A DNA stretch of 64,000 bases from an uncultured Chloroflexia bacterium (lineage in GTDB: Bacteria; Chloroflexota; Limnocylindria; Limnocylindrales; CSP1-4): the NCBI GenBank assembly GCA_963813535.1, contig CAWEZH010000002.1, positions 1,728,001-1,792,000 of the forward strand. Direction: 5' to 3'. Both the position numbers and the translations under genes were made by a program. Shown here one piece after another: positions 1 through 64,000 of the stretch. The notes below the pieces were generated by a model. The model ran no database searches, was not told the origin of the DNA, and saw only the letters and a program-made list of their open reading frames with translations. The number at the start of each line of letters is the position of its first letter. Position 1 is the stretch's first letter.

Positions 1-374
1 TTCAGGGCCGCCATGAACGCCGCCTCCTGGGTCCCGACATCGCCCTCGCACAGGATCAGCGTCGAAGCGAGCTCGCCGACCTCGATGGCATCGCCATCGA
101 CCGTGTACGGCCCGCCGTACCCATTGCAGCCGCCTGTCCCCTGCACCTGGCTATCGCCGGCGAAGGCCATCGTCGGGCGATGATCCGCGACGGTGTCACT
201 GCCGCCGACCGTGAGGACGATCCAGCTCGTGCCGGGGAGTCCCGCCGACGTGCCGGCAGACGGACTCGATCCTTTGCTGTCGGGCGGAGCCGACGGCCCC
301 GCGGTCGCACAGCCGCCGAGCGCGATGAGCGTGACAAGCAGCCCGACCGCGAGTCGGGCGCAGGATCGATCCAT
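1..374 (-). CDS. META-domain (HslJ-like) lipoprotein, 3' end truncated by the window edge
   Basis: Translated manually; absent from the ORF track. MDRSCARLAVGLLVTLIALGGC has a lipobox, followed by LPGTSWIVLTVGG...VQGTGGCNGYGGPYTVDG...LASTLILC, matching the META GCN...STxxxC pattern. Confidence 0.8.
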   Translation of the reverse strand, partial: MDRSCARLAVGLLVTLIALGGCATAGPSAPPDSKGSSPSAGTSAGLPGTSWIVLTVGGSDTVADHRPTMAFAGDSQVQGTGGCNGYGGPYTVDGDAIEVGELASTLILCEGDVGTQEAAFMAAL

Positions 375-403
375 CAGGGACTCCGGAGCGGTGAGGAGCC
401 CGG

Positions 404-886
404 CTAGCCGCCCGGCTTGATCACCATCAGCCAGACGAGCAGCAGCAGTCCCGCGGTTCCGACCACCAGCAACACCTCGGGCCGTCGCGAGTCGAGCTGG
501 GCGCGGACGGCATCCCACGAGGCGGGCGGCTGGCCATCAGGCGGCGGCTCCTCGAGCGACTTGCGCAGTCCCATGTAGTACGGCGAGGCGACAGCCCACA
601 TCACGATGAGGACGGCGACCAAGACGACGATGGACGCGATGATCCACGGCCGTCCCCAGAGGTCGGCACCCGCCGCTGCCCCGAGCCCGCCGACGATCAG
701 CAGGAGCAGCCCGACGTACATCGGGCCGATCGACAGCTGGCCGACGCCCAGGAGCGCCCTCGCCGTGGCCATGTCGGGCGCGGCACGCACCCGGAACGCC
801 ATGAACGCCGATGCGCCATGGCTGATGGCGAACAGCACGAGACCGGCCAGGTGCGCGAAGACGAACCACGGATAGAACTCGGCCAT
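404..886 (-). CDS. DUF2269-like four-TM membrane protein
   Basis: MAEFYPWFVFAHLAGLVLF...WGRPWIIASIVVL...LLVWLMVIKPGG. It has four hydrophobic helices and the C-terminal LMVxKP motif, with a GGAGG RBS upstream of the ATG at 886. Confidence 0.75.
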   Translation of the reverse strand: MAEFYPWFVFAHLAGLVLFAISHGASAFMAFRVRAAPDMATARALLGVGQLSIGPMYVGLLLLIVGGLGAAAGADLWGRPWIIASIVVLVAVLIVMWAVASPYYMGLRKSLEEPPPDGQPPASWDAVRAQLDSRRPEVLLVVGTAGLLLLVWLMVIKPGG

Positions 887-1001
887 CGATCCCTCCACCT
901 CCCCAGCACGCGCGATGCCCCGAGGATACGCCGGGGGCCGAGGCGAGATCGTGGGCGAATCGCGTCTGGACGCGGCGGCAGCGACCCGCCACGATGCGCC
1001 C

Positions 1002-1856
1002 GTGCCCCGTCTGCAGCGCAAGTCGTTCGAGCATCCCGATACGGTCCGCACGTTCCCCTTCGGACGGCTCGACGTGATCAACCTCGACGAGATGGCCATC
1101 GGCCGTTTCGTCTGTCGCCCTGGCTGGCGATGGTCCGATGCCGTGAAGCCGCTGATGGGGACCGACAGCTGCCAGCTGCGGCATATCGGCTATGTCATCG
1201 CCGGCACGCTCCATGTCCAGATGGACGACGGCATCGAGGTCGACATCCGCCCGAACGACGCGTACGAGATCCCGCCCGGCCACGACGCGTGGGTCGTCGG
1301 CGATGTCGACTGGGATACCGTCGAGTTCACCAGCGGGCGTGTCTTTGCGGCCCCGGCCGAAGACCTCGGTGAGCGGACCCTCGCGACGATCCTGTTCACC
1401 GACATCGTCGATTCGACCGCGACGCTGGTCCGCATCGGGGACGCGGCCTGGCGCCGGACCCTCCTCGACCACAACACCCGGATGCGTGGCGTCCTCGACC
1501 GTCACCGCGGCCGGGAGATCGGCACGACCGGCGACGGGTTCCTGGCCCGCTTCGACGGTGCGGCCCGGGCCGTCCGCTGTGCTGCCGAGATGATCGCTGC
1601 CGTCGAGGACCTCGGGATCGCCCTCCGGGCGGGGTTGCATACGGGCGAGGTCGAGCTGGTCGCGGGCAACGTCCGCGGAGTCGCGGTCCACGCGGCCGCA
1701 CGCGTCGCGGCCCTGGCCGGGCCTGGCGAGGTGCTGGTCTCGCAGACGACCCACGACCTGCTCGACGGATCCGGCCTGCACTTCGAGGACCGCGGCCGGC
1801 ACGAGCTCAAGGGATTGGCCGGCGAGCGCTTGCTCTACGCGCTCGTCGACGGTTAG
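1002..1856 (+). CDS. Cupin domain fused to class III nucleotidyl cyclase
   Basis: N-terminal cupin (PGWRWS, CQLRHIGYV, IPPGHDAWVVG). Cyclase motifs TILFTDIVDST, TTGDGF, RAGLHTGEV, GVAVHAAARV and ELKG. GTG start at 1002. Confidence 0.85.
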   Translation: MPRLQRKSFEHPDTVRTFPFGRLDVINLDEMAIGRFVCRPGWRWSDAVKPLMGTDSCQLRHIGYVIAGTLHVQMDDGIEVDIRPNDAYEIPPGHDAWVVGDVDWDTVEFTSGRVFAAPAEDLGERTLATILFTDIVDSTATLVRIGDAAWRRTLLDHNTRMRGVLDRHRGREIGTTGDGFLARFDGAARAVRCAAEMIAAVEDLGIALRAGLHTGEVELVAGNVRGVAVHAAARVAALAGPGEVLVSQTTHDLLDGSGLHFEDRGRHELKGLAGERLLYALVDG

Positions 1857-3022
1857 AGATTCCCGCGGTTCGCCTGCTCGCGCTCGATCGCCTCGAACAG
1901 TGCCTTGAAGTTGCCGACCCCGAAGCCCCGTGAGCCGTGGCGCTCGATGATCTCGAAGAAGAACGTCGGGCGGTCCTGGACCGGTCGCGTGAAGATCTGG
2001 AGCAGGTAGCCCTCTTCGTCCCGATCGGCCTCGATGCCGAGCTCCTCCAGGGTCTCGATGGGCACACCGACGTCACCGACGCGGTCCGCCAGGGTCGCGT
2101 AATACTCGTGGGGTAGCCCCAGGAACTCGACGCCGTTGTCGCGCAGCCGGCGCACCGTGCCAACGATGTCCTCGGTGCGCAGCGCGATGTGCTGGCAGCC
2201 CGGTGATCGATACCAGTCGAGGTACTCCTGGATCTGGCTCTTCTTCTTGCCGGACGCCGGCTCATTGATCGGGAACTTGATGCGTCCGTTGCCGTTGGTC
2301 ATGACCTTCGACATGAGCGCGCTGTAGTCGGTGTGGATGACCTTGTCGTCGTAGTGGATCAGCTGGGCGAAACCCAGCACGTCGCGGTAGAAGTCGACGA
2401 AGGCGTCCATCTGCCCGAGCTCGACATTGCCGACGCAATGGTCGACCTCGAGCAGGCTGAGCCCATCAGCGGCACGCGCCGGCGCTGCGACCTTGCGATA
2501 GCCCGGCGCGAACGAGCCGTGGTAGTCGCGTCGGTCGACGAACGAGTGGAGCGTCTCGCCGTATGTGCGGATCGAGGATTTGCGCAGCACGCCGTCCTCG
2601 CCGCCGTCGAGCTCGGTCGGCTCCAGCGCCGACGTAGCACCGCGCGCAGTCGTCTCGCGCCAGGCCGACTCGACATCGGCCACTCGGAAGCAGATGTCGT
2701 GCACCCCATCGCCGTGCGCCCGGACGTGCTCGGCGATCTCGCCGTCGGGCGTGAGCGGTGCGGTGAACACGAACCGGATGTCGTTCTGGACCATGACGTA
2801 GCTCGCGCGGTCGCGAAGCTTGGTTTCGAGCCCGCTGAACGCGACCGGGGTGAAGCCCCACAGCGCCCGGTAATAGGCCGACGCCTGCCGGGCGTTGCCG
2901 ACCCAGAACTCGACATGGTCGATGCCGTCGAGGGGGAGGAAGTCTCCGGCCTTTGCGTAGGCGTCCGTATCGACCCGGGCGCCGGCCTGGTTGGCCGCGC
3001 CTCGCGGGAGCGTCTCGGTCAT
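1853..3022 (-). CDS. hppD: 4-hydroxyphenylpyruvate dioxygenase
   Basis: DHVEFWVGNARQA, HGDGV, DHCVGNV, KFPINEP, SQIQEYL, QHIAL, YLLQIFT, FFEIIER and GFGVGNFKALFEAIEREQ. Confidence 0.96.
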   Translation of the reverse strand: MTETLPRGAANQAGARVDTDAYAKAGDFLPLDGIDHVEFWVGNARQASAYYRALWGFTPVAFSGLETKLRDRASYVMVQNDIRFVFTAPLTPDGEIAEHVRAHGDGVHDICFRVADVESAWRETTARGATSALEPTELDGGEDGVLRKSSIRTYGETLHSFVDRRDYHGSFAPGYRKVAAPARAADGLSLLEVDHCVGNVELGQMDAFVDFYRDVLGFAQLIHYDDKVIHTDYSALMSKVMTNGNGRIKFPINEPASGKKKSQIQEYLDWYRSPGCQHIALRTEDIVGTVRRLRDNGVEFLGLPHEYYATLADRVGDVGVPIETLEELGIEADRDEEGYLLQIFTRPVQDRPTFFFEIIERHGSRGFGVGNFKALFEAIEREQANRGNL

Positions 3023-3129
3023 CGCGCGTTCTCCCCTGCATGCGGGGTCCGGCCCCGGCTGGGCATGCGCCCCTGCCGCGGCGTCCTTCAGTGCTCCCAT
3101 CGTACGCCGCGCATGCCACACTGGCTGGC

Positions 3130-3624
3130 ATGAGCGGTGACCTCGAACGCCTCGCCGCGGCCCGGCGTGCATACGCCGATCTGGCACCCCGGGTGATGGC
3201 CGGCGAGCCTTGGCCGCTGGCCGAGGACTACGGCACCGGACCCGAGGCGTCGTGGGGTCCGCGCGAGGTCCTTGCCCACGTCGAGGAGATGCTCCCGTTC
3301 TGGCTGGGCGAGATGGAGCGCGTCATCGATGGCGACGGCAGAGCCGCCGTGCCCTTCGGGCGGACGGCCGACGACCCGATCCGGATCGGGTTCATCGAGC
3401 GTGATCGCAGCCTGCCGCTGCGCGTGCTGTTCGGGCGCATCGACACCGGGCTGCGGGCGTGGGAGGAGCGCATCCCCACGCTCACCGATGCCGAGTCGGC
3501 GCGTGTCGGTGCCCACCCTCGTCTCGGGGAGATGCCGGCACCGGCGATCCTCGAACAATTCGTGATCGGCCACGCCGAGGACCACATCGCCCAGCTCAGC
3601 GACATCATCGCCGCCCGGGGCTGA
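3130..3624 (+). CDS. DinB/YfiT superfamily protein
   Basis: WGPREVLAHVEE (first His), HPRLGEM, and C-terminal GHAEDHIAQL (HxxxH). Confidence 0.8.
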   Translation: MSGDLERLAAARRAYADLAPRVMAGEPWPLAEDYGTGPEASWGPREVLAHVEEMLPFWLGEMERVIDGDGRAAVPFGRTADDPIRIGFIERDRSLPLRVLFGRIDTGLRAWEERIPTLTDAESARVGAHPRLGEMPAPAILEQFVIGHAEDHIAQLSDIIAARG

Positions 3625-3635
3625 CGGCCGACCAC

Positions 3636-4193
3636 GTGTTCGTCCTCCTCGCCGTCCCGGTCGGCGTCATCCTCGGGTTCCTCATCGGCGGTCGGCTAGA
3701 GCGGCTCTCGCAGATCCACTTCGAGTGGGCGTGGCTGGCCGTCGCCGGTCTCGGGACACAGATCCTCCTCTTCTCGACGTCCCTCGGCGAGTCCTTCACG
3801 GGTGGCGTGGGTGAGGCGATCTACGTCGCCTCGACGGGTGCGGTCCTCGTCGCGGTCTGGCGGAACCTGGCGATCCCGGGCCTTGCCCTGGTCGCGCTCG
3901 GGGCGATCTCGAACCTTGCGGCGATCGTGGCGAACGGCGGCGTGATGCCGACCACGGTCGAAGCGATGACGGCGGCCGGGCTCGACCCGCTCGAGGGCTT
4001 CTCCAACAGCGCCATTCTTGAAGATCCCGCGCTGGCGCCGCTCACCGACATCTTCGCCTTGCCGGCCGGGCTGCCGTTCTCGAACGTGTTCAGCATCGGC
4101 GACGTCCTGATCGCGCTCGGCATCGTCCTGGTGATCGCCATCGGGATGCGTCGGGGCGACCCTCGAACGACCCAGCGACCGTCCTTCGACTGA
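3636..4193 (+). CDS. DUF5317 family membrane protein
   Basis: GGRLERL, PGLALVALGAISNLAAIVANGGVMP, LAPLTDIFALP and NVFSIGDVLI are the family-typical motifs. GTG start at 3636. Confidence 0.85.
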   Translation: MFVLLAVPVGVILGFLIGGRLERLSQIHFEWAWLAVAGLGTQILLFSTSLGESFTGGVGEAIYVASTGAVLVAVWRNLAIPGLALVALGAISNLAAIVANGGVMPTTVEAMTAAGLDPLEGFSNSAILEDPALAPLTDIFALPAGLPFSNVFSIGDVLIALGIVLVIAIGMRRGDPRTTQRPSFD

Positions 4194-4364
4194 CTCGCCG
4201 CGGTTCGCCGTCGAGCGTGCGGCGGTGCTTCGCCGCACCCCAAGCCACTCAGGTCATGGGCGGATGGTACGGATGGCCTATGGCTGCCTGCCTCGTCGTC
4301 CACGTACGTTGCGGTCAGAGAACAACGCCCATCTCCCCTGGACTGACCGAAACGAGGGACCGCG

Positions 4365-4466
4365 ATGAAGAACATCATCAAGTCGGGGACCTTCCGGACG
4401 CTGATGCTCCTGTCCGCGCTCGCCAGCTCCGGCCTCGTGCTGGAAGCGGCGCGCCGCTGGAACTAG
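4365..4466 (+). CDS. 33-aa hydrophobic micropeptide MKNIIKSGTFRTLMLLSALASSGLVLEAARRWN
   Basis: GAGGG RBS 6 nt before the ATG, G/C-ending codons throughout, TAG stop, a candidate -10 (TACGTT) upstream and a hairpin downstream. Confidence 0.75.
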   Translation: MKNIIKSGTFRTLMLLSALASSGLVLEAARRWN

Positions 4467-4516
4467 CCCCGGATCGACCTACGACGCCGGCGCTCGCGCG
4501 CCGGCCTGTTCGAAGA

Positions 4517-4550
4517 CACGCCGGCCGTCCGTCATCGGGCGGCCGTCGTG
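4517..4550. terminator. GC-rich hairpin between the micropeptide and the convergent S9 peptidase
   Basis: cacg-c-cggccgtccg-tcat-cgggcggccg-t-cgtg inverted repeat. There is no clear U-tract. Confidence 0.5.
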
Positions 4551-4566
4551 ATTCCCAGGCGATCTG

Positions 4567-6552
4567 TTAGGAGCGGCCCTCGCCGTCCGGAGGCACGTGG
4601 GTCGTCAGGAAGGTGAGGATCCGCTCGAACGCGTCGCGTCGATTCTCGCGGCGCTCCCAGCCGTGTGCTTCCTCGTCGTACCAATGGACCTCGTGGACCT
4701 TGTCCTCGATCTCGAGCGCCTCGACCATCCGCTCGGTCATCAGCGGCACCACCCGCTTGTCCTTGCGCCCGTGGAGGATGAGCAGCGGCGCCTCGATCCG
4801 CTCGGCCCGGTAGACGGGGGAGCCGCGCCGGTACAGGTCGGCCCGAGCCGGATCGTCGGGCGCGCCCATCATCTTGTGCAGGTCGAGACGACCGACGCGG
4901 TCACCGTGCCGATAGCTCTCGGCGATCTCCGAGTCGCCGTACAGGTCCACGCCGGCTGACCACAGCATCGGCTCCTCGACGAGCGCGGACAGGACCATGT
5001 AACCGCCGTACGAGCCGCCGAAGATCGCGAACCGGCCGTCCGACCAGGGCTGCTCGCCGGCCCATCGCGCGGCGTCGATCAGGTCGTGCACATCGGCGTG
5101 ACCCCACTCCCCGTGATTGGCGTGGCGGAACTCCCGGCCATAGCCGGTCGAGCCGCGGAAGTCGACGTCGAGGAACGCGTACCCGCTCGTCGCCAGCAGG
5201 AGCTTGAACGGCTGGAACGAGCGGTAGGCTTGCCACGTCGGCCCGCCGTGCGGGTAGACGATCGTCGGGACACGCTTGCCACCGCGTTTCCCAGTGGCCG
5301 TCGCCGGCCGCCACAGCGTGCCCTCGACGCGGAGACCGTCACGGGCCGCGATCGCGACCCGCTCGGCAGTCGGCACGCGCCCGGCGGACATCGCCGCGGC
5401 GAGGACGGCTGGCTGCGAGTTGGTGACTTGGCGCGGACGCGATCCCTCGGGGGCCGCGCCCGGGACGGGCAGCAGCCACAGGTCCTGGGGTCGCCGGTCG
5501 CTCTCCCCGATCGCCGCGACCCAGGCTCCGTCGGGCATCCACCCGACCGCGCGCCACACGCCCTCCCACGCCGAGATCCGTGTCGCCTTGGTCGAGGCCG
5601 TCACGGTCCGCGGCGTTTTCGGCGGACGACCTCGACCGCGCTTGGGGGCGGCGCCCTCACCGACGTCGCGAACGAACAGGTCGATGAGGCCGGCGTGGAC
5701 CTCGATATGCACGACGCGGCGGCCGTCGGGTGATGGCAGTGGCGCATACCCGTAGGTGCCGGACGGCTCGCCGTGCTCGCGCTTGCCCTCGGTGAGCGCG
5801 ATCTTGTCGCGGCCATCCGGGGATCGACGGATGACCTGGAACCAGCCGTCCTCGTCGCTGACGTAGAGGAGCGACCCGTCCGGCCCCCAGCGCGCCCCAC
5901 AATCGTGGCTCTTCGAGCCCGCGACGATCCGGGTCTCGCCGGTGGCTGCTTCGACCAGCGCGACCTGCCAGGTGGTGAGGTCATCGGGTGCCTGTTGGCC
6001 GGTCACGGCGAGCTGCGATCCGTCCGGCGACCAGTCGAGTCCGTCGACGTCGAACCCTCCCTTCGTGAGCGCCGTCGGCACCGGCGGCTTGGGCTCGCGT
6101 TGCGGCCGTCCACGGCGCGGGACCGGAGCATCGATGAGCCAGACCTGGCTCCAGCCGCGACGCCGGGAGACGAACGCCAGGCGGCGGCCGTCGGGTGACC
6201 AGCGTGGCTCGCGACCACCGCCCGGCTTGGCGACCACACGAGTGAGTCGCGAACCGTCCGCCTCGACGATCCAGATCTCGTCGTCACGCACGAAGGCGAG
6301 GCGCCGGCCGTCGGGTGACCACTGCGGGTCGCTGACCGCCTTGTCCGACGCCGTGATCTGCGTCGGGGGCGATCCCGTGCCCCGCAGCGACAGGGTGAAG
6401 ACCTGACGCGCCCCGGCCGCTTCGGCGGTGAACGCGACAGTTCGGTCGCGCGGATGGATGCGGAACTCGCGGGGCGGATCGACCGCGACGAGCGCCTCGA
6501 TGGTCAGCCCCGATCCCTTCGTCGCGGGAGCTCCGGACGCCTCCTCCGCCAT
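4567..6552 (-). CDS. S9 family (prolyl oligopeptidase/acylaminoacyl) peptidase with PD40 beta-propeller
   Basis: WSPDG repeats, HGGP, DFRGSTGYG, catalytic GGSYGG, HGRKDKRV and EEAHG. The start overlaps the upstream stop (TGATG). Confidence 0.92.
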   Translation of the reverse strand: MAEEASGAPATKGSGLTIEALVAVDPPREFRIHPRDRTVAFTAEAAGARQVFTLSLRGTGSPPTQITASDKAVSDPQWSPDGRRLAFVRDDEIWIVEADGSRLTRVVAKPGGGREPRWSPDGRRLAFVSRRRGWSQVWLIDAPVPRRGRPQREPKPPVPTALTKGGFDVDGLDWSPDGSQLAVTGQQAPDDLTTWQVALVEAATGETRIVAGSKSHDCGARWGPDGSLLYVSDEDGWFQVIRRSPDGRDKIALTEGKREHGEPSGTYGYAPLPSPDGRRVVHIEVHAGLIDLFVRDVGEGAAPKRGRGRPPKTPRTVTASTKATRISAWEGVWRAVGWMPDGAWVAAIGESDRRPQDLWLLPVPGAAPEGSRPRQVTNSQPAVLAAAMSAGRVPTAERVAIAARDGLRVEGTLWRPATATGKRGGKRVPTIVYPHGGPTWQAYRSFQPFKLLLATSGYAFLDVDFRGSTGYGREFRHANHGEWGHADVHDLIDAARWAGEQPWSDGRFAIFGGSYGGYMVLSALVEEPMLWSAGVDLYGDSEIAESYRHGDRVGRLDLHKMMGAPDDPARADLYRRGSPVYRAERIEAPLLILHGRKDKRVVPLMTERMVEALEIEDKVHEVHWYDEEAHGWERRENRRDAFERILTFLTTHVPPDGEGRS

Positions 6553-7622
6553 CAGCTCCCCGGCCAGCCGCTGGCCACGCACCACCGCCCGACCATCGCG
6601 AGGTGCTTGCGGACGTGCCCGTGATGGCAGTCGTAGACCCAGCTCCAGCCGTCCGGCGAGCGCAGCTCTTCGACCGTCATGGAGGCGACAGCGTCGAGCA
6701 GTCGGACCCGTGCCGCGTCATATCTGACGAGCGTCTCGCGCGAGGATTCGTCGCGACGCGCGGCGACGTGCCGCTCATTCCAGGCATCGATCCCCTCTTC
6801 CGGGTCCGACAGCCAGACATCGGTGTCGCGATGGACCGCGATCGCCCGCGCGCCCTCGTCGAACCAATCCGCGAGGTGCGCCACGTGATCGCGCAACGTC
6901 CAGCCGGGCGTCACATCGGCCTCGAGCCAGCGGTCCTCCGGCAGACCGCGCACGAGGGCGTCGAAGAGCCCATCGGCGGCGGCGACGTCCGCCGCCAGAC
7001 CGGCGTGATCCGCGGGGCGCGGGTCGGCGATGAACGGGTCGCCGTCGATCTGGCGGTCGCGCAGTCGATCGGTCCACGGCTCGACGACCGCAAGGTGGTC
7101 GAGGTAGTGGCCATGGAGCGTGAAGTACACCCAGCCCCACGCGTCGTCGCTCCGGAGCTGGTCGAGCGAGAGCCGGCCGGCGGCTTCGAGCAGCCGAGGC
7201 CTGGATGTCCGGAGTCGGGCGAGGATGGCTGCGCTCGACATCGTCGTCCACGGCGCCCGGCGCCGCTCGTTGAAGCGGTCGAAGTCGCCGCCGTCGTAAT
7301 CGTTGTCGGACGGCCAACGACCGGTCTGGAGGGCGGTACCGACATAGTCGATCGCGAGCTCCTGCCAGTCGGCGAGATGGCCGACGTGCTCAGCCAGCGA
7401 CCAGTCCGGGCCGCCGGCATCCGAGGGCGCCGCGCCCGGCAGGTGCCACGCCGCCTCATCGAGACCCGCCCAGGACGATGTCAGGCGGTCCCACAGCGCA
7501 GCCTCATCGGTCCACGGGTCGCGCGATGGCGAGCGGAGATCGAGAGCTCGCACGTCCCCGAGCGACGCGCGGCGGAGGTCGACCACCGGTGTCGCGAGCG
7601 CGGCCGATCTGCCTCCCGCCAT
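6552..7622 (-). CDS. Tandem DinB/maleylpyruvate-isomerase-like domain protein
   Basis: Two repeats: WSLAEHVGHLADW...DRFNERR...HGHYLDHL and WTLRDHVAHLADW...DAWNERH...HGHVRKHL. The ATG at 7622 is in a TGATG overlap. Confidence 0.8.
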   Translation of the reverse strand: MAGGRSAALATPVVDLRRASLGDVRALDLRSPSRDPWTDEAALWDRLTSSWAGLDEAAWHLPGAAPSDAGGPDWSLAEHVGHLADWQELAIDYVGTALQTGRWPSDNDYDGGDFDRFNERRRAPWTTMSSAAILARLRTSRPRLLEAAGRLSLDQLRSDDAWGWVYFTLHGHYLDHLAVVEPWTDRLRDRQIDGDPFIADPRPADHAGLAADVAAADGLFDALVRGLPEDRWLEADVTPGWTLRDHVAHLADWFDEGARAIAVHRDTDVWLSDPEEGIDAWNERHVAARRDESSRETLVRYDAARVRLLDAVASMTVEELRSPDGWSWVYDCHHGHVRKHLAMVGRWCVASGWPGS

Positions 7623-8492
7623 CAGGCGGTCGGCCGCGGCTTGCCGTCGCGCGACGTCAAGCTGGGCTTCGAGCTGATCGCCAAGTTCGACGGTGCGGCG
7701 GAATGCCGCCCAGACCGCCTCCGACAGCACGGTCCGCAGGCGCCCGCTTTCGAGCTCATGGAGGGCCGCCGCAGAGGTGCCGCCGGGCGACGTGACCATG
7801 TTCCGCAGCTCGGCCGGATGCATGCCCGACTGGCGTGCGAACACCGTCGAACCCTCGAGCGTCTCGATGACGAGGTCATGCGCGATGTGGCGCGGGAACC
7901 CGAGGTGGACGGCGGCGTCGATGAGCGCCTCCATGACGAGGAACACATATGTCGGGCCGGTGCCGCTGACGGCGGTCGCCATCGCGACCATCTTCTCGTC
8001 ATCCACCTCGAGCTGGTGCCCGAGAGCGCCGAGCAGGGCGGCGGCCTGCGCACGTTGCGTTTCCGTCGTCTCGGGCGTGGCATACCAGACCGTCACGCCC
8101 TTCCCGAGGCGGGCCGGCGTGTTGGGCATGCTGCGCACGACCTGGTCGTGCCCGAGGATGCCGGTCAGGGCCGCGGTCGTGGCGCCGGCCAGGACGCTCA
8201 GGACCAACTGCCCGCGACGCAGGTGCGGGCCGATGTCGCGGCCGACGCGGTCCAGCATCTGCGGCTTGATCCCGAGCAGGATCACGTCGGCGTCGCGGAC
8301 CGCGTCCGCGTTGGCGCTGACGGTGCGGATGCCGTACTCGCGCTCGAGTGCCTCTCGGCGCTCGGCGCGCGGATGGCTGGCGACGACGCGCTCGGGTCCG
8401 ACGAGGCCGTCGCGGAGCAGGCCCGCGATCATCGCCTCGGCCATCACCCCCGAGCCGACCGTCGCGATCGTGGCTTTCGACAGGGGCGACAC
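7622..8492 (-). CDS. proC: Pyrroline-5-carboxylate reductase (apparent +1 insertion near the 3' end)
   Basis: GSGVMAEAM, GIKPQ, VRSMPNTPA, TAVSGTGPTY and VTSPGGTS. Removing one base at 7664-7666 restores a TGA at 7622-7624. Confidence 0.92.
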
Positions 8493-8498
8493 GGCCGG

Positions 8499-8504
8499 AG
8501 TATA
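8499..8504 (-). promoter_or_regulatory. -10 element (TATACT) of a leaderless-type proC promoter
   Basis: Minus strand reads GGC-TATACT-ccggcc-GTG, with no SD between the element and the start. Confidence 0.65.
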
Positions 8505-8539
8505 GCCACGGCCCCCGGCCGACCCGCGATGCCGGACCG

Positions 8540-9479
8540 TCAGGTAGGGCCAGGCGCTGCGCGTGCCGTTCCGAGCAAGGAAGAAGCGGCCGGTGGTCGT
8601 GATGTCGATGTCGTCGAAGCCGGCGGCCTCCAGCGCGCGCGCGAGCTCATCCGGCGCGTAGAACACCTTCACGATCGTGAACTCCCGGCCGTCGTCCAGC
8701 CGACGGGTCGACCGATCGTCAGCGGGTTCGGCGTGGTCGGCGGCACCGGATGCCGGATCCGCGAGCGAATCGATGAACGCGATCCGACCGCCCGCCTTCA
8801 GCCAGCGCCGGGCGATGGCCAGGGACTCCGCGAGTCGCTCGCGCGGGACGTGGCTGAGCCAGAACCCCATGAACAGGCCGTCGACCGCACGATCGGGCTC
8901 CGACCACGCGTCGCGCACGTGCAGGTGCGCCCGGAGTCCGTGAGCAACCAGGCGTTCACGCGCCCGGTCGAGCGCAGCCGGCGAGGCGTCGTACAGCGAA
9001 AGCTCGCCCCTGGACGCCAGCAATGGCGACCACCAGCCGGTCCCGGCGGCGAGCTCCACGATCTCACCGGCCCATGGCAGGGCGTCCAGCCAGCGCCCGG
9101 CGGCGTCCAGCTCGGCGTTCCATGCCGCGTCGTGGATCGCGCCGCGCGCGTAGCGACCACGGCGGAGGTACCAATCGTCGTACTCGGGCGCCCGGGCCTC
9201 GTAGTACTCGACCATCTGGGCGTCGAGGTCGGCATCGCGGCGCCGGTCCTCCGGTTCCCGTTCCGCCACGACCACAGCCGCCGCCGCGGTCCCGTCGCCG
9301 CGGGCTGCGGCGGCCCGCTCCCCCAGGGCCTGTCGCAACCGGAAGCGCAGGAACCCGTTGTCGCCAGCCTTGCCGACACAGTCCGGGCAGAGTTGCGCCC
9401 ACCCTTCGAGGTCGTCCGACGAACGCGTGGCATAGGTAGTCCCGCACCACAGGCACGAGAAGGACGCCAGGAAGGGCAC
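8540..9479 (-). CDS. Class I SAM-dependent methyltransferase with N-terminal CxxC...CxxC module (apparent +1 insertion near the 3' end)
   Basis: CLWC...CPDC, YYEARAPEYDDWY, motif I VELAAGTGWW, GFWLSHVP and IVKVFY. Removing one base at 8577-8578 gives the ending FFLLGTARAAPGPT-stop. Confidence 0.85.
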
Positions 9480-19284: not shown

Positions 19285-20952
19285 GTGGCGACAACCGCGC
19301 TCCACCCGGCCGCCTCCACGTACCGCAGCACCCTGTACGAGTGGATCACGACCACCGATCACAAGAAGATCGGGATCATGTACCTGATCAACTCGTTCCT
19401 CTTCTTCTTCATCGGAGGGCTGCTGGCACTCGGCGTGCGCACAGAGCTCGCCCAGCCCGGTCTGCAATTCGTCTCCGACCAGACCTACAACGAGCTGTTC
19501 ACGATGCACGCCACGTTCATGATCTTCCTGTTCATCATCCCGATCCTGGCGGGCTTCGGGAACTACATCGTGCCGCTCCAGATCGGCGCGCCCGACGTCG
19601 CCTTCCCGCGCATCAACGCCCTGTCGCTGTGGATGCTGCCGATGGCCGGGATCCTGCTGCTGCTGAGCTTCTTCGTCGGCGGTGCGCCGGCAGCGGGCTG
19701 GACGAGCTACGCGCCACTCAGCGAGGACCGGCCACTCGGGGCGGTCGGCCCCGGCCAGGACCTGTGGCTCGTCGCGGTGGTCCTGATCGGGACCAGCTCG
19801 ATCCTCGGCGCCGTGAACTTCCTCGTGACGATCTTCAAGATGCGGGCGCCCGGCATGACCCTCTTCCGGATGCCGATCATGGTCTGGACCGTGCTGGTCA
19901 CGTCGGTGCTGGGACTGCTCGCCACGCCGGTCCTGACCAGTGCCCTGATCATGCTGTTCATCGACCGCAACTTCGGCGGCAGCTTCTTCGACCCGCGGAA
20001 CGGCGGCGACGCGATCCTGTACCAGAACACGTTCTGGTTCTACTCACACCCCGCCGTGTACATCATGGTCCTGCCCGCGATGGGCATGATCAGCGAGATC
20101 CTGCCGGTCTTCAGCCGCAAGCCGCTGTTCGGCTACAAGGCGTTCGTCTTCGCCACCGCCGCCATCGGCGCGCTGGGCTTCTCGGTCTGGGCACATCACA
20201 TGTTCACGACCGGGGCGGTCTACTTGCCGTTCTTCAGCCTCATGACGTTCCTCATCGCCGTGCCGACCGGCGTGAAGATGTTCAACTGGGTCTTCACGAT
20301 GTGGCGCGGGAAGCTGAGCCTGTCGACACCACTGCTGTTCGCGCTCGGCTTCCTGAGCATGTTCCTCATCGGCGGCATCAATGGCGCCTTCTCCGCCGCG
20401 GTCCCGGTCGACTTCGCCCTGCACGACACGTACTGGGTCGTGGCCCATCTCCACTACGTCCTGTTCGGCGGATCGGTGTTCGGCGTGATGGCCGGCCTCT
20501 ACTACTGGTTCCCCAAGATGACCGGCCGGATGCTCGGCGAGGGTCTCGGCAAGGTCCAGTTCGTGCTGATGTTCATCGGCTTCAACCTGACGTTCTTCCC
20601 GATGCATCAGCTCGGCCTGGCCGGCATGCCGAGGCGGATCGCGGACTACTCGTCGACCGCGGGCTGGAACGATCTCAACCTCGCGGCGACGGTGGGCGGC
20701 TTCCTGATCGCGACCAGCATGCTGCCGCTGCTCTGGAACATCTTCGTCTCCCTCCGCAGCGGCAAGCCGGCCGGCGACGATCCGTGGGAGGGCAACACCC
20801 TCGAATGGGGGACGAGCTCACCACCACCGTCCTACAACTTCGACCACCTGCCGGACATCCGGTCGGAGCGGCCGATCTTCGACATGCGGCACGGTCACGC
20901 CGCGCCCGCCGCGACGACCCCGCTGCCCCAGTCGGCCTCGGGGAGCGATTGA
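19285..20952 (+). CDS. coxA: Cytochrome c oxidase subunit I, A2-type
   Basis: TDHKKIG, FTMHAT, WFYSHPAVY (YS motif), WAHHMF, PTGVK, VAHLHYV and GMPRR. Confidence 0.97.
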   Translation: MATTALHPAASTYRSTLYEWITTTDHKKIGIMYLINSFLFFFIGGLLALGVRTELAQPGLQFVSDQTYNELFTMHATFMIFLFIIPILAGFGNYIVPLQIGAPDVAFPRINALSLWMLPMAGILLLLSFFVGGAPAAGWTSYAPLSEDRPLGAVGPGQDLWLVAVVLIGTSSILGAVNFLVTIFKMRAPGMTLFRMPIMVWTVLVTSVLGLLATPVLTSALIMLFIDRNFGGSFFDPRNGGDAILYQNTFWFYSHPAVYIMVLPAMGMISEILPVFSRKPLFGYKAFVFATAAIGALGFSVWAHHMFTTGAVYLPFFSLMTFLIAVPTGVKMFNWVFTMWRGKLSLSTPLLFALGFLSMFLIGGINGAFSAAVPVDFALHDTYWVVAHLHYVLFGGSVFGVMAGLYYWFPKMTGRMLGEGLGKVQFVLMFIGFNLTFFPMHQLGLAGMPRRIADYSSTAGWNDLNLAATVGGFLIATSMLPLLWNIFVSLRSGKPAGDDPWEGNTLEWGTSSPPPSYNFDHLPDIRSERPIFDMRHGHAAPAATTPLPQSASGSD

Positions 20953-20956
20953 CGCG

Positions 20957-21613
20957 ATGAGCACCGACAGCCACGCCCTGACGACGCAGGAGCACAGCCC
21001 GGTCGCGGGTCTGGCGCACGACTCCCGCGGCGGCATCAGCAATGTCGTCCTGGGGATGCTGCTGTTCATCACCTCGGAGGTGATGTTCTTCGCCGGGCTG
21101 TTCGCCGCGTATTTCAACGTCCGCGCGAATGCTCCGTCGTGGCCGCCGATCAACGCCGAGACCGGCGAGCCGTTCCACCTCGAGATCCTGCCGCTCGTCG
21201 GTCCCGCGACGGTCCTGCTGATCCTGTCGTCGTTCACCTGTCAGTTCGCCGTCTGGGCGATCCGGCGCGACGACCGGACGGCGTTCCTGCGCAACATCGG
21301 CGTCACGTTCGTCATCGGCGTCGTCTTCCTGCTCATGCAGGGCACCGACTACATCCTGCTCGCCAACGAGGGCATCACGATGTCGGCGGGCACGTTCGGC
21401 ACGACGTACTTCACGCTGACCGGCTTCCACGGGGCGCACGTCTTCGGAGGGGCGATCATGCTCGCGGTCGTGCTCTATCGCGGCCTCGCCGGCCAGTTCT
21501 CGTCGCGCCACCATGACGCGGTCGAGGCGGTGTCGTTGTACTGGCACTTCGTCGACGTCGTGTGGATCCTGCTCTTCTCGTTGCTCTACCTGCTGCCCGG
21601 GACGGCGGGCTAG
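20957..21613 (+). CDS. coxC: Cytochrome c oxidase subunit III
   Basis: LFITSEVMFFAGLF, LTGFHGAHV and LYWHFVDVVW. Confidence 0.95.
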   Translation: MSTDSHALTTQEHSPVAGLAHDSRGGISNVVLGMLLFITSEVMFFAGLFAAYFNVRANAPSWPPINAETGEPFHLEILPLVGPATVLLILSSFTCQFAVWAIRRDDRTAFLRNIGVTFVIGVVFLLMQGTDYILLANEGITMSAGTFGTTYFTLTGFHGAHVFGGAIMLAVVLYRGLAGQFSSRHHDAVEAVSLYWHFVDVVWILLFSLLYLLPGTAG

Positions 21614-21617
21614 CCGT

Positions 21618-21812
21618 ATGCATCCCCTCCGCCACCCCCGCAACGCGATCGTCGTCGGCCTGTTCTTCGCCGGCGCCGGAGCCGTGTACTGGGGCGTCCA
21701 GGCTTTCGCTGGGTGGCCGGTCGACTACGCGGGGGTGACGATGCTGTTCCTGCTCGGCGTGGCCACCAGCATCCTCGCGTACGTGCTGATCGCCGGCTCC
21801 CCGAACGACTGA
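21618..21812 (+). CDS. Small two-TM protein, probable oxidase accessory subunit
   Basis: MHPLRHPRNAIVVGLFF...VDYAGVTMLFLLG, 64 aa, embedded in the cox operon. Confidence 0.65.
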   Translation: MHPLRHPRNAIVVGLFFAGAGAVYWGVQAFAGWPVDYAGVTMLFLLGVATSILAYVLIAGSPND

Positions 21813-21821
21813 CCCGGTTCC

Positions 21822-22901
21822 ATGTTCGAGGACTTCTGGAACGGGATCCTGGAGCTGACGAGCAAGTTCGTCATCCCGGATTGGGGCAGCGTGGTCGCGA
21901 TGCTCCCGGTCCTGATCTTCGTGTTGGCCGTGCTCGTCACTGCGGTGTTGTTCTGGAGGCTGTGGCGCCAACCGAAGCGCGTCCCGGGCAGGGGCCGCGT
22001 GGAACCGCAGCCACCGGCTGGCGTGCACATGCCGGGTCCGTCGCTGGCACCGCCCCTCGCGGCGATCGGCGCGTTCCTGCTCTTCCTCGGGATCGTCTTC
22101 GGCGGGCCGCTCCTGATCATCGGCGCGATCGGGTTGTCGGTAACGCTGCTGTACTGGTTGGCCGAATTGGTCCGCCTGTACGAGCACGACATCGGTTCGA
22201 CCGTGCCGGAACTCCCTGCCGCGGTGCACGACGGCCCGCCCCCGGGTGTCCACATGCCGGGTCCGTCGTTCCTGCCGTTCCTCGCCGCGTTCGGGATGGC
22301 CATGCTGATGCTCGGCCTCGTGTTCGGGGAGTGGCTGCTGGCGGTCGGCGTCATCGGACTGGTCATGAGCCTGCTCGGGTGGATGACCGCGGCGCGACGC
22401 GAATACGTCCAGACCGTGGAAGCGGACGCGACGGGTCACCTCGAGCCGCTGCCCGACCCGCGACCCCCCAAGCTGTTGCTCACCGGGCTCACGCTCCTGC
22501 TCGTCGCGGGAGCCGTCATCCAGGCCGGTTGGATCCCTCCTCGCGCCGCCGGTGGCGAGTCGGGGCCGGGAGCATCACCCGGGGCGTCCGGAGCGCCCGG
22601 TCAGCCGAGCGGCGGACCGCCCGCCGGCGGACCCGTCGTCCATGCCAAGGACGTCCAGTTCGTCGACAAGACCTTCATCGCTCCGGCCGAGAAGCCATTC
22701 GAGCTCGAGTTCGTGAACGAGGACGACAGCATCCCGCACAACATCGAGATCAAGGACGAGGCGGGTGCGAGCGTGTTCAAGGGCGAGGTCATCACGGGCG
22801 TGGCAACGACCGCGTACAAGGTCCCTGCTCTCGCGGCTGGGACGTATCCGTATATCTGCACCGTGCACCCGACGATGACCGGGTCGGCGACCGTCGAGTA
22901 G
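21822..22901 (+). CDS. Multi-TM protein with two subunit-IV-like repeats and C-terminal cupredoxin
   Basis: Two PPxGVHMPGPSxxP-TM-TM repeats, then PHNIEI...CTVHPTM. Confidence 0.8.
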   Translation: MFEDFWNGILELTSKFVIPDWGSVVAMLPVLIFVLAVLVTAVLFWRLWRQPKRVPGRGRVEPQPPAGVHMPGPSLAPPLAAIGAFLLFLGIVFGGPLLIIGAIGLSVTLLYWLAELVRLYEHDIGSTVPELPAAVHDGPPPGVHMPGPSFLPFLAAFGMAMLMLGLVFGEWLLAVGVIGLVMSLLGWMTAARREYVQTVEADATGHLEPLPDPRPPKLLLTGLTLLLVAGAVIQAGWIPPRAAGGESGPGASPGASGAPGQPSGGPPAGGPVVHAKDVQFVDKTFIAPAEKPFELEFVNEDDSIPHNIEIKDEAGASVFKGEVITGVATTAYKVPALAAGTYPYICTVHPTMTGSATVE

Positions 22902-22929
22902 CGGTCGAGAAGCGCCAGCCACGGGTCAC

Positions 22930-23448
22930 ATCACGCAGCGTCGCCTGATCCTCGTCGCCCTCGCCATCGCGGCCATCACGACGGCGGGCGTCTGGTGGTT
23001 CGTGAACGGCACCTCGTCGGATGGCCGGGCCGCCATCGGTGAGCCGGCCCCATCGATCACCGGAACCACCCTGGAAGGGACCGCGTTCGACCTGGCGAGC
23101 CTTCGAGGTCGACCGGTCGTCGTCAACTTCTGGGGTCCTTCGTGCGTGCCCTGTCGCGAGGAGTTCCCCCAGTTCCTCCGCGAACTCGACGCGCATCGTG
23201 CGGACGGGCTGGCCGTCGTCGGCGTCCTGACCGACGATCCGGTCGAGCCGGCTCGCCAGTTCGCCACCGAATACGGCGCAACCTGGCCGACGGTCGTCGA
23301 CCCCGGCGAGTCCCTCAAGCGCGCCTACCGGGTGGTGGCCCGCCCGCACACCTGGTTCGTCGACCGCGCCGGCATCATCCGGTCGATGCAGATCGGCGGC
23401 CCGATGACCGACGCGGAGTTCCAGCGCCACTACGACCGGATCCGCTGA
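22930..23448 (+). CDS. Membrane-anchored TlpA/ResA-like thiol-disulfide oxidoreductase (start uncertain)
   Basis: APSITGTTLEG, VVVNFWGPSCVPCREEFP and PHTWFVDRAG. An in-frame TM segment lies upstream of the first GTG (23002). Confidence 0.85.
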   Translation: MTQRRLILVALAIAAITTAGVWWFVNGTSSDGRAAIGEPAPSITGTTLEGTAFDLASLRGRPVVVNFWGPSCVPCREEFPQFLRELDAHRADGLAVVGVLTDDPVEPARQFATEYGATWPTVVDPGESLKRAYRVVARPHTWFVDRAGIIRSMQIGGPMTDAEFQRHYDRIR

Positions 23449-23449
23449 C

Positions 23450-24403
23450 GTGGCCGGTCCGGGCGCCGGCGAGCCCGCGATCGCGGTCGACCGACTGACG
23501 ATGCGATACGGCGAGCGGACCGTCATCGACGGCGTCTCCATCGAGGTCCGGGCGGGCGAGATCATCGCACTGCTCGGACCGAACGGCGCCGGCAAGACGA
23601 CGACCGTCGAGATCCTCGAGGGGTATCGCCGGGCCGACGAGGGTGCCGTGCGGGTGCTGGACAGCGACCCCTGGCGGGCGACGCGGGCGCATCGGGCGAG
23701 GGTCGGGCTGATGCTCCAGGCAGGCGGCTTCGACATGCGTGCACGCCCGCTGGAGACGGTCCGCGAATTCGCCGCGTACCACGCCGATCCGCTCGATCCC
23801 GACAGCCTCATCGACGATCTCGGCCTGCGCGAGGTCGCCACCACGCCCTACCGACGGCTGTCCGGCGGTGAGCGTCAGCGGCTCGCGTTCGCGGTAGCCC
23901 TGGTCGGGCGACCCGACGTCCTGATCCTCGACGAGCCCACGGCCGGGATGGATCCGGTGCTGCGCGCGACGGTGCGAGACCGGATCGCTCGAGCACGCGG
24001 CGATGGGACGGCTGTGCTGTTGACCTCGCACGAACTTGCCGAGGTTGAGCGTCTGGCAGACCGGATCGCGGTGCTGGTCAGCGGGCGGATCGTCGCAAGC
24101 GGCACGCCCGGCGAGCTGGCTGCGGGTCTGCGGCCCAGGCTGCGGTTCGGCCTCGACCGGCCGCTCGGCGCCGCCGACATGGAGGGCCTCGGTCGCGCGT
24201 TGGGCGCCGTCGTCGTGGGATCCGGCGAGGCGACTGGCTACGAGACGGCCGCGGCGCCCACGCCCGCGGTGCTGACCGCGCTGGCGACATGGTGCGAGCG
24301 AGAGGGACGCCTCATCACGTGGTCCCGGACGGTCGGCGGCACGCTGGAGGATGCTTACCTGGACCTCGTCGCCGCCACGCCCGACCCAGGGGACAGGGCA
24401 TGA
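23450..24403 (+). CDS. ABC exporter ATP-binding protein
   Basis: GPNGAGKTT, LSGGERQR, ILDEPTAGMD and TLEDAYL. Confidence 0.92.
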   Translation: MAGPGAGEPAIAVDRLTMRYGERTVIDGVSIEVRAGEIIALLGPNGAGKTTTVEILEGYRRADEGAVRVLDSDPWRATRAHRARVGLMLQAGGFDMRARPLETVREFAAYHADPLDPDSLIDDLGLREVATTPYRRLSGGERQRLAFAVALVGRPDVLILDEPTAGMDPVLRATVRDRIARARGDGTAVLLTSHELAEVERLADRIAVLVSGRIVASGTPGELAAGLRPRLRFGLDRPLGAADMEGLGRALGAVVVGSGEATGYETAAAPTPAVLTALATWCEREGRLITWSRTVGGTLEDAYLDLVAATPDPGDRA

Positions 24404-25140
24404 GCCTCGCCGCGTCGTTCGGCCGCGTGGTGGCGACGCGCGCCGCATCCGAGACTCGGCTGACGCTTCGACGTGGAGAGAATCTCCTCGCGATGGTCGG
24501 CCTGCCGGCCGCCGCGCTCGCGTTCTTCGCGACGATCGGCTCGGGCGGAGGCTCGCAGAGCATCGAGACGCTGCTGCCCGGCGTCCTCGCCCTCGCGCTC
24601 GTCGCCAGCGGGCTCGTCAACCTCGGGATCGCGACGGCGTTCGAACGCGGATATGGCGTGCTGAAGCGGCTCGGCGGGTCGCCACTCGGCCGCGACGGGC
24701 TGATCACGGCGAAGCTGGCAGTGGTCGGCGTCATCGCGCTCGTACAGGTCGCCGTGCTGATCATCCTGGCGATCGTCCTGGGCTGGCAACCCGGTCCGCA
24801 GGTGTCGGTGGTGGCAGTCGGTGCGACCGTCGTGATCGGGAGCGCGGCGTTCGCCGCCATCGGGCTGCTCCTGGCGGGGACCCTGCGTCCCGAGGCCACC
24901 CTGGTCGTGGCCAACACCCTCTTCCTCGTCGCGCTGTTGCTCGGCGGCGTGCTGGTTCCTATCAGCGAATTGCCTGAGCCCCTCGCGACCATCGCGCTGA
25001 TCTCGCCGGTCGGAGCGCTGGCGGAGGCATTCCGCGTGGCGCTCGGGGATGGAGCCGGGTCGCTGGATGATCTGGCGGTCGTCGCGGCCTGGGGCGCGAT
25101 CGGGTTGCTCGGCGCGATCCGCACCTTCCGCTGGGAGTGA
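24400..25140 (+). CDS. ABC-2 type permease
   Basis: RRGENLL, GIATAFERGYGVLKRLGGSPL, six TM segments and the ending FRWE. Confidence 0.9.
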   Translation: MSLAASFGRVVATRAASETRLTLRRGENLLAMVGLPAAALAFFATIGSGGGSQSIETLLPGVLALALVASGLVNLGIATAFERGYGVLKRLGGSPLGRDGLITAKLAVVGVIALVQVAVLIILAIVLGWQPGPQVSVVAVGATVVIGSAAFAAIGLLLAGTLRPEATLVVANTLFLVALLLGGVLVPISELPEPLATIALISPVGALAEAFRVALGDGAGSLDDLAVVAAWGAIGLLGAIRTFRWE

Positions 25141-25222
25141 GGCCAAGGATCAGACGCCATGTCGGGCAGACCGCCTGGTCCCAGACAGCGATCCCGCCTG
25201 GCAGCGCGTCGCCCCATGACCT

Positions 25223-25250
25223 GAACCTTTGGCAGGACACCGACGCCATA
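25223..25250 (+). promoter_or_regulatory. Candidate ECF-dependent promoter, copy 1
   Basis: GAAC-N15-GACGCCATA, conserved with identical spacing upstream of the paralogue. Confidence 0.6.
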
Positions 25251-25296
25251 CCCTGAGGAGCACGACCACCATGGGCGTGCCGCATCAGAGGCGACC

Positions 25297-25860
25297 GTGG
25301 ACCAGCGAGGACTCGTGGAACGAGCGAGGCGGGGCGAGCATGACGCCTTCACCTCGCTCATCGACGTGCACCTCGCGCGGCTGGACGCGGCCGCCCGCCT
25401 GATCCTCCGGGACTCGGAGCTCGCGCGCGACGCAGTCCAGGAGGCACTCATCCGAGCGTGGCGCGATCTGCCGGGTCTCCGCGATCCGGACCGCTTCGAC
25501 GCCTGGCTCCACCGACTTCTCGTCAACGCGTGTCTCGACCTCGTCCGACGCGGCAAGCGCCGGGTGATCGAAGTCGAGCTCTCTCCGATCGATGCCCCGT
25601 CCACCCGCGACTTTGCGAGTGGCCTCGCCGATCGCGAGCTCCTGGATCAGGCTCTCGCGGACCTAGCGCCCGGGCATCGCGCGGTCGTCGCTCTCCATTA
25701 CCTGCTAGGGATGCCGCTACCAGAGGTCGCGGCCGTCCTGCGCATCCCGCCCGGGACCGCCAAGTCACGGCTGCACTACGCGCTCGCCGCGATGCGCCTC
25801 ACCGTGACCGCGGAATCCGAGCCCGCCCCGGTCGCTGTCGCAGGAGGGCATCTGGCATGA
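25297..25860 (+). CDS. ECF sigma-70 family factor, copy 1
   Basis: ARDAVQEALIRAW, FDAWLHRLLVNAC and region 4 GTAKSRLHYAL. Confidence 0.93.
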   Translation: MDQRGLVERARRGEHDAFTSLIDVHLARLDAAARLILRDSELARDAVQEALIRAWRDLPGLRDPDRFDAWLHRLLVNACLDLVRRGKRRVIEVELSPIDAPSTRDFASGLADRELLDQALADLAPGHRAVVALHYLLGMPLPEVAAVLRIPPGTAKSRLHYALAAMRLTVTAESEPAPVAVAGGHLA

Positions 25861-27170
25861 CCTCGCCGCGACGCTTCGAACACGACCTGCCGGTGCTGCT
25901 TGCCGACATGTACGTCGCCGGGACACCCGACTACCGAGATGACCTCGTCGAGCAGGTCGCCCGCGTGCGGCAGCGACCCGCCTGGACCTTCCCCGAAAGG
26001 TGGCCCCCGATGGATCTCGCGATCAAGGCACTGCCTGGCGCACCCCGCGTCCAATGGAGGATCGTCGGTGTCGTGGCGCTCCTTGCAGCCCTGCTCGTCG
26101 GCATGCTCGCGTTCTATGCGGGCTCCCAGCGACCGCTGCCAGCGCCGTTCGGGCGGGCGGCGAACGGGTCGATCGTCTTCGTCGAAGGCGGCGACATCCA
26201 CGCGGCCGATCCCGTGACGGGTGCGACGACCGGCATCGTCGTCGGCCCGGAGACCGACGTTCAACCCGTCTACTCGCTGGACGGCACTCGCGTCGTCTTC
26301 GAGCGCAAGGTCGAGGGCGATGGCGGCGTCCGGCCCGGAATGCTGTTCGTGGCCGGGGACGATGGACGTGGGCTCGTCCAGGTCACGCCCGAGCCGCTCG
26401 CCGGCCTCGGCTCCTGGAGCTTCTCGCCCGACGGCCGCTCGATTGTCGCGTTGGCCACTCGCCGAACGGGACCCACGATCATGGTCGTGGCAAGCGACGG
26501 CAGCAGCCCGCCGCAGTTCTTCGATGTCGGGCCAACGTTGAATGACGAAGCACCGCAATACCGCCCGGACGGCTCCGAGATCATGTTCCAGGGGATCGAG
26601 CCCGGAGCGCGCACTCGCGGCCTGTACGCGCTCGACACCGCAACCGGTGATGTGCGGACGATCATCGCCCCTTCGGACACGGCTGACGTCAGCAACGCGG
26701 CGTGGTCCCCCGACGGGACGCGCATCGCGTATGCCGTCTTCGATCCCAACGACGACAGGGTGTCGTTGCGGACCCACGTCGTGTCAGCGGACGGCACCGG
26801 CGACATCCTGGTCGACGCTCACCCGGACAGCTTCGCGGACGGCGGTGGCGGCGGCTGGTCGAACGACGGAACCCGTTTGATCATCAATCGGTGGTACGTC
26901 GGCGCAGACGGCGACATCATCCGGTCTGCCATCGTTCCGGCCGATGGCAGTAACGTCGGCATCGACATCGAATGCGCCTCGTTCGCTTCGCCAGACGCTT
27001 GCAATGCCGACTGGATCTGGTCACCCGACGACTCGGTCCTCCTCGGCACCACGTGGGACGCAGGCGGCCGGCCGCTCCCGCATTTCCTGGCCGACCCAGT
27101 GACCGGCAAGGTCCGGCCCGCTCCCTGGACGGCGACCGGCATTTCCACTTGGCAGCGTCGAGCCCTGTGA
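25857..27170 (+). CDS. Putative single-pass anti-sigma/sensor with TolB-like (PD40) propeller, copy 1
   Basis: ATGA-coupled to the sigma gene. Short N-terminal domain (PDY...RQRPAW...ERW), one TM, and SPDG/SNDG repeats. Confidence 0.8.
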   Translation: MTSPRRFEHDLPVLLADMYVAGTPDYRDDLVEQVARVRQRPAWTFPERWPPMDLAIKALPGAPRVQWRIVGVVALLAALLVGMLAFYAGSQRPLPAPFGRAANGSIVFVEGGDIHAADPVTGATTGIVVGPETDVQPVYSLDGTRVVFERKVEGDGGVRPGMLFVAGDDGRGLVQVTPEPLAGLGSWSFSPDGRSIVALATRRTGPTIMVVASDGSSPPQFFDVGPTLNDEAPQYRPDGSEIMFQGIEPGARTRGLYALDTATGDVRTIIAPSDTADVSNAAWSPDGTRIAYAVFDPNDDRVSLRTHVVSADGTGDILVDAHPDSFADGGGGGWSNDGTRLIINRWYVGADGDIIRSAIVPADGSNVGIDIECASFASPDACNADWIWSPDDSVLLGTTWDAGGRPLPHFLADPVTGKVRPAPWTATGISTWQRRAL

Positions 27171-27192
27171 CCCACTGACCCATCGATGCCGG

Positions 27193-27220
27193 GAACGATT
27201 CCGGCATCGACGACGCCCTA
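27193..27220 (+). promoter_or_regulatory. Candidate ECF-dependent promoter, copy 2
   Basis: GAAC-N15-GACGCCCTA. The -35 lies in the loop of the tcgatgccgg...ccggcatcga inverted repeat. Confidence 0.6.
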
Positions 27221-27268
27221 GGATGTCGAGCACGGCCACCTCGGTCGTGCCGACATCCTGAGGCGACC

Positions 27269-27832
27269 GTGGACCAGCGAAGTCTCGTCGAGCGAGCGCA
27301 GCGGGGCGATCATGACGCCTTTGCCACACTCGCCGGCGCGGCCGTCGCGCGCCTGGACGCGGCCGCACGCCTGATCCTCCGGGATACCGACCTTGCACGG
27401 GACGCTGTCCAGGAGGCTCTCGTCCGGAGCTGGCGCGACCTCCCCACGTTGCGCGACGTGGACCGGTTCGACGCCTGGCTCCATCGACTGCTCGTCAATG
27501 CCTGCCTCGACCTGATCCGGCGCCGCAAGCGCCGTGCGATCGAAGTGGAGCTGACTCCGCTCCAAGTCCCGTCGACCGCCGATTTCAGCGGTGGCGTCGT
27601 GGATCGCGACCTGCTCGATCGCGCGCTCCGGACCCTCGAGCCCGGCTGGCGCGCGGTCGTCGTCCTGCATTACTTCCTCGGCATGCCACTGCCGGACGTA
27701 GCGTCCTGCATGGGCATCCCGCTCGGTACCGCGAAATCCCGGCTGCACCGCGCGCTCGGCGTGCTCCGCGCAACCGTTGCGAACGATGACGCCGTGGATC
27801 AGGTCGCTGTGCCGGAAGGGCGGTTCGCATGA
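27269..27832 (+). CDS. ECF sigma-70 family factor, copy 2
   Basis: 187 aa, collinear with and highly similar to 25297..25860. Confidence 0.93.
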   Translation: MDQRSLVERAQRGDHDAFATLAGAAVARLDAAARLILRDTDLARDAVQEALVRSWRDLPTLRDVDRFDAWLHRLLVNACLDLIRRRKRRAIEVELTPLQVPSTADFSGGVVDRDLLDRALRTLEPGWRAVVVLHYFLGMPLPDVASCMGIPLGTAKSRLHRALGVLRATVANDDAVDQVAVPEGRFA

Positions 27833-29124
27833 CGCCGATCGATAGCTTCGAACGTCAGTTGCCCGTCGCCCTGACCGACCTGGCTGACCCGCGAACCCCC
27901 GATTACCTCACAGACATACTCGGGCGGACCGCCGGCACGCGTCAGCGACCCGCCTGGGCATCCATCGAAAGGTGGCTCCCCGTGGAACTTGTGACTGTGC
28001 GGACCCCGACGACTCGGTTGCCATGGCGCCGGCTCGCTGTCTTCGCGCTGCTCGTCGTCCTACTTGCGGCGATGGTCGCCGCGTACGTCGGCTCTCGACC
28101 GCGCCTGCCCGCGCCATACGGGCGGGCGGCCAACGGGTTGATCGCGTACGACGCCGAGGGCGACATCTACTCGATGGATCCAGTGACCGGCCAGACGGCG
28201 GCCCTGGTCACGGGGGCCACATTCGATGCGCGTCCGATCTTCTCCAGGGATGGGACGCGCTTTGCGTTCGCCCGCACGGGTGAGGGTCGCAACGCCCTGC
28301 TGTTCGTTGCGAACGCCGACGGCACGAACATGATCCAGGTCACGCCAGAGCTGCTCGATGAATTCGGCCCGTACCACGATGCGTGGAGCTTCTCGCCAGA
28401 CGGGCGCTCGATCCTGGCGACAGCTTTGGTCGACAACACCTTTTCCCTGCTTCTCATCCCGACTGATGGTTCGGGGGCCATACGGACGATCGACGTCGGG
28501 ATGAGTGTCGAGGCGCCGTCGTTCCGCCCGCCAAACGGATCTGAGATCCTCTTCACCGGCCATCGAGCCGACGACGGGGTGCCAGGCCTGTTTGCAGTCG
28601 ACATCGCGACGTCCGTCGTTCGAACGATCGTCGAGCCGGCGACTGGCGTCGGGGGCGGATCGTGGTCTCCGGATGGCTCTCGCATCTTGTACGGATCGAT
28701 GGATGCCAAGGACGTCTGGCGCACACATGTCATCTCGGCGGATGGGACGGACGACGTTCGCGTGGACCACCATCCGGGCGCGATCTCCGATGGCGACGCG
28801 GTCTGGTCGAACGATGGGACACGCCTGATCATCACGAGGATCTTCTCGCCAGACGGTTCGGACCATCGTGCCGCGGTGATCCCGGTCGACGGAGTCGGTC
28901 CCGACGTCGAGATCCAGTGTCCGAGCGGGCCAAGCGATGCCTTCGGCGACCTGTGCGCCCGCTGGGTCTGGGCGCCCGACGATGGGTCGATCTTCGGCGT
29001 GTACTTCGACCAGAAGGGTTGGGCCGCCAACCGCCTGACAGTCGATCCGCTCACCGGTGCGACTGCCGTCGCGCCATGGCCCGGGGATAATGGCCAACCG
29101 GCGTGGCAACGACTGGCGCCCTGA
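27829..29124 (+). CDS. Putative single-pass anti-sigma/sensor with TolB-like propeller, copy 2
   Basis: Same architecture as copy 1: PDY...RQRPAW...ERWLP, TM, GRAANG, WSFSPDG and the ending WQRLAP. Confidence 0.8.
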   Translation: MTPIDSFERQLPVALTDLADPRTPDYLTDILGRTAGTRQRPAWASIERWLPVELVTVRTPTTRLPWRRLAVFALLVVLLAAMVAAYVGSRPRLPAPYGRAANGLIAYDAEGDIYSMDPVTGQTAALVTGATFDARPIFSRDGTRFAFARTGEGRNALLFVANADGTNMIQVTPELLDEFGPYHDAWSFSPDGRSILATALVDNTFSLLLIPTDGSGAIRTIDVGMSVEAPSFRPPNGSEILFTGHRADDGVPGLFAVDIATSVVRTIVEPATGVGGGSWSPDGSRILYGSMDAKDVWRTHVISADGTDDVRVDHHPGAISDGDAVWSNDGTRLIITRIFSPDGSDHRAAVIPVDGVGPDVEIQCPSGPSDAFGDLCARWVWAPDDGSIFGVYFDQKGWAANRLTVDPLTGATAVAPWPGDNGQPAWQRLAP

Positions 29125-29150
29125 TCCGTCCGGATAGAGGCAGAAAGGTT

Positions 29151-29180
29151 GAACCCCGGGTTGGTCGGGACCCGGGGTTC
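29151..29180. terminator. Hairpin between the propeller gene and convergent tRNA-Met
   Basis: gaaccccggg...cccggggttc perfect 10-bp inverted repeat. Confidence 0.7.
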
Positions 29181-29195
29181 ACGGAAAAGGCGTAT

Positions 29196-29270
29196 TGGTT
29201 GCGGGGAAGGGATTCGAACCCTTGACCTTCGGGTTATGAGCCCGACGAGCTGCCGCTGCTCCACCCCGCG
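29196..29270 (-). tRNA. tRNA-Met (CAT), initiator type
   Basis: CGCGGGG...TCGGG-CTCATAA-CCCGA...GGTTCGAATCC...CCCCGCA-ACCA. It has the C1:A72 mismatch, three consecutive G:C pairs in the anticodon stem, and an encoded CCA. Confidence 0.97.
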
Positions 29271-29302
29271 ACGCCGAATGATAGGGACGACACTCGAAAC
29301 GG

Positions 29303-30178
29303 TCAAATGGTCCGAGCTTGCAGCTCCTCGGCGTCGAGCTCCTCGGACGCAAGTTCGGTCGAGGTGACGGCCATCGCCGCGGCGACCGCGCCGTAGCGAA
29401 GCGCCCGTTCGAGGGGCACTCCCTCGAGCTCCCCGAAGAGCACGCCGGCGAAGAACGCGTCGCCGGCCCCGTTGGTATCGACCACCTGCACGTCGGGAAC
29501 GACCGGCACCCGGTACACGCGCTCGTCCGCGTCGAGGGCGATGGCACCGTCCGCGCCCATGGTGCAGACCGCGAGGCGCTTGCCGCGGTCGATCAGCGAC
29601 CGCAGGAACCCCGCCGGGTCCGGCAATCGATCGTGGCTGACGAACACGACCTCGGCCGCCTCGATGAATGGCGCGTGCCACGTCGACGAGCCGTCGAAGT
29701 CGTGCAGGTCGGTCCAGATCGGCCGGCCGGACGTCCGCGCGTCGTGGAGCGCGCGAGGCGTCCACGGTGCGAGGTCCAGGACGACGACATCGGCGGCGAC
29801 CATCGATCCTGCCAGCGCCACCTCGTCGAATGCGAGTTCGGGCGAACCGTTGGTGAGCATGAGCGAGATCCGGCCGCCGTCGGGATCCATCAGGTTGACG
29901 TGCTGGGCCGTGCCGGTCGGATCGACGACGGCGCGGAGGTCGACGCCGGCCGCGCCGAGCCCCGACCGCACCCGTGCGCCCGCGTCGTCCTCGCCGAGAC
30001 CCGCGTGCAACGTGACGCCGACACCGAGGCGTGCCAGGTTCAGCGCCTTCCCGGCCCCTGCCCCGCCGATCGCCTTGTGATGCCACCGTGGATGGACGGT
30101 CGCCGTTCGTCCGTCCGGCAACACATCGACGTGGATCATGCGATTCCAGGCGGCGCCGCCGAGGATCGTGACCTGCAT
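29303..30178 (-). CDS. PfkB family carbohydrate kinase
   Basis: GGAGAGKALNLARLG, CTMGADGA and VVDTNGAGDAF. Confidence 0.9.
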   Translation of the reverse strand: MQVTILGGAAWNRMIHVDVLPDGRTATVHPRWHHKAIGGAGAGKALNLARLGVGVTLHAGLGEDDAGARVRSGLGAAGVDLRAVVDPTGTAQHVNLMDPDGGRISLMLTNGSPELAFDEVALAGSMVAADVVVLDLAPWTPRALHDARTSGRPIWTDLHDFDGSSTWHAPFIEAAEVVFVSHDRLPDPAGFLRSLIDRGKRLAVCTMGADGAIALDADERVYRVPVVPDVQVVDTNGAGDAFFAGVLFGELEGVPLERALRYGAVAAAMAVTSTELASEELDAEELQARTI

Positions 30179-31500
30179 CAGGTCGCGCGTGCCGGGACCG
30201 GCGCGGGTTCCGGCACGCGGCCGTGGAGCCGGTCGCCGCCCACGGCCACCGCGATCACGAGCGTCACGAGCATCACGGCGCTGAATGAATAGAAGGGCAG
30301 CAGGATGCTCTGCTCCGCCAGGATCCCGGTCGTGACCGACGCGATGATGAAGCCGAGCGTCCCTGCCGCACCGAACAGTCCCTGGGCGGTCGACGACCGG
30401 CCGGGCGGCGAGTTCGCGGCGACCACCGCGTACAGCGCCGGGTTGAGGAACGCGAACCCGGTCGCCTCGATGAGGATGAGCGGGACTGCGAAGGACGGGT
30501 CCCGCATGAGCGTGTACAGGATGCCGGTGACGGCCGGCAGGACCATGCCGATCACGATGAACGCGAACGACCCGCGCTTGTCGACCAGTCGTCCCGCGTA
30601 CGGTGATAGGACGAGCACGGGCAGCCCGAACATCGCGAATGTCAGCCCGATCAGCGCGAGATCGGCGCCCAACCCCTGCAGGAACAGGCTCCAGATCACC
30701 TCGTAGGTGCCACCGCCGTAGTACCCGCCCACGTTCAGGATGATCGCCGCGACGAGGCCCCGGTTGAGGAGTCGCATCGTCCGTGACGTCGTGGGCGTCG
30801 GGCCATCGCCGGCCACCCGATCGGCCGCCAGGGCGGCCGCGGCTCGACCTTCGACGTACGGCGAGTCGGGCGGCATCGTCGTGCGATCTGACCAGGGCGA
30901 TGCGTCGGCCTTGTGTGCGGGACCCTCTTCGCGGACGCGCAGCGCGATCCCGACAGCGGCCACGATCGCGGCGATGGCGCTGAACACGAACACGAAGGCG
31001 ATGCCGCCGAAGCGATCGGCGCCGAATGCCCCGATCGACGGGCCGATCAGCAGCCCGCCCATCTGCGCCGCCCCGTACAGCCCGAACGCCTCCCCGCGCC
31101 GGTCGGGCGGCGTCGAGTCGGTCAGGAAGCCGCGGGCGGCCGGGTCGTAGATCGCGGCGCCCAGCCCGGCCCCCGCCCGCAGCACGAAGAACGGCAGCGG
31201 GCCCGTCAGGACCAGCGGCAGCGCCCCGAAGACACCTGTTGCGACCAGGCCGATGACCATCAGCGGGACCCGCGCCGTTCGGTCGGCAAGCCAGCCGAAG
31301 AACGGTTCGCTCAACAGTCGCGCCGCCGGCCACGCGGCGATGACGAGACCGAGCGTCGCGAGGTCGAGGCCCTGCTGCTCGAAGTAGATCGGCAGGACGG
31401 GGAGTAGCCCGCCGAAGCCGAGCCAGACGACGAATTCCGCGACGAGCAGGGGGAGGATCGCGCCCCATCGGTCGAGCCAGGCGCGGAGTCTGTCCATCAT
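30178..31500 (-). CDS. MFS transporter (DHA1-like)
   Basis: About 12 TM, motif A GWLADRTAR and GRLVDKRG, plus RRGEAFG. Confidence 0.9.
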   Translation of the reverse strand: MMDRLRAWLDRWGAILPLLVAEFVVWLGFGGLLPVLPIYFEQQGLDLATLGLVIAAWPAARLLSEPFFGWLADRTARVPLMVIGLVATGVFGALPLVLTGPLPFFVLRAGAGLGAAIYDPAARGFLTDSTPPDRRGEAFGLYGAAQMGGLLIGPSIGAFGADRFGGIAFVFVFSAIAAIVAAVGIALRVREEGPAHKADASPWSDRTTMPPDSPYVEGRAAAALAADRVAGDGPTPTTSRTMRLLNRGLVAAIILNVGGYYGGGTYEVIWSLFLQGLGADLALIGLTFAMFGLPVLVLSPYAGRLVDKRGSFAFIVIGMVLPAVTGILYTLMRDPSFAVPLILIEATGFAFLNPALYAVVAANSPPGRSSTAQGLFGAAGTLGFIIASVTTGILAEQSILLPFYSFSAVMLVTLVIAVAVGGDRLHGRVPEPAPVPARAT

Positions 31501-31618
31501 CGGACGCCGAGCGTACCGGTCGGCGACCTGCGGCGGCGGGCTGTTGCCGGAAACCAACCGTTGCCGTGGGGAACCTATACTGCCCGTTCGCCCCCTTCCT
31601 CCAGAGGTGCGCTGCCGC

Positions 31619-32593
31619 ATGGACGTCATCACCGCCGACGGGCTGGTCAAGATCTACAAGACCCGTAAGCACGAGGTCCGCGCGCTCGACGGGCTGGACC
31701 TGAGGGTGCGCGAAGGGACGATCCTCGGTCTCCTCGGCCCGAACGGTGCGGGCAAGACGACGACCGTCCGGATCCTGGCCACGCTGCTCAGACCCGACGC
31801 CGGGATGGCAACGGTCGCGGGGTTCGACGTCGTTCGCGAGGCGCAACGGATCCGAACCTTGATCGGCCTGTCCGGCCAGTACGCGGCGGTCGACGAGAAC
31901 CTGACCGGACGCGAGAACCTCTGGATGGTCGGCCGGCTCTACCAGCTCACGAGCCGCGTCTCGAAGACACGCGCCGATGAGCTGCTCGATCAGTTCGACC
32001 TGGCCGAGGCCGGCGACCGCGTCGTCAAGACGTACTCGGGTGGCATGCGCCGCCGGCTCGACCTGGCGAGCGCGCTGATCGGCCGCCCGAGACTGCTCTT
32101 CCTCGACGAGCCGACCACTGGCCTCGACCCGCGCAGTCGCCTGGGGATGTGGGATGTCATCCGAGGGCTCGTGCGCGAGGGCGTGACGTTGCTGCTCACG
32201 ACCCAGTACCTCGAGGAAGCCGACGAGCTGGCCGACAGCATCGCCGTCGTCGACCACGGCAGGATCATCGCGAGCGGCACCGCGGACGACCTCAAGGCGG
32301 AGGTCGGCGGCGAGCGGATCGAGGTCGTCATCCACGACCGCACGCGGATCGACGACGCCCGAGGGATGCTGGAGGGGATCGGCATCGGGGCCGCCACGAT
32401 CGATGAGCACACCCGCCGGGTCACGGTGCCCTCGGAGGGCGGGGCGCAGCGCCTGGCGACGGTGATCCGCGACTTCGACGAAGCCGGCATAGCGATCGAC
32501 GACATCGGCCTTCGACGTCCGACGCTCGATGACGTGTTCCTCAGCCTGACCGGGCACGTCGCCGTCGAGGAGCCAACGGAGACCGCTGCATGA
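31619..32593 (+). CDS. DrrA-type ABC exporter ATP-binding protein
   Basis: GPNGAGKTT, GQYAAVDENLTGREN, YSGGMRRRLDLA, LLTTQYLEEAD and PTLDDVF. Confidence 0.92.
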   Translation: MDVITADGLVKIYKTRKHEVRALDGLDLRVREGTILGLLGPNGAGKTTTVRILATLLRPDAGMATVAGFDVVREAQRIRTLIGLSGQYAAVDENLTGRENLWMVGRLYQLTSRVSKTRADELLDQFDLAEAGDRVVKTYSGGMRRRLDLASALIGRPRLLFLDEPTTGLDPRSRLGMWDVIRGLVREGVTLLLTTQYLEEADELADSIAVVDHGRIIASGTADDLKAEVGGERIEVVIHDRTRIDDARGMLEGIGIGAATIDEHTRRVTVPSEGGAQRLATVIRDFDEAGIAIDDIGLRRPTLDDVFLSLTGHVAVEEPTETAA

Positions 32594-33435
32594 GCGCCAC
32601 GACGTCCGCCCGACCCGCCCCTGCCGGAGGGACGCTGTCGTCTGCCGCCCGCGACGGCCTGATCATCATGTGGCGAAACCTGAAGCGCATCCCGCGCATC
32701 CCGGAGCTCGCGCTGTTCGCGATCCTCCAGTCGATCATGTTCGTGCTGCTGTTCGCCTATGTCTTCGGCGGGGCGATCCCGCTGCCCGGCTACCCACCCG
32801 ACCCGGTGTACTACCGCGAGTACCTGATGCCGGGCATCTTCGCCCAGACCATCGTCTTCGCCGCGGGCACCACCGCGATCGGCATGGCCGACGACATCGG
32901 CAAAGGCATCATCGATCGGTTCCGCTCGCTGCCGATGGCGCGGTCCGCGGTGCTGTCAGGTCGATCGCTCGCCGACGTCATCTACAACGGCGGGATCCTG
33001 ATCGTGCTGATGGTGTCGGGCTTGTTCGTCGGCTGGACGGTCCACACCGGTTTCGGTGCACTGCTCGCCGGTGTCGGCCTGCTCCTGCTGTTCGCGTTCG
33101 CCATGTCGTGGCTGGGCATCTACCTCGGGCTGAGCGTTCCCACGGTGGAGGTCGCGCAGCAGGCCATCTTCACGGTGCTCTTCCCGATCACGTTCATCTC
33201 GAACGTGTTCGTCCCACCGACGACGCTGCCGGAATGGCTCCAACCCGTCGCGGAATGGAACCCGACCAGCACCCTGACGGGCTCGCTCCGCCAGTTGTGG
33301 GGGAACCCCAATCCCTATGTCACGGACAGCTTCCCGTCCCAGAACCCGGTGCTCGTGACGCTGGTCTGGGTCGCGGTCTTCCTCGTGGTCTTCGCGCCGC
33401 TCGGGATCCGCCGCTACCGGAGCATGAGCCGCTAG
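32590..33435 (+). CDS. DrrB-type ABC-2 permease
   Basis: MFVLLFAYVFGGAI, YLMPGIF, DRFRSLPMAR and AEWNP. Confidence 0.92.
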   Translation: MSATTSARPAPAGGTLSSAARDGLIIMWRNLKRIPRIPELALFAILQSIMFVLLFAYVFGGAIPLPGYPPDPVYYREYLMPGIFAQTIVFAAGTTAIGMADDIGKGIIDRFRSLPMARSAVLSGRSLADVIYNGGILIVLMVSGLFVGWTVHTGFGALLAGVGLLLLFAFAMSWLGIYLGLSVPTVEVAQQAIFTVLFPITFISNVFVPPTTLPEWLQPVAEWNPTSTLTGSLRQLWGNPNPYVTDSFPSQNPVLVTLVWVAVFLVVFAPLGIRRYRSMSR

Positions 33436-33450
33436 GCCGCCGCCGCTGGA

Positions 33451-36202
33451 TCAGCCGGTGTTCTGCAGCCCGGCAGCGACACCGTTGACCGACAGCTGCA
33501 CGAGCCGCAGGTGGACGGCTCGGTCCGGACCGTCCTGGGAGAGGGCGCGTAGCCGTCGAAGCAGGCGGACCTGGACCTCGGACAGCGCATCGACATAGGG
33601 GTTGCGCAGCGCGATCGACCGCTGCAGGACGGGCGCTCCATCGAGCAGCCGCTCGCGACCGGTGATGCGCAGAAGCCACGCCACCGTGCGGTGGTACTCG
33701 GCTTCGATCATCGACCACCAGCGTTCGGCGTCATCGCCGCTCGTCAGCGACGCGTAGCGACGTCCGATGCCCATGTCAGCCTTGGCCAGGATCATCTCGG
33801 CGTTGTCGATGACGGACGCGAGGAACGGCCACGATCGGTACAGCCGGGTGATGTCGCGGATGCCCGTCTCACCGTGGCCAGCGGCGTACGCCTCGAGGGC
33901 CGAGCCGAGGCCGTACCAGCCGGGCAGGTTGATCCTCGACTGCGACCAGGCAAAGGTCCACGGGATCGCCCGCAGGGCGTCGATGGGTGGTGCCTCGTCG
34001 GCGGTGCTGCCGGCCCGCCCGCGGGCCGCCGGTCGCGACCCGAGGCGCAGGTCAGACAGCTCGGCGATCGGTGTGATCTGCCGGAAGAACGTTGCGAACC
34101 CCGGGTCGTCGTGGACGAGCGCCCGGTACGCGCTGCGGGCGATCGCCGACAGCTCGGCCATCAATGCGCCGCCCGTCTCGAGGGCGGCTGCTGCCGCAGC
34201 ATCGTGTTCGGGCGTGGAAGCGATCAGGACCGCACCGGTGAGTTGCTCGAGGTGGCGGCGGGCGATCGCTGGGTCGCCGTAGTTGGCGAAGATCACCTCG
34301 CCCTGCTCGGTCAGCTTGAGCCGACCGTCGACCGATCCGGGTGCGCCGCCGACGATGGCGCGATTGGCGGGGCCTCCACCACGTCCGATGGCGCCGCCTC
34401 GACCGTGAAAGAGCGTCAGCTCGACGTCGTGTGCCCGCGCCGCCTCGACCAGCGCCGCCTGTGCCTGGTGAAGCATCCAGGCGGCAGCGAGGAAGCCCGA
34501 CTCCTTGTTCGAGTCCGAGTAGCCGAGCATCACCTCCTGGCGGTCGCCACGCGCGGCCACGTGGCGGCGGTACGCCGGATCGCGCAGGACGGCGTCGAGG
34601 ATCTTCCCGCCGGCGGTCAGCGCCTCGGACGACTCGAACAACGGGACGACGTCGATCGCGGTGGTCCCATCGGCCCGCACCGCGAGCTCCAGGACATCGG
34701 TGACGTCGCGGGGCTCGGCCGTGAACGAGACCACCACGCGCCTGGATGCCTCCGGCCCGTAGCGCTCCTGTGCCTCGCCGATCGAGCGGAACGTGGCGAG
34801 GACCTCGGCTGTGGACACGCCGGGGGCGAGCTCGGCGGCCGGATCGCCACCCGCCTCCAGCGTGTCGAGCGCCTGTCGGTGCACGGCGCTGTGCTGACGG
34901 ATCTCGAGCGACGCGAGGTGGAATCCGAACGTCGCCACCTGCCAGCGGAGCTCGGCGACCTCGCCCCAGGCGACGCGCTCCAGACCGTCGTCGACGAGCG
35001 CGTCCTGGATCTCGCCGAGCTCGGTGTCGAGTGCGTCGGCATCCTCGTAGTGACCCGCGCGCGGTCCGGTCTCACCGGTCACCACGGCGCGGGTCCGGCG
35101 CAGTCGCTCGGCGATGAACCCGAATCGCTGGCGGTACGGCTCGTCGGGGAATCGTCGTCGCAATTGGCGGTCGGTCTCGGGCAGCTCCTCGGCGTCGCGG
35201 GCCAGTCGCGTGGCGAGCGGGCGGGCGACGCGGTCGTGGGACGTCGTGGCCGATACGGTCTGCATCAGGCGCATGGCCACGGCCTCGTAGCCATGGAGGA
35301 CGTGATCCGCCTGGATGCGCAGCGTCCGGGAGGTCAGATCCGCCGTGACCGCCGGGTTACCGTCCCGGTCGCCACCGACCCACGTGCCGAAGCGGAGGAA
35401 CGCTGCGACCCGTGGCGCCCGAGCGCCCGACTCCGGGTCGAGCACCGCGTCGACGGCCCGGTACAGCCGTGGCGCCAGCTGGAAGAGCGTGGCGTCGAAG
35501 ATGGCCATGGCCGTGCGAACCTCGTCGAGCGGCTCCGGCGAGACCGCGCGCAGGTCCGACGTCCGCCACAGGACCGAGATCTCCTCGCGCAGCCGACGAC
35601 GGGTCTCGCGATCCTCCGACGGGGTCAGCCGAGTATCGTCGAAGCGTTCCAGGAGGACGGCGCAGCGTCGGAGCGCCACGAGCGTCGTGCGGCGGCGCGC
35701 TTCGGTCGGGTGGGCGGTGAGCACGGGCGTGATTCGCAGCCGCTCCATGATCGCGTCGAGTTCGGCGTCGGTGCGACCGGCGCGTCGGAGCCGGGCGACC
35801 GCCTCGGCCACCGAGTCGTCGAGCAGCCCGTCACGCGCCGCCCGCTCCCGACGGCGGAGGGCGCGGACGCGGGCCCGGGCCTCGGCCAGGTTGACCAGCT
35901 GGAAGTACAGCGAGAAGGCGGTGATGACGGCCTCGGCGTCCTCGAGCTCGAGAGCATCGAGCTCTGCATCGAGCCGCTCGCGGACCTCCGGCTGCTCGTC
36001 GTGACGGGACGCGATAGCTGCCAGGCGCAGCCGTTCGACGAGGTCGTAGATCCCCTCGCCCGGCCTGTTCCGTGATGACCTGTCCGAGCAGCGCACCGAG
36101 CAACCGGACCTCGAGCGCCAGCGGATCGCGCGCGTGGGCAGACCCGATACCCGACGGTTCGGCCGCCCGGGCCGAGCGTGCGCGGGGGCGGGTTGGGCTC
36201 AT
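33451..36202 (-). CDS. ppc: Phosphoenolpyruvate carboxylase (apparent +1 insertion at about 36060)
   Basis: VLTAHPTE, GGDRDGNP, QEVMLGYSDSNK, FHGRGG, LRAIPW and GLQNTG. The N-terminus (EVRLLGALLGQVITEQAG) is in another frame. Confidence 0.94.
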
Positions 36203-36297
36203 CGGGCCCAGCGTGACGGGCGGTACCGCAACCGAGCGGCCACCGCGTCACAACCTTCTTCCGACCGTGCCGTTCCTACCCTTGTAAGGTGGTAGGC

Positions 36298-37617
36298 GTG
36301 GCGCCGCAGGGATCCAGCGTGCAGGACCGACGTCGACGTGCAGCCAGGCGCACGGACGACGTCGTCGAGACGCGCCCCGAGAGCGATCAGCTCGACCAGC
36401 TCCGGTTCATCCACGACGTCGCCCGCCTTGCGACGACGGCGCGCACATGGGACGAGCTGCTGGGGACGGTCGTCGACGGGACGCGGGACGCCCTCCATGC
36501 GGATGTCTCCTCGCTCTACCTCCTCGACCGGGATGGAGCGTACCTGACGCTCGCCGCGACGAACGGGCTCGACCGTTTCCAGATCGGTCGTGCGCGGGTC
36601 CCGTTCGGCGAGGGCGTGACGGGCTCCGTCGCCGCCAGCCAGCAACCGCTGGTCATCCCGGACGTGAAAGAGGACCAGCGCTTCCTGTGGGTGCGCGGTA
36701 TCGACCAGCGCCGCTTCGTGACATCGATGCTCAGCGTCCCGCTGACCTGGCACGACCAGACGATCGGGGTGCTCAACGTCCAGACAGAGCGACCGAGGGA
36801 CTTCAGCACATCCGATGTCGCGCAGCTGAGCGCCGTCGCGGACTTGCTGGCCGGGATCGTCGAAAAGGGCCGCCAGCAATCCGAGGCGGAGGCTCGGGTC
36901 GAGGCGCTCAAGGCGATCGACGAAGCACGGAGCGAGCTGATCGCCCTGGTCACGCACGAGCTCCGGACGCCGCTGGCGGTCGTCCGCGCCTACACCGACC
37001 TCCTGGCCGACGAACCGGCACTCGTCGGCCGCGAATCGCGCGACATCGAGCGTCGGAAGACGCGCGCCGAGTGGCACGACGCGACGCTCGAGCAGATCGA
37101 GCGGCTGGATCGCCTCGTCGACTCGATCCTTGCGTCCGTCCGGGTCGTGCCCGAGGATGCGGCGACACTCGAACCGGCGGATGTCGAGGCGCTCGTGCGC
37201 GAGGTGCTGCATTCCCTGACGCCCCTGCTCGGGAGGCACCAGGTCGTCGCCGAGGGCATGTCCCGACTGCACGGCCTGACCGATCCGTCGCGGCTGCGCC
37301 AGATCGTCGAGCACCTCGTCGAGAACGCCGTGAAGTACGCGCCATCGGACACGATGATCCGCATCGATTGGCAGCTCGTCGAAGGCTTCGTCCACCTCGG
37401 CGTCACCGACGAGGGACCCGGTATCCCCGATGAGTGGCGCGAGCGCATCTTCGAGCCGTATGCCCGCCGCGATACCCATACCGCCCGCGGCTCGGGGATC
37501 GGGCTCTATGCCGCGAAGCGTCTCGGCGAATCGATGGGCTGCCACCTGTGGTGCGAGCCGGCCCGACCGCACGGCGCACGGTTCGTGGTGGCCGTCCCGG
37601 CGGCGGCGGCGATCTGA
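36298..37617 (+). CDS. Cytoplasmic GAF-domain sensor histidine kinase
   Basis: GAF (GEGVTG, SMLSVPL, IGVLNVQ), H-box THELRTPL, ENAVKY, DEGPGI and GSGIGL. Confidence 0.92.
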   Translation: MAPQGSSVQDRRRRAARRTDDVVETRPESDQLDQLRFIHDVARLATTARTWDELLGTVVDGTRDALHADVSSLYLLDRDGAYLTLAATNGLDRFQIGRARVPFGEGVTGSVAASQQPLVIPDVKEDQRFLWVRGIDQRRFVTSMLSVPLTWHDQTIGVLNVQTERPRDFSTSDVAQLSAVADLLAGIVEKGRQQSEAEARVEALKAIDEARSELIALVTHELRTPLAVVRAYTDLLADEPALVGRESRDIERRKTRAEWHDATLEQIERLDRLVDSILASVRVVPEDAATLEPADVEALVREVLHSLTPLLGRHQVVAEGMSRLHGLTDPSRLRQIVEHLVENAVKYAPSDTMIRIDWQLVEGFVHLGVTDEGPGIPDEWRERIFEPYARRDTHTARGSGIGLYAAKRLGESMGCHLWCEPARPHGARFVVAVPAAAAI

Positions 37618-37620
37618 CCG

Positions 37621-38349
37621 ATGGCCACCATGAGCAGTCGACCACTGCGCATCCTCGTCGTCGACGACGACCCGGCCATGGTCGGAGCCATCACCGCGCT
37701 CGTCGGGACCGAGGGTCACCAGGTCATCACGGCGTATGACGGACTGACCGCGGTCAAGCGCTTCCGCGAGGAGCACCCCGACCTCGTCCTGCTCGATCTG
37801 GCCATGCCCGGCCCGGATGGCTTCTCCGTCGCGGGCCAGATGCGCGCCGTCGGCCAGGCGCCGATCCTCGTGGTGTCCGGCGAGAGCGGCGAGGCCGCCA
37901 AGGTGCGGGCGCTCGGCATCGGCGCCGATGACTACCTGACAAAGCCATTCGGCAAGGCCGAGCTGCTGGCACGGATCGCGGCGATCATGCGCCGCGTCGA
38001 TCGCTCCTCGGCCGGGACCGGGGCTCCCGCCGGACCGCTCGAGGCCGGCGCCCTGGTCCTCGAGCCCGGTCGCCACGAGGCGCGGGTCGGCGATCACGCG
38101 CTGTCGCTCACGCCGACGGAGTTCCGCTTGCTCGAGGCCCTCGTCCGCGCGCGTGGCGATATCGTCCCGCACCTGCAGCTCGCACGGGCCGGCTGGCCCG
38201 CCGAGACGGACCCGGACCTGCTGTGGCTCAAGCCGCATCTGGCCCGGCTGCGGGCCAAGGTCGAAGATGCCGGCGGCCCGCACGTGGTGGCGGTCCGTGG
38301 TGTCGGCTATCGGATCGTGGCGGACGAAGCGGCTCCCGCCGACGGCTAG
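37621..38349 (+). CDS. OmpR/PhoB family response regulator
   Basis: ILVVDDD, LLDLAMP, GADDYLTKPF, LTPTEFRLL and VRGVGYR. Confidence 0.93.
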   Translation: MATMSSRPLRILVVDDDPAMVGAITALVGTEGHQVITAYDGLTAVKRFREEHPDLVLLDLAMPGPDGFSVAGQMRAVGQAPILVVSGESGEAAKVRALGIGADDYLTKPFGKAELLARIAAIMRRVDRSSAGTGAPAGPLEAGALVLEPGRHEARVGDHALSLTPTEFRLLEALVRARGDIVPHLQLARAGWPAETDPDLLWLKPHLARLRAKVEDAGGPHVVAVRGVGYRIVADEAAPADG

Positions 38350-38386
38350 CCTGGCCGGTGCGCGGTGACGGGAGCGACCCGGACCG

Positions 38387-38608
38387 CTAGACCGCGATCG
38401 AGACGGCGCGTCCTGTCGCGTCGTGGGCGGCGTCGGCGCAGGTGACCCGGCACCCGCGTGCATCGCGGCCGGCGATCGGGTTGAAATGGAACCAGGCATC
38501 GCCGCTCTGGGCGAGGCGGCATCGACACGACGCACAGGTGACGGGCGCGCTCATGCCATCGCGCACGGCCGATGGCCGGTGGGACCCGGATCCGGTCGGA
38601 TGCAGCAT
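38387..38608 (-). CDS. Small Cys/His-rich hypothetical protein (73 aa)
   Basis: Strong AGGAGGAG RBS. Sequence VTCASCRCRL...WFHF...DARGCRVTCADAAH. Confidence 0.7.
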   Translation of the reverse strand: MLHPTGSGSHRPSAVRDGMSAPVTCASCRCRLAQSGDAWFHFNPIAGRDARGCRVTCADAAHDATGRAVSIAV

Positions 38609-38825
38609 CGCGGTCTCCTCCTGGCTCGTCGGCTTCGCGGATGCGCCCATGGTCGTGCCAGGGAGACGCTTCCCCATCATGGCCGGAGGGTAGTCCGGTG
38701 GGCTGCCCGCCTTCGGCGGCATCACGGGGGCGCCTCGGTTGCATGTCGGTATCGCGGCTGTGGTCCATGTCGATGGCCTCGGACCGGACCTGTCACGCCG
38801 GCGCCCGTTCGTGCACCATGCGGAT

Positions 38826-39356
38826 ATGGCCCAGACCCTGATCGACCCGATGGAGGCCGCCGAGGCCTACCGCCGGCAGCTGCTCGACCTCCTCGGACCG
38901 GATGACCCGGCCGTCGCCCAGTCGGCGACGGTCGATCGGATGCGCGAGCTCGCGGCACGTGCGGGGGACGACATACGGACGCGCCCGGAGCCCGGGGAGT
39001 GGTCGGTCGTGGAATGCCTGGGCCATCTCGTCGATTCCGAGCTCACGACGGCGGCGCGCGTCCGGTGGATCATCGCCGAGGATGAGCCCGACATCGTCGC
39101 CTACGACCAGGCCCTGTGGGTCGATCGGCTGCGGCACGGCGATGACGATCCCGATGACCTCATCGGATTGTTCGAAGCGCTCCGGACGGCGAACCTGCGC
39201 CTGTGGGCCGCTCGCCCGACCGCGGACCGATCTCGCGTGGGTCTTCACCGCGAGCGTGGGCCGGAGAGCTACGAGATGATCGTGCGACTCGCCGCTGGCC
39301 ACGACCGGCTCCATATCGCCCAGGCGGAGAGGGCTCTCGCGGCCGTACGCCGCTGA
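38826..39356 (+). CDS. DinB family protein
   Basis: RPEPGEWSVVECLGHLVDSE, YDQALW, GLHRERG and AGHDRLHIAQ. Confidence 0.88.
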   Translation: MAQTLIDPMEAAEAYRRQLLDLLGPDDPAVAQSATVDRMRELAARAGDDIRTRPEPGEWSVVECLGHLVDSELTTAARVRWIIAEDEPDIVAYDQALWVDRLRHGDDDPDDLIGLFEALRTANLRLWAARPTADRSRVGLHRERGPESYEMIVRLAAGHDRLHIAQAERALAAVRR

Positions 39357-39359
39357 GCC

Positions 39360-42300
39360 TCAGGCCCGGATCGGTACGCCGGCGGCGAGGTCGGCCCCGA
39401 CCACGGCGGTCGCCTGCGTCGTCGCCGCGACCGGGGTGACCGGCTCGACCAGCCAGGTATCGGCGGCCAGCGATTCCGACAGGATCAGCCGCCGAGCGAG
39501 CGTCGACCCGGCCGCGGCCTGATCCTGCAGCAGTCCGAACAGCTCGTCGAAGCGCTCGGTGCCGTCCGCTCGTGACCGGAGCGCCTCACCCAGCCTGATC
39601 GCGGCGACGCTCTCGCCGTGCAGCGCGGCTGCGTGCCGGCCGTTCGGGTCGTAGAGATACGCGCGTCCGCCCGTCATCCCGGCGCCGAAGTTCGCACCGA
39701 TCGGACCAAGGACCACCACCACGCCACCCGTCATGTACTCGCATCCGTGCGCGCCGATGCCCTCGACGACCGCCGAGGCCCCGCTGTTGCGGACCGCGAA
39801 GCGCATCCCGGCACGGCCGACCAGATGGACGCGACCGGCGGTCGCGCCGTAGAGCACGGTGTTCCCCGCGATCGCCTCGCCCCCGGCCAGTACCGGGAGG
39901 TCGGCCTCGGGACGGACGACGATCCGCCCACCGGACAGGCCCTTGGCCACGTAGTCGTTCGCCTGGCCCACCAGTGTCAGCTCGATGGCGCCGGAGGCGA
40001 ACGCGCCGAACGACTGGCCTGCGGCGCCGCGAACCTCGAGCCTCACCGGGCCACGGAGCTCGCCGCGCTCGATGGCGCCCGTCAGACCCGCACCGAACGA
40101 CCGGTCGGCCGTGGACAAGCGAAGCCCCGACGCGGCGACCGGCCCCTGGTCGCGGAAGGCCGCCGCGACCCGGACCTCGAGCGGGGATGCGGGAGCGTGG
40201 CGCGCGGTCCTTGCCGGTATGGCCGGATCGGCTCGGCGGGCGTCATCGGCCGACCATCTCGCGGCGCCCACCACCTGGGCCAGCTCGATCGCGGCGGCAC
40301 GGACCGGCCGCAGCGCCCGCCGGCTCTCCCCGACGACCTCGCCGACCGAGCGTGCGCCGACGGCAGCCAGCTCACGACGCAGGTCCTCGGCCAGGGCCAG
40401 GAAGAACGTCTCGACCATCTCGGGCGTGCCCCGGAACTTGGCCCGCAGGTCCTCGCGCTGCGTCGCGATACCCGTCGGACAGGTGTCGAGGTGGCACTGG
40501 CGCGCCATGTCGCAACCGATCGCGACCAGCGCCGACGTGCCGAACGCGAATTCCTCCGCGCCAAGGAGCGCGGCGACCAGCAGGTCCCGACCGGTCTGGA
40601 GCCCTCCATCCGTCCGCACGGCCACGCGATCGCGCAAGTCGTTCCGGAGCAGGACCTGGTGGACCTCGGCGAGACCGAACTCCCAGGGCGCACCGACATG
40701 CTTGATCGATGACAGCGGCGACGCCCCCGTACCGCCGGCGTGGCCGGACAGGTGGATGTACCCGGCACCAGCCTTGGCGACGCCCGCCGCGATGGTCCCG
40801 ACGCCGCGCGACGCGACGAGCTTCACGCCGATCCGCGCACCGGGATTGATCGCCCGCAGGTCGGCGATGAGCTGCGCCAGGTCCTCGATCGAGTAGATAT
40901 CGTGGTGCGGCGGCGGGCTGATGTAGCTCTGCCCGGCCTGCCCACGGCGCAACGCCGCGATGTACGCGGTCGCCTTGCGACCGGGCAGCTGACCGCCTTC
41001 GCCGGGCTTGGAGCCCTGGGCGATCTTGATCTCGAGCTGATCGGCCCGTGCCAGGTACGTGGCGGTGACCCCGAACCGCGCGGAGGCGACCTGCTTGATC
41101 CGGGCGTCGCGGCGTCGGCCGTCCGGGCCAGCGGCGTACCACGCCGGGTCCTCGCCACCCTCGCCGGTGTTCGCGGCACCACCCGCGCGCTGGATGCCGA
41201 TCGTCAGCGCCTGGTGCGCTTCCGGCGAGAGGGCCCCGACGCTCATGGCCGAGACGACGAACCTGTGGGCGATCGACCGCGCGCTCTCGACCGAATCGAC
41301 CGTCACGGGAGGGCCGAGCCGACGTAGCCGAAGCTCGTCCCGAGGCGTCGATGGCGCGCCGGCGGGCCGCGACAGCGCGGTCCGATACCGCTCGAGCGCG
41401 CCGTCCAGTCGCGGCTCGCCCTCGACCGTCGGCGTCGCGCCCGACAGGACCTGGATCTCGCTCGCGATCCGCGGTGCGAAGAGGTGGGCCTCGCCGTCGG
41501 CGCGGAACCGCGCGAATCCCGGATCGGGGAGTCGAGGCTCGCGGCCGGGGATGAGTGCCGGGAGGGCCAGCGCTGCATCGCGGCGACGGACGACACGCGC
41601 CCCGATGTCGTCGAGCGTCGTCCGACCGGGCCACGCCGCGACGGTCGGGAAGCAGCGCGCGATCGCGTCCGGCGCCAGATCCACCGTGTCCACGAGGGCG
41701 CCGCCGATGTAGCTGGCGATCGCGCTGATGCCCATCCGCGCGAGGGTCTTCCGCAGGCCTGCGGCGAAGGCGTCGACGAGGTTCTCGATCGCGTCTGCCG
41801 GCGTGAGCTCCTCGGCACCGCGCGACCCGGCAAGCTCGGCCGCGACCTCGAGGGCAAGGCGAGGGTGGACGACCGTGGCGCCCACGGCGAGGGTCATGGC
41901 CATCGCGTGGACATCGAGGACGTCGGCGGCGTCGACCACGAGGTCCGTGCGGCCACGCAGGCCGGCGTCGGTCAGCGCGGTGTGCACCGCCCCGACGGCA
42001 AGGATCGACGGCACGGGCAGGCGATCGGTCGATGTCGACGAATCGCTGATCAGCAGGATCTCGATGCCCGCCTCGCTCGCGGCGACGGCCTCGGCTGCCA
42101 GGCGCTCGAGGCGACGCGGGAGCCCCTCGGCGCCGTCGTCGACCGGCCACGTCGCGTCCAGCACGCGCACCCTGCGCCCGCCGGCGAGCGCCACCTCGAG
42201 GAGACCGTCGAGGTCGGCCACGATCGGGCGCTCGAGGCGCAGCGTGCGTGGCCCTCGAGGGGGTCCGCCCAGCAGTGCCGGGCGCCGCCCGAGCTCGACT

Positions 42301-43925
42301 CGAAGGTCCATGACGACCCGCTCGCGCTCCGGGTCGATGGCCGGGTTGGTCACCTGTGCGAAGGCCTGGCGAAGGTGGTCGGCCACCGGCCGGTCCACGC
42401 GACCGCGGCCGGCCGTGGGCGTGTCGTCGCCCATGCTCCACAACGGCTCGTGCCCCTCGAGCGCCATGGTCTTGATATCGAGCCGTGCCTTTTCGGCGTC
42501 GAGCCCGGCGAGGTAGCGCAAGCTGTGATCGAGCGGACCGCGACCCTCGATCACCGCCGCCGCGACCTCGGCACTGTCCTCGTGGAGCGGCCGTGGTGCG
42601 TCGTGGATCGGCAATCGACGCAGGACGTGTGCCTTCGCGTCGGTGTCCTCGAGGATCGCCCGCCGCGCCGGCTCGACGAGGAGCAGCTCGCCGGGGCCGA
42701 GCCGGCCCCGCCGGATCGTGTCGCGCGCTTCGAACGGCACGGCGCCGGCCTCGGAGGCGACGGCGACGAGCCGGTCTCGGGTGACGGCGAAGGCGGCGGG
42801 CCGGAGGCCATTGCGATCGACCAGGGCGCCCACCCGTCGACCGTCGGCGAAGACGATCGCTGCCGGCCCGTCCCACGGCGCGAGCATCCCGGCCGCTCGA
42901 CGCCGGAGCGTGGCGACGTGCGGGTGTGGCGCACGACGCAGACCGACGGCCTCGGGGATGGCCGCCAGCAGCGCCGGCGCGAGGTCCCAGCCGGTCGTGG
43001 TCAGGAGCTCGAGCCCCTCGTCCAGGGACAGCGAATCCGAGCCGTCCGCGGTCAGCAGCGGACCGGCATCGAGCAACTCGGCGGCGATGGGCTTCGCGCC
43101 GCGGTCGCGCGTCCGCCCGCGGACCTGCTCGCGGTTTCCGCGGACCGTGTTGATCTCGCCGTTGTGGGCGATCGACCGGAACGGCTGGGCCAGCCGCCAG
43201 ATCGGTGTCGTGTTCGTGGCATACCGCTGGTGGAACACGGCGTAGGTGACGTCGAGCTCGGCTCGGAGATCCGGATACAGGTCCGCCAGGCGTGTTCCGG
43301 CGACGAGGCCCTTGTAGACGACCGTCCGGCACGAGGCCGATGGGATCGATAGGCCGGCGATGCTGCCACGCGCTACGCGAGCGGCGGTCTCCAGTCGGCG
43401 TCGAGCGACGACCAACCGGCGCTCGAATGCCCTATCGGTCAGCCCGTCCGGCCGGATCACGATCGCCTGCGCCACGAACGGGCGCGAGGCCGACGCCACC
43501 GCACCCAGCGCGATCGGCTCGAACGGCACGGATCGCCAGGCCACTACGGGGAGACCGCTCTGTGCGAACACGTCCTCGACGAGGCCTCGGCTTGCACGAC
43601 GTGCAGCCGCCCCACGCGGCAGGAATGCCATCACGACGCCCGGCCGATCCACCGCCCGGGGGCCGGCGATCAGCGCGAGCACCGACGAGGTCAGCGGGAG
43701 CGCGACACCCGCCCCATCGCTGGACTCGCCGTCAGCCGCGAACGCCCCACGATGGGCGAGTGCCGCCAGACCGGCCAACGCGAGTGGAAGGACCTTCCCC
43801 GCGGAGCGCCCGCCGGCATCGGCGACGAACCCCACGCCGCACGCGTCGTGTTCGAACCGCGAGTCGTAGAGCGGTGCACGCGTGTCGCGGCGGTCGGATC
43901 GATCGCGTCGGTCGGTGGCGTCCAT
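39360..43925 (-). CDS. gltB: Glutamate synthase large subunit
   Basis: HDACGVGF (Ntn Cys), AHNGEINT, IKQVASARFGV, AQGSKPGEGGQLP, SPPPHHDIYSIEDL, CDMARQCHLDTCPTG and GCEYMTGG. Confidence 0.96.
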   Translation of the reverse strand: MDATDRRDRSDRRDTRAPLYDSRFEHDACGVGFVADAGGRSAGKVLPLALAGLAALAHRGAFAADGESSDGAGVALPLTSSVLALIAGPRAVDRPGVVMAFLPRGAAARRASRGLVEDVFAQSGLPVVAWRSVPFEPIALGAVASASRPFVAQAIVIRPDGLTDRAFERRLVVARRRLETAARVARGSIAGLSIPSASCRTVVYKGLVAGTRLADLYPDLRAELDVTYAVFHQRYATNTTPIWRLAQPFRSIAHNGEINTVRGNREQVRGRTRDRGAKPIAAELLDAGPLLTADGSDSLSLDEGLELLTTTGWDLAPALLAAIPEAVGLRRAPHPHVATLRRRAAGMLAPWDGPAAIVFADGRRVGALVDRNGLRPAAFAVTRDRLVAVASEAGAVPFEARDTIRRGRLGPGELLLVEPARRAILEDTDAKAHVLRRLPIHDAPRPLHEDSAEVAAAVIEGRGPLDHSLRYLAGLDAEKARLDIKTMALEGHEPLWSMGDDTPTAGRGRVDRPVADHLRQAFAQVTNPAIDPERERVVMDLRVELGRRPALLGGPPRGPRTLRLERPIVADLDGLLEVALAGGRRVRVLDATWPVDDGAEGLPRRLERLAAEAVAASEAGIEILLISDSSTSTDRLPVPSILAVGAVHTALTDAGLRGRTDLVVDAADVLDVHAMAMTLAVGATVVHPRLALEVAAELAGSRGAEELTPADAIENLVDAFAAGLRKTLARMGISAIASYIGGALVDTVDLAPDAIARCFPTVAAWPGRTTLDDIGARVVRRRDAALALPALIPGREPRLPDPGFARFRADGEAHLFAPRIASEIQVLSGATPTVEGEPRLDGALERYRTALSRPAGAPSTPRDELRLRRLGPPVTVDSVESARSIAHRFVVSAMSVGALSPEAHQALTIGIQRAGGAANTGEGGEDPAWYAAGPDGRRRDARIKQVASARFGVTATYLARADQLEIKIAQGSKPGEGGQLPGRKATAYIAALRRGQAGQSYISPPPHHDIYSIEDLAQLIADLRAINPGARIGVKLVASRGVGTIAAGVAKAGAGYIHLSGHAGGTGASPLSSIKHVGAPWEFGLAEVHQVLLRNDLRDRVAVRTDGGLQTGRDLLVAALLGAEEFAFGTSALVAIGCDMARQCHLDTCPTGIATQREDLRAKFRGTPEMVETFFLALAEDLRRELAAVGARSVGEVVGESRRALRPVRAAAIELAQVVGAARWSADDARRADPAIPARTARHAPASPLEVRVAAAFRDQGPVAASGLRLSTADRSFGAGLTGAIERGELRGPVRLEVRGAAGQSFGAFASGAIELTLVGQANDYVAKGLSGGRIVVRPEADLPVLAGGEAIAGNTVLYGATAGRVHLVGRAGMRFAVRNSGASAVVEGIGAHGCEYMTGGVVVVLGPIGANFGAGMTGGRAYLYDPNGRHAAALHGESVAAIRLGEALRSRADGTERFDELFGLLQDQAAAGSTLARRLILSESLAADTWLVEPVTPVAATTQATAVVGADLAAGVPIRA

Positions 43926-44063
43926 CGATGTGGCGTCTCCGCGAGGCGGTGGAGCGGCCGCCGCCCGGTCCGGACGGGGGCCGCATGTGTGTGGGAACGC
44001 CGGGGAGCTTCGGCCGATCGAGTGCCGGGAGGAGCCGTTCCCGACCGGCCGTTGCCCCTGCGG

Positions 44064-45284
44064 CTAGGACTGGTAGGCGACCTCGCCGTGGGTCGCGAGG
44101 TCGATGCCGATCTCCTCGTCGCTGGCCGACACGCGGATGCCAAGGACCAGGTCGACGACCTTGACGATGACGAACGTCGAGACGACCGCGTAGGCGACCG
44201 TCGCGACGACGGCGATCAGCTGGTTGACGAGCTGCTGGGCGTTGCCTTCGAGCAGGCCCGTGTAGGCCTCCTGGATGGCAGCGGACGCGAACACGCCCGT
44301 CGCGATCGCGCCGAACATGCCACCCACCCCGTGGACCGCGAAGACGTCGAGCGCGTCGTCGATCTTGAGGCGGGATCGGAGGAGCGTCGCGCTGTAGCAC
44401 AGCCCGCCGACGACGAGGCCGATGATCAGCGCGCCGCCGACGCCGACGAAGCCGGACGCCGGGGTGATGGCGACGAGGCCCGCCACGGCACCGCACGCGG
44501 CACCGATGACGCTGACCTTGCCCTTGTGCAGGTAGCTGGCGAGGACCCAGGTGATCGTCGCCGCTGCCGCGGCCGTGTTGGTGACCATGAACGCGTTGGC
44601 GGCGAGGCCGTTGGCGGCCACCGCCGAGCCGGCGTTGAAGCCGAACCAGCCGAACCACAGCAGTCCCGCGCCGAGCACGGTCATCGGCACGTCGTGCGGC
44701 TCCATCGGCTCGCCGTTGACCGCCCGTCGGCCGATCAGCAGCGCGACGATCAGGGCCGAGACGCCCGAGCTGATATGGACGACGGTCCCGCCGGCGAAGT
44801 CGAGCGCACCGAGCTTGAAGAGCCAGCCGTCGACCGACCAGACCCAGTGGGCCAGCGGCGAGTACACGAGGATCGACCAGAGGATCGTGAACAGCACGAA
44901 CGCGCCGAAGCGCTTGCGCTCGGCGAAGGCGCCCGTGATGAGTGCCGGCGTGATCGCCGCGAACATCAGCTGGAACGCAGCGAACAGGACGAAGGGGACG
45001 GTCGTCGCGTATGTCGCCGACGGTTCGAGTCCGACGCCGTTGAACATCGCGAAGTCGAGACCGCCGATCAGCCCGAGGCCGGCGACGTCAGGCCCGAACG
45101 CGAGCGTGAACCCGACGATCACCCAGACGACGCTGACCAGGGCAAGGCCGAAGAAGCTGTGCATGATCGTCGAGAGCACGTTCTTGCGGCGGACGAGGCC
45201 GCCATAGAACAGAGCGAGCCCCGGCAACATGATCATCACCAGGGCTGTCGACATCAGGAGCCACGCGGTATCGCCAGTGTCCAT
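44064..45284 (-). CDS. amtB: Ammonium transporter
   Basis: DTGDTAW, PGLALFYGG, DFAGGTVVH, WFGWFGFNAGS and DDALDVFAVHG. Confidence 0.96.
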   Translation of the reverse strand: MDTGDTAWLLMSTALVMIMLPGLALFYGGLVRRKNVLSTIMHSFFGLALVSVVWVIVGFTLAFGPDVAGLGLIGGLDFAMFNGVGLEPSATYATTVPFVLFAAFQLMFAAITPALITGAFAERKRFGAFVLFTILWSILVYSPLAHWVWSVDGWLFKLGALDFAGGTVVHISSGVSALIVALLIGRRAVNGEPMEPHDVPMTVLGAGLLWFGWFGFNAGSAVAANGLAANAFMVTNTAAAAATITWVLASYLHKGKVSVIGAACGAVAGLVAITPASGFVGVGGALIIGLVVGGLCYSATLLRSRLKIDDALDVFAVHGVGGMFGAIATGVFASAAIQEAYTGLLEGNAQQLVNQLIAVVATVAYAVVSTFVIVKVVDLVLGIRVSASDEEIGIDLATHGEVAYQS

Positions 45285-45483
45285 CCATTCCTCCCGGCAA
45301 GATCCGGACACCCGGTCCGACGGGTGTGGATGGAACGCTACGGTCAGGCGGGGCTGCCGGTCGGCCCCACGACAGGACCGACAATGTCGCGGTTCGGGCG
45401 CGGCGTCGGTAGCGAGCGGGCCACAGGGTTGCGGCTGGGGGTCGCCCGTGTGCGCGCCGTCGACTACCCTCCGGAGCTGAACG

Positions 45484-46104
45484 ATGTCTGATCAGCTGCT
45501 GGCCTTCATCGGCGTCGCGATCGCGGTCGTGGTGATCCCCGGACCGGACATGGCCCTCGTGGCACGCAACGTGTACCGGCACGGGCGGTCGGCCGGCTTC
45601 GCCACCTCGCTCGGCATCTGCACGGGGATCCTCGGTTGGGCGGTCGCGGCTGCGCTCGGTGTCGCGACGCTGCTCGCGACGTCGTCCGTCGCCTTCACGG
45701 TCCTCAAGCTGGCCGGTGCGGCGTACCTGATCTACCTCGGCATCACCACTCTTCGATCGCGCGACGCCTTCGAGGCGACGAGCGGGAGCCGGACGTCGTC
45801 GATCCCGTGGCACCGGGCCTGGCTCCAGGGCCTGCTGTCGGCGCTGCTGAACCCGAAACTCGGGGTGTTCTTCCTGACGTTGCTGCCGCAGTTCATCGAG
45901 GTGGGGCAGCCGCCGGCCGTCCGGTTGCTCCAGCTCGCCGTCGTCTTCGACCTGATCGGTCTCGCGTGGCTGATGGCGTACACGGCGCTGCTCGCCGCGG
46001 CGGGGCATGCCCTCGGCCGTGGCGGTGCACGGCGCCTGGTCCGCTGGCTGAGCGGGACGGTCCTCATCGCCCTCGGTCTGCGCGTCGCCGTCGAGCGGAC
46101 CTGA
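45484..46104 (+). CDS. LysE/RhtB family translocator
   Basis: IPGPDMALV, LKLAGAAYLIYLG and LLNPKLGVFF. Confidence 0.92.
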   Translation: MSDQLLAFIGVAIAVVVIPGPDMALVARNVYRHGRSAGFATSLGICTGILGWAVAAALGVATLLATSSVAFTVLKLAGAAYLIYLGITTLRSRDAFEATSGSRTSSIPWHRAWLQGLLSALLNPKLGVFFLTLLPQFIEVGQPPAVRLLQLAVVFDLIGLAWLMAYTALLAAAGHALGRGGARRLVRWLSGTVLIALGLRVAVERT

Positions 46105-46237
46105 ACGAGCGCTTGGATCACGGTCGAGGCTCCGCGGATCGGCGGTTGCGTGGTACGAACGTCGGGGGGTCCGAACCCTCGTGCCCGGGCTACGCTTCCG
46201 GCACAGGTGTTGACGCCTGTCAACGAGGGGAGCCCAC

Positions 46238-47134
46238 ATGCGCAGAGGCCTGACATTCGGCCTGTCATTCTTCGCGGCGACGATCGCCGCCATCGCGATC
46301 CTGCCCGTCACCGCCATCGGCGCAAGCTCGATCGTCGAATGCGGACAGCTGTCGAGCTATGTCGCCCCGGATCCGGTCGCCCCGACTGACGGGAGCCTGC
46401 AGCTCGGCGCGCTCGATCCCTGGGTCGTTCTCGCCACGGCGACGGTCTCCCCGGCCGCAACGACGGCCCTGCCCGCCCTCGCTGGCTCCGGACCGACCTG
46501 CGTCGCGCTGGATCTCGATGACTTCGGAGCCGTCACCGCGATCGACGTCGCGCCGACCGGTCATATCAGCGGTCACGTCGACTTCGACGCCGGATCCGGG
46601 TTCTACCTCTTCGCCGATCGGCTCATCATCCCGACGTTCGTCACCGACCCGTACCCGGGCCTCGCGGCGCTCGTCGTGACGAGCTACCAGGCGGGGACCG
46701 TGCTCGACATGACCTTCACGGTCGACACGACGACCGCGCAATTCACGGGTTTTGACGGACGAGCCGCGTTCTGCGGCCACGGTTCGATGACCGCGTCTGG
46801 CGATGGCCGCGTCGGTGACGCGGTGCTCCCTGCCGAGGTCCTCGATGGCACCGATCGGTCGAGACTCGAAAACGCCGGCAACCGCACGGCGTGCGCAGCC
46901 GTGCACTCCGCAGGGACGATCGATCCCGGATCCGGGAATTTGTCGATCACCACGAGCGTCGACATCGATGTCGCAGCGGGATCGGTCGCCCTGACGCCGC
47001 CGCCGACGTCCACGGTCGTCGCCGATATACCGGCGACGCCACCCGATCTCTCGTCCGTGGTCGCGCTGCTGATCGGGGCGTGCATCGCGCTGGTGGCCGC
47101 CACCCTGGCGATGCGACCCCGCTTCGAGGACTGA
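46238..47134 (+). CDS. Hypothetical exported protein with C-terminal anchor
   Basis: GAGGGGAG RBS, signal peptide, four Cys, then TPPPTST, a TM segment and a basic tail. Confidence 0.75.
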   Translation: MRRGLTFGLSFFAATIAAIAILPVTAIGASSIVECGQLSSYVAPDPVAPTDGSLQLGALDPWVVLATATVSPAATTALPALAGSGPTCVALDLDDFGAVTAIDVAPTGHISGHVDFDAGSGFYLFADRLIIPTFVTDPYPGLAALVVTSYQAGTVLDMTFTVDTTTAQFTGFDGRAAFCGHGSMTASGDGRVGDAVLPAEVLDGTDRSRLENAGNRTACAAVHSAGTIDPGSGNLSITTSVDIDVAAGSVALTPPPTSTVVADIPATPPDLSSVVALLIGACIALVAATLAMRPRFED

Positions 47135-47143
47135 GCGGGTCCC

Positions 47144-48112
47144 CTACCCCTCCCCGCGGACGCGGACCGATCCGACGCCGCCGTTGATGGCGATGTCCAC
47201 GCGGTTCGTCGCGGATCCATAGTCGGCCGACTGGTAGTCGTTGCCGAAGCGCGGGAAACGACCCTCGTCGACATTGACGCTCCCGAGCGCGACGGTGCTG
47301 CGGATCCGCGCGGCGACGCCGTTGGGGACGATGAACGTGAGACTGGCCGCCCCTGCCTCGGCCTTGACGTCGGTCATTCCGGCGGCGCGCGACAGGGTCA
47401 CGGTGGTCTCGCTGGCGCCGGTCTTGATGTGCAAGCGTCGAACGCGCAACTCGGCCAGGTCGAGCCGGGTCCGGCTGGCCCCGCCCTCGACCGTCAGCTC
47501 GAGCGGCACCTCGCGGGTCAGGCCGACGGTCCACGCCGATTCCCGTTGGAGCCACGGCATCCCGTACGACGTGTCCTGCTCGAGCTCCACGACGCCGCGC
47601 GTTTGCTCATGATGGTCGACGCCGCCCCGGAACTCGCCATCGAGCAGGTTCCCGGGCGCCGCCGGCACGGTCTGGAGCGTGCCTGCGCCGAACCGGATCC
47701 TGACGGCCGCCTGCTGAACGTCTCCCAACGGGATGACGAGCTGCTCGAGCGGACGGCGACCGCCCGGGACGAACGCGCCGATCAGGAACCAGACGCCAAG
47801 CCCGACGAACAGCCACGGCCAGCCTTGGGCGATCAGCTCGATCGGGCCGGTGCCGAGACGGCCCGTCGTGCTCAGCAACAGCACGACGCCCACCACGATC
47901 CAGAGGATGGGCCAGGTCAGCGACCAGAAGCTCCAGCTCCCGGGTCGCCGGTCGATGAGGGTCGTGACGAACGACGCGACGCCCACGAGGATCACGAACA
48001 GCGGCCATGCCTCGTTCCACGAGAGGTCCATGGTCTGGCGGACGAGGAAGACGAGCCCAAGACCGATCAGCCACGTGCCACCGATCAGCGCGCCGCGGTT
48101 CGGCCGGTTCAT
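47144..48112 (-). CDS. LiaF/LiaI-like TM repeats plus toast-rack beta domain
   Basis: Repeated WPxxxIxxG helices followed by beta-solenoid repeats (GAGTL, GGASRT, GASET, GAASL, GVGSV). Confidence 0.75.
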   Translation of the reverse strand: MNRPNRGALIGGTWLIGLGLVFLVRQTMDLSWNEAWPLFVILVGVASFVTTLIDRRPGSWSFWSLTWPILWIVVGVVLLLSTTGRLGTGPIELIAQGWPWLFVGLGVWFLIGAFVPGGRRPLEQLVIPLGDVQQAAVRIRFGAGTLQTVPAAPGNLLDGEFRGGVDHHEQTRGVVELEQDTSYGMPWLQRESAWTVGLTREVPLELTVEGGASRTRLDLAELRVRRLHIKTGASETTVTLSRAAGMTDVKAEAGAASLTFIVPNGVAARIRSTVALGSVNVDEGRFPRFGNDYQSADYGSATNRVDIAINGGVGSVRVRGEG

Positions 48113-48660
48113 GACGTGCCGTCTGGCGGCGGACCGCCGCTTGGCTCTGGTTCGTCCGGTCGCGGGCGGCCGGATCGCAGGCCGCCGGATCGCGGGCCCC
48201 GGCCCATCGCTGAGGCGATCAGCACCACACCGATGGCGACCAAAACCAGCGGCCAGACCCAGTCGAAGTCGATCTGCGGCAGGAATTCGCGAACGAGGAA
48301 GAACGCGCCGAGCAGGACGAGGAATCCACCGAACAGCACGCCCATCGGCAGGCCGCCCCGATCCGTCCTGGCGGGCGGCCGGCTCGGGCGGGCCACGGCT
48401 CCGGTCGAGTCCGCGGCTTGGCTCGTCTCGGCGAGCGCCCGCGATCCGCTGCCTGCGTCCGGGCCGAAGACCTCGTCCTCGTCCGGCACGACGACGGCCA
48501 TGATGATGTACACGATCAGGGCGATGCCACCGGTGAAGATCACGAGGAGTGCCCACAGGACCCGGACCAGCGAGGGGTCGGCTCCCCACATCTCGGCAAG
48601 GCCGCCGGCGACGCCAGCGAGCATGCGGTCGCGGCGCGAGCGATAGAGTCGCTTCGACAT
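48109..48660 (-). CDS. PspC domain protein
   Basis: MSKRLYRSRRDRMLAGVAGGLAE...YIIMAVVVP, plus C-terminal LiaF-like helices. Confidence 0.92.
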   Translation of the reverse strand: MSKRLYRSRRDRMLAGVAGGLAEMWGADPSLVRVLWALLVIFTGGIALIVYIIMAVVVPDEDEVFGPDAGSGSRALAETSQAADSTGAVARPSRPPARTDRGGLPMGVLFGGFLVLLGAFFLVREFLPQIDFDWVWPLVLVAIGVVLIASAMGRGPRSGGLRSGRPRPDEPEPSGGPPPDGTS

Positions 48661-49613
48661 CAGCAGCCACCTGCCGGGTCGAGCGTGAAGTTCGCGGCGT
48701 TGCCCTCGATCGAGAGATCGATCACCGGAGCTCCGACCGCGCCCTCACGGGTCCAGACGTCGCCGCTCCGGACGAGGCCGCGGTCGTCGAGGTCGTGGGC
48801 GAACGTCAGCTGCTCTTCGACGCGGAAGCGAAGCGTGGCGTCGGGCGGCACGCACAGCTCCATGGCGCCCGCGTTGGCCGACATCGACCCAGTCGTATCT
48901 GCGTCGACGCGCAAACGGATGCGCCCGGCGTTGGTCGAGACGTCGATCCGACCAAGGCTGCCATCCGTCCCGTCGATACGGGCTTCACCTGCATTCAGGT
49001 CCACGACCAGGGTCGTCAACTCCGCCCCAGCCAGGCTGGCCGTCACCGAGCTGGCATTGGCGTCGAGCTCGAGCTCCTGAAGCTGGTCGGCCGGCAAGGC
49101 GACGGTCCATTCCTGCCGACGCAGTCCGAAGCCATCGGGCGAGCGCAGGCCCAGTGCCTGATCGGACAGCTCGAGCGTGGGTGGTTCGTCCTGGTAGTCG
49201 GCCTGGACGCGCCAATCGCTGCCGGATCGGACGGATAGGTCGAGCGAGCCGCAGTCAAGATCCATGTGCGAGGTCATCCGACCTGAGAACGTGCCTGCCT
49301 GCTCGAACGTCTGGTCCGTCCCGGAGCCACCCGCGCCACAGCCACCGGCGTTGCCGATCCAGTTCGCCCCGGAGGCGAGGACGCCACCGGCGGCCAGCCC
49401 GAGCACCACCGCAGCGACGACCGTGCCGAGGATGCCGGCTGAGGTCCGCCCGAGGATCAGGGAGATGCCGAGGGCGACGAGCAATAGCGGCCAGAGGCGC
49501 CACAGGTCTGCGAGCGCATTCGGGTCGAGCACGCCGGCCCGTACGAGCAGGGGCAGACCACCAAGCAGGAGGAAGAAGATGCCCCAAAACAGGAGGCCGG
49601 GTCGGATCCGCAT
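48660..49613 (-). CDS. DUF5668 (LiaI/LiaF-like) membrane protein with beta-solenoid domain
   Basis: LFWGIFFLLLG, LWRLWPLLLVALG and repeated NAG/NAS strands. Confidence 0.75.
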   Translation of the reverse strand: MRIRPGLLFWGIFFLLLGGLPLLVRAGVLDPNALADLWRLWPLLLVALGISLILGRTSAGILGTVVAAVVLGLAAGGVLASGANWIGNAGGCGAGGSGTDQTFEQAGTFSGRMTSHMDLDCGSLDLSVRSGSDWRVQADYQDEPPTLELSDQALGLRSPDGFGLRRQEWTVALPADQLQELELDANASSVTASLAGAELTTLVVDLNAGEARIDGTDGSLGRIDVSTNAGRIRLRVDADTTGSMSANAGAMELCVPPDATLRFRVEEQLTFAHDLDDRGLVRSGDVWTREGAVGAPVIDLSIEGNAANFTLDPAGGC

Positions 49614-49731
49614 CTCGAGCGTCCCTTCGTGATGTCGTCTCGACCATGATGCGTCCACGCACCGGAGCGACGTCAAGGGCAGAGGGCACGAGCTCGTCGT
49701 TTTGCGTATCGGCCGGCGATCCTCATCAGCC

Positions 49732-49806
49732 TGGCGAGCCGGGTGGGATTCGAACCCACGACCAAAGGATTAAAAGTCCCCTGCTCTGCCACTGAGCTAC
49801 CGGCCC
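49732..49806 (-). tRNA. tRNA-Lys (TTT)
   Basis: GGGCCGG-TAGCTCAGTGGCAGAGC...GGGA-CTTTTAA-TCC...GGTTCGAATCC...CCGGCTC-GCCA. Confidence 0.97.
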
Positions 49807-49848
49807 GCGAGGGACCGTATCACGTCGTGCGGGCAGGGTTCGGTAGCG

Positions 49849-50382
49849 CTAGGACCGCTTCGAATCGATCGCTGAGATGGCCTCGGCGATGACCACGTCG
49901 AGCGGCTGACTCGCGTCGACCCTGACGCCACGCTCGCCCTCGCCGGGATGCTCGAGGGTCGCGAGTTGCGACTCGAGCAGGCTCGGCGGCATGTAGTGCC
50001 CGGTTCGCGCAGCCAGCCGATCGCGCAACGCGCCCTCGGCAGCGACGAGCTCGACGACGATCGACTCCTCGGGCGGGTTCGCGGAACGGAGCACGTCGCG
50101 GTAGGCGCGCCGCAGGGCTGAACAGGCAAGGACGGTGCTCTCGCCTCGTGCGTGGCGCTCCGCGATCAGCATCGCGAGCGCTTCGAGCCAGGGCCAGCGG
50201 TCGTCGTCGCTCAGGGGGATCCCGGCCGCCATCTTCGCGACGTTGGCTGGCGGGTGGTGGTCGTCACCCTCGATCATCTCGAGCCCCAGCTCACGCGAGA
50301 CGGCGGCCGCGACCGAGCTCTTGCCGCTCCCGGCGGGGCCCATGACGAGGATGTGGATGCAGCCTGGCGATCCGTCGCTCAC
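49849..50382 (-). CDS. gntK: Gluconokinase (GntK/IdnK family)
   Basis: [37 protein letters not shown] and [16 protein letters not shown]. Confidence 0.92.
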
Positions 50383-51359
50383 GACGGCGGTGGCACCTCG
50401 GTCGGCAACGGTCGACCGCGCACGCCCGCTACGAGGTTCGCGGCGGCCATCTCGGCCATCTTGCCGCGCGTCGCCCGCGACGCCGACGCGATGTGGGGCA
50501 CGATCAGGCAGTTGGCCAGACCGACCAGCGGGTCATCCATAGGGATGGGCTCAGGATCCGTCACGTCCAGGCCGGCCGCCCAGATGTCGCCATCTCGCAG
50601 CGCTTTCGCCAGGGCGACCTGGTCCACCACCGGACCCCGTGATGTGTTCACCAGCACCGCCGTCGACTTCATCTGACCGAGCGTCTCGGCGTTGATCAGG
50701 TGCCGCGTCACCGGGGACAGGTTCACGTGGAGCGACACGAAATCGCTGCGCGGCAACAGCGCCTCGAGGGGCAGATACGTCGCGCCGAGTGGCTCGGTGA
50801 CGGACGCCGGCAGCGGTTCGAGGTCGTGGTACAGGATCTCCATCCCGAACCCCTGCGCCCGCCGCGCCAACGCCTGGCCGATCCGACCGAACCCGACGAT
50901 CCCGATCGTGGACCCGTGCACGTCCGGCCCGAGCAGCAGGAGCGGGCCCCACGTCTTCCACGACCCGGCGCGCACGAACCGATCGCCTTCGGGCACGCGA
51001 CGGGCGGCGGCCATGAGCAGCGCCCAGGCCAGATCAGCGGTCGTCTCGGTCAGGACGCCCGGTGTGTTGCCGACATGGACGCCGCGCCGCGCGCAGGCTG
51101 CGACGTCGACGTTGTCGAAGCCGACCGCATAGTTGCTCACGACCTTGAGCTGCGGGCCGGCCGCATCGAGGAACTCGTCGTCGACACGGTCGGTCAAGAG
51201 CGTCAGTGCGCCGTCGACACCCGCGATCCGGCGCAGCAGCTCGTCGCGTGGCGGCGGCAGCTCGTCCTCCCACAGGTCCATCTCGCACGCCGCGCGAACG
51301 AGATCGAGCCCCTCTTCGGGGATCCGCCGCGCGACGAATGCCTTCGGGCGGTCAGCCAC
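50379..51359 (-). CDS. D-2-hydroxyacid dehydrogenase (glyoxylate/hydroxypyruvate reductase)
   Basis: [35 protein letters not shown] and PHIASAS. Confidence 0.92.
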
Positions 51360-52545
51360 GCCCGAGGCCGGCAACGAAACGGCCCATCCGACCGAGCGCC
51401 TCGCTCAGGTTCTCGCGGGAATTGGCGTACGAGATCCGGATGTGATCGGTGCCGACCCCGCCGAACGCGGTGCCGGCAAGGACGCAGACGTCGTGATCGA
51501 CGAGGAGCCGCTCCGCGAATTCAGCCCCGGACAGGCCCGTGCCCGAGATGTCGGGGAAGGCATAGAAGGCCCCGAGCGGTGTCGCGCAACGGATCCCATC
51601 GATCTCGTTGAGGCCGTTGACGACCAGGTCACGTCGGGCCTTGAACTCCACGACCATCGCGTCCACGTCGTCCTGCGGCCCGACGAGGGCCTGGACCGCA
51701 CCGATCTGCGCGAACGTCGGCGCGCACGAGATCGTGTTGATGATCAGCTCGGAGTAGGTCGGGACGAGCGATTCGGGCACGACCGAATAGCCCAGCCGCC
51801 AGCCGGTCATCGCGAAGGTCTTCGAGAAGCCGTCGAGCAGGATGGTCCGCTCGGCCATACCGGGCAGCGACGCGATCGACACGTGCTCCTCGCCGTCGTA
51901 CAGGATCCGACCGTAGATCTCATCGGTCATGACCCACAGGTCGTGCTCCTGGGCGAGCTCGGCGATGCGCTGCAGGTCGGCCCGCGTCAGCACGCCACCC
52001 GTCGGGTTGGCCGGCGAGTTGATGATCAACAGCTTGGTCCGAGGCGTGATCAGGCGGGCCAGCTCCTCGACATCGAGACGGAAGCCGTTGTCCATCCGGA
52101 TCGGGATGGGCACAGGCGTCGCGCCGACGAAGCGCGTCAGCGACTCGTAGATCGGGTAGCCCGGGTCCGGAACGATCACCTCGTCGCCCGGATCGATCAG
52201 GCCGAGGATGGCGTACAGCATCACGCCCTTGCCGCCGACCGTGACGAACACCTGCGACGGGTCCGCCGGGAACCCCTTCCGCCGCGTCACGTCCTCGGCG
52301 ATCGCCGTGCGCAGCTCCGGGATGCCTGGGAACGGCGCGTAATGGGTGGCGCCGTCGTCGAGGGCTCGCTTGGCGGCCTCGCGGACGTGGGCGGGCGTGT
52401 CGAAGTCGGGCTCACCGATCTGGAGGTGGATCATCGGTCGGCCTTCGGCCTCGAGCGCGCGTGCCCGCGCGCTGACTGCGAACGCACCCTCGGTGCCGAT
52501 CGTGTTCATCCGAGCGGCGACCCCGCGGACTGACGAGACGGACAT
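51352..52545 (-). CDS. Class I/II PLP-dependent aminotransferase (AspAT-like)
   Basis: [35 protein letters not shown] and RISYA. Confidence 0.93.
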
Positions 52546-52584
52546 CGGGTGGACCTCCCCGTTTGCGGTGACGGTGAAGCGGTT

Positions 52585-53502
52585 CTACGGCAGCAGCGAG
52601 CGGATCGCGAAGGCCACGTTCGCCGGGCGTTCGGCCAGCCGGCGCATGTACCACGGGTACCAGGCGTCGCCGTAGGCGATGAGCGTCTGGACCCGGTAGC
52701 CGGCCTTGGCGAGTCGATATTGCTCCCGTGACCGGATCCCGTACAGCATCTCGACCTCGAACCCATCCCGCGGGACACCCGCCGGGTCGACCTGCTCGGC
52801 GATCTGCTCGACCAGCGCGACGTCGTGGGTGCCCAGGCCGAGCCGGATCGACCGACCGCGGCCGGTCTTGAGGATGTCGACCGCGATCGACAGGTAGCTC
52901 GCATCGACCTGACGCTTGTCGCGATACGCGATCGACGCCGCCTCGTCGTAGGCGCCCTTCACGAGCCGGATCGAGGGGTCGAGCGGCCGCAACCGCTCGA
53001 CGTCCGATGGCGTGCGCTTGAGGTATGCCTGCAGGCAGATCCCCGTCCGCGGGTGCTCGGCTCGGAGCCGTTCATACAGGGCGATGGTGGCCTCGACGTA
53101 GTCGCTGCCCTCCATGTCGATCCAGAGGTACGACCCCGTCGCCTCCGCCTTCTGCGCGAGACGGACGAGGTGCGTCAGGGTCCGCTCCGGGTCGAGGTCG
53201 AGGCCCAGCTGGGTGGGCTTGACCGAGACTTCGCCCCGGTAGCCGCGAGCCGCGATCGCATCGAAGACACCGACATAGTGGTCGGCGACGGCATCGGCCT
53301 CCTCGAGATTGGTGAGGTTCTCACCCAGCCGCGTGTACATGGTCCCGATGCCTGCCGCCTCGAGCGGCGCGGCGGCGTCGAGTGCCGCTTCGAGGCTCTC
53401 ACCGGGCATGAAGCGCCGCACCGCCCGCTTCATGAATCGGAACTGCGGAAGGTGCTCCTTGAGCCAGCCGTTCCGCGCGGCCCACAGGAAGACGCGTCGC
53501 AT
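52585..53502 (-). CDS. Monofunctional proline dehydrogenase
   Basis: RRFMPGE, SVKPTQLG, IDME, CLQAYL, RLVKGAY, GTHD, EMLYGIR and WYMRRLAERPAN. Confidence 0.94.
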   Translation of the reverse strand: MRRVFLWAARNGWLKEHLPQFRFMKRAVRRFMPGESLEAALDAAAPLEAAGIGTMYTRLGENLTNLEEADAVADHYVGVFDAIAARGYRGEVSVKPTQLGLDLDPERTLTHLVRLAQKAEATGSYLWIDMEGSDYVEATIALYERLRAEHPRTGICLQAYLKRTPSDVERLRPLDPSIRLVKGAYDEAASIAYRDKRQVDASYLSIAVDILKTGRGRSIRLGLGTHDVALVEQIAEQVDPAGVPRDGFEVEMLYGIRSREQYRLAKAGYRVQTLIAYGDAWYPWYMRRLAERPANVAFAIRSLLP

Positions 53503-54275
53503 CAGGGCAGGCCCCGCACCATGCCGCCGTCGACCGGCACGATCGCGCCGGTCAGGTAGGACGCTGCCGGTGACAGCAGGAATGCGCCGACACGACCCAG
53601 CTCGGCCGGCTCGCCATAGCGACCGATCGGGATCCTGGCGATCGTCGCGGCGCGGACCTGGTCGGTCGACTGGCCGGTCCGCTTCGCGGTCGACTCCTCG
53701 ACCTCGATGATGCGCGGCGTCGTGAATCGGCCGGGCGCGAGTCCGTTGATCCGCACAGGGACGATCTCGGCGCTGAGCGACTTGATGAGGCCCATCAGGC
53801 CGGGGCGGATCGTGTTGGATGCGGTCAACCCGGGGATCGGCTCCCTGGCCGACGATGAGAGGATCACGAGGATCGACGGGCGGTCGCTCGCCCGCAGGTG
53901 TGGGAGCGCAGCACGAATGAGCCGGATCGCGCCCTTGAGCGTGCCATCGATCGCGCGCTCCCAGGCCGCCTCGTCCAGGTCGTTGAACGTTCCAGGAGAG
54001 GGCCCGCCGGAGTTCACGAGCACGAGGTCCAGGCCGCCGAATGCCGCGACGGACCGCTCGACCGCGTCCGCGGGGCCTTCGCGGCTTTCGAGATCGGCGC
54101 CGATGGCGATAGCACCGTCGACCCCTGACGCCGCGGTCTCGAGACGGTCGGATGGGCGAGCCACCAGGGCGACCCGGGCACCCTCTCCCGCCAGCGCAGA
54201 CCCGACGGCGAGTCCGAGTCCGCTCGACCCTCCCCCCACCAGCGCACGTGCACCGTCCAGACCCAGGTCCAACAC
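53502..54275 (-). CDS. SDR family oxidoreductase
   Basis: GGSSGLG, VNSGGP, SNTIR (the Tyr-less BKR-like subgroup) and VDGG. Confidence 0.9.
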   Translation of the reverse strand: MLDLGLDGARALVGGGSSGLGLAVGSALAGEGARVALVARPSDRLETAASGVDGAIAIGADLESREGPADAVERSVAAFGGLDLVLVNSGGPSPGTFNDLDEAAWERAIDGTLKGAIRLIRAALPHLRASDRPSILVILSSSAREPIPGLTASNTIRPGLMGLIKSLSAEIVPVRINGLAPGRFTTPRIIEVEESTAKRTGQSTDQVRAATIARIPIGRYGEPAELGRVGAFLLSPAASYLTGAIVPVDGGMVRGLP

Positions 54276-54365
54276 GCTCCTCCTGCCGCCCGATGGTACG
54301 CGACCGATACGTCCTCACGGGGCGTCGGCGCGGGGCTTCTGGGCGGCCGGGCTAGAATCACCGCG

Positions 54366-54773
54366 ATGACCACGTTCTTCGACATCGACGCGGCGAACCA
54401 GGCCCTCGAGGAAGTCGGGCCACTGCTGGCGACGCTCGCCGACCAGCGCGCGGAGCTCATCCGCCTGCGGGATCGGACCCTGGCGGCGCATGCATCGGCG
54501 ACCGGCGGCGGTCCCGATCTCGATCCCGAGGAGGCGCAGCGGATCCGCCTGCGGATGCAGGGCATCGTCGACCAGATGGCCGCCGCGGTCGCACGCATCG
54601 ACGCACTCGGCATCACCCTCCGCGATATCGAGCACGGCCTGATCGACTTCCCGGCACTCGTGAGCGGTCGTCAGGTCTGGCTGTGCTGGGAACTCGGCGA
54701 GGACGCCATCGGGTTCTGGCACGCGATCGACACCGGGTTCGAGTCGCGTCGACCGCTGGCCGAGCTCGTATGA
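54366..54773 (+). CDS. DUF2203 family protein
   Basis: FDIDAANQAL...GLIDFP...LCWELGE...FWH...GFESRRPL. Confidence 0.9.
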   Translation: MTTFFDIDAANQALEEVGPLLATLADQRAELIRLRDRTLAAHASATGGGPDLDPEEAQRIRLRMQGIVDQMAAAVARIDALGITLRDIEHGLIDFPALVSGRQVWLCWELGEDAIGFWHAIDTGFESRRPLAELV

Positions 54774-55189
54774 CCGCCCGCCAGGTCGTCGTCGGCGAGG
54801 ACGGTCGGGCGAAGGTCTACCGGCCACTCCCCGACGAGGTCCGCATCGCCGCGGTCCGGGCCGGTCTCGAGGCGTATGGGGCGGGCGACTTCTTCGAGGC
54901 GCATGAACACATGGAACCGGCCTGGATGGGCACGGCCGACCTTGCCGAACGAAACCTCATCCAGGGACTCATCAAGGTCGCCGCCGCCGACGTGCATGCG
55001 GTGCGCGGCAACCCGCCCGGCATCCGCCGGAACCTCGAGGGCGCTCGCGACCGATTGCGCTCCGGCGTCGGTGGGTCGATCACCGGCGTCGACCTCGACG
55101 TCGATGGTCTTCTTGCCGCGATCGACACGAGACTGGCGGGCACGACTGACCTGTCCACGCCCATCACCATCGGATGGAGGATGCGATGA
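54770..55189 (+). CDS. DUF309 family protein
   Basis: GDFFEAHEHMEPAW...LIQGLIKVAAA...H...GN. Confidence 0.88.
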   Translation: MTARQVVVGEDGRAKVYRPLPDEVRIAAVRAGLEAYGAGDFFEAHEHMEPAWMGTADLAERNLIQGLIKVAAADVHAVRGNPPGIRRNLEGARDRLRSGVGGSITGVDLDVDGLLAAIDTRLAGTTDLSTPITIGWRMR

Positions 55190-55554
55190 CCGCAGGCCCC
55201 GGGACCCCATCGATCGACGCGACGGAGGCCGAGCGCCGCCTGCGCGAGGACCCCGATCAACCGCTACTGGTCGATGTGCGTGAGCAGCACGAGTTCGACG
55301 AGGTCCGCGCGCCGGGCGCGGTGTTGATGCCGATGTCGACGTTCGCGACACGGGCCGGCGAGCTGCCGACGGACCGGCCGCTGATGATCGTGTGTCACAC
55401 GGGCGCCCGATCCTCGGCCGTCACCGGCTTCCTCGTGCGCTCGGGCCGGACCGATGTGGTCAACGTCGCCGGCGGGATGGAGGCGTGGGAGCGCGGCGGG
55501 TTGCCGGTCAGGCATGGCACACCGGAAGCCGGCGAGGGCGCCCTGCCAGGTTGA
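55186..55554 (+). CDS. Rhodanese-like domain protein
   Basis: LVDVREQHEF, VCHTGARS and NVAGGMEAW. Confidence 0.92.
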   Translation: MTAGPGTPSIDATEAERRLREDPDQPLLVDVREQHEFDEVRAPGAVLMPMSTFATRAGELPTDRPLMIVCHTGARSSAVTGFLVRSGRTDVVNVAGGMEAWERGGLPVRHGTPEAGEGALPG

Positions 55555-55585
55555 CTCGGAGTCGCCCGGCCGGCGCAGCGGCGGG

Positions 55586-57049
55586 CTAGCGGACCCGCCG
55601 GATGACGCGGGAGACGAGGGCGCGAGCCTGCGGCTTGTGCGCGTACGCCCAGCCGATGATGATCAGGATGATGAAGTTGACCGTGCCCACGCCGGCAGCG
55701 TTCAAGTAGCCGAGCTGCTGGCCGATCTCGCCGTCGATCTTGAGCCCCGGGACGGTGGCGCCGAACGGACCGAGCTGGAAGAACGGCGAGGTCGGTGAGG
55801 TGTTCGACCGCAGGCTCGACGTCAGGATCTCGTCGGCCGACTCGCCGCCGACGAGGACGGCGTTCGGGCCGGTCACGAGGGCGCTGGATCCTGTCAAGCC
55901 ATACGGGAGGTCACTCTGTGGCAGGTGGGTCCACTCGAGGACCGTACCGTCGCTCGTCGGGATCGACCAGAAGACCTCGGGCCGGGGGCCTTCGCTGTCG
56001 GCCCCGCCCATGATGTAGAGCGTCCCGTTGGCGGTGTATCCAGCAGCGTCGTCACGTGCAGCCGGCAGGTTCCACGCGTTGTCGATGTCCCAACCGATGA
56101 CCTTGCCCTGCTCCGGGTTCTCCGGGAAGCCCTCGGGGGCCTCGAGCCCGATCCTGCCGCGCTGGACCGCCCCGACGGGACCGGCTTCGTCATGGCCGCC
56201 ATACAGCCAGATGAAGTCGCCGACGACCGCTCCGAGAGCGTCGGCCTGCGGGCGCGCGAGCGGAGCCTCCACTTCCCACTCACCGAGCGCACCCTGGGCA
56301 TCCAGCGGGCTCTTGTACGTCGTGGTGACCGGGCCGTTCTCGCCTTCCCCGCCGACCACGACCAGGCCGTCGGCCGTAGAGAGCGCCACGGCCTGGGCGA
56401 GCGGTTCGGGCAGGGCCAGATCATCGACCGGCTGCCATTCCCCGAGGACGCTCGTGGCCGGATCGGCGGCGATCGAGAAGACGGTCGTTGTCGGTGCGCC
56501 GTCGGCGTCGTAGCCGCCGATCACGTACACCGTGCCGGACACCGACGTCACGGCTGCATCGCTGCGCGGCTCGGGCAGCTCCGGCCCCGGCTGCCACGTG
56601 TCGAAGTTGCCGGTGCCCGACGTCTGCGCGACATACACCGTGGAGGTGGCGGCCTCGCCGTCCGATCCGCCGATGTACAGGATCTGCGCGCCGAGCTGGA
56701 GCGCCGTCCCGTCGGTCCGCGGTTCGGGCAGTGCGAGCTCGGAGGGGGACGGATGCCATGGCACCAGGGCCCCGCGCGGCGCCGGGCACGGCAGCGTCTC
56801 GTTCTCCGACGAGCAGAGATTGATCGGGGACCAGACGAGCAGACCGAGATCGACGGTCCGGTTCACCGTGAAGTAGTAGGCGCGGTCTGGGAGGTAGCCC
56901 AGCATCAGGAGGATGATGATCAGCCAGACGAACGACTTGAGGCTCGCCCACGCCCAGCCGTCTGCGTCGAGCAACCCGAACATCGCGCGCCGCTTGGGCA
57001 CGACCAGCCCTGGCCCGAGGGCGGGACGCGTGGTCCCTGCGGCGCTCAT
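55586..57049 (-). CDS. Membrane-anchored Kelch-repeat protein
   Basis: N- and C-terminal TM segments and about six Kelch blades (LPEPR...YIGG/VIGG/LYGG/IMGG...W). Confidence 0.85.
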   Translation of the reverse strand: MSAAGTTRPALGPGLVVPKRRAMFGLLDADGWAWASLKSFVWLIIILLMLGYLPDRAYYFTVNRTVDLGLLVWSPINLCSSENETLPCPAPRGALVPWHPSPSELALPEPRTDGTALQLGAQILYIGGSDGEAATSTVYVAQTSGTGNFDTWQPGPELPEPRSDAAVTSVSGTVYVIGGYDADGAPTTTVFSIAADPATSVLGEWQPVDDLALPEPLAQAVALSTADGLVVVGGEGENGPVTTTYKSPLDAQGALGEWEVEAPLARPQADALGAVVGDFIWLYGGHDEAGPVGAVQRGRIGLEAPEGFPENPEQGKVIGWDIDNAWNLPAARDDAAGYTANGTLYIMGGADSEGPRPEVFWSIPTSDGTVLEWTHLPQSDLPYGLTGSSALVTGPNAVLVGGESADEILTSSLRSNTSPTSPFFQLGPFGATVPGLKIDGEIGQQLGYLNAAGVGTVNFIILIIIGWAYAHKPQARALVSRVIRRVR

Positions 57050-58116
57050 CCGGCGGTCAGGGTGCCGGTCATGTTCGGATGGACGGAACAGTTGAACGGG
57101 TAGTCACCGGCGTCGAGCGCGGGCACGGAGTAATCGACCTCGGTCGGGCCAGTGACGATCTCGCCGGTGAACACGCTCGTCCCGCTGCCGTCCTTGATCT
57201 CGACGTTGTGGGGGACACCGTCCTCCGTGTTGGCGAAGTGGATGACAAAGGCCTCGCCGGCCGGTGCGGTCGCTTCCGACTGGTCGAACGCGCTGCTCGA
57301 GCTCGCCGAGATATCGACGACCTGGGCGTTCGGATCGATCGACTGCGCCGGGCCCGGACTCTGGCTGCTGCCGCCGGTCAACTCGTCCGTCCAGCAGTCC
57401 GGGAATGGGGTGGCCCCCGGCTCGGGCAGGTAGTTCGGATCGCGCCACCCGGTGAACGTCAGGACCTTCCCGGTCTGCGGGTCGATCTTCGGGTCGAGCA
57501 GGTGCTCGTCGCGGACGATGTACTCGCGGTCGTTCGTCGCCAGGAGGAACGCGACGAGCTCCTCGACCTGACGATAGTTCAGCGGTCCGGGCGGATTGCC
57601 CTCGTTCGACCAGACGGGCATCTTCGACTTCGGGTCACCACAGACGTACCGACCACCGACGGTCAGCACGTTCCGGATATAGGCCTCGCTCAGGTGGGCG
57701 AAGAGCTTGTCCTGACGGTTCAGGGTCGGCCCCTCCCCGCCCTCGCCGTCCACCCCGTGGCACCGCGCGCAGTTCGCCTGATAGACGTTGTATCCACGCT
57801 CGACTCGTGAGACCTGCTGGGCATCGATCTCCTGGGCCTGTCGGGCCACGGTCAGCCCGCCCGGGGCACCCAGCTCATAGAACCAGTACAGCGAGATGAA
57901 CAGGATGATGACGATGACCGCCAGGAACCCGACCCACCGAGCGTTCGCCGACTGGCGGACGACCTGGGCCGCGCGCTCCGGCGTGAACTCGGTCTTGCGC
58001 ACCGGCGGTGGCGAGGTGAACCGTTCGACGAGCGAGCGATCCTCGGGCGGGCGCACGGCTGGCAGACGCTGCTCGGGCGCGCCTTCCTCCGGCTCCCGTC
58101 CGGGCGTATCGGTCAT
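57046..58116 (-). CDS. Membrane-anchored monoheme cytochrome c fused to cupredoxin
   Basis: TM, CARCH, axial Met candidate KMP, and C-terminal PHNVEI...CSVHPNM. Confidence 0.9.
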   Translation of the reverse strand: MTDTPGREPEEGAPEQRLPAVRPPEDRSLVERFTSPPPVRKTEFTPERAAQVVRQSANARWVGFLAVIVIILFISLYWFYELGAPGGLTVARQAQEIDAQQVSRVERGYNVYQANCARCHGVDGEGGEGPTLNRQDKLFAHLSEAYIRNVLTVGGRYVCGDPKSKMPVWSNEGNPPGPLNYRQVEELVAFLLATNDREYIVRDEHLLDPKIDPQTGKVLTFTGWRDPNYLPEPGATPFPDCWTDELTGGSSQSPGPAQSIDPNAQVVDISASSSSAFDQSEATAPAGEAFVIHFANTEDGVPHNVEIKDGSGTSVFTGEIVTGPTEVDYSVPALDAGDYPFNCSVHPNMTGTLTAG

Positions 58117-58155
58117 CGGTCTCCTCGATCGACGATGGGTCGCGTCACGGCACGC

Positions 58156-64000: not shown

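What the first reader, a model, noticed from the sequence alone, without database searches (positions are those of the whole stretch)
3636..4550. DUF5317 membrane protein followed by an unannotated 33-aa 'RRW' micropeptide: candidate peptide-processing/signalling module
Seen: 171 nt after DUF5317, on the same strand, is MKNIIKSGTFRTLMLLSALASSGLVLEAARRWN. It has its own RBS, a candidate -10, host-like codon use and a downstream hairpin. The layout is basic N-terminus, hydrophobic core, small-residue stretch and a short Trp-containing tail, like a signal-peptide-type precursor. DUF5317 carries family-typical polar residues in or near membrane segments (SN..NGG.MP, D, SIGD), which suggests an enzyme. 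Inference: DUF5317 cleaves, modifies or exports the peptide, by analogy to AgrB/AgrD. From memory and unverified, DUF5317 genes often neighbour HD-GYP/GGDEF sensors that could be the receptors; none is adjacent here.
Basis: partly seen in the sequence, partly recalled or inferred. Interest (0 to 1): 0.82.

Follow-up and report, generated by a model that had tools for sequence, protein, structure and literature searches.

The report
Small membrane protein paired with DUF5317
The 33-codon reading frame is a real, conserved gene for a tiny one-helix membrane protein that sits beside the five-helix membrane protein DUF5317 across the phylum Chloroflexota, often next to cyclic-di-GMP enzymes or regulators, so two proteins of unknown function can now be studied as one unit.

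Summary
Window 3636-4193 is DUF5317 (Pfam E 1.3e-27). After a 171-nt gap, 4365-4466 is a 33-aa ORF with a Shine-Dalgarno-like GAGGGA, 32 of 33 codons ending in G or C, and two strong downstream hairpins.

The ORF behaves as a gene:
- It is a conservation island in variable spacer.
- Median pN/pS is 0.61 in its frame, against 1.24 and 1.44 in the other frames.
- A profile finds 155 cluster representatives among 1.84 billion proteins. In the 150 listed, nearly all matches end at or within about three residues of the protein's C-terminus.
- No Pfam or NCBIfam family matches it.

The link to DUF5317 is strong but not obligatory:
- 49 of 78 genuine peptide sites in 301 class genomes lie directly downstream of a short DUF5317.
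- 38 of 80 DUF5317-selected loci carry the peptide.
- In some genera the order is flipped.
- In other Chloroflexota classes, 21 of 40 DUF5317 loci have an analogous small one-helix ORF alongside, about 21-fold above background.

Neighbours or fusion partners are GGDEF-EAL, HD-GYP-type, TPR-BTAD and MFS proteins; in this window the neighbour is DinB_2.

Best reading: a dedicated membrane partner of DUF5317 in a signalling or transport module. Cleavage or export by DUF5317, as in AgrB/AgrD, is neither shown nor excluded. Likeness to LspA is weak. No transcript evidence was obtained.

The parts
3130..3624 (+). DinB_2 superfamily gene, 11 nt upstream of DUF5317 and probably in the same operon
   Evidence: PF12867 E 1.1e-5, 26.3 bits against cut-off 24.8. 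DinB lies directly upstream of DUF5317 in 56 of 80 DUF5317-selected loci.
3636..4193 (+). Stand-alone DUF5317: a 185-aa membrane protein with five predicted helices and a conserved acidic/polar loop at residues 100-153
   Evidence: PF17248 E 1.3e-27. AlphaFold2 model with pLDDT 86.9 and pTM 0.81, helices 3-16, 32-46, 58-75, 83-99 and 154-173. Core residues including D138 and D156 are the same in all of 167 sequences.
4217..4238 (+). 9-bp GC hairpin just after the DUF5317 stop codon; possible attenuator or terminator (inferred)
   Evidence: Seen in the fold of 4194-4364. The whole spacer is not unusually structured (z -0.98).
4266..4280 (+). Conserved 15-nt island in the spacer upstream of the small ORF; function unknown, possibly a promoter or operator
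   Evidence: Column conservation is 0.91 across 24 syntenic loci, with variable sequence around it. No sigma-70 consensus was found here.
4354..4359 (+). Shine-Dalgarno-like GAGGGA, 5 nt before the ATG
   Evidence: Read from the sequence. Purine-rich AGGG/GGGA motifs sit at the same place in most of the relatives read, weak or absent in a few.
4365..4466 (+). 33-aa small membrane protein: basic N-terminus, about 20 hydrophobic residues with a small-residue LASS motif, and a C-terminal A-A-R-R-W-N tail
   Evidence: ORF. Alignment A1 has invariant K6, R11, L16, L19, A28 and W32. 155 cluster representatives. pN/pS 0.61 against 1.24 and 1.44 in the other frames. No Pfam or NCBIfam family.
4486..4554 (+). 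Two GC-rich hairpins between the convergent small ORF and the S9 peptidase gene; likely a two-way transcription stop, without a T-run
   Evidence: -58.5 kcal/mol, z -4.6. Columns are 0.71-0.75 conserved. Not a canonical intrinsic terminator.
4567..6585 (-). S9 prolyl-oligopeptidase-family peptidase with a beta-propeller, convergent to the small ORF; a syntenic neighbour, not in the operon
   Evidence: Peptidase_S9 E 1.4e-39 and PD40 repeats. Synteny is kept in relatives.

Best explanation
The 33-aa ORF encodes a genuine single-pass small membrane protein. It belongs to an unnamed family whose hallmark is a transmembrane helix ending in small residues ([A/G]-x-G-A-[P/G], here E-A-A) followed by a very short tail that usually carries Trp (here R-R-W-N).

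It is the dedicated genetic partner of stand-alone DUF5317, and most likely its physical partner. DUF5317 is a five-helix membrane protein with an invariant Asn/Asp-rich loop.

Inferred topology, from the positive-inside rule:
- Peptide: N-terminus in, C-terminus out.
- DUF5317: N-terminus out, C-terminus in.
- The peptide tail and the invariant D138/D156 loop would therefore lie on the same outer face.
- Peptide plus DUF5317 together look like a split six-helix unit.

The pair is a portable membrane module. By operon or by fusion it is attached to variable partners: membrane-bound GAF-GGDEF-EAL and HD-GYP-type cyclic-di-GMP enzymes, TPR-BTAD regulators, MFS transporters and, in this window's lineage, a DinB_2 protein. 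I read it as an input or accessory unit for signalling or transport.

Shown: the gene is real, the family exists, the adjacency is conserved and the contexts are as listed. Inferred: physical contact, topology and role.
For: Coding:
- Conservation island.
- Frame-specific pN/pS of 0.61 against 1.24 and 1.44 over 31 distinct sequences.
- Pairs with identical proteins but different DNA.
- Shine-Dalgarno-like motif and stop position kept in relatives.
- 155 representatives at E<=1e-3. Of the 150 listed, nearly all matches end at or within about three residues of the protein's C-terminus.

Linkage within the class:
- 49 of 78 genuine peptide sites have a short DUF5317 directly upstream on the same strand.
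- 3 more have DUF5317 nearby in another arrangement.
- 38 of 80 DUF5317-selected loci have the peptide directly downstream, and 3 more are DUF-peptide-DUF.

Order flipped but adjacency kept:
- 7 loci of three genera have a divergent ...AAPFRW peptide just upstream of DUF5317.
- Their DUF5317 genes form one clade with 99% support.
- Peptide subtype tracks the DUF5317 tree: 24 changes against 64.3 in shuffles, as few in 0 of 200.

Other Chloroflexota classes:
- 21 of 40 short DUF5317 loci have a 29-48 aa one-helix ORF within about 280 nt on the same strand. Those found by the rule, and most read, have a Shine-Dalgarno-like motif.
- 7 more have a profile-matching ORF 1-2 kb away. In 5 of these an HD_5 gene lies between the two.
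- Density is 0.82 per kb near DUF5317 against 0.039 per kb elsewhere.

Module logic:
- Operons of GAF-GGDEF-EAL, then DUF5317, then one or two peptide genes.
- DUF5317 occurs fused to MFS, to EAL, and to HD plus GGDEF plus MFS.
- Among 30 upstream genes in other classes, 14 carry BTAD (13 also TPR) and 9 carry HD_5.
- The helix sequence is closely conserved across three distant loci, with ...AIAALA[I/M]A[S/A]GAP in L218, L223 and L228. That fits specific helix packing.
Against: - The pair is not obligatory.
  - 32 of 56 DinB-DUF5317 loci have no hydrophobic small ORF within 900 nt downstream.
  - In one genus (g7), 0 of 9 genomes matched the peptide profile, although short DUF5317 forms were found in at least five of them.
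- The peptide outlives DUF5317 at the DinB-S9 locus at 10 sites. Paralogous subfamilies sit in unrelated contexts at 15 sites. Four of those genomes showed only one DUF5317 match, in a 725-760 aa frame like the MFS-fused form.
- DUF5317's invariant residues are equally conserved with or without a neighbouring peptide gene.
- Related genomes are not independent, so the counts overstate the number of independent events.
- pN/pS of 0.61 indicates only moderate constraint.
- No transcript or protein evidence exists for the small ORF.
- Physical contact has not been shown by any result here.
Confidence: 0.6

Rival explanations
1. Pro-peptide signal. The small protein is a precursor. DUF5317 acts as an intramembrane, possibly LspA-like, aspartyl protease or exporter. 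It cuts at the conserved small-residue junction and releases the short lineage-specific C-terminal tail as a signal. That signal is read by the neighbouring TPR-BTAD, HD-GYP or GGDEF-EAL proteins.
For: - The layout is signal-peptide-like: a conserved G-A-(P/G) junction followed by short tails that differ between lineages (RRW, FRW, ESWPAP, DGGISPH).
- Tandem paralogous peptide genes occur.
- TPR-containing regulators lie directly upstream in 13 of 30 other-class loci. By recall, this resembles Rgg/SHP-type arrangements.
- DUF5317-MFS fusions resemble, by recall, peptidase-exporter fusions.
- D138 and D156 are invariant in 167 of 167 sequences.
- 7 of 31 DUF5317 proteins give weak Peptidase_A8 hits, best E 0.013.
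- The LspA structure 5dir_A aligns at Z 5.6, rmsd 2.9 over 92 residues, with 22% identity, the highest identity in the list.
- The FxxGD motif aligns with LspA's FNxAD.
Against: - Profile-profile comparison with LspA is negative: probability 1.4% and 2.4%.
- Z 5.6 lies inside the background for helical models, and Foldseek found nothing.
- The position of LspA's first catalytic Asp is not conserved in DUF5317.
- The hydrophobic stretch of about 20 residues and its sequence conservation fit a stable anchor better than a leader.
- E at -3 here, or Pro at +1 in other classes, are poor signal-peptidase contexts (established rule, recalled).
- DUF5317 is frequently fused to cyclic-di-GMP domains, as sensor domains are.
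- Many DUF5317 genes have no peptide gene nearby.
Confidence: 0.22
2. Independent small membrane protein. The adjacency reflects shared regulation or inherited gene order only, and the peptide works alone or with another partner, for example as a membrane-stress protein or a small transporter subunit.
For: - Peptide paralogues occur in at least two other conserved contexts without DUF5317 within 3 kb.
- DinB-peptide-S9 loci lack DUF5317 at 10 sites.
- All combinations occur at this locus: DUF5317 with the peptide, DUF5317 alone and the peptide alone.
- A 171-nt spacer with a hairpin and a conserved island suggests the peptide gene has its own transcription unit.
Against: - Adjacency survives a flip in gene order, duplication into paralogous loci and class-level divergence.
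- In other classes the small ORF's stop abuts the DUF5317 start, for example in L211, L214 and L220. That suggests translational coupling.
- The enrichment near DUF5317 is about 21-fold.
Confidence: 0.13
3. Not a gene: a chance ORF or a conserved non-coding element such as a small RNA or terminator region.
For: - The ORF is very short.
- No RNA contig covered it.
- High-GC genomes carry many spurious open frames.
Against: - Frame-specific constraint.
- Conserved start, stop and Shine-Dalgarno-like motif.
- Protein-level homologues down to about 40% identity, with conservative substitutions.
- No Rfam match in 4194-4566.
Confidence: 0.04

Closest known systems
MgrB-PhoQ, SafA-PhoQ and AcrZ-AcrB type small membrane proteins (recalled, not tested)
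   Same: A protein of 30-50 aa with one membrane helix, encoded near a larger membrane sensor or transporter and acting through helix-helix contact. Small-residue motifs lie in the helix.
   Different: No sequence relation. The partner here is DUF5317, whose function is unknown. Adjacency here is conserved across a whole phylum. Binding has not been shown.
AgrB/AgrD peptide maturation
   Same: A small peptide gene beside a multi-pass membrane protein, in a setting that also holds signalling proteins.
   Different: Neither protein matches any other Pfam family above threshold, AgrB and AgrD included. There is no Cys for a thiolactone. The peptide's helix and tail are conserved rather than hypervariable. 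No histidine kinase is adjacent in this window.
Lipoprotein signal peptidase LspA (Peptidase_A8; PDB 5dir, 6ryo)
   Same: - A small polytopic membrane protein with an invariant Asp at the outer start of the last helix, in an F-x-x-[A/G]-D motif.
- Weak HMM hits in 7 of 31 members.
- A structural alignment at Z 5.6 with 22% identity.
- The proposed substrate would be signal-peptide-like, with a lipobox-like small-residue junction.
   Different: - Scores fall below the Pfam cut-off (best hit E 0.013 among 31 members; 10.5 bits against 25 for the window's protein).
- hhalign is negative.
- The first catalytic Asp motif, GNxxDR, is absent.
- DUF5317 has five helices, not four.
- The peptides have no lipobox Cys.
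- The genome carries its own LspA.
Rgg/SHP and ComR/ComS-type peptide signalling (recalled)
   Same: A short hydrophobic peptide gene next to a TPR-containing regulator. By recall, the active part there is the C-terminal tail, often containing Trp.
   Different: - The regulators here are BTAD plus TPR, not the helix-turn-helix plus TPR of that family.
- They are absent from this window.
- No Opp or Eep link was examined.
- Processing is unknown.
Membrane sensor domains fused to GGDEF, EAL or HD-GYP domains, of the MASE and 5TMR-LYT type (recalled)
   Same: DUF5317 is a five-helix membrane domain found fused or adjacent to EAL, GGDEF and HD_5 domains.
   Different: It is most often stand-alone or fused to MFS transporters, and it has its own small protein partner. 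No ligand is known.

Membership tests
DUF5317 (PF17248) | Pfam HMM score above the gathering threshold over the full domain | tested here: met
   97.1 bits against 25, residues 26-167 matching profile positions 1-150 of 151.
DUF5317 (PF17248) | Family-wide invariant residues: SN, NGG.MP, LTD and FS.GD | tested here: met
   N93, M104, P105, D138, G155 and D156 are the same in all 167 sequences, including 39 from other classes.
Peptidase_A8 / LspA | Pfam HMM score above the gathering threshold | tested here: not met
   10.5 bits against 25 for the window's protein. 7 of 31 members give hits, best E 0.013.
Peptidase_A8 / LspA | Two catalytic Asp residues in the GNxxDR and FNxAD motifs (motifs seen in alignment A3; their catalytic role is recalled) | tested here: not met
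   The second motif has a counterpart, FS.GD with D156. The first does not: S or Q sits at the Asp position where TM1 aligns.
Peptidase_A8 / LspA | Shared fold | tested here: inconclusive
   5dir_A scores Z 5.6, rmsd 2.9, 92 residues, 22% identity, at rank 17, inside the background for helical models. Foldseek found none. hhalign gave probability 1.4% and 2.4%.
AgrB / AgrD | Sequence membership of the membrane protein in AgrB and of the peptide in AgrD | tested here: not met
   Pfam scans at E up to 10 list no Agr family for DUF5317. A scan at E up to 1 lists none for the peptide, only Pardaxin at E 0.47.
AgrB / AgrD | Cys in the peptide for thiolactone formation, and an adjacent histidine kinase receptor (recalled features) | tested here: not met
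   The 33 aa contain no Cys. The neighbours are DinB_2 and an S9 peptidase.
Bacterial lipoprotein signal peptide | Lipobox ending in Cys | tested here: not met
   None of the 10 sequences of A1 has a Cys. Among the 150 representatives and the locus peptides read, Cys is rare and never at a fixed lipobox position.
Rgg/SHP-type (RRNPP) peptide signalling | Peptide gene adjacent to a cytoplasmic TPR receptor-regulator | tested here: inconclusive
   Not in this window. In other classes 13 of 30 upstream genes carry TPR plus BTAD. Whether they belong to the RRNPP family was not tested.
Small membrane-protein partner of a larger membrane protein | Physical binding to the partner | not testable with these tools
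   No result here bears on binding. Genetic linkage only.
Known small-protein families (Pfam, NCBIfam) | Any curated model above its cut-off | tested here: not met
   No hit for the window's peptide, nor for 10 relatives from other clades. Atlas neighbours are unnamed 33-34 aa clusters.

The most novel reading that the evidence does not exclude
Chloroflexota carry a phylum-wide peptide signalling system. The small protein is a membrane-anchored pro-peptide. DUF5317 is a new kind of intramembrane aspartyl protease, with D138 and D156 as the catalytic pair and a distant likeness to LspA. It cuts at the conserved G-A-(P/G) junction and releases a 3-12 residue lineage-specific tail. That tail controls cyclic-di-GMP enzymes (GGDEF-EAL, HD-GYP) or TPR-BTAD regulators encoded in the same operons.
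Probability: 0.15. Interest if true: 0.9.

Novelty: new variant of a known kind. Interest (0 to 1): 0.64.

Why it matters
DUF5317 is a widespread membrane family. Here it was found in 237 of 301 class genomes and 118 of 401 phylum genomes, and it also registered in the Thermus and Thermotoga control genomes. The searched literature contains nothing on it.

This work gives DUF5317:
- a conserved small-protein partner;
- a repeated link to cyclic-di-GMP enzymes, BTAD regulators and MFS transporters;
- two invariant Asp residues to mutate.

It also adds an unnamed small-protein family whose members only some gene callers predict, in a phylum of mostly uncultured soil and freshwater bacteria. If the pair proves to be a signal-input module or a peptide-maturation system, it would be a new route into cyclic-di-GMP control.

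Tried and rejected
- Complex prediction of DUF5317 with the peptide gave a score of 0.01 and no verdict, so nothing follows from it.
- Public RNA runs: contigs of three metatranscriptome-type runs lay on parts of the DinB, DUF5317 and S9 genes, but none covered 4180-4503. This is not evidence either way.
- A PDB sequence search with the DUF5317 profile gave 0 hits at E<=10. Foldseek against PDB gave no match at E<=0.001.
- Atlas search for DUF5317 with its own family left out gave no usable hit.
- hhalign of DUF5317 against LspA gave 1.4%, and 2.4% with larger alignments.
- Rfam: only three weak hits below gathering score, all inside the DinB or DUF5317 coding sequence.
- The sigma-70 promoter scan found 0 sites. 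The one terminator-like site is on the minus strand at 4343-4327 and is no more than the shuffles give.
- No natural DUF5317-peptide fusion was found. P0036 looks by eye like a DinB-like protein read through into the peptide, and the other long representatives checked have extensions of no recognisable family.
- The search for homologous proteins cannot take a 33-aa query.
- Three profile hits were discarded as spurious, being inside long frames with no stop after Trp: G262, G286 and G165. One small ORF in L230 from the enrichment scan was also judged spurious.
- Type I toxin and leader-peptide readings were considered and set aside. No antisense or attenuator evidence was sought, and chromosomal synteny across a phylum with a fixed partner gene does not fit them well.
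- Literature: 'DUF5317' 0 papers, 'PF17248' 0 papers, 'Limnocylindria' with 'c-di-GMP' 0 papers.
Full report
**1. What is in the window**

- Positions 3636-4193 (+) encode a 185-aa protein that matches Pfam DUF5317 (PF17248): E 1.3e-27, 97.1 bits against a cut-off of 25.
- Eleven bases upstream ends a DinB_2 gene (3130-3624, E 1.1e-5).
- After a 171-nt gap lies the 33-aa ORF at 4365-4466.
- An S9 peptidase gene (4567-6585) converges on it from the minus strand.
- The small ORF has GAGGGA 5 nt before its ATG, and 32 of its 33 codons end in G or C.
- Two GC hairpins follow it: -58.5 kcal/mol, z -4.6, no T-run.
- The sigma-70 scan found no promoter in 3400-4800.
- Rfam found nothing in the spacers.
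- The peptide matches no Pfam or NCBIfam family.
- Names attached to close DUF5317 homologues and to related contigs place the genome among Candidatus Limnocylindrales/Limnocylindria, phylum Chloroflexota.

**2. Is the small ORF a gene?**

Conservation in relatives:
- In 41 related genomes the peptide query gave 13 with a match at E<=10. Nine places (eight genomes) were at E<=3.4e-4, with 47-94% identity to the query.
- The frame, the stop one to three codons after the Trp, and a purine-rich motif before the start are kept.
- One assembly, which also has frameshifts in its DUF5317 and DinB genes, has the start out of frame.
- An alignment of ten members has invariant K6, R11, L16, L19, A28 and W32.
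- Across 24 syntenic loci the ORF columns are 0.79-0.89 conserved, like the end of DUF5317. The spacer around it is 0.04-0.6 and full of indels.

Selection:
- Pairwise dN/dS in the first ten sequences ranged from 0.31 to 1.09.
- Over 31 distinct nucleotide sequences, median pN/pS was 0.61 in the ORF frame, against 1.24 and 1.44 in the two shifted frames. Several pairs differ in DNA but not in protein.

Wider family:
- A profile search of 1.84 billion cluster representatives found 155 at E<=1e-3 and 30 at E<=1e-10.
- Of the 150 listed, nearly all matches end at or within about three residues of the protein's C-terminus.
- The Atlas holds the exact sequence and unnamed 33-34 aa clusters of 52, 434 and 266 members.

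I take the gene as real. No transcript evidence could be obtained (section 7).

**3. Association with DUF5317 inside the class**

The peptide profile hit 59 of 301 class genomes: family f1 39 of 91, f4 17 of 103, f3 2 of 92, f2 0 of 12. DUF5317 hit 237 of 301.

I merged tandem copies and read the surroundings. The 81 sites fall as follows:

| Arrangement | Sites |
|---|---|
| Short DUF5317 directly upstream, same strand | 49 |
| DUF5317, GAF-GGDEF, then peptide | 1 |
| Two peptide genes, GAF-GGDEF-EAL, then DUF5317 | 1 |
| Divergent from a DUF5317 gene | 1 |
| DinB-peptide(-S9) with no DUF5317 | 10 |
| Beside S9 only | 1 |
| Other contexts | 15 |
| Spurious | 3 |

- One 'other' site (G115:C23) has a DUF5317 1.8 kb away on the opposite strand.
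- The other contexts include two further peptide subfamilies with their own conserved neighbourhoods.

Starting from DUF5317 instead, I examined 80 loci from a pattern scan of one genome per species. They split as follows:

| Gene upstream of DUF5317 | Loci | With peptide directly downstream |
|---|---|---|
| DinB | 56 | 24 |
| GGDEF/EAL | 6 | 6 |
| DUF-peptide-DUF arrangement | 3 | counted separately |
| MFS | 2 | 0 (two peptide genes 1.7 kb upstream, opposite strand) |
| Other | 13 | 8 |

- In total 38 of 80 have the peptide directly downstream.
- The 32 DinB-linked loci without it have no hydrophobic small ORF within 900 nt downstream.

**4. Order flipped, adjacency kept; the pair diversifies together**

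- I fetched twenty short DUF5317 loci where the profile had found no peptide.
- Seven of them, from three genera, carry a divergent small ORF ending ...AAPFRW plus 0-2 residues just upstream of DUF5317 on the same strand. One carries a weak downstream member. Twelve have none within the 0.5 kb upstream and 2 kb downstream that I fetched.
- On a DUF5317 tree of 128 distinct rows, peptide subtype follows the tree. Identical sequences and matches under 130 residues were left out. The method was quick LG+G4.
  - 24 changes are needed, against a shuffled mean of 64.3, with 0 of 200 shuffles as low.
  - The upstream-PFRW group is one clade with 99% support.
  - The DUF5317 genes without a peptide form a few clades, consistent with several losses.
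- Kin share labels, so this shows inheritance as a unit. It does not show co-evolution in the strict sense.

**5. The same pair in other classes of the phylum**

- The Limnocylindria-type profile is almost confined to the class. It hit 14 of 401 phylum genomes, 13 of them in the class. The one outsider has its hit 1.5 kb upstream of a DUF5317 gene, with an HD_5 gene between them.
- DUF5317 itself is in 118 of 401 phylum genomes.
- I fetched 40 short-form loci from other classes, chosen from the listed matches by score and open-frame length.
The rule required an ORF of 28-60 aa with a start codon, a Shine-Dalgarno-like tetramer, and a 15-residue hydrophobicity mean of at least 2.2.
- Results across the 40 loci:
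  - 21 have a one-helix ORF of 29-48 aa within about 280 nt on the same strand, 20 upstream and 1 downstream.
  - 7 more have a profile-matching ORF 1-2 kb away on the same strand. In five of these an HD_5 (HD-GYP-type) gene lies between peptide and DUF5317.
  - 12 have none.
- By the objective rule alone, the density is 0.82 per kb next to DUF5317 against 0.039 per kb elsewhere in the same loci, about 21-fold. This is 19 ORFs near against 14 far, with one of the 19 judged spurious.
- These ORFs share the architecture of the window's peptide: a basic N-terminus, a helix ending in [A/G]-x-G-A-[P/G], then a short tail.
  - Examples of helix end plus tail are ...ASGAPVGGSGF...AAGAPESWPAP and ...GIGAPVDGGISPH.
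  - Ten of them match no Pfam or NCBIfam family above cut-off.
  - One of them has 39 homologues, named only 'hypothetical protein'.
- In several loci the small ORF's stop abuts the DUF5317 start.

**6. What the pair is attached to**

- In Limnocylindria paralogous loci, the gene ending right at the DUF5317 start is a GAF-GGDEF-EAL protein with its own multi-helix N-terminal domain. Other upstream genes are an EAL, an MFS and an MMPL protein.
- The genome's second DUF5317 is fused to an MFS transporter (675 aa).
- Among 33 longer homologues most are DUF5317-MFS fusions. Four combine EAL with DUF5317, and one combines HD_5, HD, GGDEF, MFS and DUF5317.
- In other classes, of 30 same-strand upstream genes scanned, 14 carry BTAD (13 also TPR), 9 HD_5/HD, 4 Peptidase_M20 and 3 MFS.

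**7. What DUF5317 looks like**

- The AlphaFold2 model (31-row alignment) has pLDDT 86.9 and pTM 0.81. It shows five long helices and a structured loop at residues 100-153.
- By the positive-inside rule (my inference from the sequence), the N-terminus and the acidic conserved loop face outward and the basic C-tail faces inward. The peptide, with K2, K6 and R11 ahead of the helix, would be N-terminus in and C-terminus out.
- N93, M104, P105, D138, G155, D156 and G162 are the same in all 167 sequences, including 39 from other classes and 48 without a neighbouring peptide gene. G89 and S153 differ in one or two.
- Searches for known relatives:
  - The PDB sequence search was empty.
  - Foldseek found nothing.
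  - The wide structural search peaked at Z 6.8, which is background for helical models. LspA (5dir_A, identity confirmed) came at rank 17: Z 5.6, rmsd 2.9, 92 residues and 22% identity, the highest identity in the list.
  - Seven of 31 DUF5317 proteins give sub-threshold Peptidase_A8 hits, best E 0.013.
  - F-S-x-G-D aligns with LspA's F-N-x-A-D.
  - Profile-profile comparison is negative at 1.4% and 2.4%, and the first catalytic motif has no counterpart.
- The LspA likeness is a lead, not a finding.
- Complex prediction returned no verdict.
- RNA contigs did not cover the ORF.
- Neither of those two results bears on the claims.

**8. Reading**

Shown:
- A real small-protein gene.
- An unnamed family.
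- A phylum-wide, order-independent but non-obligatory adjacency to stand-alone DUF5317.
- Recurrent coupling of the pair to cyclic-di-GMP enzymes, TPR-BTAD regulators and MFS transporters.

Inferred:
- The two proteins contact each other in the membrane. Peptide (N-in, C-out) followed by DUF5317 (N-out) is topologically a split six-helix unit. The closely conserved helix sequence in distant lineages fits specific packing.
- The pair serves as an input or accessory module.

| Reading | My odds |
|---|---|
| Partner of DUF5317 | 0.60 |
| Independent protein with inherited linkage | 0.13 |
| Not a gene | 0.04 |

Points against an obligate pairing:
- Many DUF5317 genes have no peptide nearby.
- Peptide genes persist at the DinB-S9 locus after DUF5317 is gone.
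- Peptide paralogues sit elsewhere.
- DUF5317's invariant residues do not depend on a neighbouring peptide gene.

**9. Novelty and limits**

- Full-text searches for 'DUF5317' and 'PF17248' each found 0 papers, and 'Limnocylindria' together with 'c-di-GMP' found 0. Subscription journals and supplements are outside that library.
- Counts come from related genomes and overstate the number of independent events.
- Tallies include 11 and 1 unpublished genomes respectively. No locus or sequence from them was used.
- DUF5317 loci outside Chloroflexota were not examined.

Noticed in passing
G000:C2:519915-520328 (locus L109:1501-1914): The genome's only LspA match reads GNMADQ and FNLAN, where the 13 aligned relatives have GN..DR and FN.AD. 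The second conserved Asp, recalled as catalytic, is Asn here. This may be an assembly error, or the enzyme may be inactive.
   Followed up: no
window 4266-4280: A 15-nt island (GGTACGGATGGCCTA) is 0.91 conserved across 24 syntenic loci, inside an otherwise variable spacer upstream of the small ORF. No sigma-70 consensus lies here. It may be a promoter or operator element.
   Followed up: partly
L181:3297-3508; also L195, L205, L197 and several sites: Many DUF5317 loci carry two peptide genes in tandem. They are often of two different subtypes, a VKANLARFT...GAG.RW type followed by an MK..RSQ.FR...EAG.RW type.
   Followed up: partly
L053, L058, L060, L064, L067, L069; and L059, L061, L066, L068, L073: Two further peptide subfamilies also end in [K/R]RW. 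One, beginning MK[ST][TM].KWYA.RA and ending ..[AG]KRW, lies in a conserved locus whose neighbours look, by eye, like ProC and an aldolase. The other...W[RH][VIT]A..L.P...[IFL]AL.L.A.[RK]RW, lies near ORFs that look, by eye, like AlaX, a lipoprotein and a large regulator. Neither has DUF5317 within 3 kb.
   Followed up: partly
G000:C3:759930-761957 (L119:231-2258): The second DUF5317 of this genome is the N-terminal domain of a 675-aa MFS_1/MFS_3 transporter. Open frames of about 580-930 aa holding a DUF5317 match recur in most genomes of the class, and many of those genomes have no other DUF5317 match.
   Followed up: partly
window 915-1856 (+) and 1853-3187 (-): A cupin plus class III nucleotidyl cyclase protein and a two-domain glyoxalase/HPPD-like dioxygenase lie upstream of the DinB-DUF5317 unit. 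No link to the finding was seen.
   Followed up: no
window 6552-9479 (-): A 975-aa open frame overlaps an even longer plus-strand frame. By eye its translation contains ProC-like and DinB-like stretches. It was not scanned.
   Followed up: no
L240:3031-4365 and L177, L179, L181, L184: The cyclic-di-GMP enzymes next to DUF5317 have their own N-terminal multi-helix domains. This is MASE9 in one HD_5 protein. In the GAF-GGDEF-EAL proteins it is an unnamed domain with FNLANY...SGGAPQF motifs.
   Followed up: no
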